Positions 1-47,401 of a stretch of 47,401 nucleotides of DNA are shown here, one piece after another. The DNA lies in the IMG/VR virus record IMGVR_UViG_3300037467_000548, positions 1 through 47,401 of that record; one strand, written 5' to 3'. The notes under the pieces were generated by a model. The model saw only the letters and a program-made list of their open reading frames with translations. It had not been told where the DNA came from and ran no database searches. Within the stretch, counting starts at the first letter, position 1. Each line of letters begins with the position of its first letter. Both the position numbers and the translations under genes were made by a program. This DNA comes from a virus.

Positions 1-127
1 GCAGCAGACCCGCAAGGCGTTGGAGCCGGCCGCGAAAGAATTCATCAAGTCGCTGGCCGACGTCGATATCGCGTCGGAGTTCAAGACGGGGTTTCTCGGC
101 GGTACGCCGTCGCTCGGCATCACGCCA
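1..127. repeat. Terminal overlap: identical to 47275-47401 (circular or circularly permuted molecule, assembly overlap)
   Basis: Base-by-base comparison of both window ends shows a 127/127 match, so the unit length is 47274 bp. Confidence 0.95.
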
Positions 128-814
128 GAGCAGGAGTTCGGCATCAAGGCCGACTTCAACGCCATCGCCGAGGACATGTTCTATGCCAAGAATGGCGATG
201 CCGAACTGGCCAAGAATGCCGCGCTTCAGCAGATGAAGGTTCTCTATGGCGTGTCGGACCTCGCCGGCAGCCATGTGCTGATGAAACACCCGCCCGAGCG
301 CTATTGGCCGCAGCAGTCGACGCAGAGCGATACGACGCTGTTCGGAGCGGTCCCGATCCCCGGCACCGGTGGCAGTCCGTGGCAGTACGCCATCACGCAG
401 TTGCACAACGACATCGATGTCTATTCGCAGGGCGGCAAGGCCATCGACCCATCGACGGTGCAACTCATTGCTACACCGGAAACGGATGCCGACGTGAAGG
501 CCGGCAGGCTGCCCGGCTATGCCGTCATGTGGCGAGACGACAACGGCAACCTCCAGACCATCCCCGGCAAGCTGTGGCGTCCCGACGTGTCGAAGATGCA
601 GGCGGTTGACAAAGCCAATGAAGCGAAGCGGCAGAGCGAGGCAGACACCCGGGCTAGGCAGAACGACCAGCTTTATAACACCAACCTTCTGACGGGCGAG
701 CCGCTGCCGAAGACGGAAGCCGCGCCGGCTCCGAAGCCAGAGCCCGGTTCGAACATCCCGGCCGACATCCCGTCACCTGACGAGCTACAGGCCACGCCCG
801 GAAGCGCTATGTAA
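1..814 (+). CDS. C-terminal part of the internal virion (core/ejection) protein with a lytic transglycosylase domain; same gene as 45407..47401 across the junction
   Basis: The frame is continuous through the overlap (47274 is divisible by 3). The stop is TAA at 812-814. The combined product is about 893 aa. Confidence 0.8.
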   Translation, partial: QQTRKALEPAAKEFIKSLADVDIASEFKTGFLGGTPSLGITPEQEFGIKADFNAIAEDMFYAKNGDAELAKNAALQQMKVLYGVSDLAGSHVLMKHPPERYWPQQSTQSDTTLFGAVPIPGTGGSPWQYAITQLHNDIDVYSQGGKAIDPSTVQLIATPETDADVKAGRLPGYAVMWRDDNGNLQTIPGKLWRPDVSKMQAVDKANEAKRQSEADTRARQNDQLYNTNLLTGEPLPKTEAAPAPKPEPGSNIPADIPSPDELQATPGSAM

Positions 815-3800
815 TGCCGTTCTACGATGAAACCTCGACCATTCAGGACGTGTCGAACATTGCGCCTGACGAGCCGGCGCCGACCCCATCCATGATGGAC
901 ACGTGGGGCGCGGCGTTCCGCACGCAAAACACCATCGGCTCGGCGATCGCCAACTCCGGCATCCCCGACCCGACAGTCGTCGACCAAGGCCAAGAGGACT
1001 TCAATGCCATCGACTTCGTGAAGGACGATCCGAAATACTCACCTTTCGTTGAGAGCTTCGCCGGCATCCGAAACAAGCGTGCGGCAGAAGCGCAAAAACT
1101 TCGCATCGATCAGGAGCTTCAGGATCAGCGCACCTTATCCGCTGCCGGCGGCATGGGTGCTATTGCCCAGATGGCGGCAGGCGTTGTCGATCTGCCCACG
1201 CTCTTCCCGATCGGTGGCGAGTTCGTGACTGGTGGCCGTCTGGCGCGCGCGGCCAATATCGCCATCGGTGCCGGCTTGGATGCTGGCGTTTCGGAAGCGG
1301 CATTGCAGGCCACACAGGCCACCAGGACGCGCGAAGAGAGCGCGCTGAACATCGGTGGCTCCATCATCCTCGGCGGAGCGCTAGGCACGCTGGTAAGCCG
1401 GCTGGGGACGGCAGAGACCCGCGCACTCTCGACGAAGATCGAAGGGCAGGATGCGGCGTTCGATGCCGTGGACAAGGAATTCGCCAACCTCGGCAAGGGA
1501 ACATCGGCCGGCGCGGTCGCGACCGATACCGGTCCGCTGACACTGAAGGACGAGGCGTTCATCTCGAAGCTCCCCATCGTCAACCGGCAGGACCCGCTTA
1601 TCCGCCTGCAGTTGAACGAGCTTGATGCTGGCAGGCAGGCTGTTCGTGGCTTGGCTGAAACGCCACTCGAGTACGCCGACAACGCGGCAGGCATCGCGAC
1701 AGAGCGCGGCGGCGCGGTCGAAACCCGCATGAAGATGTGGCACGGCCCGCTGGCGTCGGCGCTGCGAGAGATCGATACGTCGTTCGCGCGCTACTATCAC
1801 TCGACGCCGGAACCATCGGCATTCCAGCGCTTCCTCTCGCCCGCCATGTCGGAGTTCGACCGGTTCCGCGGCTCGACGGATCGCCTGACCTATAAGCAGT
1901 TCAAGGAGGAAGTCGGCAAGGCGGCATTCTCGGGAGAACAGCATCCCATCGCCCAAGTGGCGGAGGCGGCACGCGTCTATCGCAAACTCGATGACGCGAT
2001 GAAGAAGGCGGCCATCGAGGCGCGGCTTTTGCCCGAAGACGTCACGGTGAAGGGCGACGTCAGCCACCTGTTCCGCATGTACAACAAGGAAAAGATCATC
2101 GCGCAGCGGGATAGGTTCTCGGCGATCCTGAACGACTATTTCATCCAGAAGCGCAACGAAGCCGCGAAGATCGCCGAGACGCCACTGACCAAGAAGGCGG
2201 AAGGCGAGGCGGCCGATCCGAAGGCTGCGGCCGCTCGGGCGAAGGCTGAAGAGTTCGGCCGCCTGTCCGACGGGGAACTCAGGGGCGTGGTCGACGATAC
2301 GATCAACAGCATCCTCGGTCATGCCGATAGCCGCGTGCCTTACGATATCGTCGCCGGTCCGCGCGGCCCTCTGAAGGAACGCCTGCTCAACATCGAGAGC
2401 GCCAAGATCCAGGACTTCCTCAACACCGATGTCGAGGAGGCTCTTCGTGCCCAGGTGCGCACGATGTCCGCCGATGTCGAGATCGCTCGCAAGTTCGGCT
2501 CGGTCGATATGGCGGAGCAGTTCCGCAAGATCAACGATGAGGCAGACGCCAAGATAGCCGGGGCAACAAGCGATAAAGCCCGCCAGCGGATCGAGGCATC
2601 GCGCAAAGCGGCGCTGCGCGACCTTGCCGGCATCCGCGATCGGCTGCGCGGTAATTATGCCTTGCCGTCGAACCCGGACTCGCTGGTGCTGCGCGCCGGC
2701 CGCATCGCTAGAAACATCAACTATCTGCGCCTTCTCGGCGGCATGACGGTTTCGGCCATCCCCGATCTGGGAAAGGTGGTATTCTCTCATGGCCTGACCA
2801 GCGCATTCCGTGACGGCTTCCTGCCTATGGTGAGGAACTTCAAGGCCTTTCGCTTGGCTGCCCAGGAAGTGAAGGACGCCGGCACCGCTCTGGATATGGT
2901 GCTCGACAGTCGAGCGATGGCGATGGCCGACATCACCGACGACTTCGGCCGGCATTCAGCTTTCGAGCGTGGGCTGTCCTCGCTGACGACGCGCTTCGGT
3001 GTCGTGTCCCTTATGGCCCCTTGGAACGCCACGCTGAAGCAGTTCACCGGTCTGGTGACGATGACCAACATCCTGCGTTCTGCGGAGCGCGTGGCGGCAG
3101 GCAAGGGGACGGCTCGCGACATCCGCAACTTGGCATCAAGCGGCATCGACGCGGACCTGGCGGAGCGCATCGCGAAGCAGTTCGGCACGCACGGCGACAA
3201 CCAGGACGGCATTCTGTTGGCCAAGGCCGGCGACTGGACGGACAACGGCGCGCGTGAGGCCTTTCGCGCTGCTGTGGTTCGCGAAGTTGACCGCGCCATC
3301 GTCTCGCCCGGCCAGGACAAGCCGCTGTGGATGTCGACGGAACTTGGCAAGGCCGTCGGGCAACTGAAGTCGTTCGGGGTGTCCAGCATGCAGAAGACAC
3401 TTCTGGCAGGGCTTCAGCAAAGGGACGCGGCAACTCTGAATGGCATTATGGTTTCGCTCGGTCTTGGTGCGGCCGCCTACGCACTGAAGGCTAGGATCGC
3501 CGGCTATGAGCCCTCCGATGATCCGTCGGTATGGGCAGTGGAGGCCCTAGACAAGAGCGGACTCACGGGCTGGCTCATGGATGCCAATGCCGTCGTTGAG
3601 AAGGCCACGCGCGGCAAGGTCGGGGCATCCTACTTCACCGGCAAGCCCATTAGCCGCTACGCCTCTCGGAACGTGGCTGGTGCATTTCTCGGTCCATCGG
3701 TCGATGCCGTCTCCGATATATTCCAGGTGAGTGGCAGCATCTTCGCGGGAGATACAACCCAAGCGGATGTCCACAAGCTGAGGAAGTTGCTCCCAGCCAA

Positions 3801-3885
3801 CAATTTGTTCTATGTTCGCTCCCTCTTTGACCGAGTGGAGAAGATGACAGGTTCAGCACTCAACCTGCCGGAGACGAAAAAGTAG
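814..3885 (+). CDS. Large internal virion / DNA-ejection protein (T7 gp16-like position), 1023 aa
   Basis: A long ORF whose ATG overlaps the upstream stop (TAATG). It follows the SLT core protein and has hydrophobic Gly/Ala-rich segments. The assignment rests on size and synteny only. Confidence 0.6.
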   Translation: MPFYDETSTIQDVSNIAPDEPAPTPSMMDTWGAAFRTQNTIGSAIANSGIPDPTVVDQGQEDFNAIDFVKDDPKYSPFVESFAGIRNKRAAEAQKLRIDQELQDQRTLSAAGGMGAIAQMAAGVVDLPTLFPIGGEFVTGGRLARAANIAIGAGLDAGVSEAALQATQATRTREESALNIGGSIILGGALGTLVSRLGTAETRALSTKIEGQDAAFDAVDKEFANLGKGTSAGAVATDTGPLTLKDEAFISKLPIVNRQDPLIRLQLNELDAGRQAVRGLAETPLEYADNAAGIATERGGAVETRMKMWHGPLASALREIDTSFARYYHSTPEPSAFQRFLSPAMSEFDRFRGSTDRLTYKQFKEEVGKAAFSGEQHPIAQVAEAARVYRKLDDAMKKAAIEARLLPEDVTVKGDVSHLFRMYNKEKIIAQRDRFSAILNDYFIQKRNEAAKIAETPLTKKAEGEAADPKAAAARAKAEEFGRLSDGELRGVVDDTINSILGHADSRVPYDIVAGPRGPLKERLLNIESAKIQDFLNTDVEEALRAQVRTMSADVEIARKFGSVDMAEQFRKINDEADAKIAGATSDKARQRIEASRKAALRDLAGIRDRLRGNYALPSNPDSLVLRAGRIARNINYLRLLGGMTVSAIPDLGKVVFSHGLTSAFRDGFLPMVRNFKAFRLAAQEVKDAGTALDMVLDSRAMAMADITDDFGRHSAFERGLSSLTTRFGVVSLMAPWNATLKQFTGLVTMTNILRSAERVAAGKGTARDIRNLASSGIDADLAERIAKQFGTHGDNQDGILLAKAGDWTDNGAREAFRAAVVREVDRAIVSPGQDKPLWMSTELGKAVGQLKSFGVSSMQKTLLAGLQQRDAATLNGIMVSLGLGAAAYALKARIAGYEPSDDPSVWAVEALDKSGLTGWLMDANAVVEKATRGKVGASYFTGKPISRYASRNVAGAFLGPSVDAVSDIFQVSGSIFAGDTTQADVHKLRKLLPANNLFYVRSLFDRVEKMTGSALNLPETKK

Positions 3886-4095
3886 ATGCTGGCCATCATT
3901 GCCGGACTCGCCGGCGCCGCATGCTGCATAGGCGTGTGGAATGCTGTCGATAGATCTGATGGGCCAAAAGTCGCAATGTGGGGCGCGGCCGCCCTCATCC
4001 TGTTCGGCCTGACTTTCTTTGGCGCGGCAGCACACAAGCCGGGTGGATGCTTCACGGACTGGGACGGCAGGTCAAATTCTGAGGTTTGCGACTAG
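3886..4095 (+). CDS. Small membrane protein, 69 aa
   Basis: ATG directly follows the upstream TAG. Two hydrophobic stretches are present (MLAIIAGLAGAACCIGVW, AAALILFGLTFFGAAA). Confidence 0.5.
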   Translation: MLAIIAGLAGAACCIGVWNAVDRSDGPKVAMWGAAALILFGLTFFGAAAHKPGGCFTDWDGRSNSEVCD

Positions 4096-4190
4096 CCTTA
4101 GTCGCTGGTTTTGCTTATAAAAAGCGGGCCGATCTGGTGCTGGTAACACCGCGTCGGCCCTAACCAAGCCAACCTATTCAGGAGGTCGAA

Positions 4191-4658
4191 ATGGCTGCCA
4201 AACTCATATGCTCGATTCCAGATTGCGACAAGCCGGCCCATTGTCGGGGCTGGTGCGACATGCACTACACTCGGTTCAAGCGGCATGGCGATCCTTTGTT
4301 CACCAAGACTGCGCCAGAAGGCGAGGGGCTAAAGCTCCTGTTCTCGCTCATCGGTCATAAAGGTGCAGGCTGCATCATTTGGCCGTTCAGCAGGACACCG
4401 CAGGGCTATGGACAGACTTTCTACTGCGGTGAGGTCATGGGCTCGCATCGCGTCATGTGCGTTCTTGAGCATGGCGAGCCGCCGACGCCGGAGCATCAGG
4501 CCGCGCATTCGTGCGGCAACGGTCGGGGCGGCTGCATCAACCCGGACCATTTGCGCTGGGCCACGCCGAAAGAGAACATCGCCGAGAAATTCGACGTTCA
4601 TGGCTGGGCGCTTCTGCGCAGCCAAGACGGGAAGATAACCGGGCACGCCCGGACCTAA
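4191..4658 (+). CDS. HNH homing-type endonuclease
   Basis: An AGGAGG RBS lies upstream. Cys-rich CSIPDCDKPAHCRGWCDMHYTRFKRHGDP is followed by HSCGNGRGGCINPDHLRWATPKEN, an HNH_3-like motif. Confidence 0.8.
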   Translation: MAAKLICSIPDCDKPAHCRGWCDMHYTRFKRHGDPLFTKTAPEGEGLKLLFSLIGHKGAGCIIWPFSRTPQGYGQTFYCGEVMGSHRVMCVLEHGEPPTPEHQAAHSCGNGRGGCINPDHLRWATPKENIAEKFDVHGWALLRSQDGKITGHART

Positions 4659-4683
4659 CCAACCTCTGAAAATTTGACCTGTA

Positions 4684-4708
4684 GCCCCGCCTCGGCGGGG
4701 CGCTTTGC
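4684..4708 (+). terminator. GC hairpin after the HNH gene (weak intrinsic terminator)
   Basis: GCCCCGC-ctcg-GCGGGGC is followed by gctttgct. Confidence 0.4.
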
Positions 4709-4723
4709 TATGGAGTGGAGCCT

Positions 4724-7054
4724 ATGGCCCGTCCCGCAACCGCTGCCGTGCGCCTTCTGACCGGCGAGCGTGAACCCTGCCGCCTGGCGACGACAGCAAA
4801 CATCGACGTTGATGCCGGCGGGCTGCTTGTCATCGACGGTGTGCAGACCGAAGTCGGAGATCGCATCCTCGTCAAGGATCAGACCGACGGCTCTGAGAAC
4901 GGCATCCGCACCGTCTCGGCGGGCCAGTGGTATCGCGCGGCCGATGCGCGGACGGCGCGCACCATGCAGAAGGGAACGACCGTTCATGTGGCGGAGGGCA
5001 CGACCAGCGGCGGTAAGACCTTCGTCTTCAATACGCTAGAGCCAGTTATTGGCGATAGCGACATCGAGATCGTTTTCTATCTATCCGATGATACCCTGGG
5101 CGACGTTGCCGCTGCCGTTGCCGCTGGCGTGGCCGACATCGGCGCCGCTGGAGATGCAGAGATCGCCGAGGTTCAGGCATCTGGAGAACCTATCGTCGCG
5201 GCTGCCGAGGCCGCAAAAGATGCGGCAGAGGCAGCCGCAGCGAGTCTCAATCTGCCTACCATTCTTGCCGGCTACACTAAGCGCATCTTGCAAGTGAACC
5301 CGACTGCGGACGGCTACGAGCTTGTGCCGCTGACGCGGGCGACGACGCCGCCCGGCATTGTTCTCAACGACAGCACGCCGTCCATCGCCGATGCCAACCG
5401 CGCGGCCATTCAAGCCGTTCTCGACGATACTGGGCCAGGCGATGCGATCTTGCTGCCCAATGGTCCGATCTACGTCGCTGATGCAGGCCTCGACGTCTTC
5501 AACGCCCAGTTCCTTGGCGGACTGTCTCCGAGCGGAGACATCTTCGGCGCGAACCCGGTAGCCGGCACGGCGCTAATCTGGGCCGGCAGTTCTGGTGAGC
5601 CTTACCTCCTTGACTTCGGAGCGGACCCCAACGCAGTCGCGCCCGTCCAGACTTTCGGCGGCGGCATCGGCAACCTCCAACTCGACGGCAACTACAACGT
5701 TGATCGGGTGCTTCGCATGGCCGCGTGCGGCCGCGCGCGGTTCGGAAACATCAAAGCCATGCGCCCAACGAATAACGGCCTGGTTGCCGACGGCAACGCG
5801 GCCATTTGGTTGGGCGCCAACGCCACTGTCGCAGGCCTCGAAAACACCATCCGCCATTGCGACTTCAAGAACGTCTTTGCCTTCGCCTATGGTTCGGGCC
5901 ATGCGTTCTATAACAAGTCGAACGGAACCGAAGGTGGCTTGACCTTCTGCTCCGGCAAGAACCTTCGTGCCGACTTTGGTTACGGCACCGGTGGCGGCCA
6001 CGGTTTCTATTTCTCATCCATGGATGACTGCACGTTCGAAGGCGTGACAGGCAGTCGAGCGGCCGGCGGCACCGGGCAAGGCCTATACCTCAATGGAAAC
6101 GGTGTTTCCGGTATCGTCTGTGTCGGAAACACGTTCAAGATGGTCAAGCTGTCGGGCGGAGCCCCCGTGGTCGCAGACGGCCGGCATTCTGGCAACAACA
6201 TCATCATCGGCCTTTCTGGCGTCGATGAGGTGCCGACCGTCATCGAGAGCAACGACGGCTGGGTCGATGTTTTCTATCTCGGTACCGGCTATGGCGACAC
6301 GCCCGGCTCAGTCACTCAACAGCCGACGACCGTGCGCCGGAAGGACGCGGCAAACAATGCTGTTTCACGGCTGCTTACGCTCCGGCACGGCCTCAATGCC
6401 ACCGCCTCCGCTCCTGCGATCGGCATTGGCGTCGAACAAGTATTCGAGGCGCTGACAGCGGCGGGCAACTTCGAGTTTCTTGCGGCTATCCAGGCGATCA
6501 CGACAAGCGTCACACCCACGTCTGAGGCCGCGAAGCTGGTCTTCAGGCTGCTCACTGCGGGCGCGCTTGCTGACGTCATCACCTTGACGCCGACCCTCAT
6601 GTCCATGATCGGCGTCAACCCGGCCTATTATATCGAAAGCTCAGGCGCCGGTGCCGGTGCCAGTGCTGGTCTGAAGGCCAAGACCGCTAATCACGCCAAT
6701 GTCTGGCAGGCTATAGCCAAGGCAGGCGGCTTCGTGATCGGCGTCGATGGTGTGGCCGACTACACGGCCTGGTCGACCACCGGCGACATTTCTCACGCCG
6801 CCCATTTCAGTATTGCGACCGGTAAAGAGTATCGTGTGAACGCCGTAAAGGTCGTCGGCGGAAGGGACACCGGCTGGACTGCCGGCACCGGAACCGCCAA
6901 CAAGGGCGCTTTCGCGGCCTATGCCGGACAGACGCATACGGGTTCCTATGTTCAAGCCACCGTGCAGGCTCTTGATGATGCCACGAAGGCGGCATCTCAG
7001 CGCATAAGGGCGATCGAGGCGGCGCTGATAACCCATGGGCTCATCGGAACATAA
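4724..7054 (+). CDS. Tail fiber / tailspike (central beta-helix-like region)
   Basis: About 776 aa with a Gly/Asn-rich repetitive middle (GNTFKMV, GNNIIIG). It sits after the core proteins. GTG 4715 is an alternative start. Confidence 0.65.
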   Translation: MARPATAAVRLLTGEREPCRLATTANIDVDAGGLLVIDGVQTEVGDRILVKDQTDGSENGIRTVSAGQWYRAADARTARTMQKGTTVHVAEGTTSGGKTFVFNTLEPVIGDSDIEIVFYLSDDTLGDVAAAVAAGVADIGAAGDAEIAEVQASGEPIVAAAEAAKDAAEAAAASLNLPTILAGYTKRILQVNPTADGYELVPLTRATTPPGIVLNDSTPSIADANRAAIQAVLDDTGPGDAILLPNGPIYVADAGLDVFNAQFLGGLSPSGDIFGANPVAGTALIWAGSSGEPYLLDFGADPNAVAPVQTFGGGIGNLQLDGNYNVDRVLRMAACGRARFGNIKAMRPTNNGLVADGNAAIWLGANATVAGLENTIRHCDFKNVFAFAYGSGHAFYNKSNGTEGGLTFCSGKNLRADFGYGTGGGHGFYFSSMDDCTFEGVTGSRAAGGTGQGLYLNGNGVSGIVCVGNTFKMVKLSGGAPVVADGRHSGNNIIIGLSGVDEVPTVIESNDGWVDVFYLGTGYGDTPGSVTQQPTTVRRKDAANNAVSRLLTLRHGLNATASAPAIGIGVEQVFEALTAAGNFEFLAAIQAITTSVTPTSEAAKLVFRLLTAGALADVITLTPTLMSMIGVNPAYYIESSGAGAGASAGLKAKTANHANVWQAIAKAGGFVIGVDGVADYTAWSTTGDISHAAHFSIATGKEYRVNAVKVVGGRDTGWTAGTGTANKGAFAAYAGQTHTGSYVQATVQALDDATKAASQRIRAIEAALITHGLIGT

Positions 7055-7129
7055 ACAGCATTTGAGGTCTCGCGCCGCAGTCAAAAATGCTTTAGGGCTT
7101 CCGACGAAGCTGGCGGAGGCCTTACAGGC

Positions 7130-7852
7130 ATGGGCGACACTTTTCGCAAGACAGATGATCCATTAGAGATATCTGAATTGGCCGCCCGCTCGAAGTCAGA
7201 ATTAGCGGCTATCTATTTCAACAGATCGGCTGCGCGGGTATCGATGAAGTGGCATCACTACCTGGATACCTATGATCGGTACTTGTCTCGCTATCGCGAC
7301 AAGCAGCCTCGGTTCTTAGAGATCGGTATCGCGGACGGCGGCTCCTTCAACCTCTGGCGCCCGTACTTCGGGTCGGCAGCAACCTTGTTCGGCATCGACA
7401 TAAAACCTGGCAGCGTTGCCAAGGTGGAAGCTCTTGGACTCGACTGCCATGCTCGGGTGGGTAGTCAGGCCGATCCTGAATTTTTAAGGTCTGTGGTCGA
7501 TGAAATGGGCGGCGTCGATATTGTGATCGATGACGGAAGCCACGTCGCCGAACATCAGGTCGCCAGCTTCAGAACGCTCTTCCCGCTGCTGAACGATGGC
7601 GGGGTCTACATTTGCGAGGATCTTCACACCGCTTACTGGGGCGGCGAGTGGCATGGCGGCCTTAAGCAGCCGGGCACCTTCATTGAACTGACCAAGGACA
7701 TCATCGATAGCCTGCACCAGTGGTATGCGCCGGTCGCCAATGATCTTTCAGACATGAATCTTCACCGGAGCATTCCGGCGATCCACATTCACGACAGCAT
7801 GGTTGTGATCGAGAAGGCGAAGGTAGAGCCGCCTATTTTGATCATCAAATAG
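7130..7852 (+). CDS. Class I SAM-dependent methyltransferase, sugar/polysaccharide O-methyltransferase-like (CmcI/TylF-like)
   Basis: Motifs KWHHYLDTYDRYLSRYR, FLEIGIADGGSFNLW, LFGIDI and VIDDGSHVAEHQ are present. The segment looks more AT-rich than its surroundings. Confidence 0.7.
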   Translation: MGDTFRKTDDPLEISELAARSKSELAAIYFNRSAARVSMKWHHYLDTYDRYLSRYRDKQPRFLEIGIADGGSFNLWRPYFGSAATLFGIDIKPGSVAKVEALGLDCHARVGSQADPEFLRSVVDEMGGVDIVIDDGSHVAEHQVASFRTLFPLLNDGGVYICEDLHTAYWGGEWHGGLKQPGTFIELTKDIIDSLHQWYAPVANDLSDMNLHRSIPAIHIHDSMVVIEKAKVEPPILIIK

Positions 7853-8012
7853 TCGCCTCGTCGGTCGTTTTCGGCAACCACGTCGCGCCCGTGATGAAGC
7901 CGGGCAATTCGGTACCATTGGCAAGATGCTCGGCAACGTGCTTCGCGTAGTCTTCTGACCAGCCTTCGCTGATCAGTTTCTCTTTCCAGTACGTGGCTGA
8001 GCGCTTTTCCAT
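7845..8012 (-). CDS. Small hypothetical protein (55 aa), convergent with and overlapping the methyltransferase 3' end
   Basis: Starts ATG 8012 (MEKRSATYWKEKLISEGW...). Third-position GC is high by manual count and the composition is natural. Confidence 0.45.
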   Translation of the reverse strand: MEKRSATYWKEKLISEGWSEDYAKHVAEHLANGTELPGFITGATWLPKTTDEATI

Positions 8013-8061
8013 GCGCCGACCACTAACCTGACAATGGCTCTTTAGCAATATCGACCTGACG

Positions 8062-8086
8062 GGCTCGCTGTGGCGGGCCTTTTTCT
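8062..8086 (+). terminator. Intrinsic terminator
   Basis: GGCTCGC-tgtg-GCGGGCC forms 7 bp including one G-U, followed by TTTTTC. Confidence 0.65.
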
Positions 8087-8110
8087 TATCCACAACCCAA
8101 GGAACATCCC

Positions 8111-8182
8111 ATGACCGCATCCCGTGAAAAGGAGGCGCTCTCGCGCGTGCTCGCGCATGAGGAGGCGCCACAATGGATCTGA
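8111..8182 (+). CDS. Tiny upstream ORF (23 aa) overlapping the endolysin start
   Basis: AAGGAA RBS; the peptide is MTASREKEALSRVLAHEEAPQWI. It may only be a leader. Confidence 0.25.
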   Translation: MTASREKEALSRVLAHEEAPQWI

Positions 8183-8664
8183 CGCTCGGCTACACGCGCA
8201 AGCTCATCGACGCTTCTAAAGCGCGCGGCCTGCTGCGCAACCAAACGGCCTACCTGTTGGCGACATCGTTCTGGGAGACTGCCCACACGATGAAGCCGGT
8301 CGTCGAGGCCTATTGGCTTTCGGAGGACTGGCGGCGCCGGAACCTCCGCTATTACCCGTGGCATGGTAGGGGCTTTGTTCAGCTTACATGGAAAGCCAAC
8401 TACCAGCGCGCCCAGGACGAGCTCGGCGTTCCCTTCACGCAGAACCCCGACCTTGCCCTTGACCCGGACAATGCCGCCAATATCGCGGTACTCGGCATGC
8501 AAGAGGGATGGTTCACGAAGTTCAAGCTCGCAGACTTTATCGATCTCCAACACTCGGACTTCGTGCGCGCCCGCCAGATCATCAACAGGATGGACAAGGC
8601 GCAGCAGATCGCGACGTTGGCAGAGCACTACGATGACGATCTGAAAGCCGAATGGGTAGGCTGA
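8173..8664 (+). CDS. Endolysin, glycoside hydrolase family 19-like
   Basis: GAGGAGG RBS, with SFWETAHTMKPVVE and HGRGFVQLTWKANYQ motifs. Confidence 0.8.
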   Translation: MDLTLGYTRKLIDASKARGLLRNQTAYLLATSFWETAHTMKPVVEAYWLSEDWRRRNLRYYPWHGRGFVQLTWKANYQRAQDELGVPFTQNPDLALDPDNAANIAVLGMQEGWFTKFKLADFIDLQHSDFVRARQIINRMDKAQQIATLAEHYDDDLKAEWVG

Positions 8665-9011
8665 GCGTGCTGGCCACCCAAGTGTCTTCATGGACGATCC
8701 GAAGGCGGATCATCGTCATCACGCTCGCCTGGTGCGGCGTGCTGGTGACCTATCTGTCGGTATGGGGCCGCGACATCCAGCTTTCCGAGACTTCGGTCAA
8801 CGGCCTGCTCCTGCTCATGGCGTCCGTTATCGGCTCCTACGTCTTCGGAGCGACCTGGGACCACAACAATATGCGCCGGTCGGAAGTGGACGCGCTGGCT
8901 GTGAGCGCCGGCCTGCCACCGAACCCGCAAGGCGGCCCCACTGTCGTCCAACAGAACAACCCACCGGCTCCGTCAGGACCGGCGATGCCACCTCCACCGG
9001 GAGAGCAATGA
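8652..9011 (+). CDS. Holin candidate
   Basis: Two transmembrane segments (IIVITLAWCGVLVTYLSVW, LLLLMASVIGSYVFGA). It lies between the endolysin and the spanins. Confidence 0.6.
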   Translation: MGRLSVLATQVSSWTIRRRIIVITLAWCGVLVTYLSVWGRDIQLSETSVNGLLLLMASVIGSYVFGATWDHNNMRRSEVDALAVSAGLPPNPQGGPTVVQQNNPPAPSGPAMPPPPGEQ

Positions 9012-9394
9012 TGGGCGCTATCATCGGATGGCTTCTCACGACGCAAGTTGGGCGCGCCGTCGGGGTACTTGGGCTATGCGCGCTGCTCTTCTTCGGTGGG
9101 CGCCTGTGGCTTTCCTGGCATGACGAGAGCGTGCGTGACGCGGCCCGAGCCGGATACGTTCTCCAGTCTCAGGCCGAAGCCGCAGAGGCAAAGCTTGCCG
9201 AAGTCCAGCGCCAGGTCGCCGCCGGTCAGATCGTGATCGCCTCCTACCAGGAAATTCTGAAGAACGCGCGAGCAAAGGACGCCGCCGATGATCTCCAATT
9301 CGCCAAGGACCGGAAGGACTTCGAGGCAAAGCTGGCTGCTGCTGGTCGGTCTTGCCAGCTTGATCAGTCTGACCTCGACTGGTTGTCAAAGTGA
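9008..9394 (+). CDS. i-spanin (Rz-like)
   Basis: ATGATG start, an N-terminal transmembrane segment (GAIIGWLLTTQVGRAVGVLGLCALLFFGG) and then a coiled-coil-like region. Confidence 0.65.
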   Translation: MMGAIIGWLLTTQVGRAVGVLGLCALLFFGGRLWLSWHDESVRDAARAGYVLQSQAEAAEAKLAEVQRQVAAGQIVIASYQEILKNARAKDAADDLQFAKDRKDFEAKLAAAGRSCQLDQSDLDWLSK

Positions 9395-9620
9395 TGCCGC
9401 TTTGAAGGCTGCAGCGAAGGACAAGGGCTTGGCTGCAGCGCGCGTTACGCTTCCGCCGCTGCCAACTGACTGCCGAGATCTCGAACCCCATGCAGCGGCC
9501 GCCTCTGGCGACGAAGTGCGCGCTGTCCTCAAGGCCGAGCGGCGTCAACTCGACAAGGCGAACGCGCGTGTCACTCGTTGCGCCGAAAACTACGACCGGA
9601 CCGCAAAGGCGCTGAAGTGA
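9288..9620 (+). CDS. o-spanin (Rz1-like lipoprotein), overlapped architecture
   Basis: It starts inside the i-spanin gene in another frame. The signal WLLLVGLASLISLTSTGC ends in Cys. Confidence 0.6.
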   Translation: MISNSPRTGRTSRQSWLLLVGLASLISLTSTGCQSDAALKAAAKDKGLAAARVTLPPLPTDCRDLEPHAAAASGDEVRAVLKAERRQLDKANARVTRCAENYDRTAKALK

Positions 9621-9754
9621 TGCCCGGCGAGAACCTGGAAGCCGTCTTCACCGAACTTATCGAGGAAGGCACTCGCCGTGCGCGACCATGGCTCATTGCC
9701 TCCGGCATCCTGATCGTCGTGTGCATCGCGGCGATCGTCCTGCTTTCGAAATGA
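9620..9754 (+). CDS. Small tail-anchored membrane protein (44 aa)
   Basis: ATG overlaps the o-spanin TGA. The C-terminal transmembrane segment is WLIASGILIVVCIAAIVLL. It is below the ORF-track size cutoff. Confidence 0.4.
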   Translation: MPGENLEAVFTELIEEGTRRARPWLIASGILIVVCIAAIVLLSK

Positions 9755-9794
9755 ACTAGAACGGGCAGCAGAGCATTGAAGGGGCATCGGGGCG

Positions 9795-10229
9795 GTGGCT
9801 AAGGACGACGACATGATCCAGAATCGCGAAGTGAACGTGAACTGGCTTCGAATAAATGTGCCGTCGATCGCGGCCGTCATCATGGCTGCGGTGACGCTCA
9901 CGGTCTATATCCAGAAGCTGGAAGGCCGACTGGATGTCATTGAGCAGTCGCGGCAGGCCCGGTCCGTCGTTTCCGACAAGAACTTTGACGAGATCCAGGA
10001 CAAGCTCAAGCCGCTCGACAACGTGACGTTCCGGCTCGATCAGATGGACAAGCGCGATGACGCGCAAGATGCCAGGATCGACAAGCTCCTTGAGATCATG
10101 GGCGGCAAGCTGGACGGCGTTGTCGACCGGGTGAATGTGCTCTCCACAAAGGTGGAAGTCCTGTCCCAGAAGATCGACTCGATCACGCCGCAGAAGCGGG
10201 CCGAACTTGGCCTGACCGTTCGCCCCTGA
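9795..10229 (+). CDS. Membrane-anchored coiled-coil protein (144 aa)
   Basis: Transmembrane segment VPSIAAVIMAAVTLTVYI is followed by heptad-like repeats. It is the last gene of the rightward arm. Confidence 0.6.
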   Translation: MAKDDDMIQNREVNVNWLRINVPSIAAVIMAAVTLTVYIQKLEGRLDVIEQSRQARSVVSDKNFDEIQDKLKPLDNVTFRLDQMDKRDDAQDARIDKLLEIMGGKLDGVVDRVNVLSTKVEVLSQKIDSITPQKRAELGLTVRP

Positions 10230-10262
10230 TCCTCCCGAGCGCTGCCCCGCGCTCTGCGTTGC

Positions 10263-10296
10263 CCCGCTGGCCCTGTGATGGGCTGGCGGGTTTTGT
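10263..10296 (+). terminator. Strong intrinsic terminator ending the rightward (late/lysis) arm
   Basis: CCCGCTGGCCC-tgtgat-GGGCTGGCGGG forms 11 bp including two G-U pairs, followed by TTTTGT. Confidence 0.8.
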
Positions 10297-10362
10297 CATT
10301 TCAAGGGCGAACGGCTTCCATTTTGGCAGTGGGTCAGATCACCGGAAATTCCGGATAACTGT

Positions 10363-10650
10363 TCAGTCCAGAAAGGTGTCTCGCGCCCGAATGGCGGCGT
10401 TGCGGATATTGGCGTCGATGGCGTCCAACTCGGCCTTGGTGAAGCGCTCGCGCACCGCATTAGCGACAAGCTCCCGAGGAGCTGTGCCCTCTAGGTACTT
10501 CATCGCTTTGGCAGTAAACCAGTCCTGCATTGCGGGTCGCTCGCGAGCTTGTTTTACCATCTCCGGTAGCGTATCGAACAGATAATTGACGGCGAGCTTT
10601 GCGCGCCAGTGATCTGCCGGGTGTGTAGATGCCCAATTGTTCAGGTTCAT
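10363..10650 (-). CDS. Orphan hypothetical protein (95 aa)
   Basis: A clean ORF with natural composition, in isolated orientation within the convergence zone. Confidence 0.6.
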   Translation of the reverse strand: MNLNNWASTHPADHWRAKLAVNYLFDTLPEMVKQARERPAMQDWFTAKAMKYLEGTAPRELVANAVRERFTKAELDAIDANIRNAAIRARDTFLD

Positions 10651-10706
10651 AGCGTTTAGACTACCATTCCTGCATTGAATCTGCTACATAAATTGCGGGC
10701 TTTGCC

Positions 10707-10721
10707 CACGATGTCATCGTG
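10707..10721. promoter_or_regulatory. Perfect 15-bp palindrome upstream of the 95-aa gene (operator candidate)
   Basis: CACGATG-T-CATCGTG lies 57-71 nt upstream of the ATG at 10650. Confidence 0.4.
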
Positions 10722-11019
10722 AAGATGGCAGACAATGGTAAGGCGGCGGCGTGGATGGACACGCCCTAGCTAGTGCCTAGTGACTGAGGATACGGAAGCC
10801 CATCCGATGCTGGGGCCGGTAAGGCACTCTCCGGAAACCCAAAGCGGGATGCTAACGCGACTGGCAGGAACCCGGGTTGATCTCCGGAGTGTCTTGCAGG
10901 AACCCCTCAGAGCCGATGTCGAATTCGGCCCGTCTCACCATTTCCTCCCGCCTCTGGCGCCTTCCCCGGGCTACGGCTCGGGGAGCTATTTATGGCCGGC
11001 GTAAACATGGATGCAGTCA

Positions 11020-11136
11020 ATGGCGCTTATTATCGCTGGTGGTATTCTGGCAGGAGCGCTCTTGTTCCTCTCGGCCACTTTATTTCGCTCCGCAGCCCTC
11101 CACTTGTTCGTCCATCCTTCGCAGTGGCATGACTGA
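11020..11136 (+). CDS. Possible 38-aa hydrophobic peptide
   Basis: The peptide is MALIIAGGILAGALLFLSATLFRSAALHLFVHPSQWHD. The RBS is weak. Confidence 0.25.
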   Translation: MALIIAGGILAGALLFLSATLFRSAALHLFVHPSQWHD

Positions 11137-11159
11137 TATCTCCGCGCTATCCTTGCCGG

Positions 11160-11348
11160 ATGAGCGAAGACCCCAAACCACAGTACCGCGTTTCCATGAT
11201 GGTGACCTTCCCAGATGGAAGGTTGGGCTGGCAGGGCATCCTGACCACACCAGACCATGAGGAGGCCAGCGCTCAACTCGACGCGCTCAAGTCCGATCCA
11301 GAGGTCAAAGCCAAGCTGGAGGTTATCCTGCCGAGGAAGAAGCGGTGA
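11160..11348 (+). CDS. Hypothetical protein (62 aa)
   Basis: ORF whose stop overlaps the next gene's start (GTGA). Confidence 0.55.
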   Translation: MSEDPKPQYRVSMMVTFPDGRLGWQGILTTPDHEEASAQLDALKSDPEVKAKLEVILPRKKR

Positions 11349-11620
11349 GCAAAGGCTGGACAGTCCAAAGCCTCATCGATGGCAAGATGATGCTCCATGC
11401 CTACTGCCATGCGCCACGATGCCGGCATAGCCAGAAGCTGGACCTTGCGAAACTCAGAGACAAACTCGGACCCGACGCGCCGGCAATGGCGGCAGACCTC
11501 ATTCCGAGGCTGAGGTGTGCCAAGTGCGGCGGCAAGGAGGTAGGCCTCATCTACGCTCCCGATCCGCACCAGAATACAGGCATGGGTGTCAGTTCGTATC
11601 GGAGGGCGAAGGGCGGCTGA
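11345..11620 (+). CDS. Zinc-ribbon-like hypothetical protein (91 aa)
   Basis: It carries CHAPRCRHS ... CAKCGG Cys/His pairs and is coupled to the upstream ORF. Confidence 0.6.
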   Translation: MSKGWTVQSLIDGKMMLHAYCHAPRCRHSQKLDLAKLRDKLGPDAPAMAADLIPRLRCAKCGGKEVGLIYAPDPHQNTGMGVSSYRRAKGG

Positions 11621-11719
11621 TCACCACCAGCCGAAAACCCTACCGACCACCGCAAACGGCATCGCCACCAACACCAGAGCGGCCAGTATGGCAGTGAGGC
11701 GAAGGGAGAGGCCTCTCAT
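11621..11719 (-). CDS. Possible 32-aa membrane peptide
   Basis: The peptide is MRGLSLRLTAILAALVLVAMPFAVVGRVFGWW. Its ATG overlaps the upstream TGA (ATGA). Confidence 0.35.
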   Translation of the reverse strand: MRGLSLRLTAILAALVLVAMPFAVVGRVFGWW

Positions 11720-11904
11720 CGCTTGTCGAATCGACGAAGCTCATCGAACATAGCGTCACATTTCGCCTTACCGTGCTCGTCAACGAAGTGCTTCATATCA
11801 ACCCTGGCGGTTATGCGATCCATTTGGCGGAGTGACGAAAGTTTTCTGGTAAGTTGGTCGAACGCAGCCATTTCGGCTTGGGTCCATGTTATCGTCTCTG
11901 CCAC
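11716..11904 (-). CDS. Hypothetical protein (62 aa from GTG)
   Basis: A strong GAAGGAGAG RBS lies 7 nt before GTG 11904 (VAETITWTQAEMAAFDQL...). Confidence 0.5.
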   Translation of the reverse strand: MAETITWTQAEMAAFDQLTRKLSSLRQMDRITARVDMKHFVDEHGKAKCDAMFDELRRFDKR

Positions 11905-12043
11905 GTCTCTCTCCTTCAGGGCTGGTTGCGGATGGCGGCGGCAACCAGACGAGCAATAACGGCAGTGCCCCGCACTGAAGCATCGCCGCCAACTCATCGC
12001 AGATCGCTCGCGCCTTCTCTCGGATATCCTCCGGCACTTCCAT
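11798..12043 (-). CDS. Hypothetical ORF (81 aa), uncertain
   Basis: AGGAG RBS before ATG 12043. The N-terminal 35 aa look protein-like, the rest looks junk-like, and the ORF overlaps the next gene. Confidence 0.3.
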   Translation of the reverse strand: MEVPEDIREKARAICDELAAMLQCGALPLLLVWLPPPSATSPEGERRGRDDNMDPSRNGCVRPTYQKTFVTPPNGSHNRQG

Positions 12044-12048
12044 TGGGG

Positions 12049-12336
12049 TTACTCCTGTGAGGGGCTGACAATGGCAATTGCCGCCCGAAGCGTTTCATTT
12101 TGCACCGTGAGGTCATGCAGTTCTGCGCGGTAACGTTCCATCGTCTCATTCGCCGCGTCGATGGCACACGGGAGGCAATGAACGGCTCGCTTGTCCATAT
12201 CGACGAAGCGCCCGTCACATCTGACGCAGCGGCCCAGATAGTTGCCAGGAGCGTAACCAGCCAGCGGCCATGTCGGCTCCCGATGCGTGGCGGCATTCTT
12301 CCAGTCAAATATGATGCGCTCTTTCACCTTGGCCAT
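12049..12336 (-). CDS. Cys-rich (zinc-binding-like) hypothetical protein (95 aa)
   Basis: AGGAGAG RBS, with CVRCDG ... HCLPC followed by a coiled-coil tail. Confidence 0.65.
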   Translation of the reverse strand: MAKVKERIIFDWKNAATHREPTWPLAGYAPGNYLGRCVRCDGRFVDMDKRAVHCLPCAIDAANETMERYRAELHDLTVQNETLRAAIAIVSPSQE

Positions 12337-12346
12337 TCCATCTCTC

Positions 12347-12727
12347 CTATAGTAGCAGGGAAGGGGCACTCAGCTCGGCGATCAGCGAAAGCAGAGCGTC
12401 GGATTTCCGAAACCATTCCCCATGGAGTCTGTCGGCAATGAAGCGCTGATGCAGTTCCTTTTCCATGCTCGCCTTGCCGGGAATTACAGCGAGAAGCCGA
12501 AGGCGATATGGGCAGCACATCTGAAGCTTAACTAGCCGCCGCTGTGCGTCGGCGGCTATGCCGATCTTGATGTGACGTTCAGCGCACTCGGTCTCGATGA
12601 AGTAGAGATCGGTCGCCGGAGCGATATCCTTATCCAGTCGCGCGGCGGGCAGGCGTCGGCCTGACCATGCCCGATCTGGCTTCGGGATGTTTTCAACTTC
12701 GGCCATGCGCTGCTTGAAATAACTCAT
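12347..12727 (-). CDS. T5orf172 / GIY-YIG-like domain protein
   Basis: Motifs are YFIE..HIKIGIA, RLVKLQ, LRLLAVIPG, E.ELHQRF and HGEWF. A GAGG RBS precedes ATG 12727. Confidence 0.7.
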   Translation of the reverse strand: MSYFKQRMAEVENIPKPDRAWSGRRLPAARLDKDIAPATDLYFIETECAERHIKIGIAADAQRRLVKLQMCCPYRLRLLAVIPGKASMEKELHQRFIADRLHGEWFRKSDALLSLIAELSAPSLLL

Positions 12728-12770
12728 ATTGACCTCGCGGAATAATGCGGAACGATACGAGAACAATACT

Positions 12771-12779
12771 GTCTAACCG
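12771..12779. repeat. Inverted copy (GTCTAACCG) of the CGGTTAGAC repeats
   Basis: It is the reverse complement of the motif repeated at 12876-12896. Confidence 0.6.
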
Positions 12780-12864
12780 GCTCGTTGAAAACCGCAGAAT
12801 TGCGCGGTTCGTTCAGTCCCTCCGGGCCCACCAGACCCCTTGCTGCATAAGGCGTTGAGTATAA

Positions 12865-12897
12865 GGATAGACAGTCGGTTAGACAATCGGTTAGACA
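12865..12897. repeat. Three phased direct repeats (12-nt period): ggATAGACAgtc GGTTAGACAatc GGTTAGACAc; arm-type site candidates
   Basis: Read directly from the sequence. The repeats overlap the 3' end of the gene downstream of int. Confidence 0.6.
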
Positions 12898-13427
12898 CTG
12901 CCGCTCTCCGCACGGAAATAGCGCATCCGCCGAACTAGGAGCCTAAGTGGCTCCTCGCCCCAATTGTTCATCGCCAGATTCACGATCTCGCAGACGAGTC
13001 TGACATTCGAACGGACATAGCCGAGTTTCGGAATGATCCGATCTATGCTTGGTCGGAAAGCCTGCTTCTCTCGCGGTGAACCGTCTTTCGTCACATGAAA
13101 TGGGATGCCGCTAACCGCGCAACGATAGTCCTGGTCAAGCAGCATACGCTCGAAGTCTTCCTCTGTAAGGTCGAATGGTACGTCAGCGCGCGTCGCCCGC
13201 GTCCTCGCGCGTTTCAGCGCCGGCTTCAAATGTCGGTTGAGCATTGTCTCCCGGTCGCGGCCCTCTAGCGGCGAGCCGTTTGCTGCTTTGTCATAGGCGT
13301 CATCAAAGCATTGTTCGCCAGGATGCCCCGGCAAGTAGCAAATACGTCCATGCTTCCGGTACCGCCAGCGCGTTGTGCCGTGACGGTCTGTCGTCGTGGT
13401 GACGTTGGGATATCCGTCTGCTTTCAT
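12891..13427 (-). CDS. Integrase-arm-domain paralog fused to a degenerate HNH/endonuclease VII-like domain
   Basis: N-terminal residues 5-51 align ungapped with Int residues 3-49 at 24/47 identities (GYP.V....DRHGTTR.R.R..G...YLP..PG...F..AY..A..G). The C-terminus reads CAVSG...PSIDRIIPKLGYVRSNVRLVCEIVNLAMNNW. The ATG lies 1 nt after the int stop. Confidence 0.7.
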   Translation of the reverse strand: MKADGYPNVTTTTDRHGTTRWRYRKHGRICYLPGHPGEQCFDDAYDKAANGSPLEGRDRETMLNRHLKPALKRARTRATRADVPFDLTEEDFERMLLDQDYRCAVSGIPFHVTKDGSPREKQAFRPSIDRIIPKLGYVRSNVRLVCEIVNLAMNNWGEEPLRLLVRRMRYFRAESGSV

Positions 13428-13428
13428 G

Positions 13429-14493
13429 TCACGCGAACCGCTTCACCAGCTTGGTCATGCCATCCACCGCAAGCCGCTCCTGTTCCGCTTCCTTGCTGTA
13501 CAATTCCACGTGGTCCAAGTCGTCGTGACCGAGGATCCCGGCCGACTGTTTTGCAGTCGCGCCTTCCTCGGCGAGATATTTTCCCAGCGTCTTTCGCAGT
13601 CCGTGAAATGTGCAGCCAGGCTGCATGCCGGCCAGCTTCGTCCAATGCGCCATCATGCCCGTGAGCGACTTCTCCGAAAACGAATTGCCATAGGCGTTCG
13701 ATATTACCGTGTCCGTGCGTCGCGGGATGTCGATCAGTGCCGCCTTGAGCATCGGCAGCATGAGCAAACGCAGCACCTTGTCTGTCTTCTCCTGCCGCAC
13801 GGTGATCCTGTCCCGGTCGAAGTCCACATCGGTCCAGAGCTGCGCCGCAACGTCGCCGCGACGGTTCCCCGCCCATAGAGCCAGCGCATAGGCTGCCCGA
13901 GGCATCGTCCCGGTGGGCCACCGCTTTTCGAAGGTCGCGCGCTCCTTCTCCGTCCATGCCCGCCAGCCGCCATATTCCGGCCGCCAACCCATCTTCAGCG
14001 ACGGGTCGTGCTCGATCCAATCTTGATCCATGGCCTCGGTTATAAGCCGGCGAATTGAGGTTAGCATGTGCTTCGCCTTGTGCGGCGTCTCGCCATGTTC
14101 GTTCAGGATCATCTTGACGTGCCGGCGCCGGAGATCCGATACAGGAATTCTGCCCCATGTTGTCGGGTCGTCCTCGTCCACGCGAGAGGCTAGGAATTCC
14201 TTGGTCAGGCGCTCGTTCTTGTATTTCGTCGCCTCGTCCAGCTTGCGCCACTCGACGCCCTTCTGAACCAGCCGCCAAGCATCGGCAAAGGTCTTGGATA
14301 TGATGGCCTTCGGATGCGCAACGATTGCCGCTAGGCGCGGTTCCCGACCTTCCAACGCTGCGCTGTAGGCTTCCTCGAACTCGGGGTGCCCTGGTTCCTG
14401 CGGCAGATAGATCGACTTTCCCGCGCGTCGAAAGCGATAGCGGGTCGTGCCGTGCCGGTCCTCGAACGGTGAGACGTAGGGGTAGCCTTCCAT
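13429..14493 (-). CDS. int: Tyrosine integrase
   Basis: Catalytic-type motifs are GNRRGDV (Arg), HGLRKT (H-x-x-R), LGH and ELYSKE (Tyr). Confidence 0.9.
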   Translation of the reverse strand: MEGYPYVSPFEDRHGTTRYRFRRAGKSIYLPQEPGHPEFEEAYSAALEGREPRLAAIVAHPKAIISKTFADAWRLVQKGVEWRKLDEATKYKNERLTKEFLASRVDEDDPTTWGRIPVSDLRRRHVKMILNEHGETPHKAKHMLTSIRRLITEAMDQDWIEHDPSLKMGWRPEYGGWRAWTEKERATFEKRWPTGTMPRAAYALALWAGNRRGDVAAQLWTDVDFDRDRITVRQEKTDKVLRLLMLPMLKAALIDIPRRTDTVISNAYGNSFSEKSLTGMMAHWTKLAGMQPGCTFHGLRKTLGKYLAEEGATAKQSAGILGHDDLDHVELYSKEAEQERLAVDGMTKLVKRFA

Positions 14494-14501
14494 GAGCGCA
14501 T

Positions 14502-14753
14502 CTAAGCCGCACGGTTGCGCCCCGACAAGATGCGATCGATCTTGTTACCGTCATCCCCAGGCAGATCGGTGAAGTAGGCGTCGAGCTGAATCCGATCCCA
14601 AACTGTCCGGCTGTTGGCGCGCTTCGGCCTCGGCATCCGGCCGTCTGACACCATCTCATCAAACAGCGTCGGGCCCACGCCGATGTATCTGGCGGCTTCC
14701 TCGCGTGACAGGCCGCGCGGCGGATATGGGAGCGTGTCGTGTGGCTTACTCAA
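14502..14753 (-). CDS. xis: Excisionase / AlpA-like HTH protein
   Basis: The HTH is GLSREEAARYIGVGPTLFDEMV. A TTG start has an AGGAG RBS 9 nt upstream and overlaps the upstream stop. The gene lies directly upstream of int. Confidence 0.65.
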   Translation of the reverse strand: MSKPHDTLPYPPRGLSREEAARYIGVGPTLFDEMVSDGRMPRPKRANSRTVWDRIQLDAYFTDLPGDDGNKIDRILSGRNRAA

Positions 14754-15022
14754 GGCTGCGACTCCTGGGCGGGGCGGACGAGAGCGGCATCCCATGTTTC
14801 CTGAGCAGATCGCAGCGACAGCAGATGCGTGGCATCGATATGCGACAGGCTCATGCGGCTGATATTGAATGCCGCGTTTGCCAAGGGCTTCCCAGCTTGC
14901 AAGATGCGCTCGTTCCTCGCCTCCAGTTCCGCTATATGCTCTAGAAGGCGGCGGATATCGCTGCGCTGGAATCTGCAGCGACCGGCGCGCATCTGCTCTA
15001 TAAGAGAGGAGATGTCAGCCAT
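14750..15022 (-). CDS. Hypothetical protein (90 aa), paralog of 16498..16845
   Basis: Both share the C-terminal motif LANAAFNI...L.SLRSAQETWDA. Confidence 0.6.
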   Translation of the reverse strand: MADISSLIEQMRAGRCRFQRSDIRRLLEHIAELEARNERILQAGKPLANAAFNISRMSLSHIDATHLLSLRSAQETWDAALVRPAQESQP

Positions 15023-15233
15023 TACCGCCTCCGACTATGGTGGTCTTGCTCCAGCGGTTGCCCTCGTCCTTCGTGAAGCCAGCGCGGCTCAAGATTTCTT
15101 CACAGGTCCAATAGGCTTCCCAGCCCGCTTTGTAGGCTGGGTGAGCATCGGGGAATAGCGGCTCTCCATGCTGCGCATCGAAGAAGCCGGCGTGATAGCC
15201 TGGATCGTGCCGCCAATTGATGTCAGCGCTCAT
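15015..15233 (-). CDS. Hypothetical protein (72 aa)
   Basis: Third-position GC is high. Its ATG overlaps the tnpB TGA (ATGA). Confidence 0.6.
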   Translation of the reverse strand: MSADINWRHDPGYHAGFFDAQHGEPLFPDAHPAYKAGWEAYWTCEEILSRAGFTKDEGNRWSKTTIVGGGNG

Positions 15234-15420
15234 CGTTCTGCCTCATGAGACAGGAAGCGGGCTGCGGCTCTCGGAAGCAGCCGCCTTGCCTCGGATAGTG
15301 GCTGCTCAGCAGCTTCACGTTTCACCGACAGGCTACGCAGCGTCAGCTTTCGCCGACGGGCGGGACTCCCATCTCCACGCGCTGTAACGGCTCTATCCGC
15401 CGCCATTCGTTCAAGATTGC
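15210..15420 (-). ncRNA. Candidate TnpB omega-RNA (reRNA) scaffold overlapping the tnpB 3' end; boundaries unknown
   Basis: About 60 Arg/Ala-rich codons follow NAARNL with lowered third-position GC. Hairpins include GUCGGC-GAAA-GCUGAC, GCUGC-UGA-GCAGC and GGCUGC..GCAGCC. Confidence 0.3.
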
Positions 15421-16498
15421 GTGCCGCGTTCTCGTCGCGGTCGCACATAAAGCCGCAGTCCTCGCAATTGAAGGTGCGGTCAGCAAGCGTGAGCTTTTCC
15501 TTCACGCTGCCACAGCAAGAACATGTCTTGCTGGAGGGATAGAAACGATCTGCCTCGACCAAGGCATTTGCCTTGTAGGCTAGCTGGCGCCGAATTTCGT
15601 AGAAGCCGACATCCGCGATATGCCGGGCCAAGCGACCGTTTCGAAGTAGATTGCGAACGGCGATGGTCTCGACGCCGATGCGTTCAGCCATGCCAGCTAT
15701 AGTAGCCGTCGCGTTGTGCTGGAAATTCGTTCGGATATCAGCGATCCGTTTTTGAAGTCGCGCCACCTTTGCCCGCGCTCGCCGCCTGCGCCCGGAACCA
15801 ACTTGGCGCCGGTGGAGGTTTCTGTTGGCCCTCCTTAGCTTGCGACGCTCCACATTCAGCCGTTCAATTAGATTGCTGCCTAAATCTGCTGATGCTCCAG
15901 CGCAGGCCACTTTGATCGGGGTCTTGATGCCGAGATCGACGCCAGCCGCTTTATTCTGGCGCGGCTGACTCTCTACGTTCGGTATGTCGAAGCTGATTGA
16001 GGCATACCATTTCCCAGCCTTCCGGCTGACTACCGCTCTGATGATCCTTGCGTCTGGCCAACGGCAAGCACGGCTGAGGCTTACCGCGCCGACCTTCATC
16101 AGCTTCAGCTTACCACCAGCAACTGCGCATTGATTGGCGAAGGCGACAACGAAGCTTTCCTTGGCTTTGCCCTTCGCCTTGAATCGCGGATATCTCGCTT
16201 GGCCGGTCCGGTAAGCCTCATAGGCTTGCGCTACAGCGAAGATGGCATGTTCTGGAACGAGTTTGGAAATATCAGTAATCCACGGCCACCTTTCGCGCTT
16301 GATGGCGTTGAACTGCCGCTGGAGCGCGTAGTTTGAAGGGAACGGGGATTGTTTGCCAGTCTGCCACCACTCGATAGCCTGGCGCTTCCACTCGTCTAGA
16401 GCCCAATTGTAGGCCATGCGCGCGATGCCGGCCGCACGAGCAAAGTATTCGGCCTGCGCCTTCGTCGGGTGCAATTGAAAAACTTGAGCCCGATGCAT
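15230..16498 (-). CDS. tnpB: TnpB (IS200/IS605-family OrfB, RNA-guided endonuclease); no tnpA present
   Basis: The N-terminus is MHRAQVFQLHPTKAQAEYF..RMAYNWAL. RuvC motifs are GVDLGIK, GVETIAVRNL and CDRDENAARNL. The zinc ribbon is CSCCG..CEDCG. Confidence 0.9.
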   Translation of the reverse strand: MHRAQVFQLHPTKAQAEYFARAAGIARMAYNWALDEWKRQAIEWWQTGKQSPFPSNYALQRQFNAIKRERWPWITDISKLVPEHAIFAVAQAYEAYRTGQARYPRFKAKGKAKESFVVAFANQCAVAGGKLKLMKVGAVSLSRACRWPDARIIRAVVSRKAGKWYASISFDIPNVESQPRQNKAAGVDLGIKTPIKVACAGASADLGSNLIERLNVERRKLRRANRNLHRRQVGSGRRRRARAKVARLQKRIADIRTNFQHNATATIAGMAERIGVETIAVRNLLRNGRLARHIADVGFYEIRRQLAYKANALVEADRFYPSSKTCSCCGSVKEKLTLADRTFNCEDCGFMCDRDENAARNLERMAADRAVTARGDGSPARRRKLTLRSLSVKREAAEQPLSEARRLLPRAAARFLSHEAER

Positions 16499-16845
16499 CA
16501 GCGCACCTTCGCCACGACGGCGTCCCATGCCTCTTGCGCTTCCTTTAGCGCGCGAAGTGAGTCCGCATCAACTTGACCGCGCTGGTAGATATTATAGGCC
16601 GCATTTGCCAACATAGCGCCAGGAGACTTCAGCGCCCTTGCCTCTGCAAGGGAGGACTCGGCGGCCTCACAGCGGGCAACGGCTTCGGAGGCAGTTAGAG
16701 CGGCTCGGGCCAGCCCATACCAATGTGGTTTGTGTTGCGACGGCCACAGCGCTTCGATCTTCTCCGGGCTAAGGTGTGGCTCGTTGGCCTTGGCAAAGAT
16801 GGCCTTCGCAGCGCGTTCCATCATAGCTTCAGTGGCATCAACCAT
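16498..16845 (-). CDS. Hypothetical protein (115 aa), paralog of 14750..15022
   Basis: C-terminal motif LANAAYNI...LRALKEAQEAWDA. Its TGA overlaps the tnpB ATG by 1 nt. Confidence 0.6.
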   Translation of the reverse strand: MVDATEAMMERAAKAIFAKANEPHLSPEKIEALWPSQHKPHWYGLARAALTASEAVARCEAAESSLAEARALKSPGAMLANAAYNIYQRGQVDADSLRALKEAQEAWDAVVAKVR

Positions 16846-17086
16846 TGGCCCGATCCTTTGCGGCGGTGCATTTCTGTGCTATATTTTTGAGCAGCCGCAT
16901 GGCGGCTTTATCACGCTCGCCTTCCGACAAAATGCCTCTTACGCCAAGTCTGCCGAGCGCTTTTCGGTCTTTCTCGAAATGCTCCAAGTCGTGCGCAGCG
17001 AGCGCCAAACCCTGCGCCTCAAGTTGCTCATGAAGTGTTGGCCCAAATGCGCCGACACACAGTTGTATCTGTCGACGCTCAGCCAT
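16838..17086 (-). CDS. Hypothetical protein (82 aa)
   Basis: An internal ATG at 17086 (MAERRQIQL...) overlaps the upstream gene end. Confidence 0.5.
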   Translation of the reverse strand: MAERRQIQLCVGAFGPTLHEQLEAQGLALAAHDLEHFEKDRKALGRLGVRGILSEGERDKAAMRLLKNIAQKCTAAKDRANG

Positions 17087-17390
17087 GTTGTGCTCCAAGG
17101 AAAGCGCTGGCGATCTTCTGCCTCTTGCGGAGTTCAGATCCAAGCTCAGCGAGTGGGATCAGCCGAGTTTCACCCTGTCCATCATAAGGAGCCGCTATTT
17201 TCGCAAGCACCTCTCGTGCCAGACTTAATTGTGCCTCCGCCTTCTCCCGCGCTTCACGCTCTTGGGAGAGGGCTGTACGGAGGGAGGCGATTTCGGCGGC
17301 GGCTTCCACGCACACCTCGACCTCGCGCTGATCGTGGTGAATTCCGCATTCCTGCCGATATGCTCGCAGCCGTTCGACCAGATCGATCAT
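17079..17390 (-). CDS. Coiled-coil hypothetical protein (103 aa)
   Basis: A clean ORF with a Glu/Ala/Arg-rich helix. Confidence 0.55.
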   Translation of the reverse strand: MIDLVERLRAYRQECGIHHDQREVEVCVEAAAEIASLRTALSQEREAREKAEAQLSLAREVLAKIAAPYDGQGETRLIPLAELGSELRKRQKIASAFLGAQHG

Positions 17391-18103
17391 ACCGCGAGCC
17401 CTCCACGAGAGATGGCGTCAAATCGCTTTGCTGCGATCTCACAGTATCGTTCGTCAATCTCGCATCCGACGCCCTGCCTACCTTCCAGCATAGCGGCTAT
17501 GAGGGTGCTGCCTGACCCCGCGAACGGGTCATAAACGACCTCGCCCATGACGCTGCTGCTCTCAATCATCTGCCGAAGGATATCCACGGGCTTTTCCGTA
17601 GGGTGGTGCATAGCGCCGCTTTGAGCGCGCTGGCTGCGCAAAACGCTGCCTTTGCGAAGGCGTGCTGAAAGATTTCCCTTCCCCTTTTCGCGGTTTGCCT
17701 TGCTAAATTCGTGGCATGCAAAAATGATTTTTTCATGCTGTAGCCCCCAAGGCTGTGTGAGATCGCCCATTCCAATAATCTCTTTGTCCCAAATCAGTTC
17801 TGTTATGCCAGATAGGGGTAGCTTTGAGAGGTCGAGCCTGCCGGAGAAAATATAGACATGCCTGTGGCGCCTGAGCCCTTTCAGAGCATGGGCGAGGCAA
17901 TCTTCGACAATCTCTGGCTGGTCGTCATTGAAGAGCATTCCCCATTTGGCGCCCGACATGCCGCTAATGAATGATTGTCCATATGGCGGGTCGGTCACTA
18001 TGAGATCTGAAGCAACCTCCACTGCGCGGCAGTCGCAATTGTAGAGCTTGATGCCGCCCGCATCATAGAACGGACTCAGCCGTTCGATCAGATCACCGGC
18101 CAT
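17387..18103 (-). CDS. DNA N6-adenine (beta-class) methyltransferase
   Basis: LIVTDPPYG (motif IV) precedes VYDPFAGSGSTLIAA (motif I). The start is taken at MAGDLIERL. Confidence 0.85.
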   Translation of the reverse strand: MAGDLIERLSPFYDAGGIKLYNCDCRAVEVASDLIVTDPPYGQSFISGMSGAKWGMLFNDDQPEIVEDCLAHALKGLRRHRHVYIFSGRLDLSKLPLSGITELIWDKEIIGMGDLTQPWGLQHEKIIFACHEFSKANREKGKGNLSARLRKGSVLRSQRAQSGAMHHPTEKPVDILRQMIESSSVMGEVVYDPFAGSGSTLIAAMLEGRQGVGCEIDERYCEIAAKRFDAISRGGLAV

Positions 18104-18104
18104 C

Positions 18105-19187
18105 TCAGCGGCTCCCCTGGTTGGCGGAGAGGGCGGCGTCGATGGCAGCGCGCATCCTGTAACGGAAACCATCGGCTGTGCGATCGTCGATGCTCATCCA
18201 CGCGCGAATGCCCGCGTCGATCTGCTCATCGGTCAGCGCCTTCAGCGTGTTGCTATCTACTGGCGGGGAGGCGACCTCATAGTGCCAAGCACCGTTGCCA
18301 TCGGCGACAGGGTTCAGGAATACGCCTGCCGTCGCTAGAGCGCTGTTCATTTTCGCAAGCTCTTGCTCCGTCCCTTGTGCTGGTAAGGGAGGGGTGGCGA
18401 ACTGGCCGAACTGCCGAAGGTATTTCCCATTCTCATCGAAGACGTTGCACATCGCCAGACATTCGGCGCATGGGCGCGTGTCTGAACAGCCTTCTGTGTC
18501 GCCACCACAGTACGAGCATAGCAGCAGAAACTGGCGCGGCTGTAAGTATGAATATCGTTCAAGAGGAGGCACCGCCACCGGCTCCGGTCCCTCCACAGGC
18601 TGCGGGGTGGGGAGGGCGACCGGCAACGCTGAACCAACTGGCTTCGCGGCCTGCTTGGCCCTGATCTTGTCCACCTTGGTCCAGATGCGCGCCAGTTCCG
18701 CCTCGCCGGCTTCATGCATGTTGAGATCGTGGGCGAGACAATACGCTGCAAGAGTGATCTGGACGCCGCCGACTTCCTGGAACGGCTCGCCAGCTTCCCG
18801 GCCCCACACATAGTCGCGAAGGGCAACGACGCGTGCCGGATCATACCCGCCTGACTGCAGAAGCTCGAACACCTCCTCAAGCAGCCGGTCGCCGCGCTCG
18901 ACGCGATCGCTGCTGATCTCTGGACCGAAGCACGCCATCATCCACGGCTGCACCCGAGCCTGCAGTTCCCCCGGTACTGGCTGTACGGACGAGAGGGCGC
19001 GACGGTTCCATGCTGCCCGACATTCATCAATTGGCGGGCCAGGCATGCAGTTTTCCGGAAATTTGGTGTCCGGGCCGCGCGCGCCACAGTCGCCGCACCA
19101 GACTGAGATACAGCCATTAGATGCGCCTTGAGCGACGAATGTACTATTGCAAAACGGGCACGGTTTTAGGCTTTCCATGGCGTTCAC
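18105..19187 (-). CDS. Lar-like zinc ribbon + MazG-like NTP pyrophosphohydrolase + Cys-rich C-terminal domain fusion (360 aa)
   Basis: LKPCPFCNS..CGDCGARGP..AAWNRRA is Lar-type. RLLEEVFELLQ..EVGGVQITLAAYC..AELARIW is MazG-like. The C-terminus carries CSYCGG..CSDTRPCAECLAMC. Confidence 0.7.
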   Translation of the reverse strand: MNAMESLKPCPFCNSTFVAQGASNGCISVWCGDCGARGPDTKFPENCMPGPPIDECRAAWNRRALSSVQPVPGELQARVQPWMMACFGPEISSDRVERGDRLLEEVFELLQSGGYDPARVVALRDYVWGREAGEPFQEVGGVQITLAAYCLAHDLNMHEAGEAELARIWTKVDKIRAKQAAKPVGSALPVALPTPQPVEGPEPVAVPPLERYSYLQPRQFLLLCSYCGGDTEGCSDTRPCAECLAMCNVFDENGKYLRQFGQFATPPLPAQGTEQELAKMNSALATAGVFLNPVADGNGAWHYEVASPPVDSNTLKALTDEQIDAGIRAWMSIDDRTADGFRYRMRAAIDAALSANQGSR

Positions 19188-19513
19188 GTGTACAGGTAAT
19201 GAAACATGCCCATGGGGCGGCGATAGTTAAAATAGTCGTTCTGGGTGCGATGGATGGCCCGAATGCTAGACAACCCGCGCCGGATGGACTGGATTTCCAT
19301 GACGCGCCCAAGGTTCGAGGTGTAGACCGTGACAGGCCCATATTCCGGGTCGCCCCAGCGGTGGGTCATCGCGTAGCGGCCTTCGCTCCGCGTCCACACC
19401 TCGCCGTCCAAGTCCACCTGCAAGACTCCGTCTTCGTAGACAATTGGCTCGACATTGTTTTTGGTCGTTAGCTCCACATAGGCGCGGTAATGAGTTTCTT
19501 GTGCGCTGGTCAT
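19184..19513 (-). CDS. Hypothetical protein (109 aa)
   Basis: GGAGG RBS before ATG 19513. This is the first gene downstream of the AT-rich 19514-19598 region. Confidence 0.6.
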   Translation of the reverse strand: MTSAQETHYRAYVELTTKNNVEPIVYEDGVLQVDLDGEVWTRSEGRYAMTHRWGDPEYGPVTVYTSNLGRVMEIQSIRRGLSSIRAIHRTQNDYFNYRRPMGMFHYLYT

Positions 19514-19598
19514 TTCATTGCCTCCAATCGTGTATCTGATTGAAAAGATATCGTGCATATGATATGAAGTCAATACCGTATACACGAAAAGGTGACAA
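19514..19598. promoter_or_regulatory. AT-rich divergent control region with palindromes (GATATC; CATAT-G-ATATG at 19556-19566; GTGTAT...ATACAC)
   Basis: This is the most AT-rich stretch I saw in the early arm. It lies between divergent starts at 19513 (-) and 19599 (+). Confidence 0.45.
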
Positions 19599-19805
19599 TT
19601 GACCGAAATTCATATACATGCTACCGCCGCTCGCGTGGGACGAAAGAAGCAATGGACCGAACGCATACAACTGCCGCTGGCGGAAGGCACGCTTGCGCGC
19701 ATAGATGGGCTGTTGCGCGATGATGAAGTGCGCCTCGACATGATCCGCGAAGCCATCGAACGCGAGATCAAGCGTCGCTCGCGGAAGTCGGATAGGGACG
19801 AGTAG
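19599..19805 (+). CDS. Ribbon-helix-helix (Arc/Mnt/CopG-like) DNA-binding protein, opposite in orientation to the surrounding operon
   Basis: ERIQLPLAEGTLARIDGLL...LDMIREAIEREIKRR. The start is TTG 19599 or GTG 19635. Confidence 0.6.
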   Translation: MTEIHIHATAARVGRKKQWTERIQLPLAEGTLARIDGLLRDDEVRLDMIREAIEREIKRRSRKSDRDE

Positions 19806-19806
19806 A

Positions 19807-20142
19807 TCATTCCGACCCTCCATACCGTCGTGTAGAAGCAAACCCGCGACCGCGAAGCTTGGCGTTGCCGAGGGGAGCTGGGAACACGCCGAGATGCTTG
19901 TCGCGGATGCGCTTCACCTTCTCGGTGATGCCCTTGTCGACTCCGGTTTTGATGCCGTGGCACTGGCGGCAAAGAAGCTGGCCGTTCTCGGTGGTATTCT
20001 CGCCGCCATAGCCTTGCGCCACGATATGATCGTACTCGCCTTCGCCGACCTTGAGCTTTGCCTGGCACTTCTCGCAGTGGCCGGTGGCACGGTTCCAAAT
20101 TTCGAGGCGCTGCTTGCGGGTGAATTCGAAGCGAGGCATCAT
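19807..20142 (-). CDS. HNH endonuclease (111 aa)
   Basis: GHCEKCQ..EYDHIVAQGYGGENTTENGQLLCRQCH. Only the 3' third of the track ORF is taken as coding. Confidence 0.85.
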   Translation of the reverse strand: MMPRFEFTRKQRLEIWNRATGHCEKCQAKLKVGEGEYDHIVAQGYGGENTTENGQLLCRQCHGIKTGVDKGITEKVKRIRDKHLGVFPAPLGNAKLRGRGFASTRRYGGSE

Positions 20143-20285
20143 CTCACCTCCTGCTTGTGCAGATGCCGGCTCACGGCCTTGACGCGAACTCGGTTCCGCA
20201 AAGCCACCTCGCGCCGCAGCAATGCCGTCATGGCCTCGCGCTTGCGGGAGACGTTTAGCTCTGAGAGGTGAGAAGGGCGTTTCAT
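20139..20285 (-). CDS. Small basic protein (48 aa)
   Basis: ATGA overlaps occur at both ends (MKRPSHLSELNVSRKREAMTALLRREV...). Confidence 0.4.
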   Translation of the reverse strand: MKRPSHLSELNVSRKREAMTALLRREVALRNRVRVKAVSRHLHKQEVR

Positions 20286-20917
20286 GCGGCTTCTGCCTTT
20301 CTGGCCGATCGCGCGATGCTGATGAGCAGATCGCGGAAGGGTTCAGGGGTAGCATTGCGGATGCGGGTTTTGTCCTTGCCGCCGACAGCCGCCATGACGC
20401 CGATGCGCCGTGCCTTGGCGTAGCCGTAGCGTTCGACGGCATAAGCTGGCAGACGCTGCTCCGCCCGGCCCCAGCGAAGCGACGGGAGTTCGTCTGCGAC
20501 CGCATAGAGCCAAGTGGGCTTGCGGCTGAAATGGCCGTAGTGCCCTTGCTCGACCTGGCATATCCAGCCGATGCCATCCCAGGATCGTGTCCAGCCGTCC
20601 GACGCTGGGCGCCCAAGGTGAAAGCTCTGCGGCCCGACGAATGCCTTGCTGTCCTTGGGATGCTCGATCACGCCGCCGAAGGTGCGGACGGCCCATAGGG
20701 CATGCTCAAAGCAGCCTCCGTCGTCACCTATCGCGGCGATCTTCCCCTTGATAGGGTGGTTCTCGGCGTAGCGTCCCCAGCGCTGGCAGGGCGGATGCGC
20801 CACGACTGACCACGGGCCGGAATACTGACGAGCATCGCGCGGCTCATCCCAGGGATCAATACCAGGCAGGCCGAAGTAGGAGCCGTCAGTCTCGACATAG
20901 AGTGCGGCGACGACCAT
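20282..20917 (-). CDS. PCQ-motif protein, C5-cytosine-methyltransferase-like without a recognisable SAM motif I
   Basis: AHPPCQRWG is motif IV-like, VIEHP is ENV-like, and NATPEPFRDLLISIA is motif X-like. Confidence 0.5.
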   Translation of the reverse strand: MVVAALYVETDGSYFGLPGIDPWDEPRDARQYSGPWSVVAHPPCQRWGRYAENHPIKGKIAAIGDDGGCFEHALWAVRTFGGVIEHPKDSKAFVGPQSFHLGRPASDGWTRSWDGIGWICQVEQGHYGHFSRKPTWLYAVADELPSLRWGRAEQRLPAYAVERYGYAKARRIGVMAAVGGKDKTRIRNATPEPFRDLLISIARSARKAEAA

Positions 20918-20920
20918 CGC

Positions 20921-21070
20921 TCAAACTCCCTTCGCCTGCGCATAAGAGGAACCGGCCGACGCCGCAGAGGCGGGATGCCCTGCTTCAATGGCGCCGGCCG
21001 CTGGCCCGCCGCTGGGGGTCGGGCTCACACCGGACGGGGCGTTAGCGGGGTGGTCCGGTGAATTGGTCAT
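20921..21070 (-). CDS. Possible 49-aa Pro/Ala/Gly/Ser-rich peptide
   Basis: The ATG overlaps the upstream TGA. The low-complexity sequence may be only a spacer. Confidence 0.2.
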   Translation of the reverse strand: MTNSPDHPANAPSGVSPTPSGGPAAGAIEAGHPASAASAGSSYAQAKGV

Positions 21071-21405
21071 GCGACTTTACCCATGGCGCGATAGTTGCTC
21101 TGGACAGTGCGCCAGGCTTCGATGACGGCCTCGCATTTGCTGCGCTGGTTGCGGTATTCTTCGTCGGCCTGTACAGCCGCGTAGAAGCCCTCGCAGGCGA
21201 TGCGGTAGTCCTCGTCAATCAGTGAAAGCGCCTCACGCTCAGCCACAGTTCCTTGGGCCTTTAGAAAAGCTCTGGCCTTGGTGGCGCGGCGTTCATCGTC
21301 TCGCCGTTCGCGCATGGCTCTCGCCGCTGCTGCCGGCTGTGCATGGCTTTCGAGCATGTCGAATGCTGCGTGCACAGTTTCATCCAAAATTACAAAGCGC
21401 ATCAT
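21067..21405 (-). CDS. Hypothetical protein (112 aa)
   Basis: A clean ORF in the operon. Confidence 0.6.
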   Translation of the reverse strand: MMRFVILDETVHAAFDMLESHAQPAAAARAMRERRDDERRATKARAFLKAQGTVAEREALSLIDEDYRIACEGFYAAVQADEEYRNQRSKCEAVIEAWRTVQSNYRAMGKVA

Positions 21406-21460
21406 GATCTTGGCCTTCCCGCCGGGACCATTCGCGATCCCGGCCTAGCTGGTGGCAAAT

Positions 21461-21883
21461 TCAGAACGGAATTTCCTCGTCCATGTCCGCAGACTGGTGC
21501 GGAGGCGGGTTCCGTTCGTCATACTGCTGGGTGCTGTTGCCGGCGCGCTGCGAGTTCAGCGGGCGATTCGGCGACTGACGCTTCGGCGGATAGATGCGGA
21601 TGGCCTCGACCGACTGGCCCTGGAAGTCGACGTAGGTCGTTCCGAGCATTACCGCCTTGCCGATCCAGTCGTCGGTCTCGTAGCCGTAGATCTTGGAGAT
21701 GTTGGTGGCGTTGGTCTTGTTGAGGATGATGCCTTTTTCCTCGCCCTCGTAATAGAGAACGGGGCGGACTTCCTTGTCCTTGCCGACTTCCTCTTCCACG
21801 ATCTCGGAAATGATGACAGTGGGCTGGCCGGCGATGTCGGACGCTTTGAGGTATTTGCTGGGGAAAGAGTCGTTGATGTTCAT
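21461..21883 (-). CDS. Non-canonical SSB-like protein with an acidic C-terminal tip
   Basis: It ends in DMDEEIPF, like the bacterial SSB tail DDDIPF, preceded by a Pro/Gln-rich linker. The N-terminal domain is not a canonical OB motif that I recognise. Confidence 0.55.
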   Translation of the reverse strand: MNINDSFPSKYLKASDIAGQPTVIISEIVEEEVGKDKEVRPVLYYEGEEKGIILNKTNATNISKIYGYETDDWIGKAVMLGTTYVDFQGQSVEAIRIYPPKRQSPNRPLNSQRAGNSTQQYDERNPPPHQSADMDEEIPF

Positions 21884-21928
21884 TTCAGTGGGTTCCTTTG
21901 GGTTGTGGCCTGAGCTTGTCGCGATGGC

Positions 21929-22438
21929 CTATTTGGTCCGAATGGTCAGACCCTCTGCGCCCGTCACAAGGATGGCCCCAGGTACGGGCTGCCCTGCGTC
22001 GAACGAAGCTTTGATGGCGGCCTTGTCGGCCTGCCGAATGGTTTTGAAATAGCCCTGTGGGAGGTCTTCCAGCTTATCGATGCCGACAGTCTGGCGGCCC
22101 TTGGTGAGGCTCAGGCTGGCATCGGGAAGGCTCACCTTGTCGAGTTTGGCCGCCTTCATCACCGCCTTGATAAGCTGGCGCATGGCGTCGCTCTTGCGCT
22201 CGTACCGAAAGCGGCGAGCAACGATGTCGACCTCTCGCGCCTTGATGGCGCCGACCATGGTTTCGGCTTCACGTTGCTCATTCAGAGCGCGTTCGATGAT
22301 CCGCATGGCGTCGGTCTCGCCTTCGATGGCGTCCGCCTGGAGAATGTCGTCTTCCTCAAGCTCGGGATATTCCGCAAGCAGCTTGCCGATCTCGGCTTTG
22401 ACAAAGGCGGCATCGAGGAAAAGATACTGGTCAGCCAT
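21929..22438 (-). CDS. Siphovirus Gp157-like protein
   Basis: The call rests on general similarity of length and helical N-terminus, from recollection only. Confidence 0.45.
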   Translation of the reverse strand: MADQYLFLDAAFVKAEIGKLLAEYPELEEDDILQADAIEGETDAMRIIERALNEQREAETMVGAIKAREVDIVARRFRYERKSDAMRQLIKAVMKAAKLDKVSLPDASLSLTKGRQTVGIDKLEDLPQGYFKTIRQADKAAIKASFDAGQPVPGAILVTGAEGLTIRTK

Positions 22439-22643
22439 CTATCGTGATCCTTTTGCGGCCGGCCTCTGCCATGATCATTTCAGCGATGATCTCCCGCGCG
22501 CCCTCGAAGCCGTAGACGCGGCACAAATCGCGAATGTTGGTTCTGGTCTGATATTCGAGATAGCCGGCACCGAAACGCTCATCGTTTGCCGTATCGGCCA
22601 GAGCTTCGGCGGTGCGGTATTCCCGGGTGAGGTGGTCGCTCAT
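22431..22643 (-). CDS. Hypothetical protein (70 aa)
   Basis: ATG 22643 overlaps the upstream TGA (ATGA). Confidence 0.5.
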   Translation of the reverse strand: MSDHLTREYRTAEALADTANDERFGAGYLEYQTRTNIRDLCRVYGFEGAREIIAEMIMAEAGRKRITIDG

Positions 22644-23059
22644 CGCGCATCCCTCCATTCCCTCAGCCTGACGATCTTGCGGTCGATGCTCGCCTTGCGC
22701 GCCACGGCATCGACATGGCTCTCGGAATAGTCGAGGCCGTCACGTTCCGTTTCGAGGTTGGAGATGAGCCGGTTGCGCTGCGCTGGTGTCATACGCATCA
22801 GCGAGGCAATGGCTTCATCATGGAGGCGCTGCGCCTCAGCGGCTTCGAACAGCCGGTATTCGATATCGTCCGTGCAGGCCTTCAGCGCCCTGGAGAAGCA
22901 CCAGTGAACAGACTGATGGCCGATCCATGCGATATACTTGCCGGGCGCCGGACGGGTGATGACGCGGCTTTCGTGGCCTAGCGATACAGTCCAGTAGCCG
23001 GGGCTTGTCTCAACGAAGCTCGCCTCGGTTGCGGCTGCGAAGGGGAGGATGATGCTCAT
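22640..23059 (-). CDS. Hypothetical protein (139 aa)
   Basis: A clean ORF. Confidence 0.6.
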   Translation of the reverse strand: MSIILPFAAATEASFVETSPGYWTVSLGHESRVITRPAPGKYIAWIGHQSVHWCFSRALKACTDDIEYRLFEAAEAQRLHDEAIASLMRMTPAQRNRLISNLETERDGLDYSESHVDAVARKASIDRKIVRLREWRDAR

Positions 23060-23364
23060 GGCTGAGCGCCTTCGGCTTTGGCGGCCCGGTCGAGCCGCTC
23101 AATTTCAGCCAGGATGAGCGCGCCAGCCTTGATGAGGTCGCGGCGGCGACTGGTAGGTTTCCACCACGCAAACGCCCATCCTGCAGGCCATCCCTGCGGG
23201 AACCCCTTCGCGCGCTCCTCGTCGCTTAGCCCGGCGTGGAACGCGTAACCAGCGCCAGCCCTAGCCATTTCGCCGTTGACGTGCATGTCGTCGTGATCGA
23301 GAGACCAACCTTCGGCTTCGATCTGACGCTTGCGTTCTGCTGCGATATCCTCAAGAGCGCTCAT
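23056..23364 (-). CDS. Conserved phage hypothetical protein (102 aa)
   Basis: GGAAGGA RBS, with ERKRQIEAEGWSLDHDD...WWKP...KAGALILAEIERLDR. Confidence 0.6.
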   Translation of the reverse strand: MSALEDIAAERKRQIEAEGWSLDHDDMHVNGEMARAGAGYAFHAGLSDEERAKGFPQGWPAGWAFAWWKPTSRRRDLIKAGALILAEIERLDRAAKAEGAQP

Positions 23365-23394
23365 CTTGTTTCCTTCCACCTGGCTTGCTGGGAG

Positions 23395-23622
23395 CTATGC
23401 GGCGGGCTTCCTCGCTTCGGCGGTGATCTGCTTGACGCGTTCGCGGTCGAGCCAGACGACGATGCCGAGTTTCGCGGTGCCGTTCAGGTCGATGGGCTGC
23501 TGGGTGCCAAACGTGACCTTGGTGACGCCCTTGTTCATGTTCAGGCTATCGGTGCACTGGTCGAGGAACTGCAGCTCCAGTTTGTCCTCGTCGTAGGCTT
23601 TGAGAAGTTCGATGATGGTCAT
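23395..23622 (-). CDS. Hypothetical protein (75 aa)
   Basis: An internal ATG at 23622 (MTIIELLKAYDED...). Upstream codons of the track ORF are Arg/Ser junk-like. Confidence 0.5.
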   Translation of the reverse strand: MTIIELLKAYDEDKLELQFLDQCTDSLNMNKGVTKVTFGTQQPIDLNGTAKLGIVVWLDRERVKQITAEARKPAA

Positions 23623-23657
23623 GGCGTGTTTCCCTGTCCTGCTGAGGGATGATGGGC

Positions 23658-24032
23658 CTAGGCGGCTAGCTTCAGACCGAGAGCGGCGCGCTCCTCGGGC
23701 GTGAGCTTGGCGAGCCCCTGCTGGCGAAGCGCTTCCTGCTTGCGGTGCTCGGCATCGATCTCGGCCCAAGGATCGTCCACCACGGACCAGCCGAAGCTTT
23801 CCCACCGCTTGGTGTTCGGCCGCCGGCCCTTGAACCAGTCGCCGTCCATGACGAGATTGATCTCGACCCTCTTGAAGGCGGCGCGGTCGGGGGCGTGCTC
23901 CCCAGACAGGCGCTCGATCATCGCGAGGTCTCTCGGCGAAGCGGCCATGGACTCGTCGTGGCGAAGCATGTCAGTCGGGAACGGCCATATGCCGGCTACC
24001 GTGTAGGTCAGTCTTTTGCGTGCGGCTTGCAT
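23658..24032 (-). CDS. Hypothetical protein (124 aa)
   Basis: A clean ORF. Confidence 0.6.
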   Translation of the reverse strand: MQAARKRLTYTVAGIWPFPTDMLRHDESMAASPRDLAMIERLSGEHAPDRAAFKRVEINLVMDGDWFKGRRPNTKRWESFGWSVVDDPWAEIDAEHRKQEALRQQGLAKLTPEERAALGLKLAA

Positions 24033-24057
24033 CTCTCTCTTCCTTTCCCGAGCCAGT

Positions 24058-24342
24058 TCAGTCGGCTTCGCGTGCGCCGGTAGCTATGGAGATGACTGCT
24101 AGAATTTCGTCCGTCGCCGAAAGCATTCCGGCACCACGCAAGCGGTTGGCCGCGTCCTCAAGAGCTTCGAGCAAGTCGGGTGCGGCGGCCATCAAGGCAG
24201 CGTTCGCTTCATGGTCGTTGGCGAGATGGATGGTCGCGATGGGAACAGAGCCCATGCCCTCATCATCGGCCACGATGGCGTGAGGCAGGCCGTTGTGTCG
24301 CGTAACCCGCCAATGGCCCTTGGTGTGCTTGCGCCCTTGCAT
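24058..24342 (-). CDS. Hypothetical protein (94 aa)
   Basis: It contains the EANAALMAAAPDLLEALE motif, which I recall as common in phage hypotheticals. Confidence 0.6.
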   Translation of the reverse strand: MQGRKHTKGHWRVTRHNGLPHAIVADDEGMGSVPIATIHLANDHEANAALMAAAPDLLEALEDAANRLRGAGMLSATDEILAVISIATGAREAD

Positions 24343-24391
24343 CTCTCTTCCCTTCAGTCGAACCGTGTGGGCTCTCTATGGGGGAGTGGTT

Positions 24392-24967
24392 TCAGGCGGC
24401 GACGGCCTGACCTATGTTCAGCGTCTTGATGCGCTCGATGGCTTCGACGGGAAGGGTTGCCGGCAAGTTGCGATTGGCCGCGTTTAGGAAACCCTGCAGA
24501 ACAGCTTGGGCGGCAGGCCAAATTTCCAGCACGTCCTCGACGGTCTGGTAGTTTGCAATCAACGACCCATAGTCTTTGAGAATTTGCTGGCGCTCTTCGT
24601 CGGCCTGCGATTTGCGGAGGTCGTATTCCTCAATCGCCGCAACGCACTTTGCTGACCACGTATAGTTGCGGGATGAACAGTAGCCCTTGGGAACGAGCGG
24701 AGCGTCATCTTTGCGGCAATTGAACCGCAGCTGTTGCCCCGTCTCGCTGTAGCCGATCAGGCACACGTCAGGCTGCGCCATCTCATATTTGGCGAACACA
24801 GCCATGTCGGCTTCGGGGTACTTCTTGCGAACAGCCGCAATGACCAGCGGCAGCGCCTTGCCGTACGCTTTGTCGGCTTGATCGCCGTAGGTGGTAGAGC
24901 GGACGTGTTCACTTGCGAAGCTGGTGAGAGTTTCGCGAATTTCCTTGTTGAGCCGTAGCTTTGCCAT
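24392..24967 (-). CDS. First gene of the leftward early operon, hypothetical (191 aa)
   Basis: AGGAGA RBS with ATG 24967 (MAKLRLNKEIRE...). The track ORF upstream of this is hydrophobic junk that overlaps the promoter. Confidence 0.6.
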   Translation of the reverse strand: MAKLRLNKEIRETLTSFASEHVRSTTYGDQADKAYGKALPLVIAAVRKKYPEADMAVFAKYEMAQPDVCLIGYSETGQQLRFNCRKDDAPLVPKGYCSSRNYTWSAKCVAAIEEYDLRKSQADEERQQILKDYGSLIANYQTVEDVLEIWPAAQAVLQGFLNAANRNLPATLPVEAIERIKTLNIGQAVAA

Positions 24968-25031
24968 GGTGCGTCTCGTTCTCCTGTTGTTGACCAGATC
25001 GGCGCGGGGCGCTGTGTGGTCTGTTGAGGAG

Positions 25032-25060
25032 AATGTAGGGAATTTCCTATCGACGGTCAA
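25032..25060 (-). promoter_or_regulatory. PL-like promoter: TTGACC-N17-TACATT
   Basis: The -35 is at 25060-25055 and the -10 at 25037-32, read on the minus strand. The operator 15-mer fills the spacer. Confidence 0.6.
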
Positions 25061-25097
25061 TAGGGAAAAACCTACTACTAAGAAATTTCTTATCGAC
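25036..25097. promoter_or_regulatory. OL operator cluster: TAGGGAATTTCCTAT, CCTAT-N9-ATAGG, TAGGGAAAAACCTA, AGAAATTTCT
   Basis: The 15-mer at 25036-25050 is identical to 26590-26604. Confidence 0.65.
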
Positions 25098-25100
25098 AAG

Positions 25101-25130
25101 ACAAAAAGAAAGCCCGCACGCAGGTCGGGC
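25101..25130 (-). terminator. Intrinsic terminator ending the repressor-side operon
   Basis: On the minus strand, GCCCG-acctgcgtg-CGGGC is followed by TTTCTTTTTGT. Confidence 0.6.
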
Positions 25131-25155
25131 CGGTTAGGCAAAAAGGAAGACGCTC

Positions 25156-25560
25156 CTACTTGTCTTCCTTCTTCCCGTTAAATGCCCAAACCACCGAGGC
25201 GATGGTGCCGGCCCCAAGGATCGCGCCGACCCACTCAGCGCCTATCCATGCGCACCAAGCAGAAAAGCCGAGGGCGGCGAGCACAAAGATCAGAGCGCAT
25301 ATCTTGCCGAAAATAGAGTCAGCATAGAAAAGCTTCTGCTCTCGCCTGTCGATGAGGCGGCGGTGCTCGCTCTCCAATTCCCATGCCTTAACAATGCGCT
25401 CTGCGCCGTTGGGAACGACCTGGTTGAACCGCTCTAGTACCTCCGGCGGCGGGAGAGGCGCTTTCCAGCTATGCGTCTGAAGCGATATCTGGTGGTGATG
25501 GTTTTGTTGGGGAGGGTTATTCGGCTGCTGGGGGCGCTTTACGGGCGGCGGCTTTTTCAT
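25156..25560 (-). CDS. DUF2335-like membrane protein (134 aa)
   Basis: PLPPPEVLERFNQVVPNGAERIV...SEHRR is followed by two C-terminal transmembrane segments (ICALIFVLAALGFSAWCAWIG, VGAILGAGTIASVVWAF). Confidence 0.7.
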   Translation of the reverse strand: MKKPPPVKRPQQPNNPPQQNHHHQISLQTHSWKAPLPPPEVLERFNQVVPNGAERIVKAWELESEHRRLIDRREQKLFYADSIFGKICALIFVLAALGFSAWCAWIGAEWVGAILGAGTIASVVWAFNGKKEDK

Positions 25561-25753
25561 TGGCCGTCTCCCGCTCGATCACCCGATACATGTCCGCGCC
25601 GATCTTCTCCATGTCGCTGCGAAGCGCATCTATGGCCTCTATCTGACTGTAGCGCCGCGGATGACTCGTGCCCACGTCCAGCAACGAGGAGAGTCCGCGC
25701 ACAAAAGAGTTGCGGGCCATGTAGCGCATTTGGCGTTTCATAGCTTTCACCAT
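25517..25753 (-). CDS. Small hypothetical protein (78 aa), partner of the DUF2335 gene
   Basis: The ORF overlaps the next gene by 44 nt. Its ATG lies 6 nt downstream of a -10-like hexamer. Confidence 0.6.
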   Translation of the reverse strand: MVKAMKRQMRYMARNSFVRGLSSLLDVGTSHPRRYSQIEAIDALRSDMEKIGADMYRVIERETANEKAAARKAPPAAE

Positions 25754-25759
25754 GCCTCA

Positions 25760-25788
25760 AGGATATGTCCCCCGAACGTAAAAATCAA
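25760..25788 (-). promoter_or_regulatory. Candidate promoter TTGATT-N17-TATCCT, 6 nt before ATG 25753 (leaderless transcript predicted)
   Basis: Read on the minus strand. It has the same -35 hexamer and the same -10-to-ATG spacing as the PR candidate. Confidence 0.5.
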
Positions 25789-25811
25789 ATGAACGTTCCG
25801 TAAACCTTCTG

Positions 25812-26531
25812 TCACCCTCGCCACTGGAACCAAGCCACGACGCGCCCATAAACACGAACGTCTTCCCGCCGCAGTTCGTAGTTCGAATAACGGGGGTTGT
25901 CGGACATCACCATGATCTTGTCGGTCCTAGGGACCATCTGCAGCCGCTTGATCGTAAGCCCGTCCCCATAGTCGCAAGCGTAGATGTCTTCAGGCGAGGG
26001 GACGTTATGTGTCATGTCCACAAAAACGTAGGAGCCTGATGTCAGGGTTGGCTCCATGCTGTCACCCTCTACCGGCAGAGAGTACACTTGGGGCATATTG
26101 CGCCAGCCGGCCTTTACCGCCGGGGGGAATGACCAGAAGCCCGAAACGTGATCCGCATAGATCTGGCCGCCTTCGGATACCTCGACGCCTTCGGGGCTTC
26201 CGAGCCCGAGCCCGCCACGAATATTTAGATTTGCGACGTCGCCCGACCCGGTTACAGGAACCGTAACCGGGTCGCTATCGTCGACTGCTTCCTCCGGCGG
26301 GGCGTCAGGGTCGAAACTGTCAACCAGTCGGCCGCGTCCGCCTTCGCGCTGCTCAAGAATTTTTGTGATGGTAGCTACGTGGCGCTCAAGAAGCTCTTGC
26401 GGCGAACCTCGTGTAACGAACTGCTGAACATAGGCATGATTCTTACCGATCGCTTCCGAAAGCTCTTTATATTCAACGAGCTTTGCGTCGACCGCGCGCT
26501 TTATCCGCTTCCGCAATTCATCCATCGACAT
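25812..26531 (-). CDS. CI-like repressor (N-terminal HTH + S24 LexA-type autopeptidase)
   Basis: The HTH is LSEAIGKNHAYVQQFV and the peptidase motif is VEGDSMEPTL ... TIKRL. The start is ATG 26531, with TTG 26567 as an alternative. Confidence 0.85.
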   Translation of the reverse strand: MSMDELRKRIKRAVDAKLVEYKELSEAIGKNHAYVQQFVTRGSPQELLERHVATITKILEQREGGRGRLVDSFDPDAPPEEAVDDSDPVTVPVTGSGDVANLNIRGGLGLGSPEGVEVSEGGQIYADHVSGFWSFPPAVKAGWRNMPQVYSLPVEGDSMEPTLTSGSYVFVDMTHNVPSPEDIYACDYGDGLTIKRLQMVPRTDKIMVMSDNPRYSNYELRREDVRVYGRVVAWFQWRG

Positions 26532-26550
26532 TCGGTCTGCATCACAAATT

Positions 26551-26616
26551 CCTATCCTATCGTCCAATAGGATTTTGCCTCTTGATTGGTAGGGAATTTC
26601 CTATTATAAATAGGGA
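26551..26616. promoter_or_regulatory. OR operator cluster: CCTAT-N6-ATAGG (26556-71), TAGGGAATTTCCTAT (26590-604), CCTAT-N5-ATAGG (26600-14)
   Basis: These lie in the divergent repressor/cro intergenic region and share half-sites with OL. Confidence 0.7.
26582..26610 (+). promoter_or_regulatory. PR-like promoter TTGATT-N17-TATAAA, 6 nt before ATG 26617 (leaderless cro-like mRNA predicted)
   Basis: Hexamers and spacing were read directly. The operator 15-mer occupies the spacer. Confidence 0.6.
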
Positions 26617-26808
26617 ATGACCGACCTTGAACGCTTCCGAGATGCTGTCGAAAAATTCATAGCCGCGAAGGGCATTTCGCCTACGCGCTTCGGAAAGGAT
26701 TTCGCTGGCGACCCACTGTTCGTCTTCGAGCTTCGCAAGGGCAGGGAGCCCCGCTCGGATACCCGAGCACGTGTTCTGGCTGGCATCACCTCGGAGAAGG
26801 CCGCATGA
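26617..26808 (+). CDS. Cro-like / early regulator (63 aa)
   Basis: It is the first rightward gene, divergent from the repressor. No RBS is possible if the promoter call is right. Confidence 0.6.
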   Translation: MTDLERFRDAVEKFIAAKGISPTRFGKDFAGDPLFVFELRKGREPRSDTRARVLAGITSEKAA

Positions 26809-27395
26809 CCGACGCCGTGGCCGACGACATCCTTCGCTCGTTCTTCGAGCGCTGGCAGCGCCTTGAGGAGGAGAAGAAAACCCTCTCCGACGATCTCAAG
26901 GAATTGTTCGCCGAAGCGAAGGCCATGGGCTTTGACACCAAGGCCATGCGTGCGGTGTTCCGTGAGCAGGTCGGCGACAAGGCTGCGGCCGAAGAGTTCG
27001 ACGCGATCTGCGACCTTTACCGGAGCAGCCTCACAGGCGCGCGACCCGCGCGTACGCGTGAGGACAACGAGATCGGGAGCCGCGCTGAGACCCACAACAG
27101 CCATCATGTAGGGCGCGCACCCAGCGCACAGCGTCAAGGGGCGGTGGCTGCCCAGGCTCCCGATACAATTCCGCAACCGACATTCCCCCCGGACGCGGAT
27201 AAGGCAGGGACGGAACCTCCTCTCTCCGCTCCTGCCACCAATTCCGCGATGCAGGCGCGCACCACGCCAGAAATTATCCGCCTGCTCCGTCCTCACTGCC
27301 TCCATATCGATGATCTCGCCAAATGCGGTGGGCAGGGAACTAGGCATTGCCAGGCATGTCTCAAAGCCGCCGAACAGATCGAAGCGGCGACATGA
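26805..27395 (+). CDS. GapR/DUF2312-like DNA-binding domain fused to a 115-aa Cys-containing extension
   Basis: LRSFFERWQRLEEEKKTLSDDLKELFAEAKAMGFDTKAMR...DAICDLY matches GapR as I recall it. The C-terminus carries HCLH..C..HCQAC. Confidence 0.75.
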   Translation: MTDAVADDILRSFFERWQRLEEEKKTLSDDLKELFAEAKAMGFDTKAMRAVFREQVGDKAAAEEFDAICDLYRSSLTGARPARTREDNEIGSRAETHNSHHVGRAPSAQRQGAVAAQAPDTIPQPTFPPDADKAGTEPPLSAPATNSAMQARTTPEIIRLLRPHCLHIDDLAKCGGQGTRHCQACLKAAEQIEAAT

Positions 27396-27403
27396 TGCAG
27401 ACT

Positions 27404-27784
27404 TCACCCCAAACCGTCGCGCACGTTCCGTGCTGTGGGTCCCTCAGCATTGACCGTGAACCCGTCGCTATTCGAACCTGCGCACGGCGCTGGCGGGCGC
27501 ATAGCAACATCACAAAACGCACAACCCCGCCAGCTACCCGATCCGCCAGCCACATCCTCCCGGCCGGCGGTAAGCTGCGGACGGCGATCGAGCGGACCCC
27601 AACCCTTAGCGCTCTCGCCGTCCGCCCTTTTATCAGTCGGGGACTGCGACTGATCTGCAATTTCTGCCGGCGTCTGGCCGGCTCGTCGTTTAACCCGCGC
27701 GTCAAGTTCTGCCAGGAGCCGGCGCGCAGCATCTTCCATACTCTCTTCTTCCCGCCAGTCCTTTCGCTTGTGCCTGTTTTCCAT
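27404..27784 (-). CDS. Possible antisense-oriented gene (126 aa) inside the rightward operon
   Basis: MENRHKRKDWREEESMEDAARRLLAELDARVKRR... has purine-rich first codon positions. The competing + ORF has an odd Arg/Cys/Ser/Pro composition. This is unresolved. Confidence 0.35.
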   Translation of the reverse strand: MENRHKRKDWREEESMEDAARRLLAELDARVKRRAGQTPAEIADQSQSPTDKRADGESAKGWGPLDRRPQLTAGREDVAGGSGSWRGCAFCDVAMRPPAPCAGSNSDGFTVNAEGPTARNVRDGLG

Positions 27785-27813
27785 GCCAACCAACATGGAG
27801 CATCGGGCCTGAA

Positions 27814-28182
27814 ATGTCTGACAACGCCAATGAAAGATTTGACAAAATGAGTGTCGAGTATGTCAACGAATCCAAGAGGATGGCCGACTACATTCTACAC
27901 CGGGTCCATCGTGGTCCCGGTGACACGGTGGACGCTGCGATGCACCGGGCCGAGCGCCTTTATGGCGTGCCGGCGGCTTGGCTCCACAGGCTCAGATATC
28001 GCGAAATAAAAGACATGCCGATGTCCGCCTTCGCGGCACTTGCGCATGCATATCAGGCGGCAAGCAACGCGGCTGAAAATGCCTATGGCGCCGAGAGGAA
28101 ACTAGCCGATGCGCGCAATTCGAAACTTATTCGCCTGGCTGATTTTGTGGCTGGAGCGAAAGTTGAGGGGAACGGAGGATAG
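27814..28182 (+). CDS. Hypothetical protein (122 aa)
   Basis: A clean ORF. Confidence 0.6.
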   Translation: MSDNANERFDKMSVEYVNESKRMADYILHRVHRGPGDTVDAAMHRAERLYGVPAAWLHRLRYREIKDMPMSAFAALAHAYQAASNAAENAYGAERKLADARNSKLIRLADFVAGAKVEGNGG

Positions 28183-28185
28183 CCA

Positions 28186-28362
28186 GTGAACGCCCCGGTT
28201 GATCACTCGCGACTCCCAGAACCCTGGGCAGAAGAAGAGCCGGTCCAGCAAATCCCGCGTCTGCTCTTCGCTCTCTGCTGGATAGGCATTGCGCTCATAG
28301 GCATAGCCAGCATCTACGGCATCTATCACTGCCTGAGTATGGCATGGAGCGCGATCCCCTGA
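28186..28362 (+). CDS. Small membrane protein (58 aa, GTG start)
   Basis: A GGAGGA RBS lies 6 nt before the GTG. The transmembrane segment is LLFALCWIGIALIGIASIYGIY. It is below the track cutoff. Confidence 0.5.
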   Translation: MNAPVDHSRLPEPWAEEEPVQQIPRLLFALCWIGIALIGIASIYGIYHCLSMAWSAIP

Positions 28363-28736
28363 TGGCGGCTCGTCTATCTAACTCGGAAGCCCGCGCGATC
28401 GGCATCAAAGCGCCGAAGTCGAATAAGTATGGCGCCAAGAAAACCGTGCTGGATGGCATCAGCTTTGACAGTCAGGCCGAAGCTAAGCGCTATGCGAAAC
28501 TCAAGCAGCAGGAGCGTTGCGGCGCCATCTACAATCTACGCTGCCAGACCTGGTACGAGCTGAAGGCTGCCAACGGTGCCGTAGCCTGCCGCTATCGAGC
28601 GGACTTCGACTATTTCGACACCAGCACAGGCGAGCCAGTCACAGAGGACGTGAAGGGCGTTCTGACGCGCGATTTTAAGCTCAAGGCTAAGTTCTTCAAG
28701 GAACAGTTCGGCCGCGAAATTCGGGTGGTCAAATGA
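28362..28736 (+). CDS. DUF1064-like protein (possible PD-(D/E)XK nuclease/resolvase-like)
   Basis: NKYGAKKTVLDGISFDSQAEAKRY..L...E....DVKG. The ATG overlaps the upstream TGA. Confidence 0.6.
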   Translation: MAARLSNSEARAIGIKAPKSNKYGAKKTVLDGISFDSQAEAKRYAKLKQQERCGAIYNLRCQTWYELKAANGAVACRYRADFDYFDTSTGEPVTEDVKGVLTRDFKLKAKFFKEQFGREIRVVK

Positions 28737-28954
28737 GCGACCGCATCCCGTCTCTGGATATGGCTGCTGAACTGGATCTGATGATCTACGGCAAAGCTAC
28801 ATGGCTAGCCGACTTCGGGCAGGGATCGAAGAAGCGTCCCGATCACGAGGTTGATCAGAAGCGCCGTGAACTGACCGTACTGAAGCAGGCTGCATTCGAA
28901 TATCGAGCATCGGCCGAGAGGCTTCGCCAGATGCAGGAGGCTGGCGAGGCATGA
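28733..28954 (+). CDS. Hypothetical protein (73 aa)
   Basis: Coupled ORF with ATGA overlaps. Confidence 0.55.
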   Translation: MSDRIPSLDMAAELDLMIYGKATWLADFGQGSKKRPDHEVDQKRRELTVLKQAAFEYRASAERLRQMQEAGEA

Positions 28955-29481
28955 GCGGAATCGTTTGGTCAAAGTTTTATTGGTCTGATTGGGACACCGA
29001 TCCGGCCGTCCGTCTTTGCTCCATGTCGGCGCAAGGACTTTGGATGCGTATGCTCTGCATTGCGGCAGCACACGACCCAATCGGCTACGTCGCGGTAGCA
29101 GGCAAGGGCCTTGATGAAACCTCACTCGCTCGTTTGACCGGGTGTCTGGAATCCGAGGTTGCTTCCCTGCTAGGCGAGCTAGAGCGAAACGGCGTGTTCT
29201 CCCGTGATCGGCACGGACGCATCTATTCGAGACGAATGGTCAAGGACGCAAAGAAGTCCGCGATTGCTCGGAAAAACGGAAAGAACGGGGGCAACCCAAG
29301 TCTTTCAAATCATGACGAAAATTCCGCGTCGGATAAGGGTTGGGTTAAGCCTACCCTTAAGCCCCATAAGCCAGAAGCCAGAAGCCAGAACGAAAAACCA
29401 AAAGGTTTTTCTAGGCGCGCTAGCGCGCGAAAAAAATCTCCGATCGATGAATTGAAGGAGGCGTTCGAAAATGCCGAGTGA
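28951..29481 (+). CDS. DUF1376-like replication (replisome organiser-type) protein
   Basis: FYWSDWDTDPAVRLCSMSAQGLWMRMLCIAA, with a Lys-rich low-complexity tail. Confidence 0.65.
   Translation: MSGIVWSKFYWSDWDTDPAVRLCSMSAQGLWMRMLCIAAAHDPIGYVAVAGKGLDETSLARLTGCLESEVASLLGELERNGVFSRDRHGRIYSRRMVKDAKKSAIARKNGKNGGNPSLSNHDENSASDKGWVKPTLKPHKPEARSQNEKPKGFSRRASARKKSPIDELKEAFENAE
29334..29436. repeat. Repeat/palindrome cluster inside the DUF1376 gene 3' end (origin candidate)
   Basis: TAAGGGT/ACCCTTA inverted repeat; AAGCCAG x3 perfect tandem (29368-88); GAAAAACC-AAAA-GGTTTTTC (29392-411); 14-bp palindrome GCGCGCTAGCGCGC (29415-28); A7 run. Confidence 0.4.
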
Positions 29482-30100
29482 AGTCATTTCGACCGGTGCC
29501 AAGCTTCCCGAGCGGTATCGCATTCGAGGCGAAGAGATCAGAACCCGCGTCGATGCGATCACCGGGCTACTTGCTCCCTGCAAGGTCGATGCGATCAGGG
29601 ACGCAGTTATCCGCCTCAGGAGCCAGTTTCGTCCACAACCAGACACAGACGCTGAAGCGCTCGCCACCGGCTACGTCGGAGCTTGCCGCGATTTGCCGGA
29701 ATGGTCGCTGAGCGAGGCCGCGAACGACTTCCTTGCGGGGCGGGTCGATGGCCATACCGGGCAGTTCATGCCGACATGCGCAGAGTTCGCCAAGCGTGCC
29801 AGGTGGATCATTACGCCGTTCATGGCTGAACTGTCATCGTTGCGCGTCGAAGCTTCGAAGCTTGTCGAGCGAGCGGCCGATGATCAGCGGCGTCACGTCA
29901 TCGAGGTGGAGCGGCAAAGCCCAGCAGTGCGGCGTCGCGTTGCCGATCTGGCAAGCGCGTTTTCGGCTGGCTCCGCCAAGCCTCAGGGCGCCGCTCATCA
30001 GGGTCTTAGCAATGAGCGGCAGGCCAGGATCGATGCTTTCAAGAAGCCGCGCCAGTTCGTTTCCAAGATCGGCCACGAACAGCAGAAGCGGGAGGGGTGA
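29471..30100 (+). CDS. Hypothetical replication-module protein (209 aa)
   Basis: A clean ORF overlapping the upstream gene end. Confidence 0.6.
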   Translation: MPSEVISTGAKLPERYRIRGEEIRTRVDAITGLLAPCKVDAIRDAVIRLRSQFRPQPDTDAEALATGYVGACRDLPEWSLSEAANDFLAGRVDGHTGQFMPTCAEFAKRARWIITPFMAELSSLRVEASKLVERAADDQRRHVIEVERQSPAVRRRVADLASAFSAGSAKPQGAAHQGLSNERQARIDAFKKPRQFVSKIGHEQQKREG

Positions 30101-30316
30101 ATGGGCCTCGTTGCTTATGCCGGAAGGGAATCCAGCCCGGAAGGTGATCGCGGATCGGAAAAGCGGGAAAGAGCATATCGCCTATTCAATCGCGGCAGAG
30201 ACACCCTGGAAATCGCCGACATCATGAACATCAGGGAGAGCACGGCGCTTCGCTACATCAACATAGCCAGATCCCGGGAGCGCGGTTTGCCCGATCCCTA
30301 TGAGCGTAAGGAGTAG
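30101..30316 (+). CDS. Small HTH protein (sigma region 4 / LuxR-like), 71 aa
   Basis: DTLEIADIMNIRESTALRYINIARSRE. Confidence 0.5.
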   Translation: MGLVAYAGRESSPEGDRGSEKRERAYRLFNRGRDTLEIADIMNIRESTALRYINIARSRERGLPDPYERKE

Positions 30317-30319
30317 CAG

Positions 30320-30862
30320 ATGGGGTTGATCGCCTATCCACCAGTCTATGACGCCAAGCGTGTTCTGCCATTGCGCAAGTCGCTTCCGATACGCCACCCC
30401 AAGCCGAAATCCGTTGTAGATCCAGCAACGCGCGCCCAGATCGCCATGGAACAGATGAACCGGCTCGGCATAAAGACGCTGCGTTCCCGCTTCCTGCCAG
30501 CGCCTCTCCTGGAGATAGTCAAAAAGGTAGCGCAAGAGCGCGGCATATCCGTCATGCTAATCGCGGGCAATAGCAGGAAGGTCGCGGCGGTTAGGGCGCG
30601 CAATGAGGCCATGTACCTCATCAAGGAAGCGCGGCCGCACCTTTCGGCTCCTCGGATAGCAAGATGGTTCGACCGGGACCACACCAGTGTGCTTCACGGC
30701 ATCTCCAGCCATGCGGCCAAGAACGATCTACCAAAGCTCGTCGGCTATGACTTCGAACGGGTTCGTAAGCGCAATGCTCGCATTGCGGCAGAGCTTCGCG
30801 CGACACGTAAGGCAGCGGCGAGGGACAGCATGAAGTCGACCGACACATCAAAGACCTGGTAA
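30320..30862 (+). CDS. DnaA domain IV (Bac_DnaA_C)-only DNA-binding protein
   Basis: SRKVAAVRARNEAMYLIKE..LSAPRIARWFDRDHTSVLHGI parallels the DnaA C-terminus (R..AMYL...S...I...F.RDHTTVLH). Confidence 0.7.
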   Translation: MGLIAYPPVYDAKRVLPLRKSLPIRHPKPKSVVDPATRAQIAMEQMNRLGIKTLRSRFLPAPLLEIVKKVAQERGISVMLIAGNSRKVAAVRARNEAMYLIKEARPHLSAPRIARWFDRDHTSVLHGISSHAAKNDLPKLVGYDFERVRKRNARIAAELRATRKAAARDSMKSTDTSKTW

Positions 30863-30882
30863 GCGGGAAAGGCGGGGCAACG

Positions 30883-31563
30883 ATGACATGGTACGCGGTA
30901 CGCACAACGCCGGGCTCCCAGCAGCCAAAGCGCGAATTTTGGCCGGAGACGTGCGAGCGCAGCAAGAAAGGCTATCGCATCGTCTCCGGCATGGCCTCGG
31001 ATCATTCGGCGGTTGAGTTGGCCCTGAAGGACAAAGGGTTTACCTATTACATGCCTGTGGAGTACAGGGCCGTGAGGAATCGCCACAAACCGGGGCTATA
31101 CGAACTGCGCCGGTTTCCATTGCTGCAAGGCTACCTGTTCATCGCAGAACTGGAAGATGAGGACTGGCCTATCCTTCTCGGCGATCATGTAACGCCCGGT
31201 ATTCCCGGCGTTCAAGGCATAGTTAGCAATTGCGGCAAGCCTTTCGTCATCAGTCCGTTTGATCTGTTCCGTCTTCGAATGTTCGAGCAAAATAGCCGGG
31301 CAGAGGCTCATAAGAAGGCGGAGAACCAGTCGCGAGCACATGAGAGACTGGCCCGCGAAAAGCGCAAGGTGGCAGTTAGAGGCGCACGCAAGAAGCTTTT
31401 CCCTGGTCGCGATGTAAAGCTGATCTGGGGAGAAAAGGCCGGTCGCGATGCCGTGATCCAGGCTTGGGACGATCAGGATAACGTCAGGGTGCTGCTGCAG
31501 AATCTCGACGCAGCCAGCGAAACCATAGTGGTTCCGTACGAATTTCTGAAGGCAGCGAGCTAG
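30883..31563 (+). CDS. NusG/RfaH-like transcription antiterminator (NGN + KOW), probable late-gene regulator
   Basis: WYAVRT, RFPLLQGYLFIA, GVQGIV and the KOW-like FPGRDVKLIWGEKAGRDAVIQ. It lies directly upstream of the late operon. Confidence 0.7.
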   Translation: MTWYAVRTTPGSQQPKREFWPETCERSKKGYRIVSGMASDHSAVELALKDKGFTYYMPVEYRAVRNRHKPGLYELRRFPLLQGYLFIAELEDEDWPILLGDHVTPGIPGVQGIVSNCGKPFVISPFDLFRLRMFEQNSRAEAHKKAENQSRAHERLAREKRKVAVRGARKKLFPGRDVKLIWGEKAGRDAVIQAWDDQDNVRVLLQNLDAASETIVVPYEFLKAAS

Positions 31564-31746
31564 GATGTTGCTTTCTCCAGAAAACCGAAATATATTCGCT
31601 TTCGCGAAGCAGGCGACGGGGCCATAGGCCCGGCCTCATGCCACAGATCGCAGCTGGCGTATGGCGAAGCTTTGAGCCACCAAAATCATGGACAGGCCGG
31701 GCAATGACGGGGCTTCGTCACCGTCGCGTCGATAGCAAGAGCTTGG

Positions 31747-31884
31747 ATGAAAGCCGCGATAGCCGCCCTCCTGTACCTGGCCATCCTGGTAACAGCCGGA
31801 TCGGTCATCGGATCGCTCGCCGCCTGCACTCACACCGATCCATGCCCGTTCGATCAATTCCTCATCGATCCGGCATGCCACTAG
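31747..31884 (+). CDS. Possible small lipoprotein (45-aa precursor)
   Basis: The signal MKAAIAALLYLAILVTAGSVIGSLAAC has lipobox LAAC. The mature peptide would be about 19 aa with 3 Cys. The RBS is weak. Confidence 0.3.
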   Translation: MKAAIAALLYLAILVTAGSVIGSLAACTHTDPCPFDQFLIDPACH

Positions 31885-31911
31885 TTTGAGGGACCACCAG
31901 GAGAAACACCA

Positions 31912-32262
31912 ATGGCAACCCGATACGCAATTCTCGTGACCAACGACGAAGGCCAGAAGCAGGTCTCGGACATCAAGCAGATGGAAGGCGCCGCTCCCGA
32001 CGTACCGCGCGGCTATGAAGTCGTCCAAGTACCCGACGGCGTTCTCATCGGCATGATCAAGCGCGGCAAGAAGGACGCGGTGGCAGGCTTCGGCTTCCCC
32101 GACGGTTCCGAAGGCGCTGCTGAGCGCTCGAATGCTCTGACGGGCGATGCTCCGAAGCCGAAAGCGGCTGCGCTAAAGCCTGCCAAGGCCAAGACTGGCA
32201 AGGGCAAGCAGGCTCCTGCAGAGAAGCCGGCGGCCGACGAGGCGAAGACCACCGATGCCTGA
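31912..32262 (+). CDS. Hypothetical protein with a Lys/Ala/Pro-rich histone-H1-like tail (116 aa)
   Basis: GGAGAAA RBS, with the tail APKPKAAALKPAKAKTGKGKQAPAEKPAADEAK. Confidence 0.6.
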   Translation: MATRYAILVTNDEGQKQVSDIKQMEGAAPDVPRGYEVVQVPDGVLIGMIKRGKKDAVAGFGFPDGSEGAAERSNALTGDAPKPKAAALKPAKAKTGKGKQAPAEKPAADEAKTTDA

Positions 32263-32680
32263 GAAGGCTGAGCCGCGAAAGAACGCGGCGGATAAGCGAG
32301 AAGACGGGATGCCGGTTGGTACCCCGTTTCAGAAGGGCAACGGCGGCCGGCCCAAGGGTTCGCGCAATGCGCTCGGCGAAGCGTTCCTCGAAGCGATGCA
32401 TGAGGACTTCCAGGAGCACGGCAAGAGCGTCATCGCCACGGTTCGTGCAGAGAAGCCTGACCAGTACCTCAAGGTCATCGCCTCGATCCTGCCGAAGGAT
32501 CTGAATGTCAACGTCAACAACCTCAACGATCTGAGCGATGACGAGCTCCGAAGCCGCATCCGCGATCTCGAAACCGTCATCCGACCTTTCCTCACTGGCG
32601 AAGCAATGGCTGGAACGGAAGTGGGCGGCGGAGGAGTATCACGCGCTTCTGTTGGAACTGGATCGCAGGCGGCGCACTAG
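32255..32680 (+). CDS. terS: Terminase small subunit
   Basis: It lies upstream of terL. GTPFQKGNGGRPKGSRNALGEAF is typical of small terminases. The 3' end overlaps the terL ORF by 143 nt. Confidence 0.6.
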   Translation: MPEKAEPRKNAADKREDGMPVGTPFQKGNGGRPKGSRNALGEAFLEAMHEDFQEHGKSVIATVRAEKPDQYLKVIASILPKDLNVNVNNLNDLSDDELRSRIRDLETVIRPFLTGEAMAGTEVGGGGVSRASVGTGSQAAH

Positions 32681-33320
32681 CCGTCTTCAGCAGTATCAGC
32701 CGTATTCCAAGCAAAGGGAATTCCATGCGGCCGGCGCCATTCATCGCGAACGACTGTTCATGGCGGGCAACCAGTTGGGCAAGACGATCGCAGGTGGAGC
32801 GGAGTGGGCTATCCACCTTACGGGCCGCTATCCCGACTGGTGGACGGGCAGGGTGTTCGAAAGACCAGTGCGCATGTGGGCGGCAGGAGTGACTAGCGAG
32901 AGCACGCGCGATAACCCGCAGCGTGTCCTAGTAGGTCCGCCGCAGCAACAGTCAGCATGGGGCACCGGTTTCATCCCTGGTGATGCCATTGTCGATACGA
33001 TCATGAGCCGTGGCGTTCCGAGCTCGCTCGATAGCGTTGTGGTTCGGCATGGTGGCGGCGGGGATATTCAGGCCGGCGAGTCGGTGCTGGCCTTCAAGTC
33101 ATATGAGAAGGGCCGGGAGAAGTGGCAGGGCGAAACCTTGCACGGCGTCTGGTTCGACGAGGAACCGCCGCTGGATATCTATTCCGAGGGCCTCACCCGC
33201 ACCAATGCGACGAACGGGATAACGATCGTGACGTTCACGCCGCTGCTCGGCATGAGCGATGTGGTGCTGCAGTTCCTGACCTCAGAGCAGGTTGAGATGA
33301 TGGTGAAGGGCAAGCCATGA
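32538..33320 (+). CDS. terL: Terminase large subunit, ATPase half
   Basis: YQPYSKQREFHAAG..MAGNQLGKT (Walker A-like)..HLTGRYPDWW..VWFDEEP (Walker B-like). The true start is uncertain. Confidence 0.8.
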   Translation: MTSSEAASAISKPSSDLSSLAKQWLERKWAAEEYHALLLELDRRRRTSRLQQYQPYSKQREFHAAGAIHRERLFMAGNQLGKTIAGGAEWAIHLTGRYPDWWTGRVFERPVRMWAAGVTSESTRDNPQRVLVGPPQQQSAWGTGFIPGDAIVDTIMSRGVPSSLDSVVVRHGGGGDIQAGESVLAFKSYEKGREKWQGETLHGVWFDEEPPLDIYSEGLTRTNATNGITIVTFTPLLGMSDVVLQFLTSEQVEMMVKGKP

Positions 33321-34072
33321 CCAGGCATGTGACCTTCATGACGATCGATGACGCTGAGCACTATACGCCTGAGCAGCGAGAGGCGATCATTGCCGCGTAT
33401 CCGGCGCATGAGCGGGAAGCTAGAGCGAAAGGCATTCCGGTTCTAGGCTCTGGCCGCATCTTCCCGGTTCCAGAGGAAGACATCAAGGTCGAGCCGTTTC
33501 CGCTGCCGAAATACTGGCCGCGCATCGGTGGGCTAGACTTTGGTTGGGATCACCCTTCAGCCGCGGCTGAATTGGCATGGGATACGGAAGCCGACGTCGT
33601 TTACGTGACCAAAGCGCACCGGGCCTCACAACAGACTCCGGCGATGCAGGCCATCACGCTAAAGCCGTGGGGATCATGGCTTCCCTGGGCCTGGCCGCAT
33701 GACGGTCACAACCAGACGCTTGCCGGCGCCGGTGTGGCCCTCGCCAAGCAGTATAGCGAGCAAGGCCTGAACATGCTGAGCACACACGCGACGTTCAGCG
33801 ATGGCTCGAATAGCGTTGAGGCTGGCCTGATGGAAATGCTGGACCGGATGCAGACCGGCCGCTTCAAGGTCTTCTCGAACCTCGACCCGTGGTTTGAGGA
33901 GTTTCGGCTTTACCATCGCAAGGACGGTCTCGTTGTGAAACTGCGCGACGACCTGATGTCCGCCACCCGCTACGGCGTGATGATGCTACGGCATGCTGTT
34001 GTGGATCCGGCCGTGTTCAAGGCTCACCGGCAGCAGAGCCGGCAGTCCGATCCTCTTGGGGCATTCCGATGA
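33317..34072 (+). CDS. terL: Terminase large subunit, nuclease half (separate ORF in the -1 frame)
   Basis: AYPAHEREARAKGIPVLGSGRIFP and RIGGLDFGWDHPSAAAELAWD are RNase H-like nuclease motifs. The ATG overlaps the upstream TGA (ATGA). Confidence 0.8.
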   Translation: MTRHVTFMTIDDAEHYTPEQREAIIAAYPAHEREARAKGIPVLGSGRIFPVPEEDIKVEPFPLPKYWPRIGGLDFGWDHPSAAAELAWDTEADVVYVTKAHRASQQTPAMQAITLKPWGSWLPWAWPHDGHNQTLAGAGVALAKQYSEQGLNMLSTHATFSDGSNSVEAGLMEMLDRMQTGRFKVFSNLDPWFEEFRLYHRKDGLVVKLRDDLMSATRYGVMMLRHAVVDPAVFKAHRQQSRQSDPLGAFR

Positions 34073-34257
34073 GTTTCGTGCAGCGCTTCGACAAGCGCAC
34101 CGGCAACTGGCTGAAGCTCGACCACGAAGGATATGTGATCGCGGAAGGACCGAAGGCTTTCATTGGCCCCGACGGCAAGCCGCTTGAGGAGATCGAGCCC
34201 GTCGAGTTTGAGCAGCCGCGCGCCGGAGTGAGTGATCCGCTGGGAGACTATCGCTGA
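34069..34257 (+). CDS. Hypothetical protein (62 aa)
   Basis: Coupled ORF. Confidence 0.5.
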   Translation: MSFVQRFDKRTGNWLKLDHEGYVIAEGPKAFIGPDGKPLEEIEPVEFEQPRAGVSDPLGDYR

Positions 34258-34511
34258 TGGGCGAGGTGTATTTGCTATCCGAACGCCCCGTTGATATGGG
34301 CCAACCGAACGAATCCGTCATCGCCATGCTCACGGACATGCTTGAGAAGGCCAGGACTGGCGAACTGCAGACTATCCTTGGCTGTGGCCGCACCTCAGAC
34401 GGCGGTGTGATCAGCATGTTCACTGTCGCGGCAAAGCAGGACTTCTATCTGCATCTGGGCGCGCTTGAGGCCCTGAAGCTGGAATTCGTCAAACGTACAG
34501 AAATTGACTGA
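34257..34511 (+). CDS. Hypothetical protein (84 aa)
   Basis: Coupled ORF. Confidence 0.55.
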   Translation: MGEVYLLSERPVDMGQPNESVIAMLTDMLEKARTGELQTILGCGRTSDGGVISMFTVAAKQDFYLHLGALEALKLEFVKRTEID

Positions 34512-34987
34512 TGGCCGTCCGCATCATCGGCGGCAACCTTCGCGACCTCTCCTACATCGCTGCCAACCTTCGGCCAGAGGATCACGCAGAGGTAGACTGC
34601 CAGCTTGACGACTGGACCCCGGCAACGCTGGCGCTGCATGCCATGCAGGGCTTCGCCTACGTCGCTGAACTCGACGGCAACCCGGAAGCAGGCTTCGGCG
34701 CCGCTGAGCTTCGCAGCGGCCTCTGGATAGCTTGGAGTTGGGGAACGAAGCGCATGAAGCGCTGTATCCCCAGGATCACGCAATTCTTCTTCGAAGTGCT
34801 CGGGCCTGACGTTGCTTCTCGTGGAGCACACCGGGTTGAGGCTCGGGCGCTGGCTTCCAACGATATGGCTCTCCGCTGGCTTCATCACCTCGGAGCAACC
34901 GAACGCTGCCATCTGCCGGCCTACGGCAAGAACGGCGAAGACTTCATCCTGTTCGACTGGACAAGGGAAACGTGGAACCATGACTGA
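34511..34987 (+). CDS. Hypothetical protein, possibly GNAT-like fold (158 aa)
   Basis: HRVEARALASNDMALRWLHHLGA...GEDFILFDW resembles acetyltransferase C-terminal strands. This is a weak call. Confidence 0.35.
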   Translation: MAVRIIGGNLRDLSYIAANLRPEDHAEVDCQLDDWTPATLALHAMQGFAYVAELDGNPEAGFGAAELRSGLWIAWSWGTKRMKRCIPRITQFFFEVLGPDVASRGAHRVEARALASNDMALRWLHHLGATERCHLPAYGKNGEDFILFDWTRETWNHD

Positions 34988-35225
34988 ACTTGGCGTCTAC
35001 ATCCTCGGTGCGACAGCGCTCGCTATTCTCACCGCAGCGGGTATCGCGAGCGGAAACCATCTGGTGGTCGAGCTTGCTGCGCTCTCGGCGGGCGCCTCAT
35101 ATGTTAGCCAGCTTGGCGCGCAGATGGTGGTGGCCAACGTATCACCGCGCATTGCCTCAACCATCAACCTAGCCGGCATGGCAGTCTCGCTCGTTTGCTG
35201 GCTGTTCGGCGCTTTCTATCTCTAG
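34980..35225 (+). CDS. Membrane protein (81 aa)
   Basis: ATG 34980 overlaps the upstream end. There are three hydrophobic segments. Confidence 0.55.
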   Translation: MTELGVYILGATALAILTAAGIASGNHLVVELAALSAGASYVSQLGAQMVVANVSPRIASTINLAGMAVSLVCWLFGAFYL

Positions 35226-35235
35226 GAGAACCGCC

Positions 35236-35430
35236 ATGTGTCTCTTCCAAAAGCCGCCAGAACTAAAGCCGCTCCCCGCGACGCCGACGGCGAACGACAA
35301 GGACGTGCAGGCCCGAGAGGATGCCTTGCGCGCCCAGCTTGATCAGCAGCAGGGCACGTCCAGCACGATCAAAACCGACCTAGCCCCGAGCGATGTCGCC
35401 GGGCAGAAAAAAGTCCTACTCGGAGTTTGA
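35236..35430 (+). CDS. Hypothetical virion-module protein (64 aa)
   Basis: A clean ORF. Confidence 0.5.
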   Translation: MCLFQKPPELKPLPATPTANDKDVQAREDALRAQLDQQQGTSSTIKTDLAPSDVAGQKKVLLGV

Positions 35431-35433
35431 GAG

Positions 35434-35772
35434 ATGGCACGTGGATCAACAGCGAACCGTGGCGGCACATTCAGCCGCGGCAGCACAGGCGAGTGGGAGA
35501 CCGTCGCCGCCTCCCAGACTGACCAAGTACTCGGCGCAACGGGCAAGCTCGGCGACTATATCGAGGGCCTGATCATCGTCGTAGCTACTGCGGCGACTGC
35601 CCAGGTGCAGATCAAGGACGGCGCCGGATCGGCTATCACGGTGTTTCCGAACTCGCCCGGCGCTGGCGTCGGCACCTATAACGTCGCGCTTGGCATGCGC
35701 TCAGCCGCAGGTGCTTGGAAGCTGACCACCGGCGCCGGCGTCAGCGTCATTGCGGTCGGCAACTTCACCTGA
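35434..35772 (+). CDS. Hypothetical virion-module protein (112 aa)
   Basis: A clean ORF, Gly/Ala-rich and beta-like. Confidence 0.55.
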   Translation: MARGSTANRGGTFSRGSTGEWETVAASQTDQVLGATGKLGDYIEGLIIVVATAATAQVQIKDGAGSAITVFPNSPGAGVGTYNVALGMRSAAGAWKLTTGAGVSVIAVGNFT

Positions 35773-36956
35773 TGCGCCCTGGCTACTGGACGAGAGTGTC
35801 GGCTTCCCGACGCGGCGGCAAGGCCGATCCGTTCAACTCGTTCACGTATGACATCGACTTCGTTGCCAACACGGTCAAGGGCGGCTCCCAGCCCTACGGC
35901 AACAACAACAACGACGGCCGTCTGTTCCGAGACAGTGGCGTCGCGAATGCCTGCTTCATTCCAAATGCGGCCGGCGGGCTAACGTCCACCGCAGCGCTGG
36001 GTATGCGGCGATCGACGAAGGGCACGGTCAGCTTCCAGAACATCGGCACGCTCGGGCTGTGGAACCGTGACTTCACGCAAACAGCGTGGGTGAAGACCAA
36101 CATCACGGCGACGAAGAACCAGGTGGGTGCAGACGGGACGGCGAATGCAGCCTCGCTCCTTGCCGCCACTGCCAACGCTGGAACGGTGCTTCAGTCCACC
36201 ACGTCAGCGTCTGCCAACCGAGTGGCTATTCCGTTCGTCAAGCGCGTCTCTGGCACAGGCACAGTCGAGTTCACGTTTGACGGGACGAACTTCACCAATA
36301 TCACGTCGCAGATCAACAGCTCCACCTACTCCAAGGTGCTGCTATCCGCAGCGTCGATCACTAACCCGAATTTTGGCTTCAGGCTAGGAACGTCGGGCGA
36401 CTCCATTGCCGTCGACTTCTGCAACGTCACGGGGCAAATTCAGGGTCTCAACCTGGACCCGATGCACTATCCAACCATCGTTGGCTCTGCCTTCGGCTCC
36501 ATCTTCCATGAGACGCCATGGGCGCTGAACACGGACGCCGGGCCGCTGTCCGCCATCATCAAGGGTGCATACGGGGCGTTCTGGCAGGGGTACAATTACG
36601 TTCCTGATCTTGGCGGCCTGTGGGTCTCCGACGGCGTGACTAACTGCAAGCTGCTCACGGGCAACAATGTCCAGTTCTCCGCTTCGGTGAACCTCAACAC
36701 GACAGGCGGCGAGTGGCGCACAAGCGGCGTCAACAAGGTAGCAGCGTGCCTCGATGCCTCTGGCAACATGGCGCTCTGCGTCAACGGCGGCACGGTCTAC
36801 ACGCGCACAGCCGGCGTCCTCTCGCCTTCGGCAACGCATTTCGTGCTTTCGAACAATGGCGCGGCCACATTGCCGCTTAACGGCTGGACTGAGCGCTTCG
36901 CCATCGACGCGAACGTCTGGCTCAGCAGCGCAGATCTGCAGGCGATGACCACATGA
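35772..36956 (+). CDS. Structural protein with a lectin/receptor-binding-like beta-rich domain (394 aa)
   Basis: ATG 35772 overlaps the upstream TGA. WVKTNITATKNQVGADGTANAASLL is typical of phage fiber/lectin-fold proteins as I recall them. Confidence 0.45.
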   Translation: MRPGYWTRVSASRRGGKADPFNSFTYDIDFVANTVKGGSQPYGNNNNDGRLFRDSGVANACFIPNAAGGLTSTAALGMRRSTKGTVSFQNIGTLGLWNRDFTQTAWVKTNITATKNQVGADGTANAASLLAATANAGTVLQSTTSASANRVAIPFVKRVSGTGTVEFTFDGTNFTNITSQINSSTYSKVLLSAASITNPNFGFRLGTSGDSIAVDFCNVTGQIQGLNLDPMHYPTIVGSAFGSIFHETPWALNTDAGPLSAIIKGAYGAFWQGYNYVPDLGGLWVSDGVTNCKLLTGNNVQFSASVNLNTTGGEWRTSGVNKVAACLDASGNMALCVNGGTVYTRTAGVLSPSATHFVLSNNGAATLPLNGWTERFAIDANVWLSSADLQAMTT

Positions 36957-38680
36957 CCGACAGCCGCGCCCGCGATATCCTTCTGCGCCAGGACGAGTTC
37001 GAGGACGAGCGCCGCGACTATGAATGGGTATGGGAGCAGGTCAGCGAGTTCTGCGACCCTGACGCGCCGGACATCTGGAACAACCGAGGCGCGAACTATC
37101 GCCGCGACAGCCAAGCAGAGCGCCAGGAGCGTCGGGGTTCGCGTGTGTACGCGAACACGATCAACAGCGCAGCGAACCGCCTTGCTGCCGGCCTTGAGAG
37201 CCTGATCATTCCGCAGTCGGAAAAGTGGCACGGCCTGTCGACGGCCGCCATGAACGACGAGGAAACTGACGAAGAGAAGGAATGGGCGGAAGGCCTCCGC
37301 GACTTCCTGTTCTCGCTCCGCTACTCGGCGAACTCGAATTTCGTGCCGGCGACGCAGGCCTGTCTGCGCAATGTGGTCCGCTACGGGCCAGCCTACCTCT
37401 ATGCGGAAGAGGGGTTCGGCGGCACGCTTATCCGGTACGCCTCGATCCCGGTTGTTGAGGGCTACATCGGCCGTAACCGCTGGGGCGTGGTTGACACCTT
37501 CCATCGCAAGTACGAGCGCACTGCGCGCCAGGCCGCACAGATCCTCGGCTATGAAAAGCTGCCGGCGAAGATCAAGGCGCTGGTGGACGACCCCTCGAAG
37601 TGCGAGGAGAAGATCACGCTCATCCAGTGCGTGCAGCCGCGCGATGAGCGCCGCATGTACAAGCTGGGCAGCGACTGGAACTATCTCGACACCGCCTTCG
37701 CGACCTATCACGTGGTCGAGGAGGAAGAGGCGATCGTCAAGGAAGGTGGCTTCCGCACCTTCCCGATCTCCAGCTTCTCTTGGCGCCGGTACGAGGGCGA
37801 CACTTACGGCATCTCGCCCACGATCGAAGCGCTGACCACGGTCCGCGAAGAGAACGCCGTGCGCCGCTCAGGTCTTCGCGCATTGCAGCAGATCACGGAC
37901 CCGGCCACCGCTTCCAAGGCGCGGCTGGACTATGTGCCTGTCCTGAACCCAGGAGAGAACTACCCCGGACTGATCGACGACAATGGCCGGCAGCTCATTG
38001 CGCCGATCGTCACTGGTGCAAACCCGGCGCCGGCATTCGACTACGCGGCGACGCGCGCCGAAGAAATTCGCGACATGATGTTCGTCAACCTCTTCCAGGT
38101 TCTGGTGAACAACCCGGAAATGACTGCGACGGAAGCGCTGATCCGGCAGGAAGAAAAGGGCGCCTTGCTTGGCCCGTCGGGTTCGATCATCCAGGCAGGG
38201 TTTGCGACCAACCTCGATCGCGAACTCGGCATCCTGGAGGACAAGGGCCTCTACGCTCAGGATAGCCGCTTCCTGCCCCCGCCTAGCCTCGCCGGAAAGA
38301 CAGTTCGCCCGACCTTCACCAGCCCGCTCGACGTGCTGCGCCGCTCGGCCGAGGCGAGGGACACGATCCAGGTTCTGCAGACGGCCGCGCAGATCGCGCA
38401 GTTCGATCCGCAGGTCATGGACAACATCGACGGCGACGAGGCCTTGAAGATCGTGCAGAGCGCCGGCCGCAGCCCACAGCGTATCTTCCGCCGGCAGGAA
38501 GAGGTGCAAGCGCTTCGTGAGCAACGGGCCAATGCGCAGCGCACTCAGGCGGGCATGGCCGGTATCGCCACGGCCGCAGGGGTTGCCAAGGATGCAGTGC
38601 CGGCGGCGGTTCAGGCGCGTGACAGCGGCCTGCTCTCCGGCCTTCAGGACATGATGCAGCAGGCTCAGGGTAACGCATGA
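36953..38680 (+). CDS. Portal (head-to-tail connector, T7 gp8-like family)
   Basis: 575 aa with EYEWVWEQVSEFCDP, SNFVPAT and GPAYLYAEEGFGG motifs. It lies upstream of the scaffold and major capsid protein. Confidence 0.8.
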   Translation: MTDSRARDILLRQDEFEDERRDYEWVWEQVSEFCDPDAPDIWNNRGANYRRDSQAERQERRGSRVYANTINSAANRLAAGLESLIIPQSEKWHGLSTAAMNDEETDEEKEWAEGLRDFLFSLRYSANSNFVPATQACLRNVVRYGPAYLYAEEGFGGTLIRYASIPVVEGYIGRNRWGVVDTFHRKYERTARQAAQILGYEKLPAKIKALVDDPSKCEEKITLIQCVQPRDERRMYKLGSDWNYLDTAFATYHVVEEEEAIVKEGGFRTFPISSFSWRRYEGDTYGISPTIEALTTVREENAVRRSGLRALQQITDPATASKARLDYVPVLNPGENYPGLIDDNGRQLIAPIVTGANPAPAFDYAATRAEEIRDMMFVNLFQVLVNNPEMTATEALIRQEEKGALLGPSGSIIQAGFATNLDRELGILEDKGLYAQDSRFLPPPSLAGKTVRPTFTSPLDVLRRSAEARDTIQVLQTAAQIAQFDPQVMDNIDGDEALKIVQSAGRSPQRIFRRQEEVQALREQRANAQRTQAGMAGIATAAGVAKDAVPAAVQARDSGLLSGLQDMMQQAQGNA

Positions 38681-38970
38681 CCGGTGAAAAGTTTGATCCG
38701 CCGGCACCCGATCCGACCACAAGGCTCCGTCTCTCCGAGGCCTATAAAGCCCTTGAGGACGGAACGGCGGACCGCGCGCAGGGCAGGCTGATCCTGCAGC
38801 ATCTCGCCGGCCTCACCGGCTACTACAAGAACATCTCATTGCCGCAGTTTATCGCCGACACGGGTTCGGCGCGGGGCTTTGAGCTTGCATGCGTCGAGCA
38901 CCAGGCCAAGCGGTGGGTGTTCACCGAGATCGTCCCGTTCCTGACCAAGCACGTGGACGGCAAAGAGTAA
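38677..38970 (+). CDS. Hypothetical protein (97 aa)
   Basis: Coupled ORF after the portal. Confidence 0.55.
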   Translation: MTGEKFDPPAPDPTTRLRLSEAYKALEDGTADRAQGRLILQHLAGLTGYYKNISLPQFIADTGSARGFELACVEHQAKRWVFTEIVPFLTKHVDGKE

Positions 38971-39025
38971 GACCGCGCGGCACGGCCTGCCGTTCAATTC
39001 TTCCCAAGAATGAAGGAATACGATC

Positions 39026-39598
39026 ATGGCACGTGGACTTCCGCGAACCCTTCAACGCGCCGCCGCTCGGGCGGCTGGTGTTGCCGTCCCCAAGGCTGGC
39101 TTCAGCATCAAGACTTCCGGCTCGGGCAACCGCTTCACTTCCATCCTGACCTTCAACGCGATGCAGATGACGGTGACGGATGCGCTGGCCTACGCCAGCC
39201 AGAAACTGTTCGACTTCGCCGACGGCAAGATCCGCATCAACGGCGGCACGGCAAAGCTTCAGTTCGCGGTGCTGACCACGCGCGCCTCGACCATCAACGA
39301 CAGTGCGTCGCTGACCTGGGGCCTTGGCTCTGCAGCGGCTTCCAGCGCCACGCTGGCGTCCACCATGCAGAACTTCATCGCAGTGACCACGCGCACGCTG
39401 GACGGCGCCACCACAGCTCTCTCCACGGCTTCGACGGCTGACGTGGTTTCGCCGGCAACGCTCGACGGAACGGGCACGGCAATCGACCTCTATCTCAACG
39501 TGGCATTCGCCACCGGCACCGACATCGATGCCGACGGCACGATCGCCGTCACCGGCACGATCACGCTGCTCTGGGAGCAGTGGGGCGACAACGTCTAA
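39026..39598 (+). CDS. Structural protein, possible capsid decoration/auxiliary (190 aa)
   Basis: Beta-rich and Thr/Ala-rich, lying between the portal and the scaffold. Confidence 0.45.
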   Translation: MARGLPRTLQRAAARAAGVAVPKAGFSIKTSGSGNRFTSILTFNAMQMTVTDALAYASQKLFDFADGKIRINGGTAKLQFAVLTTRASTINDSASLTWGLGSAAASSATLASTMQNFIAVTTRTLDGATTALSTASTADVVSPATLDGTGTAIDLYLNVAFATGTDIDADGTIAVTGTITLLWEQWGDNV

Positions 39599-39634
39599 GT
39601 TTTCACCTGAAACTTCAACAGAGGAAAATTTCCA

Positions 39635-40555
39635 ATGACAGATACGGCAGAAGCCGGGTCCGTTGCGGAGACGCAGGCGGGCAACCTGGAGAAGCCAGCG
39701 CCGACTGCGGACAACGGGTCCGCCGCAGAAAGCGCCAAGAGTTGGTTTGACGGTCTTTCCGAAGGCAACCGCAAACTTGCTGATGCAAAGGGCTGGACCA
39801 AACCGGATGTCAACATCGACAAGGTGGTGACCTCCTATGCCGAACTGGAAAAGCTGCAGGGCGCGAGCCTTCAGGTTCCAGCGGCCGACGCGGCGCCCGA
39901 GGAGTGGAAGAAATTCCACGACAAGCTCCCCGAGGCAATGCGACCGGTCGCGGCGGCAGACAAGATCGACTTCAAGCGCCCGGAAGGGCTCCCTGCTGAC
40001 CTGCCCTATGACGAGGGGCTGGCCAACACCTCCAAGAACTGGATGGTGGAAGCCGGCGTCACGGCAAAGCAGTCGCAGCTACTCCACGACAAGTTCGCGG
40101 GTCACATGGCCGAACTGGCGAAGCAGCACGCTGCCAGCCAGCAGGCCGAAACCGCCAAGGCGGTCGAGACGACCCACAACGAGCTCGTCAAGGACTGGGG
40201 GCCTACGGATAGCGACGGCTTCAAAGAGAAGCTGGAAACTGCCAACCGTGCGCTCAAGAAGCTCGGCCTGGTCGACGCCTACAAGGCAAAGGGCATCCTT
40301 CTCCAGGATGGCACGCTCACCGATCCCCAGATCGCCAGAGCGTTCCAGGCAGTCGGAGATGCGATGTTCAAGGAGGATCGTCTCGAAGGCGACGCTTCGC
40401 TTGGTGGGGGCAACCCCTTCAAGAAGAACGCAGCCGGAGAACGGAACATCTCGGCCATTTCAGCCCTCGTCAAAACCGACCCTGAGAAAGCCAGACGGCT
40501 TGCGAAGGAGGCGGGCGAAAACCCCGACCTCTGGATCTCATCCAACCCCCTCTGA
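39635..40555 (+). CDS. Scaffolding protein
   Basis: 306 aa, acidic and helical, immediately upstream of the major capsid protein. Confidence 0.65.
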   Translation: MTDTAEAGSVAETQAGNLEKPAPTADNGSAAESAKSWFDGLSEGNRKLADAKGWTKPDVNIDKVVTSYAELEKLQGASLQVPAADAAPEEWKKFHDKLPEAMRPVAAADKIDFKRPEGLPADLPYDEGLANTSKNWMVEAGVTAKQSQLLHDKFAGHMAELAKQHAASQQAETAKAVETTHNELVKDWGPTDSDGFKEKLETANRALKKLGLVDAYKAKGILLQDGTLTDPQIARAFQAVGDAMFKEDRLEGDASLGGGNPFKKNAAGERNISAISALVKTDPEKARRLAKEAGENPDLWISSNPL

Positions 40556-40598
40556 GTAGGGGTTACGCCGTCGCGCACCATCTGAAGGAAAGACTGAA

Positions 40599-41588
40599 AT
40601 GGCTGACGCCTATACCCGCATTTCGGACTCCATCGTCCCGTCCGTTTATGCCCAATACTCGTTCGAGGAGCATGTGCAGTCCCTGGAAATTTTCCAGGCC
40701 GGCATCCTCTTCAATGATCCGATGATCACTGCCAAGCTGAGCATGGGCGGCCGGTCGGTCGACATCCCCGGCTGGAAGGATCTCGGCAACGATCCGTCCG
40801 AGCCGGTCAATGACGACCCGACCGACTCGATCGAGATGAAGAAGATCGGTAGCCGGCGCGAGACGGCGGCCCGCAATGTCCGTGCACAGGCCTGGGGTAT
40901 CCCGGACCTGACCAGCATCCTTGCCGGTGACGATCCGCAGAAGGTCATCGTTCGGCGCCAGACCGACTACTGGCAGCGTGCGAACAAGCTGACGCTGATC
41001 TCGATCCTCAAGGGCGTCCTGGCGGACAACCTCGCCAACGACGGCGGCGACATGCAGCGCGCCACCGGCGCCTCCATCGTCGACACGGACATCATCGAGA
41101 CTGCCTATCTGATGGGCGATCGCGCCGACAAGTTCCGCACGATCTGGATGCACTCGAAGCAGATGAAGGCCCTCAAGCTGGCCGATCTGATCGACTACGT
41201 CCCGTCGTCGGAACAGGGCGGCATGATGATCCCGTACTACATGGGCCTGCGCGTGGTGGTGGACGACGATATCCCGGTTTCGACCGGCGTCTACACCGCG
41301 TTCATGTTCAAGGATCGCGCCATCATGTGGAACGAACTTCCGGTCAACACCGAGGGCGGCCCCCTCGAATTCGACCGTAAGCCGCGCCAGGCTCATGGTG
41401 GCGGCGTGACGGAGATGGTTTCTCGGCGCCACTTCGTTCCGCACGTTCCCGGCACGCGCTTCCTCGACGCCTCGACTGCTGGCGAGTTCGGCACCGACGC
41501 GGAACTGGCGCTCGCCGCCAATTGGGATCGCACCGCTTCCAGCCTCAAGAACATGACGTTCCTGGCGCTGAAGACCACCGAAGCCTGA
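40599..41588 (+). CDS. Major capsid protein
   Basis: 329 aa, following the scaffold. It has very high third-position GC and is followed by a terminator. Confidence 0.8.
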   Translation: MADAYTRISDSIVPSVYAQYSFEEHVQSLEIFQAGILFNDPMITAKLSMGGRSVDIPGWKDLGNDPSEPVNDDPTDSIEMKKIGSRRETAARNVRAQAWGIPDLTSILAGDDPQKVIVRRQTDYWQRANKLTLISILKGVLADNLANDGGDMQRATGASIVDTDIIETAYLMGDRADKFRTIWMHSKQMKALKLADLIDYVPSSEQGGMMIPYYMGLRVVVDDDIPVSTGVYTAFMFKDRAIMWNELPVNTEGGPLEFDRKPRQAHGGGVTEMVSRRHFVPHVPGTRFLDASTAGEFGTDAELALAANWDRTASSLKNMTFLALKTTEA

Positions 41589-41596
41589 TGAAGGCT

Positions 41597-41627
41597 GGGC
41601 GAGGGGTTTCCGCTCCTCGCCCTTTTC
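41597..41627 (+). terminator. Intrinsic terminator after the capsid gene
   Basis: GGGCGAGG-ggtttccgct-CCTCGCCC followed by TTTTCC. Confidence 0.7.
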
Positions 41628-41640
41628 CTACGGAGTTTCC

Positions 41641-41883
41641 ATGCCCTACAAGCCGACTGGCAGGCCCAACGGCCGCCCTCGCAAGAACCCTTTGCCTCCC
41701 GCGCCTGAGCCGCAGCGCCGCGTGCGCCGCGAGTTTGCGCCACCGCCGTCTCGCGCCTTTGTCTCGGCCGTAGCGCCTGAGCCATTCAAGGAGCCGGCCG
41801 ACACCAGCCCGCCCCTCATCGGCCAGCGCAAACGCGTCAAGCAGCGCCGGCCGTGTCTCATCCCCGCCCCGCTGAAAGCCTGA
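41641..41883 (+). CDS. Basic Pro/Arg-rich protein with an AT-hook-like GRPNGRPRK motif (80 aa)
   Basis: Composition and motif were read from the translation. Confidence 0.5.
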   Translation: MPYKPTGRPNGRPRKNPLPPAPEPQRRVRREFAPPPSRAFVSAVAPEPFKEPADTSPPLIGQRKRVKQRRPCLIPAPLKA

Positions 41884-41887
41884 CCGC

Positions 41888-42490
41888 ATGGCATCGCTCA
41901 CGCCGGAAGATGTGGCCAACATGGCGCTCGCCCTCCTGGACGAAGCGCCGATCGACAGCCTTGACCAAGACATCAAGGCCGCGCGGCTCATCAACCTGCA
42001 CTATGACCTGACGAGGGAAGCGGAACTCAGCAAGTATGCTTGGGTGTTCGCGATCCTGTCTGCCTCGATCGACGGCTCGGATACCGGTACCGGCGACTGC
42101 ACTCTGGCCTGGGCCTATGAACTCCCAGCAGACTGCCTGCGACCGCTTCCGCTCACCGACAACGGCGAGCCCGACGGTGTGCCGATCTCATGGCGCCAGG
42201 AGGCCGGGTTGGTCTACAGCAACATGTCGAGCCCGCGCATTATCCGCTACATCGCGAACCTCACCGATCCCAACGACTGGGATGCGCTGTTCACGGACGT
42301 GCTCGTTGCGGCTCTCGCGGTCAAGATCGCGCATCCGCTGACGCACAAGGCCGGCATGATCGACGTGGCTCGTAGCGCCTACCAGACAGCGCTCGATGCA
42401 GCTTACTCCGCACAGGCCATCCAGAGGCAGGGCAGGCTCACCACGACGACTTGGGCGCAGCAGCGCGGCGACTGGCGGCCCTTCCGCTGA
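41888..42490 (+). CDS. Tail tubular protein A / adaptor (T7 gp11-like)
   Basis: 200 aa with N-terminal EDVANMALALLDEAPIDSLD...AARL and YAWVFA. It lies upstream of the nozzle gene. Confidence 0.7.
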   Translation: MASLTPEDVANMALALLDEAPIDSLDQDIKAARLINLHYDLTREAELSKYAWVFAILSASIDGSDTGTGDCTLAWAYELPADCLRPLPLTDNGEPDGVPISWRQEAGLVYSNMSSPRIIRYIANLTDPNDWDALFTDVLVAALAVKIAHPLTHKAGMIDVARSAYQTALDAAYSAQAIQRQGRLTTTTWAQQRGDWRPFR

Positions 42491-44946
42491 TGGCAACGCT
42501 TTATCCGCAGCAGGACACCTTTGTTCGAGGCGAGATCAGCCCGCGGCTGCATTCCCGCGCGTCGCTGGACCTCTACCGTGCCGGCCTGTCCTCTTGCGTC
42601 AACTACATCACCCTGCCGCATGGCGGCATCCGCAAGCGGGGAGGGACATATTTCGCGGGCGAGGTGAAGGACTCGTCAAAGAAGACGCGCGGCATCCCGT
42701 TCATCTTCGCTGTCGATCAGGCCTATTTCCTTGAGTTCGGCGACCAGTACATCCGGGTCTATGCCTATGGCGCCCGTGTTGGCACGGTTGAGGTGGCTAG
42801 CCCATATCTCGAAGCTGATCTGTTCGAACTGTTCTTCACGCAGTCTGCCGATCAGATGTGGATCGCGCACCGCGACTACCTGCCAAAGGTGCTCACCCGC
42901 GAAGCGCACACCACTTGGACGCTGACCGACTGGCAGTTTCTCGACGGCCCTTACGACGACATCAACGAAACTTCCACGACGCTGACCCCATCCGAGGTAG
43001 GCGCTGTCCACCCGCTTATGACCGGCATGACTACGCCGAGCGGCACAGTCACTGGCAAGTACTCTGTCGGGAATGAGTGGCAAGCGTTCAATGACCCCGG
43101 CGGCAGCGACTATTACGACGGCTCTCATGGTGACGGCTGGATAGCGTATGACTTTCCTGGCGCCGCCACCAAGATATGCGATGCGTACTGGATCAAGGCC
43201 CATTCGGCGCACCCGGAATGGGCGCCTGTGACATGGACCTTCGAAGGCTACGACGGAACGAACTGGATCGTGATCGACAGTCGCGCTGCAGAGACAGGCT
43301 GGGGGCGCAATGAGAAGCGCTTCTATGAGTGCGCCAACAAGATCGCCTTCCAGTCCTACCGCTTGAACTGGACGGCCACCGACGACAGCAACCAGAACGA
43401 TAGCGATATCAAAAGCATGGGTTGGCACGAAGACGGCGACACGATGACGCCGTTCAACCTGACCGCCTCGTCTATTGTCGGCATCAACGATAATACAGGG
43501 TTCCAGCCGGCCGACGTCGGCCGCGCGATCCGCCTGCTAGGCTCCGATGGCATCTGGCGGTGGGCGAAGATCGCGAGCGTCGTCAGTACAACTGTGGTCA
43601 CCATCAGGCTCTACGGGCATTCGCTGCCGAACCTGAACCCGATCGCTCGCTGGCGTCTGGGGACGTTTGTCCCAGGCAAGTATGTGGAGAGTTCGGCTCT
43701 CTTCGAAGAGCGCCTGGCATTCAGCCGCAAGTTCTCGGTCTATGCCTCGGTGACTGGTGACTTTGACAACTTCGCGCTCGGCGAGGAAGACGACGACGCC
43801 ATGGAGTTCGAGCAGGCTGGCGGCGGGCAGGCCAATGATATCGTCTGGATCGCGGACTCGGACGGCGCGCTTCTCATTGGCACCAGCGGCGGCGTGCGCG
43901 CTCTTTCAGGCTCCGGTATCGATGAAGCGCTGACGCCATCCTCTTTCAAAAACAGGAAGTCCCGCACGCTTGGCTGCGCGCGCATTCGCCCGGTCGATGC
44001 AGGTCAGTCGTTCCTCTATGTGACGCGTTCGCGCAAGGCCATTGCCGAACTGACCCAAGTCCAGACCGGCCGCTACCAGTCGGATGACATCGGCCAAATT
44101 TCGGAGCACATCCCAAAGAAGGGTGTCGTGGAGATCGCCTATCAAACCGATCCTGATCCGATCCTTTGGTTTCCGCTGGATGACGGAGAGCTCGGTGGCT
44201 ACACCCACCAGCCATCTCAAGACGTTCGCGGCATGCACCGCCACCAGATCGCCGGCTCGTTCAGCGGATCGGACTACGCGGTTGTCGAGAGCGCATGCGT
44301 GACGCCCGGTCAGACTGGCGTCGATGACGTCTGGCTGATCGTGAAGCGCACGATCGGCGGGGTGACGAAGCGCTATATCGAGGTGATGCAGTCGCCGTTC
44401 GAATATGGCGACCTGAACGACGCTTTCGCGGTCGACTGCGGCCTGACCTATGAGGGCGCGGCCGTCGGGACGGTTTCTGGCCTCAGCCATCTCAATGGCG
44501 AGTCCGTGGACGTTCTCGCCGACGGCAAGGTCTACAAGGGCCTGACGGTTGGCTCGGGGCAGGCGACGCTACCTGCTGGCGCAACTGCTGCGAAGTGGCA
44601 AGTCGGCCTGCCATTCCAGGCTGACGCTGCAACATTGGAACTCGATGTTGGCGGCAAGGACGGGTCGATCTCCGGCCGGCGCAAGAAGGTCGCCAAGGTC
44701 ATCATGTCGTTGCTGGAGACAGACACCACCGGCTTGACGGTGCAGTCGTTTCTTCGAGGCAAATGGGAGCCTGTGCGCATTCCTTCGATCGTCGCGCCGG
44801 ACGGCCGCGCCAACCTTTTCACGGGCAACGTTGACGTTCCGATCGACGATAGCTGGGAAGGGCAGGGCCGCGTTCGCATTCGTCATTCCAATCCGACGCC
44901 TTGCACCATCCGGGCCTATACGCCTGTCTTCGATGCGGAGCCTTAG
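42490..44946 (+). CDS. Tail tubular protein B / nozzle (T7 gp12-like) with an inserted discoidin-like domain
   Basis: ATG 42490 overlaps the upstream TGA. Motifs are FVRGEISPRLHSRASLDLYRAGL and GGIRKRGG. Confidence 0.7.
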   Translation: MATLYPQQDTFVRGEISPRLHSRASLDLYRAGLSSCVNYITLPHGGIRKRGGTYFAGEVKDSSKKTRGIPFIFAVDQAYFLEFGDQYIRVYAYGARVGTVEVASPYLEADLFELFFTQSADQMWIAHRDYLPKVLTREAHTTWTLTDWQFLDGPYDDINETSTTLTPSEVGAVHPLMTGMTTPSGTVTGKYSVGNEWQAFNDPGGSDYYDGSHGDGWIAYDFPGAATKICDAYWIKAHSAHPEWAPVTWTFEGYDGTNWIVIDSRAAETGWGRNEKRFYECANKIAFQSYRLNWTATDDSNQNDSDIKSMGWHEDGDTMTPFNLTASSIVGINDNTGFQPADVGRAIRLLGSDGIWRWAKIASVVSTTVVTIRLYGHSLPNLNPIARWRLGTFVPGKYVESSALFEERLAFSRKFSVYASVTGDFDNFALGEEDDDAMEFEQAGGGQANDIVWIADSDGALLIGTSGGVRALSGSGIDEALTPSSFKNRKSRTLGCARIRPVDAGQSFLYVTRSRKAIAELTQVQTGRYQSDDIGQISEHIPKKGVVEIAYQTDPDPILWFPLDDGELGGYTHQPSQDVRGMHRHQIAGSFSGSDYAVVESACVTPGQTGVDDVWLIVKRTIGGVTKRYIEVMQSPFEYGDLNDAFAVDCGLTYEGAAVGTVSGLSHLNGESVDVLADGKVYKGLTVGSGQATLPAGATAAKWQVGLPFQADAATLELDVGGKDGSISGRRKKVAKVIMSLLETDTTGLTVQSFLRGKWEPVRIPSIVAPDGRANLFTGNVDVPIDDSWEGQGRVRIRHSNPTPCTIRAYTPVFDAEP

Positions 44947-44947
44947 A

Positions 44948-45403
44948 ATGTGCACATTCGCTCTCCTCGGGCTTGGTCTCTCCGTGGCTGGTGGCGTTGT
45001 AGAGGGCGCTCAACAGCAGCAGATGGCCAACTACCAGGCCAAGGCCTATGAGCAGCAGGCACAAGCCGATGCACAGGCCTCCGCATTCGAACAGGCCCAG
45101 GAGCGGAAGAAGCAGGAGCTTCAGCAAGCGGCCGCGCGTGCTCAGGTCGGAGCATCTGGTGTTGCCGTCTCCGGATCGCCGACGGAAGTCCTCGCCGCCA
45201 ATGCCCGGCAGGGCCAGCTCGACCTCAAGGCCATCCAGTACGGCTCGCAGATCAGGCAGAACAACCTGCGCACCCAGGCCGACATCACCCGCTATCAGGG
45301 CAAGCAGCAGTTCGGCGCCGGCATCTTCAAGGCGGTAACCGGTGGCGTGACCGGGCTTGCGAAAATTCAGATGGGCCAGTCTCCTTTTTCGGCGAGTTTC
45401 TGA
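44948..45403 (+). CDS. Internal virion protein (gp14-like position), 151 aa
   Basis: An N-terminal transmembrane segment is followed by a Gln/Ala-rich coiled coil. ATG is at 44948. Confidence 0.55.
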   Translation: MCTFALLGLGLSVAGGVVEGAQQQQMANYQAKAYEQQAQADAQASAFEQAQERKKQELQQAAARAQVGASGVAVSGSPTEVLAANARQGQLDLKAIQYGSQIRQNNLRTQADITRYQGKQQFGAGIFKAVTGGVTGLAKIQMGQSPFSASF

Positions 45404-45406
45404 CCT

Positions 45407-47401
45407 ATGGCGACAATTCCTCTGCAGGTTGCCACCAAGTCGCTGGATACTGGTTCGACCGTTTCCTATCCTCAAGGCGGCGAGATCGGTCGTGCCATGC
45501 AGCAGGCCGGCGGTGAACTGACGCAGCTCGCCGACTATGCGCAGCAGCGCCAGTCTCAAATGGACCGCTTCAAGCGGATCGCGGTCGAGAACGAGTTTGA
45601 CCAGGCCGTCGCCAACCAGTCGGAGGAATTCGCCCGCAATGCGCCTGCCGACGGTTCCGGCATCCATGACGGCATCGTTGGCCAGATAGACCCGACGACC
45701 GGCGCTGTGACCAAGCCGGGCCTGTTCGATAACCTCGCCACCCAGTTCCGGGATCGCGTGCCGGCAAGCCAGCGCGGCTATTTCGACGCCACGCTTTCAG
45801 CGAAGCGGCTTTCGGTCTCGGGCTCGGCCGCATCGACGCAGTACGCACAGGAGCAGAAATACGCGACGCTCCAAACGTCGAAGATACAGGACGGTCTGCT
45901 AAACTCTATCCTGCAGTCCGATCCAGGAGATACTGCTTCCTTCGACGCGTACAAGGAGAAGGGGCGAACCGTTATCGAGGCGAGCCCGCTTGCGCCTTTG
46001 GCGAAACAGGCCGCGCTCGAAGCATGGGATCAGCAGGCACCAAAGGCGCTCGCTCAAGCGATCACCGCGCGTGATCCGGGCAAACTGCGCGCGATGCTCG
46101 GCATGGCGCCGAAAGAGGCCACTGGCGGCAATGCCGTTGATGAAGTGACCAACCGGATCATCGGGGTAGAGAGCGGTGGAAACCCCAACGCGAAAAACCC
46201 CAACTCCTCCGCGTCTGGCGTCGGGCAATTTCTGGACTCGACGTGGGTAGCGACCGTCCGCCAGCATCGTCCGGACATCGCCGCTGGCAAGAGTGCTGCA
46301 GAGATCATTGCGCTGAAGGGCGACCGCGCTCTCGGGCGCGAGATGACCCGAGCATACCAGCAGGACAATGCGGACTATCTGACCAACCGCGGCCTGCCGA
46401 CGACGCCCGGCAACATCTACCTTGCTCACTTCCTCGGACCGGCTGGCGCCACCGAAGTGCTGAAGGCCGATCCGAGCACGCCCGTTGTCAACGTCGTGGG
46501 TCAGGAAGTCGTCAACGCGAACCCCTTCCTGAAAGGCATGTCTGCAGCCGATACGGCGGCATGGGCGGCCAAGAAGATGGGGGGTGCGGCTTCTGCCTCG
46601 AAGCCCGATCCTCGCTTCGCCAACCTTGCGCCGGAAGATCGCTTGTCGCTTGCCAATGCGGATGACGTGGCCTTTCGCCAGCAGCAGGCGGCTGACCGCG
46701 CCCAAGCCAACGCTGACTATTCCGCCTACAAAGACTCTATGGAACTCGGCATCGTTCAGGGCAAGGTCTCCGACGAGGGCCTGATCTCCAACGACACGGT
46801 GCTGAAGGACGGCGACAAGGCGACGCTGATCCGCTCACTGCGTGCGCAGAACGAGACGATCAACCAGACGCAGGCCGATCTGTCGGCGCTCGCCAGCGGC
46901 GGCTTCACGGTCGACCCCTATGCCACCAAGGACCGAACGCGAGTTGACAACGTCTACGCCGAGTCTCTGAAGCACGTCCCCCAAGACAAACAGGGCGCGG
47001 TGACGACAGAGATCATCCGGCAGACCGGTGTGGTTCCCCAGCCAGTCGTCAACAACATGCGGCAAGGGCTTGCCAGCCAAGATCCGGCACAGGTCGCCGC
47101 CGCCGCACAGACCGCACAGCGGATATCGCAGTTGAACCCGGCTGCTCTCGGGCGCCGCGACGGTGGCAGTGAGGTGCAGAAGTCTGCCGATGACTTCACG
47201 CACATGGTCAACGACCTGAACATGTCGCCGACGGACGCCGCGAAGCGCCTGATCGATCTGCGCGACCCGAAGGCGCAGCAGACCCGCAAGGCGTTGGAGC
47301 CGGCCGCGAAAGAATTCATCAAGTCGCTGGCCGACGTCGATATCGCGTCGGAGTTCAAGACGGGGTTTCTCGGCGGTACGCCGTCGCTCGGCATCACGCC
47401 A
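45407..47401 (+). CDS. Internal virion protein with a lytic transglycosylase (SLT) domain; continues at base 1 across the circular junction
   Basis: The motif NRIIGVESGGNPNAKNPNSSASGVGQFLDSTW lies at about 46151-46247. No stop occurs before the window end. The gene is absent from the ORF track because it is open-ended. Confidence 0.8.
   Translation, partial: MATIPLQVATKSLDTGSTVSYPQGGEIGRAMQQAGGELTQLADYAQQRQSQMDRFKRIAVENEFDQAVANQSEEFARNAPADGSGIHDGIVGQIDPTTGAVTKPGLFDNLATQFRDRVPASQRGYFDATLSAKRLSVSGSAASTQYAQEQKYATLQTSKIQDGLLNSILQSDPGDTASFDAYKEKGRTVIEASPLAPLAKQAALEAWDQQAPKALAQAITARDPGKLRAMLGMAPKEATGGNAVDEVTNRIIGVESGGNPNAKNPNSSASGVGQFLDSTWVATVRQHRPDIAAGKSAAEIIALKGDRALGREMTRAYQQDNADYLTNRGLPTTPGNIYLAHFLGPAGATEVLKADPSTPVVNVVGQEVVNANPFLKGMSAADTAAWAAKKMGGAASASKPDPRFANLAPEDRLSLANADDVAFRQQQAADRAQANADYSAYKDSMELGIVQGKVSDEGLISNDTVLKDGDKATLIRSLRAQNETINQTQADLSALASGGFTVDPYATKDRTRVDNVYAESLKHVPQDKQGAVTTEIIRQTGVVPQPVVNNMRQGLASQDPAQVAAAAQTAQRISQLNPAALGRRDGGSEVQKSADDFTHMVNDLNMSPTDAAKRLIDLRDPKAQQTRKALEPAAKEFIKSLADVDIASEFKTGFLGGTPSLGITP
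47275..47401. repeat. Second copy of the 127-bp terminal overlap
   Basis: Identical to bases 1-127. Confidence 0.95.

Follow-up and report, generated by a model that had tools for sequence, protein, structure and literature searches.

Free-standing homing endonucleases of phages, among them the I-HmuI-type and AP2-HNH enzymes and the 'DHHRN' family of F-CphI (PMC6083498), are built around modular HNH or endonuclease VII cores. The protein described here, encoded beside the tyrosine integrase gene (int) of a temperate phage, resembles them in several respects. It is a small protein in which a separable DNA-binding module is joined to a His-Me nuclease domain, its gene lies between conserved phage genes and is sporadic among relatives, and its N-terminal modules are swapped across the family. 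In contrast to those enzymes, however, the catalytic histidine is replaced by an Asp-Arg pair plus a tyrosine, the targeting module is paralogous to the N-terminal domain of the adjacent integrase and changes with it, and recombination arm sites, not a coding sequence, form the presumed address.

The best PDB match of the nuclease domain, by profile and by fold, is the restriction enzyme PacI (3LDY/3M7K), a member of His-Me finger 'group 20' (PMC5714182). In PacI, a loop tyrosine stands in for the catalytic histidine, and an Asp and an Asn bind the metal (PMC5714182, PMC4081073, PMC3384342). PacI is an active restriction enzyme with the Asp-Arg and loop tyrosine combination (PMC5714182, PMC4081073). 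Group 20 as published is small, with 78 viral, 4 bacterial and 6 eukaryotic sequences (PMC5714182); the nuclease family of the protein described here comprises 8,463 cluster representatives. Both proteins possess a beta-beta-alpha-metal fold, Asp-Arg in place of Asp-His, a loop Tyr following a Gly (xGY), aligned with Y137 of the phage protein, and a helix Asn aligned with N150. PacI is stabilised by two Cys4 zinc sites, whereas the phage family retains one conserved Cys. PacI is also a stand-alone homodimeric enzyme that recognises TTAATTAA and carries an HTH-like N-terminal region, not an integrase-derived domain, and the sequence similarity between the two is remote (E about 0.005-0.02).

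Two further systems are relevant. The N-terminal domain of lambda Int (1KJK, 1Z1B) has the same position in a tyrosine integrase and the same beta-beta-beta-alpha order, which is predicted for the phage domain, and in both systems phased repeats flank the core. In lambda Int this domain is joined to the recombinase, whereas here it is joined to a nuclease, and no match to lambda Int in sequence or fold could be detected for its class (DRHGxxRxRxR...LPGxPG..F..AY). T4 endonuclease VII (EndoVII), a Holliday junction resolvase, shows a distant likeness in fold and family to the nuclease domain (phrog_1035; 1E7L is among the Foldseek matches). T4 EndoVII, however, still has the catalytic His together with a zinc site, and its dimer is domain-swapped, while the phage protein has Arg for the His and bears no sign of junction specificity. 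No published description of a fusion between an arm-binding domain and an HNH domain was found in the literature.

Organization of the integration locus

The window, which is the whole stretch of 47,401 nucleotides that was analysed, is a free temperate phage genome. The features considered below are as follows.

12,770-12,778, plus strand: fourth repeat copy, inverted, beyond the core; probably an arm site of the other arm
12,815-12,833, minus strand: attP core of 19 nt, the same sequence as the 3' end of tRNA-Met(CAT); TGGTGGGCCCGGAGGGACT on the gene strand
12,865-12,897, minus strand: three direct repeats in 12-nt phase; on the gene strand TGTCTAACC, TGTCTAACC and TGTCTATCC
12,891-13,427, minus strand: open reading frame for the two-domain protein, 178 aa; Int-like N-terminal domain and PacI-type HNH nuclease domain
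12,894-13,259, minus strand: C-terminal nuclease domain; matches PHROG endonuclease families, with PacI the best PDB match by profile and by Foldseek
12,960-13,052, minus strand: beta-beta-alpha-Me core, residues 126-156, carrying D129, R130, Y137, N141 and N150
13,275-13,427, minus strand: N-terminal domain, residues 1-51; paralogue of Int residues 1-49, predicted (AF2) to form three beta strands and then a helix
13,429-14,493, minus strand: int, tyrosine integrase, 354 aa; Pfam Phage_integrase 1.6e-15, phrog_1 integrase
14,502-14,795, minus strand: Xis-like/HTH regulator gene, upstream of int, given for context; phrog_25900 1.5e-21, phrog_66 excisionase 8e-6, TIGR01764 0.003

A single base separates the TGA stop of int (13,431-13,429) from the ATG of the open reading frame (13,427-13,425), in agreement with the 1-nt spacing given in a preliminary description of this DNA, and no promoter-like or terminator-like site was found at this junction on the minus strand. 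The Xis-like gene that the same description placed upstream of int is present as well. The matches of its product to HTH_17 and excisionase families are weak, and its match to phrog_25900, annotated as a transcriptional regulator, is strong. On the other side of attP lies a second nuclease-like gene (T5orf172/MUG113).

The sequence of the attP core, TGGTGGGCCCGGAGGGACT, also matches the tRNA-Met adjoining the related prophages L001 and L003. Because the core corresponds to the 3' end of this tRNA gene, the phased TGTCTAACC repeats, which lie 32 nt from it, are probably arm-type Int sites. The individual copies are GGATAGACA at 12,865-12,873 and GGTTAGACA at 12,877-12,885 and at 12,889-12,897. 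Together with the inverted copy at 12,770-12,778 they make up four of the five matches with at most one mismatch across the whole 47-kb window, and an inverted copy analogous to the one beyond the core is found in L010. The 3' end of the nuclease gene had been said to overlap the repeats, and its TAA stop codon indeed lies within the copy at 12,889-12,897, the first repeat on the gene strand. Arrays of G(G/T)CTAACC occupy the equivalent position in L001, L003, L004 and L026 and in relatives without the nuclease. Among the other N-domain classes, a search with a 7-nt seed found no phased repeats beside the nuclease, except possibly in L007; in L005 the interval separating int from the nuclease gene contains a putative attP.

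The N-terminal and nuclease domains

The AF2 model of the whole 178-aa protein has a mean pLDDT of 91, and 56 homologues of the protein were found. When residues 5-51 are aligned without gaps to Int residues 3-49, 24 of the 47 positions are identical, which is exactly the number counted earlier. None of 100,000 shuffles reached 24 identities, the maximum being 11, and BLASTP gave 27 identities in 55 positions (E 4e-14), with a match to residues 2-51 of the adjacent Int. The domain is thus a paralogue of the Int N-terminal domain, as expected if the two neighbours share a module, and homology to the N-terminal domain of the adjacent Int was also found in 15 further loci. The topology predicted by AF2 is beta-beta-beta-alpha. 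A fold search with a model of this domain alone (pLDDT 84) returned nothing significant, with lambda Int, Tn916 Int and AP2 all outside the top 50, and when the class-A N-terminal domain was used as a profile against the PDB, only noise came back and no match to lambda Int, Tn916 Int or AP2. One subclass of nuclease N-terminal domains, which is lambda-like, does match the lambda Int arm-binding domain 1KJK (E 4.4e-5). Of the earlier characterisation of the protein as 'AP2/arm-like plus HNH', the modular architecture resembling that of homing endonucleases is fair, while the AP2/arm-like fold was not confirmed by these searches for the class found in the window. We infer that the domain binds arm sites.

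The C-terminal domain lies outside the common family models. Pfam and NCBIfam gave zero matches for the protein and likewise for five homologues. In PHROGs, residues 59-169 matched phrog_3322 'endonuclease' (4e-24), phrog_1035 'endonuclease VII' (3.5e-15) and phrog_3118 'HNH endonuclease' (3e-14). Weak PHROG matches of the protein to the T4 Srd and sigma-decoy families were also obtained. The AF2 model contains a strand at residues 126-130, a second strand at 142-146 and a helix at 147-156, which is the beta-beta-alpha-metal arrangement of HNH and His-Me nucleases. The leading Foldseek matches of the whole model were the HNH domains of Cas9, PacI, Cap5 and EndoVII. None of these reached E < 0.05, which is explained by the two-domain query; their order is still informative, and PacI had the best probability and TM-score (probability 0.98, TM 0.41/0.48, E 0.097). 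PacI was also the only meaningful match in a PDB profile search, with modest scores (E 0.019 and 0.0053). The PHROG and Foldseek results support the earlier assignment of this half of the protein to an HNH/EndoVII-like fold.

The residues of the presumed active site align with those of PacI. The aligned pairs are D129/D92, R130/R93, Y137/Y100, N141/N104 and N150/N113, where the PacI numbers are taken from the alignment and the roles of the residues from reviews; Y100 is the sole Tyr of the PacI loop. Across 64 non-redundant, diverse homologues D129, R130 and N150 are invariant, N141 is present in 63, and Y137 is kept in 62 and replaced by His in the other two. By alignment, D129 and N150 correspond to the metal-ligand Asp and Asn of the HNH superfamily. 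The catalytic 'DH' histidine at the end of strand 1 is absent, its place being taken by Arg130, and the preliminary description was correct both in this DH-to-DR change and in the loss of most zinc ligands. From the four positions of the PacI CxxC...CxxC pattern only C103 and C146 are present, and the other CxxC partners are missing. C103 occurs in 63 of the 64 homologues and C146 in 16, so that C103 alone is conserved family-wide and the two structural Cys4 zinc sites of PacI are not found. The description of the domain as degenerate, or as a dead HNH domain, was nevertheless rejected, since Asp-Arg with a loop tyrosine is the PacI arrangement and its residues are invariant or close to it among the 64 homologues. 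Judged by its residues, the domain is a PacI-type HNH variant and apparently an intact nuclease.

Association with integrases and distribution

An integrase gene lies just upstream of the nuclease, or across attP from it, in all 11 nuclease contigs that were looked up by protein, a count that leaves out one contig cut at its end. Sixteen distinct int-nuclease loci were identified among metagenome, genome and viral sequences. The N-terminal domain of the nuclease matches that of its own Int, and does so across seven or more unrelated classes of N-domain sequence. In 7 of 10 class representatives its own Int is by far its nearest match among the Ints and nucleases compared, and in a permutation test of this cognate matching 0 of 100,000 permutations did as well. 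The spacing of the two genes varies. In the window, L001, L003 and L004, the nuclease gene either starts 1 nt past the int stop codon or has a 4-nt overlap with it; L007 and L008 contain intervening open reading frames, and L005 has a gap of 140 nt with repeats.

Other members of the nuclease family carry unrelated N-terminal modules (Zn ribbon, HTH or helical), a kind of modularity that is characteristic of homing endonucleases. Some of these, with the same nuclease domain, occur in lytic phages without an integrase. PHROG matches of the neighbours of integrase-less members in freshwater phage contigs were uninformative. The fusion itself is absent among 50,697 INPHARED records of cultured phages, where the relatives consist of the C-terminal domain only and are annotated as endonuclease, HNH, Srd or hypothetical proteins.

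A survey of co-occurrence with the integrase clade found the gene to be sporadic. Among loci with related Ints, it is present in 2 of 80 from genomes and 0 of 18 from IMG/VR, or 2 of 98 together. Its absence from 96 of the 98 loci makes it unlikely that the protein is a required directionality or architectural factor, and that reading was rejected on this basis; a directionality or architectural role had been among the earlier suggestions. A recombination directionality factor or excisionase would be a conserved partner of the clade with a winged-helix or HTH fold, and the fold of this protein is different.

When present, the gene always sits in the same slot, flanked by the stop codon of int and the array of arm repeats. 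In relatives lacking the nuclease, the int stop codon falls within the first repeat (TGGCTAA followed by CC) and the tRNA lies about 58 nt further on; in nuclease-bearing loci it is the nuclease stop codon that falls in that repeat, and int and the tRNA are 583-621 nt apart. Sporadic presence at a fixed site is the pattern associated with homing. The carriers are scattered over the lineages of Int, and L009 and L010, which have the most closely related Ints, are without the gene. The insertion boundary is architectural rather than nucleotide-exact, because no near-identical pair of phages differing by the nuclease gene was found; the DNA of L010 was too diverged to yield an exact boundary by comparison. 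The nuclease-bearing Ints, scattered as they are, showed no clustering that would indicate co-conversion of the int 3' end. The divergence among the nucleases is similar to that among the Ints, about 50%, and therefore ancient co-inheritance with many losses explains the data as well as horizontal spread does. The classic homing cycle predicts decayed copies of the gene, and none were seen. Short homologues of the P0013 type were considered as such copies and rejected; P0013 ends at the end of its contig.

Possible functions of the protein

A nuclease acting on att sites is the leading idea for this protein, and it is strengthened because, in several sequence classes unrelated to one another, the N-terminal domain tracks the cognate integrase. 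The specific reading preferred here, with a probability of roughly 0.45, is that of a sporadic nuclease resembling homing endonucleases and targeted to att arm sites. The first 51 or so residues, as a diverged copy of the Int N-terminal domain, would anchor the protein on the phased TGTCTAACC arm repeats of Int, and a long helix would join this domain to the PacI-type HNH (His-Me finger) domain. There the Asp/Asn pair would hold the metal, with Y137 in the loop replacing the usual histidine as base or nucleophile, and the protein would nick or cut DNA near the arm sites. The gene may thus be a free-standing selfish or competitive element with the att arm sites as its address, a reading suggested by its dispensability for the integrase clade, its fixed slot and an N-terminal domain that is repeatedly that of the adjacent integrase. 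Its expected targets would be the att regions of related phages and prophages without the gene, and the outcome would be either its own spread through break repair or damage to rivals. A point against this reading is that the phage itself carries the same arm sites, and no mechanism of self-protection is visible in the sequence. Also weighing against it are the failure to match this N-domain class to a known arm-binding or AP2 domain, the modest sequence link to PacI with its zinc sites missing, the lack of decayed copies and of a nucleotide-exact boundary, the equal fit of ancient co-inheritance, the detection of phased repeats beside the gene only in the class of the window and possibly L007, and the position of the putative attP in L005.

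Damage to rivals could also be the entire function. The same nuclease, tethered to arm sites, might serve in phage competition or superinfection exclusion by attacking the att regions of rivals that share its integrase type and tRNA site, and not in copying itself. Many related prophages have both the arm-repeat consensus (G/T)GCTAACC and the tRNA-Met site, so rivals carry the address, and both the sporadic occurrence of the gene and the T5orf172/MUG113 gene flanking attP on its other side are consistent with a weapon. If transcribed with int, however, the gene is expected to be off once lysogeny is established, a poor fit to superinfection exclusion by the resident prophage, and the problem of self-targeting is the same as for the homing-like nuclease. 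This explanation is considered unlikely, and one in which the protein assists recombination is somewhat more doubtful still. Recruited by its N-terminal domain to the arm sites of the intasome, such an accessory factor could process intermediates such as stalled Holliday junctions, bias directionality or block re-integration after excision. The tight junction with int in four loci implies that the nuclease would be made with Int, the two proteins have the N-terminal domain in common, the gene is always beside an att site, and the 'endonuclease VII' PHROG match and the presence of T4 EndoVII among the fold matches point to a related activity. Yet the recombination system does not need a gene that 96 of 98 related loci lack, the coupling to int is not universal, given the intervening frames of L007 and L008 and the gap in L005, and the nuclease domain also occurs with unrelated modules in lytic phages that have no integrase.

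The least probable of the explanations is that the protein does not cut DNA at all. As a catalytically inactive DNA-binding protein, it would compete or cooperate with Int at the arm sites and regulate integration or local transcription, with the HNH-like domain serving only in DNA binding or dimerisation, as in SMAD MH1. The missing canonical histidine and the lost zinc ligands would agree with this, as would a promoter-like element that overlaps the repeats and the weak T4 Srd and sigma-decoy matches, which show that some relatives of this fold carry annotations for roles other than nuclease. The promoter-like match, however, is no better than expected by chance. Moreover, the PacI-type set of D, R, Y, N and N is invariant or close to it over the 64 diverse homologues, and the Tyr is replaced only by His, itself a competent general base. 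This pattern indicates selection for catalysis.

Beyond this locus, it is conceivable, at somewhat less than even odds, that a widespread and undescribed class of phage nucleases has repeatedly captured, or been kept in step with, the arm-binding domain of the adjacent tyrosine integrase, using the att arm repeats beside its own gene as an address and so forming a homing or competition nuclease that parasitises site-specific recombination. Perhaps hundreds of members of this PacI-like family, which exceeds 8,000 sequence clusters, are linked to an integrase. In practical terms, natural pairs of integrase and nuclease with one address could yield programmable nickases or cutters directed to att sites. 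The PacI-type, tyrosine-dependent HNH group, so far a handful of sequences, would become a large family, one that no Pfam or NCBIfam model covers. If the proposal is true, a selfish or competitive nuclease gains its specificity in a new way, by borrowing the DNA-binding domain of an adjacent gene whose own sites lie next door, and these arm sites cannot be lost by mutation, since the integrase depends on them. Phage attachment sites would then host a previously unrecognised player, with possible effects on how prophages compete for tRNA sites, how mosaic integration modules become and where the limits of genetic exchange fall.

Gene order and the attachment site

The window is the genome of a temperate podovirus-like phage, with genes for a portal, a major head protein, tail proteins and an internal virion protein. 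The 178-aa ORF in question, a putative nuclease, lies between the integrase gene and the phage attachment site.

Features around int and attP in the window
15230-16528, minus strand: 432-aa TnpB/IS605-OrfB-like transposase (phrog_506, 2.8e-90), directly upstream of the Xis-like gene
14502-14795, minus strand: Xis/HTH-like gene, first of three consecutive genes
13429-14493, minus strand: tyrosine integrase (Int), 354 aa, second of the three
12891-13427, minus strand: nuclease, 178 aa, third of the three
12865-12897: three GG(T/A)TAGACA copies at 12-nt phase, the last containing the nuclease TAA stop
12833-12815, gene strand: attP core TGGTGGGCCCGGAGGGACT, between the repeats
12770-12778: fourth GG(T/A)TAGACA copy, inverted
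12347-12766, minus strand: 139-aa protein with a T5orf172/MUG113 domain (Pfam 3.6e-10 and 1.6e-07), its gene starting 4 nt from the inverted repeat
12049-12369, minus strand: 106-aa ORF showing a CxxC...CxxC pattern (CVRCDGRF...CLPCAID) and weakly matching FYDLN_acid, with a 23-nt overlap into the 3' end of the T5orf172 gene

There is a single base between the int TGA and the nuclease ATG, as the preliminary description had it, and a consensus scan found no promoter-like or terminator-like site between these two same-strand genes. The identity count of that description was also exact. Nuclease residues 5-51 align without gaps to Int residues 3-49 with 24 of 47 identical, against a best of 11 in 100,000 shuffles, and BLASTP gives 27/55 identities (E 4e-14). 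The overlap of the gene's 3' end with the phased repeats likewise holds, since the stop codon lies inside one copy.

The 124-bp intergenic region 12767-12890 can be assigned as attP, because two prophages related to this phage, L001 (Phyllobacterium sp. YR531) and L003, adjoin a tRNA-Met(CAT) gene whose 3' end has the same sequence as the core. Along the gene strand, the three direct repeats are followed by 32 nt, the core and the inverted repeat, and if one mismatch is allowed, the full 47 kb of the window contain five matches, four of them these copies. By comparison with the P'1-3 sites of lambda, these repeats are probably arm-type Int sites. Because the T5orf172 gene lies beside the inverted repeat, nuclease-like genes flank attP on both sides; the T5orf172/MUG113 domain belongs to the GIY-YIG clan.

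Sporadic occurrence in a fixed position

Among Hyphomicrobiales genome loci with Ints 37-69% identical to that of the window, the nuclease is present in 2 of 80 (Phyllobacterium YR531 and an Allorhizobium MAG), and it was found in none of 18 IMG/VR relatives of this Int. In this survey of the integrase clade, of the kind proposed earlier, the nuclease is thus missing from 96 of 98 related loci. The closest Int relatives, in loci L009 and L010, lack it (65 and 62% identity mid-protein, 81 and 84% at the C-terminal end), and the carriers are spread among Int lineages.

In nuclease-less prophages, the tRNA starts a nearly constant 58 nt past int, and the int stop codon falls within the first repeat (…TGGCTAA, then CC), with two more copies following at 12-13-nt phase. 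In nuclease-bearing loci, the tRNA is 583-621 nt from int, and the nuclease stop codon falls within the repeat array (GTGTCTAA then CC in the window; GTGGCTAA then CC in L003 and L026). Judging from this spacing of stop codons, repeats and tRNAs, the nuclease gene is a unit of ~540 nt that precisely fills the interval from the int stop to the arm array. Sequence divergence from the closest relative without the nuclease is too great to place the boundary of the insertion at the nucleotide level, and searches found neither a near-identical phage pair with and without the nuclease nor decayed copies of its gene. Phased repeats beside the nuclease were found in one N-domain class only. In dozens of nuclease-less Hyphomicrobiales prophages (L011-L065), int is followed by three TGGCTAACC-type repeats, the first of which includes the int TAA; the target tRNAs are Met-CAT, Arg-CCT or Glu, and the layout from int through the P' arm to the core is unusually compact and rigid.

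The C-terminal PacI-type HNH domain

No Pfam or NCBIfam model matches the C-terminal half of the nuclease. In PHROGs, residues 59-169 fall in families named 'endonuclease', 'endonuclease VII' and 'HNH endonuclease' (E 4e-24 to 3e-14). Structure prediction, which had been proposed earlier, gave a confident two-domain AlphaFold2 model (28 homologues; mean pLDDT 91) with a strand-strand-helix core at residues 126-156. Its Foldseek matches in the PDB were HNH domains only, namely Cas9, Cap5, T4 EndoVII and PacI. Of these, PacI ranked first by probability (0.98) and by TM-score (0.41/0.48), with all E > 0.05 for the whole two-domain model. PacI was also the sole real match in PDB-sequence profile searches (E 0.019 with the full-length profile, 0.0053 with a 38-sequence C-domain profile).

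PacI has no catalytic histidine; a loop tyrosine does its job, and a single metal ion is held by an Asp and an Asn (PMC5714182, PMC4081073, PMC3384342). The nuclease has the Asp-Arg, the loop Gly-Tyr and both Asn at aligned positions (D129-R130 with D92-R93, G136-Y137 with G99-Y100, N141 with N104 and N150 with N113). In a non-redundant set of 64 C-domains taken from genomes and metagenomes, F124, P126, D129, R130 and N150 are invariant, C103, S127 and N141 occur in 63, and Y137 occurs in 62. The other two have His in the Y137 column, a chemically sensible exchange that supports a catalytic role for this position. Based on this alignment, strong constraint acts on the catalytic set, and we infer that the protein is an active nuclease or nickase. 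The preliminary reading of the C-terminal half as HNH/EndoVII-like, with DH replaced by DR and most zinc ligands lost, thus stands, but the label 'degenerate' was rejected given the conserved PacI-type residues. The zinc sites of PacI are absent, because C103 is conserved but C146 is found in just 16/64.

The word-indexed search found 56 relatives, ~18 of them full-length with the same N-domain, all annotated as unnamed 'hypothetical proteins'. At E <= 1e-3, an exhaustive phmmer search using just the C-domain as query gave 8,463 cluster representatives; the stricter cutoff of E <= 1e-10 left 1,212. The PacI-like C-domain (SxDR...GY...N...N; proteins P0057-P0198, loci L090-L168) is therefore a large family that neither Pfam nor NCBIfam covers; fewer than 100 sequences are listed in the published His-Me 'group 20'. 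The N-module of other members is of Zn-ribbon, HTH or helical type. These members have no neighbouring integrase and include cultured lytic phage proteins labelled 'endonuclease', 'HNH' or 'Srd'. The fusion with an Int N-domain was found in none of 50,697 cultured phage records. One freshwater metagenome contig (L096, 3246-4246) has two tandem C-domain ORFs of 200 and 140 aa overlapping by ~19 nt, which suggests a local gene duplication.

The N-domain and the possible role of the nuclease

Contigs of 12 nuclease proteins were examined, and P0013, which ends at a contig edge, was left out. In all 11 others, a tyrosine integrase lies just upstream of the nuclease or across attP. The int-nuclease junction is a 4- to 8-nt overlap in four contigs and a gap of 2-13 or 140 nt in three, and one or two small ORFs intervene in two. 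The nuclease is the last prophage gene ahead of the tRNA in L001, L003, L004 and L173. Unlike the other loci, L005 seems to have attP between int and the nuclease, with three CTTGGCAAA repeats directly after the int stop and a fourth copy just ahead of the nuclease start (L005 3858-4030), so that integration would leave the two genes at opposite prophage ends. What stays constant across loci is that the nuclease lies near the att arms, not that it is coupled to int.

The Int N-termini at nuclease loci differ widely in sequence.

N-terminal sequences by locus
Window's class: DRHGxxRWRYR...LPGxPG
L006: LKGLHxVxMNGxxYYY
L008: YPxRSPYWYVRGT
L093: LPKYVYxQxxxGHxYYRFRR
L095: GRRxxxEDxWMPxRVYRGKSxYE, lambda-like
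L105: GIKxTTVxGxTYYYRR
Further loci: other sequences besides these six

There are 16 distinct int-nuclease pairs from metagenome, genome and viral loci. In 7 of 10 class representatives, the best score of the nuclease N-domain is with its own Int, by a wide margin over every other Int or nuclease (for L095, 167 versus at most 45), and random re-pairing did not reach the observed total in 100,000 permutations. In a blind test, the region preceding the nuclease domain matched another ORF of the same locus in 15 of 79 nuclease ORFs, every time the upstream integrase. One ancient fusion followed by simple co-divergence would make the nuclease N-domains closer to each other than to the integrases. 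The opposite is seen, so the domain was either acquired several times or held in step through conversion; in both cases, agreement with the local integrase seems to be important. The lambda Int arm-binding domain (1KJK) is matched by a profile of the lambda-like nuclease N-domains (E 4.4e-5), and in that subclass the module is a genuine homologue of the arm-binding domain. The window's class matched no known domain in a PDB profile search or when a model of the N-domain by itself (pLDDT 84) was searched by fold. For the earlier 'AP2/arm-like' assignment, the only agreement is in the predicted beta-beta-beta-alpha topology.

The HNH/PacI-type fold, the integrase N-domain and homing-endonuclease logic are already known; literature searches found no published description of a nuclease with the N-domain of the neighbouring integrase at attP. 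Tentatively, with a probability of about 0.45, we consider the protein a modular, site-directed, homing-endonuclease-like nuclease with the integrase arm sites as its address. Like free-standing homing endonucleases, it is sporadic, occupies a fixed slot, has intact catalytic residues and carries swappable targeting modules. Weaknesses of this reading are the statistically modest link to PacI, the lack of hits in the searches for a near-identical pair and for decayed copies, and the restriction of phased repeats beside the nuclease to one N-domain class. In addition, no mechanism of self-protection for the carrying phage is visible in the sequence. It is unlikely that the same biochemistry instead benefits the phage by damaging rivals at a shared tRNA site. 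A recombination accessory, acting for example in junction processing or directionality, would fit the position beside int and attP but is quite improbable, given its absence from nearly all related loci. More doubtful still is a protein that binds or regulates at the arm sites but is inactive as a nuclease, because the catalytic set is conserved.

If the nuclease is homing-endonuclease-like, its N-module would be the targeting part. The arm sites would be a good target, being beside the gene, common to relatives with the same Int type and not free to mutate. The arm repeats also overlap a sigma-70-like TTGTCT-17-TATACT site (12858-12886, minus strand), of a kind no more frequent than expected by chance, which aims at the core and the T5orf172 gene. 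Should the site be genuine, it could come under the control of arm-site-bound proteins.

What the first reader, a model, noticed from the sequence alone, without database searches (positions are those of the whole stretch)
15015..16845. Catalytically intact, tnpA-less TnpB embedded in the early operon with an RNA-like 3' extension and paralogous flanks
**Catalytic signatures.** TnpB signatures are complete: RuvC D/E/D contexts GVDLG, VETIAV and DRDENAARNL, plus zinc ribbon CSCCG..CEDCG. No TnpA exists anywhere on the circle.

**Embedding.** The gene is not in an intergenic landing pad. Its ATG (16498-16496) overlaps the TGA of the upstream gene. Its TGA (15232-15230) overlaps the ATG of the downstream 72-aa gene.

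**3' extension.** The last roughly 60 codons after NAARNL are Arg/Ala-rich, with third-position GC near 50 percent by my count, against roughly 70 percent in the next gene. They contain several hairpins, including a GNRA-capped GUCGGC-GAAA-GCUGAC. This is what an omega-RNA scaffold overlapping the ORF end would look like.

**Flanks.** The unit (tnpB plus orf72) sits between two paralogous genes that share LANAA[YF]NI...AQE.WDA.

**Inference.** If the guide is the sequence just 3' of the scaffold, it would match the 5' end of orf72. That is the locus as it exists in TnpB-free relatives, so the arrangement would be an RNA-guided homing or competition device carried by a temperate phage. Alternatively, it is a domesticated nuclease used in the early programme.
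Basis: partly seen in the sequence, partly recalled or inferred. Interest (0 to 1): 0.75.

Follow-up and report, generated by a model that had tools for sequence, protein, structure and literature searches.

The report
Phage-resident TnpB nuclease with guide RNA
A temperate phage carries, inside its early operon, an intact RNA-guided DNA-cutting enzyme (TnpB) with its guide-RNA scaffold but no transposase; it belongs to a lineage found here only in phages, which probably uses it to cut and convert related phages that lack it.

Summary
**Observation.** It holds. Window 15230-16498(-) encodes a 422-aa TnpB with the RuvC D188/E277/D355 triad and the zinc ribbon. No transposase is found among 79 candidate ORFs of this circular phage. 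The start and stop codons overlap the neighbouring genes.

**Guide RNA scaffold.** The 3' end of the gene doubles as an omega-RNA. Thirteen related loci give 96.5% paired cells and 10 pairs with compensatory changes. Synonymous change is suppressed from about 15530 to 15314.

The scaffold lies further upstream than proposed. It ends in a variable hairpin (15301-15313) and a terminus, CACTATCC (15293-15300). The guide therefore starts near 15292, about 40-60 nt before orf72, not in orf72.

**Lineage.**
- The nearest relatives (51-71% identity) were examined at twelve further loci with context. All sit co-directionally in temperate-phage operons without TnpA.
- The next clade (38-42% identity) is standard IS607, with a serine-recombinase TnpA and the same RNA.

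**Target evidence.** In one relative (L015) the predicted guide matches 17/17 nt of an uninterrupted site in a related phage. That site is a 25-nt island found in six IMG/VR phage contigs, which supports RNA-guided homing or competition.

**Limits.** The TAM, the window's own empty site and the cleavage activity are untested.

The parts
15230..16498 (-). tnpB coding sequence (422 aa from the family-conserved MHRAQ start). RuvC D188 is at nt 15935-15937, E277 at 15668-15670, D355 at 15434-15436, and the zinc ribbon C326-C348 at 15455-15523.
   Evidence: Pfam domains. PDB sequence matches to ISDra2 TnpB. Invariant residues in 29 homologues. pN 0.2-0.35 against saturated pS 0.7-0.9, omega about 0.1.
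16499..16515 (-). Short leader before the ATG, holding a Shine-Dalgarno-like GAAGGTG (16504-16510) and the TGA of the upstream ORF. It probably contains the left end of the element. The exact boundary is unresolved, somewhere 5-16 nt upstream of the ATG.
   Evidence: In L015 the left flank stops matching the empty site 15 nt upstream of the ATG. In L098 it stops about 5 nt upstream. Upstream sequence is unrelated between loci.
15314..15530 (-). Conserved omega-RNA scaffold core, overlapping the last ~70 conserved codons of tnpB. The covariance-model match covers 15314-15457.
   Evidence: Synonymous-codon identity rises from 0.25-0.50 to 0.54-0.84 from codon ~324. The structure has 96.5% paired cells and 10 pairs with compensatory changes; 0 of 500 shuffles reach this and slid controls give 23-43%. 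The model finds a single hit of 169.5 bits in the window, with the next best at 10 bits.
15341..15358 (-). GNRA-capped hairpin C-GUCGGC-GAAA-GCUGAC-G inside the scaffold.
   Evidence: Six of ten pairs in this helix change on both sides across loci, for example GUCGGC/GCUGAC, GUAAGC/GCUUAC, CGAAGC/GCUUCG and AGCCGC/GCGGCU.
15301..15313 (-). Variable terminal hairpin GCUGC-UGA-GCAGC, directly after the scaffold core.
   Evidence: A stem-loop of 13-45 nt occupies this position in all 13 loci, with different sequences. Nine of 13 have a stem of at least 4 bp starting at +1, against a 15% random rate (P about 2e-5). The sister IS607 clade has a longer stem-loop here.
15293..15300 (-). Right-end terminus CACTATCC (family consensus C[A/T]AT[T]C). 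Homology between loci stops here.
   Evidence: L015 and L206 are homologous exactly up to ...GGAAACTAT[T/C]C and unrelated beyond. The same motif occurs in L013, L098, L177 and L207, with RCAATT in L016, L017 and L180. The L015 right flank resumes the empty-site sequence right after ACTATTC.
15273..15292 (-). Predicted guide, GAGGCAAGGCGGCUGCUUCC (start uncertain by 1-2 nt). It lies inside the tnpB ORF tail, 40-60 nt upstream of the orf72 ATG.
   Evidence: The position follows from the end of cross-locus homology. There is no second copy in the window and no match in IMG/VR. Function is inferred, not shown.
16498..16845 (-). Upstream 115-aa ORF, whose stop overlaps the tnpB start. It may be the 5' part of a gene interrupted by the element.
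   Evidence: ORF and overlap. Paralogue of the 90-aa ORF. Only one weak homologue elsewhere, P0124. By analogy with L015, where the element splits a gene.
15015..15233 (-). orf72, the downstream neighbour. It is flank, not part of the element.
   Evidence: It lies beyond the end of homology. Its single homologue, P0122, sits in an unrelated context.
14750..15022 (-). 90-aa ORF, paralogous to the C-terminal 40 aa of the 115-aa ORF.
   Evidence: BLASTP 45% identity, E=6e-9.

Best explanation
**What it is**
- The locus is a compact TnpB/omega-RNA cassette derived from an IS607-family insertion sequence.
- It has lost the serine-recombinase TnpA and nearly all of the left end.
- It survives as a translationally coupled gene in the leftward early operon of a temperate phage of an alphaproteobacterium-like host.

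**How it most likely works**
- TnpB is translated from the operon transcript.
- The 3' part of its own mRNA (about 15530 to 15293) folds into the omega-RNA scaffold.
- The 16-20 nt that follow (from about 15292) act as the guide.
- The guide is whatever DNA lies just right of the element. The complex should therefore cut a genome that carries this sequence next to a TAM rather than next to the element's right end, for example a co-infecting or resident related phage without the insertion.
- Break repair by the phage's own recombination genes, using the TnpB-bearing genome as template, would copy the cassette or exclude the rival allele. This is the role free-standing homing endonucleases play in T-even phages.

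**Shown**
- An intact nuclease under purifying selection.
- A covarying RNA.
- The right-end boundary.
- Restriction to phage operons in every locus examined, with no TnpA.
- In one relative, a guide that matches an uninterrupted site in other phages.

**Inferred**
- RNA processing, the TAM, cleavage and homing.
For: **Identity**
- TnpB domains and the catalytic triad are present.

**Selection**
- Synonymous sites are saturated while pN stays at 0.2-0.35 (omega about 0.1).
- pS falls to 0.03-0.34 in the RNA overlap.

**Omega-RNA**
- Covariation is strong.
- The model gives a single strong hit in the window.
- It also hits the 3' end of the tnpB genes searched in the IS607 sister clade.

**Origin**
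- The sister clade has a MerR-HTH plus Resolvase TnpA immediately upstream of tnpB.

**Context**
- The window and 12 further close-clade loci were examined. All are co-directional in temperate-phage operons; ten of the 12 carry a RecT-, ERF- or Rad52-type recombinase and/or an integrase nearby.
- None has TnpA.

**Element ends**
- L015 and L206 share only the cassette and have unrelated flanks.

**Movement between phages**
- The related phages L015 and L098 carry the cassette at different places.

**Target**
- L015's flanks are contiguous in L098 (14 + 17 nt, with a 2-nt overlap).
- Its predicted guide matches 17/17 nt there.
- The 25-nt site is exact in six IMG/VR phage contigs.

**Transcription**
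- No promoter-like site was found, and terminator-like matches did not exceed the shuffled expectation, so polycistronic expression is plausible.

**Prior knowledge**
- TnpB processing its own mRNA into omega-RNA is described in PMC10278001.
- TnpA-independent spread by TnpB-driven homing is discussed in PMC13565253.
Against: - No empty site could be found for the window itself. Integrase-related phages lack the 115-aa ORF, orf72 and tnpB altogether. The 115-aa ORF and orf72 have almost no homologues. The guide has no match in IMG/VR.
- No TAM consensus is visible upstream of the element across loci. Cleavage of an 'empty' allele therefore cannot be predicted.
- Homing explains spread to the same site, not the many different sites seen.
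- The single validated insertion (L015) shows a 2-nt repeat at both junctions. That hints at serine-recombinase transposition rather than homing as the way new sites are reached.
- Rfam has no model for this RNA.
- The single-sequence fold is not unusually stable (z = -1.6). The RNA rests on covariation only.
- No expression or activity data exist.
Confidence: 0.6

Rival explanations
1. It is a non-autonomous IS607 derivative that still transposes, mobilised in trans by TnpA from full IS607 copies in the host. TnpB plays only its usual transposon-maintenance role, and the phage location is incidental.
For: - The sister clade is IS607 with the same omega-RNA.
- The cassette has sharp ends and lies in unrelated contexts.
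- The L015 insertion is flanked by the same dinucleotide CT on both sides, as a 2-bp serine-recombinase crossover would leave.
- The first bases of the L015 and L016 leader (GGGGAT..) faintly resemble the start of the sister clade's left end (GGGTTTGAAC / GGGCTTCAAC).
Against: - Only 5-15 nt lie between flank and ATG, which is too short to hold the TnpA-binding repeats of an IS607 left end.
- Synonymous conservation is not raised at the 5' end of tnpB, so no hidden cis site is there.
- There are no multi-copy or near-identical copies. Members are 51-71% identical with saturated synonymous sites.
- Every locus examined is in a phage and none in ordinary chromosomal sites.
Confidence: 0.2
2. It is a domesticated phage weapon or regulator. 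The nuclease serves the phage rather than itself, for example in superinfection exclusion or destruction of resident prophages. Alternatively, omega-RNA processing cuts the early transcript just upstream of orf72, xis and int and so tunes their expression.
For: - The cassette has been maintained for a long time without a transposase and under purifying selection.
- Its place in the operon recurs, often a few genes upstream of xis/int.
- Tight translational coupling is kept on both sides. In the window and seven of the 12 other loci the tnpB stop overlaps the next start.
- TnpB cleaves its own mRNA (PMC10278001).
Against: - The guides differ in every locus and are simply the local flank. In known domesticated TnpB relatives (TldR, PMC10705468) the guide is a dedicated sequence aimed at a fixed host target.
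- Position varies even between close relatives, and one member sits in the rightward replication/late region.
- Competition between phages is also what the homing model predicts, so this rival overlaps the main explanation.
Confidence: 0.15
3. It is an inert relic of an old IS607 insertion, carried along passively.
For: There is no transposase, no recognisable left end, a single copy and no detectable target for the window's guide.
Against: - The ORF is intact.
- The catalytic and zinc-binding residues are invariant across 29 diverged members.
- Omega is about 0.1 with saturated synonymous sites.
- Compensatory changes keep the RNA helices.
Confidence: 0.05

Closest known systems
IS607-family TnpB with omega-RNA/reRNA (for example ISFba1, PMC11061315; IS607 elements in PMC8612924)
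   Same: - The domain architecture is the same.
- The nearest TnpA-bearing relatives (38-42% identity) are IS607 elements.
- Their RNA is recognised by the model built from this clade.
- The RNA has a stem-loop that varies in sequence and length between loci, then a short conserved terminus just before the guide. ISFba1 likewise has a dispensable stem next to its guide.
   Different: - There is no TnpA, and no left end beyond a 5-15 nt leader.
- The element is single-copy and found here only in phages.
- The scaffold overlaps the coding sequence, whereas the ISFba1 reRNA lies wholly outside it.
- Rfam families, including RAGATH-18, do not match.
- The terminus is CTAT(T)C instead of GRAACGG.
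ISDra2 TnpB (IS200/IS605; PDB 8EXA, 8H1J)
   Same: - It is the best natural structural homologue by sequence (E=2e-42).
- The motifs that by my recollection hold its RuvC triad align.
- The omega-RNA is derived from the 3' end of tnpB plus the right end, with the guide taken from the flank.
   Different: - Identity is only about 30%.
- ISDra2 pairs with a Y1 TnpA and hairpin ends.
- Its TAM, TTGAT, cannot be transferred to this element.
IS1341-type solo tnpB elements
   Same: Both carry tnpB only, with no transposase.
   Different: - As I recall it, IS1341-type elements keep IS200/IS605-type left and right ends and are usually multi-copy in chromosomes.
- Here the left end is reduced to a ribosome-binding leader, and the gene is fused into a phage operon.
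Free-standing homing endonuclease genes of T-even phages (seg, mob)
   Same: - Both are nuclease genes wedged between or into phage genes.
- Both are present or absent between close relatives.
- Both are expressed with the phage programme.
- Both are predicted to cut the allele that lacks them (concept reviewed in PMC13565253).
   Different: - Target recognition would be by RNA, not protein.
- There is no sequence relationship.
- Homing is not demonstrated here.
TldR, prophage-encoded TnpB-like nuclease-dead repressors (PMC10705468)
   Same: Both are TnpB descendants that live in temperate phages without a transposase.
   Different: - TldR has lost the RuvC residues and carries a dedicated guide against a host promoter.
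- Here the triad is intact and the guide is the local flank.

Membership tests
TnpB (OMEGA RNA-guided nuclease) | Domain architecture: N-terminal HTH/REC, OrfB_IS605 RuvC core and a zinc-ribbon TNB domain | tested here: met
   Pfam PF12323, PF01385 and PF07282 all score above their curated cut-offs. Full-length match to ISDra2 TnpB structures.
TnpB (OMEGA RNA-guided nuclease) | Intact RuvC D-E-D catalytic triad | tested here: met
   D188, E277 and D355 align with the ISDra2 motifs that by my recollection hold D191, E278 and D361. They are invariant in 29 homologues.
TnpB (OMEGA RNA-guided nuclease) | Structured omega-RNA encoded at or overlapping the 3' end of tnpB | tested here: met
   96.5% paired cells and 10 compensatory pairs, with 0 of 500 shuffles reaching this. 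Synonymous suppression from 15530 to 15314.
TnpB (OMEGA RNA-guided nuclease) | Guide is the DNA immediately beyond the right end | tested here: inconclusive
   The end of homology is mapped to about 15293. In L015 that flank equals the empty-site sequence of related phages. No RNA data exist.
TnpB (OMEGA RNA-guided nuclease) | TAM-dependent, RNA-guided DNA cleavage | not testable with these tools
   This needs a TAM-library or in vitro cleavage assay. The only TAM candidate is CCGCT, from the L015/L098 pair.
IS607 insertion sequence | Serine-recombinase TnpA (MerR-HTH plus Resolvase) encoded upstream of tnpB | tested here: not met
   No Resolvase hit in 79 window ORFs, nor in the gene tables of the close-clade loci. 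It is present in the sister clade.
IS607 insertion sequence | Left end with conserved TnpA-binding sequence | tested here: not met
   Sequence upstream of the ATG is unrelated between loci. The L015 left end is 15 nt. No synonymous suppression at the 5' end of tnpB.
IS607 insertion sequence | Conserved right end, and insertion with a shared crossover dinucleotide and no longer duplication | tested here: inconclusive
   A conserved terminus is present. There is one validated insertion with a CT repeat. L016 instead has a 9-nt flanking repeat, P about 0.005 before multiple testing.
IS607 insertion sequence | Multiple copies or recent transposition | tested here: not met
   There is a single RNA-model hit in the window. 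Each clade protein sits on 1-2 contigs, and members are 51-71% identical.
TldR (nuclease-dead TnpB-like repressor) | Loss of RuvC catalytic residues and a guide aimed at a host promoter | tested here: not met
   The triad is intact and invariant. Guides differ between loci and equal the local flank.
Free-standing phage homing endonuclease (functional class) | Presence/absence polymorphism between related phages, with the intact target in genomes that lack the gene | tested here: met
   This holds for the relative L015. Its intact target lies in L098, and the 25-nt island recurs in five further IMG/VR contigs. It is not shown for the window's own copy.
Free-standing phage homing endonuclease (functional class) | Cleavage of the empty allele and conversion in mixed infection | not testable with these tools
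   This requires phage crosses.

The most novel reading that the evidence does not exclude
This is a phage-adapted, 'operon-compatible' RNA-guided homing cassette.

- **Ends.** An IS607 TnpB/omega-RNA has been trimmed to ATG-to-right-end. Its leader and right-end region supply a ribosome-binding site, and in some members also a stop for the interrupted upstream frame and an in-frame restart. It can therefore sit inside phage genes without polar effects.
- **Example.** In L015 the cassette splits a gene. The leader ends the N-terminal half at TGATG. An ATGA inside the RNA region restarts the C-terminal half in frame.
- **Consequence.** Its guides aim at nucleotide-invariant linker islands shared by many phages. 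RNA-guided breaks, repaired by the phage's own recombinases, would then spread the cassette and create mosaic joints.
Probability: 0.25. Interest if true: 0.8.

Novelty: new variant of a known kind. Interest (0 to 1): 0.55.

Why it matters
**What is already ordinary.** TnpB is the ancestor of Cas12, and its natural role is understood mainly as helping a transposon survive its own excision. Solo tnpB genes, and tnpB genes in phages, are common and are usually dismissed as IS remnants.

**What differs here.** A whole lineage has persisted long enough to saturate synonymous sites without any transposase. In every locus examined it sits inside a temperate-phage operon, and both the nuclease and its guide RNA are kept by selection.

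**Natural test case.** At least one member has a guide that matches an intact site in related phages. This offers a natural system for testing TnpA-independent, RNA-guided homing between viral genomes. A 2026 review (PMC13565253) treats that process as theoretical for phages.

**Practical points.** The lineage also provides compact nucleases with a defined scaffold. It suggests a possible link between RNA-guided breaks and phage mosaicism.

Tried and rejected
**Rfam**
- Rfam was searched at gathering thresholds and then at E<=10 over 15000-15800. No omega-RNA, RAGATH-18 or HEARO family matched.

**Searches that returned nothing useful**
- The same scan of viral contigs found nothing. The window itself is not in IMG/VR.

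**Search for the window's empty site**
- Phages with related integrases (L182-L199) share xis and int but not the 90-aa ORF, orf72, tnpB or the 115-aa ORF.
- orf72 has one homologue, on a 998-nt contig with an unrelated upstream region.
- A reconstructed '115-aa ORF plus tail' query found only itself and one weak 91-aa hit.
- The guide 18-mer is absent from IMG/VR.

**Empty sites in relatives**
- The Mesorhizobium prophage L013 has relatives that share sequence only from the next gene's ATG onward.

**TGATG as the TAM: rejected**
- I first read the recurring TGATG at the start codon as a TAM.
- It occurs in only about 5 of 13 loci and coincides with stop/start overlap, so it reflects translational coupling.

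**Guide start at 15313: rejected**
- I first placed the guide directly after the conserved ...GTGAA.
- Comparison with the sister clade and the L015/L206 pair showed that a variable hairpin and a conserved terminus come first.

**Flanking direct repeats as target duplications: not supported**
- Only L016 has a notable repeat, a 9-mer, and the others are at chance level.

**In-frame reconstruction of the window's interrupted gene: ambiguous**
- Several left-junction choices are possible, so no claim is made.

**Thermodynamic stability: uninformative**
- The single-sequence fold has z = -1.6.
Full report
**1. The observation**

The ORF at 15230-16498 on the minus strand encodes a 422-aa protein.
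- It carries Pfam HTH_OrfB_IS605, OrfB_IS605 and Cas12f1-like_TNB domains.
- It matches the solved ISDra2 TnpB structures at E=2e-42 over residues 3-367.
- GVDLG, GVETI and DRDENAA align with the ISDra2 motifs that by my recollection hold the RuvC residues D191, E278 and D361.
- JGI called the gene from an ATG at 16528 (432 aa). All 28 close homologues conserve the MHRAQ start at 16498.

The embedding is as described.
- The start codon shares one base with the TGA of the upstream 115-aa ORF.
- The stop overlaps the ATG of orf72 as ATGA.

The other observational claims also hold.
- GC3 is 0.52 in the last 60 codons, 0.64 before that and 0.67 in orf72.
- The two flanking ORFs are 45% identical over their C-terminal 40 residues (E=6e-9).
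- None of 79 candidate ORFs hits a Y1 or serine transposase family.

The window is a circular temperate-phage genome.
- Its first 127 nt equal its last 127 nt.
- It has an S24 repressor at 25812-26567.
- A leftward early operon runs down to xis and int (13429-14493).
- It also encodes terminase, portal and capsid proteins.

**2. The RNA**

Across ten, then thirteen, related loci the last ~110 nt up to ...AAGCGTGAA are almost identical in nucleotide sequence, although the proteins are only 51-71% identical.

RNAalifold and explicit pair counts support a multi-helix structure.
- 96.5% of cells are paired.
- 10 pairs change on both sides.
- 0 of 500 shuffles reach the observed values.
- Slid controls give 23-43% pairing.

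Synonymous-codon identity rises from 0.25-0.50 to 0.54-0.84 from codon ~324 (nt ~15530) to 15314. Pairwise pS drops from 0.7-0.9 to 0.03-0.34 in this overlap. The scaffold therefore starts upstream of the RuvC-III motif, not after NAARNL.

A covariance model of the last 144 nt finds one hit in the window (169.5 bits, next best 10 bits).

No Rfam family matches. The single-sequence fold is not unusually stable. The case rests on covariation.

**3. Where the element ends and the guide begins**

After the conserved core every locus has a stem-loop of variable sequence and length.
- In the window it is GCUGC-UGA-GCAGC at 15301-15313.
- Nine of 13 loci have a stem of at least 4 bp starting at +1, against a 15% random rate (P about 2e-5).
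- A short conserved terminus follows: C[A/T]AT[T]C, which is CACTATCC at 15293-15300 in the window.

Three independent comparisons fix this as the right end.
- In the sister clade the homologous RNA continues as a longer stem-loop and ends in GRAACGG. Two copies of one IS in different places diverge right after it.
- L015 and L206 are homologous from tnpB exactly to ...GGAAACTAT[T/C]C, and unrelated on both sides.
- The right flank of L015 resumes the sequence of an uninterrupted site immediately after ACTATTC.

The window's guide therefore starts at about 15292 (GAGGCAAGGCGGCUGCUUCC). It lies within the tail of the tnpB ORF, 40-60 nt upstream of orf72.

**4. Relatives and context**

The protein search shows a discrete clade of 28 homologues at 51-71% identity, then a drop to 44% or less.

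Twelve further clade loci with context were examined. Ten gave DNA, one was read from IMG/VR DNA (L098), and one gave a gene table only.
- In all, tnpB is co-directional inside a temperate-phage operon.
- Ten of the 12 carry a RecT-, ERF- or Rad52-type recombinase and/or an integrase nearby.
- One (L207) lies between replication and late genes.
- None has a transposase.
- Including the window, the tnpB stop overlaps the next ORF's start in eight of the thirteen.

Synonymous sites between members are saturated while pN is 0.2-0.35 (omega about 0.1). The catalytic and zinc-binding residues are invariant. This is long-term purifying selection without TnpA.

The next clade (38-42% identity) has a MerR-HTH plus Resolvase gene abutting the tnpB start. 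It is therefore IS607, and its 3' ends are recognised by the RNA model at 23-83 bits.

The phage clade is thus an IS607 derivative that has lost TnpA and almost all of the left end.

**5. Evidence on mobility and target**

L015 and L098 are related phages, with neighbouring genes 85-98% identical in DNA. They carry the cassette at different positions.

The 17 nt that follow L015's right end (CTCTCCTCTCCGGTAGG) occur in L098. There they are contiguous with the 14 nt that precede L015's leader (ATCCGCTCCGCTCT), overlapping by CT, inside an intact 254-aa gene.

In L015 the cassette therefore splits that gene.
- A 15-nt leader (TCTGGGGATCGAATG) provides a ribosome-binding site.
- The same leader provides the stop of the N-terminal half (TGATG).
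- An ATGA inside the RNA's variable region restarts translation in frame with the C-terminal half.

The uninterrupted 25-mer ATCCGCTCCGCTCTCTCCTCTCCGG is exact in six IMG/VR phage contigs.
- Sequences on both sides of it differ between these contigs.
- None has tnpB in the fetched range.
- L015's predicted guide matches 17/17 nt in five of them.

This is what the homing or competition model requires, and it yields a TAM candidate, CCGCT. The CT at both junctions is also what a serine-recombinase crossover would leave.

**6. What could not be shown for the window itself**

- Integrase relatives lack the whole region from the 115-aa ORF to the 90-aa ORF.
- orf72 and the 115-aa ORF have almost no homologues.
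- The guide has no other match in the window or in IMG/VR.
- The left boundary lies within 5-16 nt of the ATG, but several junctions are possible.
- The tnpB frame reads through the right end for about 21 codons and stops exactly at the ATGA with orf72. That is compatible with insertion into the 3' part of the 115-aa gene, but it is not proven.
- No TAM consensus appears upstream of the element across loci.

**7. Verdict**

The feature is real and correctly identified as TnpB with an overlapping omega-RNA. That part is ordinary.

What goes beyond the ordinary is the lineage.
- It derives from IS607 and has no transposase.
- It is trimmed to a ribosome-binding leader, tnpB and RNA.
- It is embedded in phage operons with translational coupling.
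- It has been maintained by selection over long times.
- In one member the guide is aimed at a conserved site in related phages.

The most likely function is RNA-guided homing or competition between phages (confidence about 0.6 for the overall account). Identity is near certain, but the mechanism is inferred. How new sites are reached remains open: trans-acting IS607 TnpA or phage mosaic recombination.

I file it as a new variant of a known kind.

Noticed in passing
L098 1454-1478; L210 5944-5968(-); L211 255-279(-); L212 5061-5085(-); L213 13725-13749; L216 4285-4309(-): An exact 25-nt island, ATCCGCTCCGCTCTCTCCTCTCCGG (coding IRSALSSP), sits inside a phage gene family. The sequence on both sides differs between phages, so this is a nucleotide-invariant linker at a mosaic joint. 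It is the insertion site and predicted target of the L015 cassette.
   Followed up: partly
L015 7986-9246, with flanking ORFs 7504-8001 and 9212-9589: The cassette splits a gene that is intact in L098 (1064-1828). The element's leader ends the N-terminal half. An ATGA inside the omega-RNA region restarts the C-terminal half in frame, so 12 codons of the downstream ORF are element-encoded. L206 has the same element-encoded N-terminus on an unrelated downstream ORF.
   Followed up: partly
L098 6251-6472: A 73-aa ORF lies directly after the tnpB cassette and is absent from the related phage L015. By eye it has a signal-peptide-like and lipobox-like N-terminus (..SVVACGQ..). It parallels 'tnpB plus a small ORF' in the window but is not homologous to orf72.
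   Followed up: no
window 1-127 and 47275-47401: The first 127 nt are identical to the last 127 nt. The window is a circularly closed assembly of about 47,274 bp.
   Followed up: yes
window 12347-12766(-); L177 9548-10081; L208 10094-10654: A T5orf172/MUG113-domain gene lies just beyond the integrase in the window and in two other tnpB-bearing phages.
   Followed up: no
window 12891-13427(-): The first ~55 residues of this 178-aa ORF are 49% identical to the N-terminus of the adjacent integrase. Its C-terminus looks HNH-like by eye, but it has no Pfam hit.
   Followed up: no
L016 7982-7990 and 9204-9212 (approx.): A 9-nt direct repeat, ATGACGAAG, flanks the L016 cassette on both sides (chance about 0.005 per locus, 12 loci tested). 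It is not seen at the other loci.
   Followed up: partly
window 16498-16528(-): The public gene call starts tnpB at an upstream ATG (432 aa), overlapping the 115-aa ORF by 31 nt. The family-conserved start is at 16498.
   Followed up: yes
L116 1494-1637 and 5679-5799; L115 1-67 and 4106-4234: Two omega-RNA model hits occur per contig in the IS607 sister clade (a 119-nt exact repeat in L116). This suggests two IS copies, or an orphan RNA, on one viral contig.
   Followed up: no

Follow-up and report, generated by a model that had tools for sequence, protein, structure and literature searches.

A conserved gene pair encoding a DUF2335 membrane protein and a small helical protein beside a temperate phage repressor gene

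The window, by which we mean the whole 47,401-nucleotide stretch analysed here, belongs to a circular 47.3-kb temperate phage. Within its immunity region lies a two-gene cassette of approximately 0.65 kb, bordered on one side by an S24 repressor gene and on the other by a terminator-like hairpin followed by OL/PL. The genes concerned are:

25812-26567, minus strand: S24 (LexA/CI-type) repressor gene (PF00717, E = 7.6e-19; phrog_4 and phrog_6201)
25517-25753, minus strand: repressor-adjacent cassette gene 1, an ORF call encoding a small basic protein of 78 aa
25156-25560, minus strand: repressor-adjacent cassette gene 2, encoding a 134-aa DUF2335 membrane protein (PF10097 and phrog_3996 matches)
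26617-26808, plus strand: divergent cro-like gene of 63 aa, driven by PR

The initial annotation had described two overlapping genes between the repressor gene and the terminator that precedes PL, and the ORFs, the hairpin and a PL-like promoter were all located in that arrangement. The true start of the repressor gene is likely the ATG at 26531. Its stop codon is separated from the start of the small gene by a 58-nt gap in which no terminator was found, and the cassette is encoded on the repressor strand, as had been stated. Given the common strand and the terminator-free gap, repressor and cassette would be co-transcribed in the lysogen. The 78-aa gene and the DUF2335 gene overlap by 44 nt, which suggests that their translation is coupled.

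The control signals surrounding the cassette are as follows:

25754-25811, minus strand: candidate cassette promoter/operator region, from sequence reading and conservation in relatives
25788-25783, minus strand: candidate cassette -35 element TTGATT, from sequence reading
25765-25760, minus strand: candidate cassette -10 element TATCCT, 17-nt spacer from the -35, from sequence reading
25774-25798: inverted repeat GAACGT-N13-ACGTTC overlapping the cassette -35, from sequence reading
25111-25131, minus strand: intrinsic-terminator-like hairpin (RNA fold) 3' of the DUF2335 stop codon, with a U-run at 25100-25110
25060-25032, minus strand: PL-like promoter TTGACC-17-TACATT, from the promoter scan
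25032-25093: OL, with operator-like sites at 25035-25050, 25061-25075 and 25078-25093 overlapping the PL-like promoter
26567-26616: OR, with operator-like sites at 26567-26581 and 26589-26604, plus PR
PR: TTGATT at 26582-26587, N17, TATAAA at 26605-26610, N6 and the ATG at 26617, from sequence reading

The repressor-operator-like motif TAGGRAANTTCCTAT has 8 matches in the window, where 1.55 are expected, and every one falls in one of two clusters, 25035-25093 and 26567-26604, on either side of the block. The terminator-like hairpin closes the repressor-cassette unit just ahead of OL/PL. It was missed by the terminator scanner because of its 9-nt loop or imperfect stem, and it lies outside the conserved cassette, since homology with three related loci (L004, L007 and L008) does not continue past the DUF2335 stop codon.

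Both the promoter-like element and the inverted repeat proposed earlier for the 58-nt gap can be read in the sequence. The promoter matches 8 of 12 consensus positions and the consensus scanner made no call; its candidacy is supported by conservation of the block in relatives. The block is nearly invariant in L004, L007 and L008 despite differing upstream context, and homology to these loci starts exactly there. Its geometry (TTGATT, N17, -10, N6, ATG) is that of PR. The 6 nt between the -10 element and the ATG at 25753 predict a leaderless or near-leaderless cassette mRNA. In lambda, PLIT provides an additional internal promoter, and a similar one is plausible for the cassette. Transcription in the lysogen would come from read-through of the repressor promoter together with the cassette's own conserved candidate promoter. 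In L004 and L008 only part of the inverted repeat's right arm is retained, and in L010 the arm is missing. We rejected the repeat as a terminator, as no U-run follows it. The alphaproteobacterial LexA box is GTTC-N7-GTTC; this assignment was rejected as well, because the repeat has a spacing of 13 rather than 7 and because L004 and L008 lack the second GTTC.

The 134-aa protein clearly belongs to Pfam PF10097 (DUF2335, 'predicted membrane protein', equivalent to PHROG 3996). Residues 37-76 match the family profile with E = 2.2e-12 and 47.1 bits (cutoff 25), and phrog_3996 is matched with E = 8e-23. A disordered basic N-terminal tail is followed by a conserved cytoplasmic motif and a helical hairpin of two transmembrane segments. 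The AF2 model has a disordered N-terminus and helices at residues 39-48, 52-106 and 109-133; a hydrophobic segment covers residues 77-109 and the hydrophobic hairpin approximately 85-127. Both the domain assignment and the two C-terminal transmembrane helices of the initial annotation are borne out by these data. Among 108 dereplicated homologues, the cytoplasmic motif GPLPPP..L..YN..(V/I)PNGAERI...E...HR...E carries 2.8 bits per column and 14 columns with at least 80% identity. In contrast, each transmembrane helix carries 1.8-1.9 bits per column and a single such column. P37, P39, E54, R55, H66 and R67 of DUF2335 are invariant. Conservation in the cytoplasmic motif rather than in the membrane helices would be less expected of a RexB-like channel than of a binding module tethered to the membrane.

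For the 78-aa protein the AF2 model (pLDDT 77.6) is a two-helix hairpin of residues 2-29 and 34-72. No hydrophobic segment was found in it, in keeping with its earlier description as soluble. It had no match in Pfam, NCBIfam or PADLOC and only a weak one in PHROGs (phrog_26284). No DNA-binding fold could be recognized in what is a plain helical hairpin without a Pfam or PDB match. Alignments of the family display the signature F..G...(loop)...D(W/M)..(V/I)G.D...A, and residues G20, D47, G52 and D54 of the small protein are invariant. At least 114 clusters at 50% identity were detected in 1.84 billion proteins. The matches listed in an annotated collection of 5.8 billion proteins are unnamed or called 'hypothetical protein' and lack a Pfam domain. 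We found no mention of the small partner in the literature searched.

Neither protein yielded a functional lead from Pfam, PHROGs, NCBIfam, PADLOC or PDB sequence profiles. Foldseek searches of the PDB with both models likewise returned no functional lead and no homologue of solved structure, and searches of BFVD recovered family members only (Xfas53 gp42 and a Leptospira phage protein). Among the 5,027 models of PADLOC-DB v2.0.0 there was no significant match for either protein; the best, LeoBC (E = 0.063), involved transmembrane residues only. The weak PspM/Rv2743c, DUF2207_C and LeoBC matches were rejected as they cover only transmembrane segments and fall far under the cutoffs. The label 'DUF2335 (phospholipase)' used in two papers on T6SS effectors was also rejected as irrelevant, the cassette-type proteins being membrane proteins of approximately 130 aa without lipase features. 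Most likely the label was meant to read DUF2235, the family of Tle1 lipases.

The two families are found together almost without exception. In 146 of 157 loci, or 108 of 115 once dereplicated, a small homologue lies directly upstream of the DUF2335 gene, so the earlier concern that the genes might not be neighbours elsewhere did not materialize. A same-strand, usually overlapping small homologue precedes the DUF2335 ORF in 67 of 72 cases from phages and metagenomes and in 79 of 85 from genomes. When approximately 12,400 ORFs were searched with the small-protein HMM, every match lay directly upstream of a DUF2335 gene with two exceptions, which are second matches further upstream in two paired loci. 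Small-protein homologues retrieved independently were followed by an overlapping DUF2335 gene in all six cases. Pairwise identities within the two families correlate with r = 0.67, a value reached in 0 of 500 permutations. The two genes form an almost obligate unit, which is a new result. All-against-all clustering of neighbours found no conserved third gene, returning only antisense artefact ORFs and, in 5 loci, S24 repressors. A 74-aa downstream gene shared by L004 and L008 is lineage-specific. No fusion (Rosetta-stone) proteins of the two families were seen among the matches.

Paired loci occur in temperate phages of Proteobacteria and Firmicutes and in genomes of at least seven phyla. One and the same query matched 15 of 50,697 phage records and 2 of 72,556 plasmid records, so that matches per base are approximately 24 times commoner in phage records; both plasmid matches are megaplasmids of approximately 0.5 Mb. 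Orthologues are present in 72 of 5,426 complete E. coli genomes, where WP_001609225 and WP_001154803 form an orthologous pair, and also in P. aeruginosa. The cassette adjoins cI in the window and in two other loci (L010 and L172). It lies between lysin and attP in Gram-positive phages, between integrase and tail fibre in phage MD8, and at a prophage edge in P. aeruginosa. In Xfas53 it adjoins the ejection-protein genes, and in E. coli Uetakevirus-type prophages it lies between putative ejection-protein genes and the tailspike, both corresponding to the P22 sieA/immI position. In Lactococcus phage D6890 and Staphylococcus phage IME1365_01 the pair has an intrinsic terminator on each side. Co-occurrence next to S24 repressors had been proposed as a check; the pair itself proved conserved, but S24 proteins make up only 5 of its 105 upstream neighbours.

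Nine phages with related repressors lack the cassette. Among cassette-free phages with the same operator motif, in L160 the repressor stop and OL are 18 nt apart, and L163 and L164 have different cargo. The cassette is consequently present or absent at the same junction among relatives and recurs in unrelated phage genomes and contexts, as expected of a moron. Chromosomal copies are also numerous, many of them surrounded by housekeeping genes in phyla such as Acidobacteriota, Bacteroidota and Planctomycetota, and neighbour clustering detected no conserved synteny around them. When the immediate neighbours in 126 genomic cases were classified with Pfam and PADLOC they were mostly housekeeping genes. 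Approximately 3-5 of the 126 were defence-related, which amounts to no clear defence-island signal.

The position of the cassette had been called equivalent to that of lambda rexAB, and with respect to layout this stands. As in cI-rexA-rexB-tL-OL/PL, two genes, one for a cytoplasmic and one for an inner-membrane product, occupy the slot between the repressor gene and tL/OL/PL on the repressor strand. Homology and protein architecture do not follow the same pattern. RexB is a 144-aa channel with four transmembrane segments, whereas DUF2335 proteins have two and a conserved cytoplasmic motif; RexA is a 279-aa, DUF4747-like sensor, whereas the small protein is a 78-aa helical hairpin. Comparison of RexB with the DUF2335 profile gave an hhalign probability of 0.4%, and that of RexA with the small-family profile 0.08%; neither the four-pass topology of RexB nor a RexA-like sensor was found. 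The cassette further differs in its 44-nt gene overlap and in being found in numerous further slots as well as on chromosomes.

Sbash gp30/gp31, Butters gp30/gp31 and Gordonia phage CarolAnn gp43/gp44 are RexAB-like prophage defence pairs (PMC6426596, PMC7542560, PMC6426606). Those of Sbash and Butters are two-component systems of a cytoplasmic and a membrane protein (PMC6426596, PMC7542560), and in the Butters model the membrane partner holds the cytoplasmic partner at the membrane (PMC6426596, PMC7542560, PMC6426606). Like them, the cassette is a two-gene unit of this make-up in a variable region near the immunity cassette, with its prophage expression predicted. In contrast, their membrane partners cross the membrane four times, and the cytoplasmic ones are large proteins that weakly resemble DUF4747/RexA. 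The PADLOC, Pfam and PHROG routes provided no homology to these pairs. P22 SieA, an inner-membrane superinfection exclusion protein (PMC10883804), offers a second comparison. The sieA/immI position is where the cassette lies in Xfas53 and the Uetakevirus-type prophages, in antisense orientation relative to the late genes, and SieA and DUF2335 are alike in being small, in residing in the inner membrane and in having their best-conserved motif on the cytoplasmic side. However, SieA is a single protein with 3-4 transmembrane helices that does not need a partner gene. SieA types A-C (motif FxRYPxEAxxFNK) gave an hhalign probability of 0.5% against the DUF2335 profile, well short of homology.

Our best explanation, which as a whole we hold tentatively and at somewhat less than even odds, is that the cassette is a self-contained, horizontally mobile two-gene moron inserted in the variable slot between repressor and tL/OL/PL, and that its products may be made in the lysogen and form an inner-membrane complex by which other phages are excluded. 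The small protein and DUF2335 would assemble at the cytoplasmic face of the inner membrane, as suggested by their strict pairing and co-divergence. DUF2335 would be anchored by its weakly conserved two-helix hairpin with both termini in the cytoplasm, and the conserved motif could bind the small two-helix protein, a host target or a target from the incoming phage. Protection of the lysogen against other phages, the likeliest role, might take the form of superinfection exclusion at DNA entry or of a membrane-triggered abortive response, through a mechanism non-homologous to RexAB or SieA. The argument for a protective role is one of genomic position. Against it stand the blank PADLOC search, the lack of a clear defence-island context and a knock-out in Dickeya zeae MS2, in which loss of a DUF2335 gene reduced maceration of potato slices (PMC8809351). 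In the literature searched, this is the only phenotype we found, and it indicates host physiology rather than phage defence.

That result also counts for an alternative we consider unlikely, in which the cassette is a lysogenic-conversion module acting on envelope or membrane homeostasis, stress response or virulence. The DUF2335 motif would recruit a host protein from the cytoplasm, or sequester it, and the small protein would serve as cofactor. A conserved cytoplasmic motif does suggest a conserved cellular partner, and the many chromosomal copies among housekeeping genes agree with this; yet the Dickeya result (PMC8809351) comes from one screen, for which the text consulted shows no complementation, chromosomal synteny is not conserved, and the recurrent link to accessory slots of temperate phages in very different hosts is strong. 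The patchy distribution across phyla beside unrelated housekeeping genes could also be that of a toxin-antitoxin-like addiction or stress module, comprising a labile small antitoxin and a DUF2335 membrane toxin, with any anti-phage effect secondary. Bacillus SpoIISA/SpoIISB is a compact two-gene unit of this kind, composed of a small soluble protein and a membrane toxin with a cytoplasmic domain. As generally described it resembles the cassette in its soluble and membrane components and differs in gene order and sizes. Points in keeping with such a module are the small size, overlap and co-divergence of the two genes, the smaller of which leads; the inverted repeat over the conserved promoter, on which the small protein might possibly act as an autorepressor; and a YafO toxin gene adjoining the cassette in the accessory region of E. 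coli prophages. However, the small protein shows no DNA-binding fold, the right arm of the repeat is eroded in L004 and L008 and lost in L010, and DUF2335 is least conserved in its transmembrane helices, contrary to what one would expect of a pore-forming toxin. Neither protein contains a Pfam or NCBIfam domain of type II systems, and the near-absence from plasmids (2 of 72,556 records) is a further difference from SpoIISA/SpoIISB-type pairs. We regard the toxin-antitoxin reading as improbable, to about the same degree as a role in host physiology.

A function in the phage life cycle appears more doubtful still, and we give it little credence. The cassette would modulate the lysis-lysogeny decision or induction, for example via the membrane protease FtsH, or act as a holin- or antiholin-like timer. 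Class II holins have two transmembrane segments and cytoplasmic termini, and the predicted topology of the small DUF2335 protein is similar. The immunity-region location in the window, L010 and L172 and the position directly after the lysis cassette in Gram-positive phages point the same way. However, phages with related repressors manage without the cassette, a terminator separates it from the lysin gene in the Gram-positive phages, and its orientation opposes the late genes in P22-like, Uetakevirus and MD8 contexts. Many chromosomal copies have no adjacent phage genes, and the poor conservation of the transmembrane segments is a further argument against a holin-like role.

Returning to the exclusion complex, a broader proposal is one we advance with slightly more reserve than that made for the phage cassette itself. 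DUF2335 and its small partner may represent a new, phylogenetically very broad family of two-component inner-membrane anti-phage systems, borne by prophages and chromosomes from Firmicutes phages to Acidobacteriota. Such a family would stop or abort infection by other phages through a membrane-tethered cytoplasmic motif, by a mechanism unrelated to RexAB, SieA or catalogued defence systems.

DUF2335 occurs widely and has no assigned function. Now that an almost constant small partner without annotation has been recognized beside it, what had been two orphan ORFs can be treated as one defined two-component system. Together with its own promoter-like block, the small partner turns up at classical lysogenic-conversion positions in temperate phages of widely differing kinds. 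If the exclusion or defence module is real, it would constitute a new and very compact prophage-immunity family, approximately 0.65 kb in size and of broad host range, with tractable orthologues in E. coli and P. aeruginosa. If its role is not defence, it would be a conserved membrane module repeatedly acquired by temperate phages, the target of which should reveal a host process that prophages manipulate.

The S24 repressor gene of the window lies in a lambda-type immunity region (25032-26616), with a cluster of a 15-bp palindromic motif, TAGGRAANTTCCTAT, on either side of it. The window holds eight matches to this motif where 1.55 are expected, all of them at 25035-25093 or 26567-26604. Two minus-strand genes that overlap by 44 nt, here called the cassette, occupy the space between the repressor stop and the left cluster.

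Features of the immunity region in order of position
25035-25093: left motif cluster (OL), overlapping a PL-like promoter, TTGACC-17-TACATT
25100-25131: hairpin and U-run, 3' of the DUF2335 gene
25156-25560, minus strand: second gene of the pair, 134-aa DUF2335 protein (PF10097, E = 2.2e-12; phrog_3996, E = 8e-23)
25517-25753, minus strand: first gene of the pair, 78-aa small protein, between the repressor stop and OL
25812-26567, minus strand: S24 repressor gene (PF00717, E = 7.6e-19)
26567-26604: right motif cluster, overlapping PR, TTGATT-N17-TATAAA

Both cassette genes are demonstrably real. The initial annotation had reported a two-gene module beside the repressor, and its genes, signals and DUF2335 match were confirmed, as were the 58-nt gap before the small gene, the TTGATT-N17-TATCCT and GAACGT-N13-ACGTTC elements and the two C-terminal transmembrane (TM) helices of the 134-aa protein.

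Since an exact 127-bp direct repeat is present at both ends (1-127 = 47275-47401), the window represents a complete, circular, temperate phage genome of about 47,274 bp, with podovirus-like structural genes. The large terminase subunit is split between two plus-strand ORFs overlapping by 4 nt, one with Terminase_6N (32538-33320) and one with the end of 6N and Terminase_6C (33317-34072), which could reflect an assembly frameshift, a pseudogene or programmed frameshifting. The genome also carries an IS-type transposase (15230-16528, minus strand; phrog_506, E = 2.8e-90), and no classical integrase was recognized among the large window ORFs tested. The early-right operon encodes, directly after the cro-like gene, a GapR-like DNA-binding protein (26805-27395, plus strand; PF10073, E = 1.4e-21). 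In the PL operon, the product of the first gene (24392-24967, minus strand; 191 aa) is only weakly similar to Nmad5/baeRF-type domains and to phrog_1965.

The same arrangement, a gene of ~70-110 aa ahead of and overlapping a DUF2335 gene, was found in annotated phages: Xylella Xfas53 (gp43/gp42), Pseudomonas MD8 (gp32/gp31), Lactococcus D6890 (026/027), Staphylococcus IME1365_01, Lacticaseibacillus P2.4 and E. coli ZX5. Using a small-protein HMM seeded with close homologues and iterated by score alone, we detected the partner directly upstream and on the same strand for 67 of 72 DUF2335 ORFs in phage, IMG/VR and metagenome loci. The HMM gave 68 hits among 5,290 ORFs; the one that was not a directly upstream partner (L054) lay ~850 nt upstream of its DUF2335 gene. 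In a set of 80 loci from one-genome-per-species contigs, spanning Alpha-, Beta- and Gammaproteobacteria, Bacteroidota, Acidobacteriota, Planctomycetota, Verrucomicrobiota and Chloroflexota, 79 of 85 DUF2335 ORFs had the partner, and the misses were mostly truncations at contig ends. Conservation of the neighbours outside the window, on which the initial annotation had staked its proposal beforehand, held at 146 of 157 loci over the two sets. After dereplication at 80% identity both genes were present in 108/115 loci. In the reverse direction, six homologues of the small protein were retrieved without reference to DUF2335, and an overlapping DUF2335 gene came after every one of them. Across loci, the pairwise identities of one protein correlated with those of the other (r = 0.67; 0/500 permutations as high). 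The two genes form a conserved, co-evolving, mobile cassette. No third gene was conserved across cassette loci. In the closest chromosomal/metagenomic relatives, L004 (5583-5807) and L008 (838-1062), the DUF2335 gene ends in a 4-nt overlap with a 74-aa gene; this possible third gene is absent from the window and not family-wide.

The 78-aa protein is basic (pI about 10) and modelled as a two-helix hairpin (helices 2-29 and 34-72; pLDDT 77.6). Its family is marked by F17, G20 and a D(W/M)xx(V/I)GxD motif, and in some lineages, mainly Firmicutes- and Bacteroidota-like sequences, helix 1 is so hydrophobic that it scores as membrane-associated. The family comprises at least 114 clusters at 50% identity, a lower bound counting those detectable by a narrow profile; no source gave it a name or Pfam domain among the matches listed. 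The DUF2335 model (pLDDT 75.6) begins with a disordered basic N-tail and a short helix, continues in a long helix passing from the cytoplasm into TM1 and, after a loop of 2-4 residues, ends in TM2; the positive-inside rule predicts a cytoplasmic location for both termini. Conservation peaks in the cytoplasmic motif GPLPPP..L..YN..(V/I)PNGAERI..E..HR (2.8 bits per column; at least 80% identity in 14/39 columns), as against 1.8-1.9 bits and one such column in each TM helix. Such a pattern speaks against a simple pore of the RexB or holin kind. Neither protein matched solved structures, by model or profile, or resembled PADLOC or NCBIfam families.

When the window was aligned with the cassette relatives L004, L007 and L008, homology began exactly at ACGGAACGTTCATTTGATTTTTACGTTCGGGGGACATATCCT. 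This block exceeds the coding sequence in conservation, although L004 and L008 have unrelated DNA upstream of it. The putative cassette promoter (TTGATT-N17-TATCCT-N6-ATG, 25753-25788) places its -10 element 6 nt ahead of the ATG, and PR (TTGATT-N17-TATAAA-N6-ATG, 26582-26619) stands likewise 6 nt ahead of the ATG of the divergent cro-like gene (63 aa). This identical geometry suggests that both mRNAs may be leaderless. L007 (4860-5600) carries the cassette in a different context with only the last ~80 bp of an S24 repressor gene, which looks like a recombination footprint of cassette movement; there the cassette adjoins a T5orf172 gene, and an intact repressor is absent. Intrinsic terminators flank the pair in D6890 and IME1365_01.

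The cassette is missing from nine phages that encode related repressors (34-63% identity); the operator motif matches too in several, including L160, L163 and L164. In L160 (3687-3765) the repressor-OL junction is empty, OL beginning 18 nt past the repressor stop, and in L163 and L164 (3681-4573) another gene, of 102 aa, fills it. Because related phages differ in this way, the junction is a variable cargo site, or hot-spot, with the cassette one occupant among others. Elsewhere in phages the cassette repeatedly occupies accessory slots: beside cI (L010 and L172, as in the window), between lysin and attP in Gram-positive phages, between integrase and tail fibre in MD8, at the edge of a P. aeruginosa prophage, and adjoining the ejection-protein genes in Xfas53 and putative ones in E. 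coli Uetakevirus-type prophages, in both cases antisense to the late genes. The accessory region of these E. coli prophages (L155, 4725-5748) also holds a BRO-N antirepressor-like gene and a TA toxin of the YafO family. Upstream neighbours at 105 dereplicated loci were mixed (5 S24 repressors, 4 Rha, 4 integrases, 2 amidases, 2 tail fibre proteins), many of the remainder being housekeeping genes. At non-phage chromosomal loci the ±1 neighbours were mainly housekeeping, with few defence genes. The cassette is chromosomal in 72/5,426 complete E. coli genomes and nearly absent from plasmids (2/72,556 records with a match).

The likeness to the lambda rexAB slot drawn in the initial annotation is sound in position, the cassette lying on the repressor strand between repressor stop and OL; its proteins lack sequence similarity to RexA or RexB and are not homologous. 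The Xfas53 and Uetakevirus-type cassettes stand where P22 carries sieA; the cassette families do not resemble SieA. The phospholipase called 'DUF2335' in two T6SS papers was rejected as a relative, being almost certainly a DUF2235 protein. A DUF2335 gene is listed in a Fusobacterium island, and potato maceration is reported to have been reduced when one was deleted in Dickeya zeae MS2 (PMC8809351). The literature found on DUF2335 mentions neither a partner gene nor phage exclusion.

We interpret the cassette as a prophage-borne two-component membrane module. In a lysogen it would be expressed both from its own promoter and by read-through of transcripts started at the repressor promoter, with translation of the two genes probably coupled. 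[quoted passage not shown] The 'sensor plus membrane effector' mechanism of the initial annotation is unproven and in part disfavoured. Evidence for function is only circumstantial, and our best single guess, a tentative one, is a generic anti-phage role, either exclusion as DNA enters the cell or an abortive response set off at the membrane. It is favoured by the recurrence of the cassette in lysogenic-conversion and exclusion slots of unrelated temperate phages, by its host breadth and by its rarity on plasmids. A TA-like module seems unlikely, a conversion function acting on host physiology is likewise improbable, and a function within the life cycle of the phage itself is very doubtful. 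The conserved pairing is the main new result, and the case for the cassette as a real, widespread, uncharacterized system is strong.
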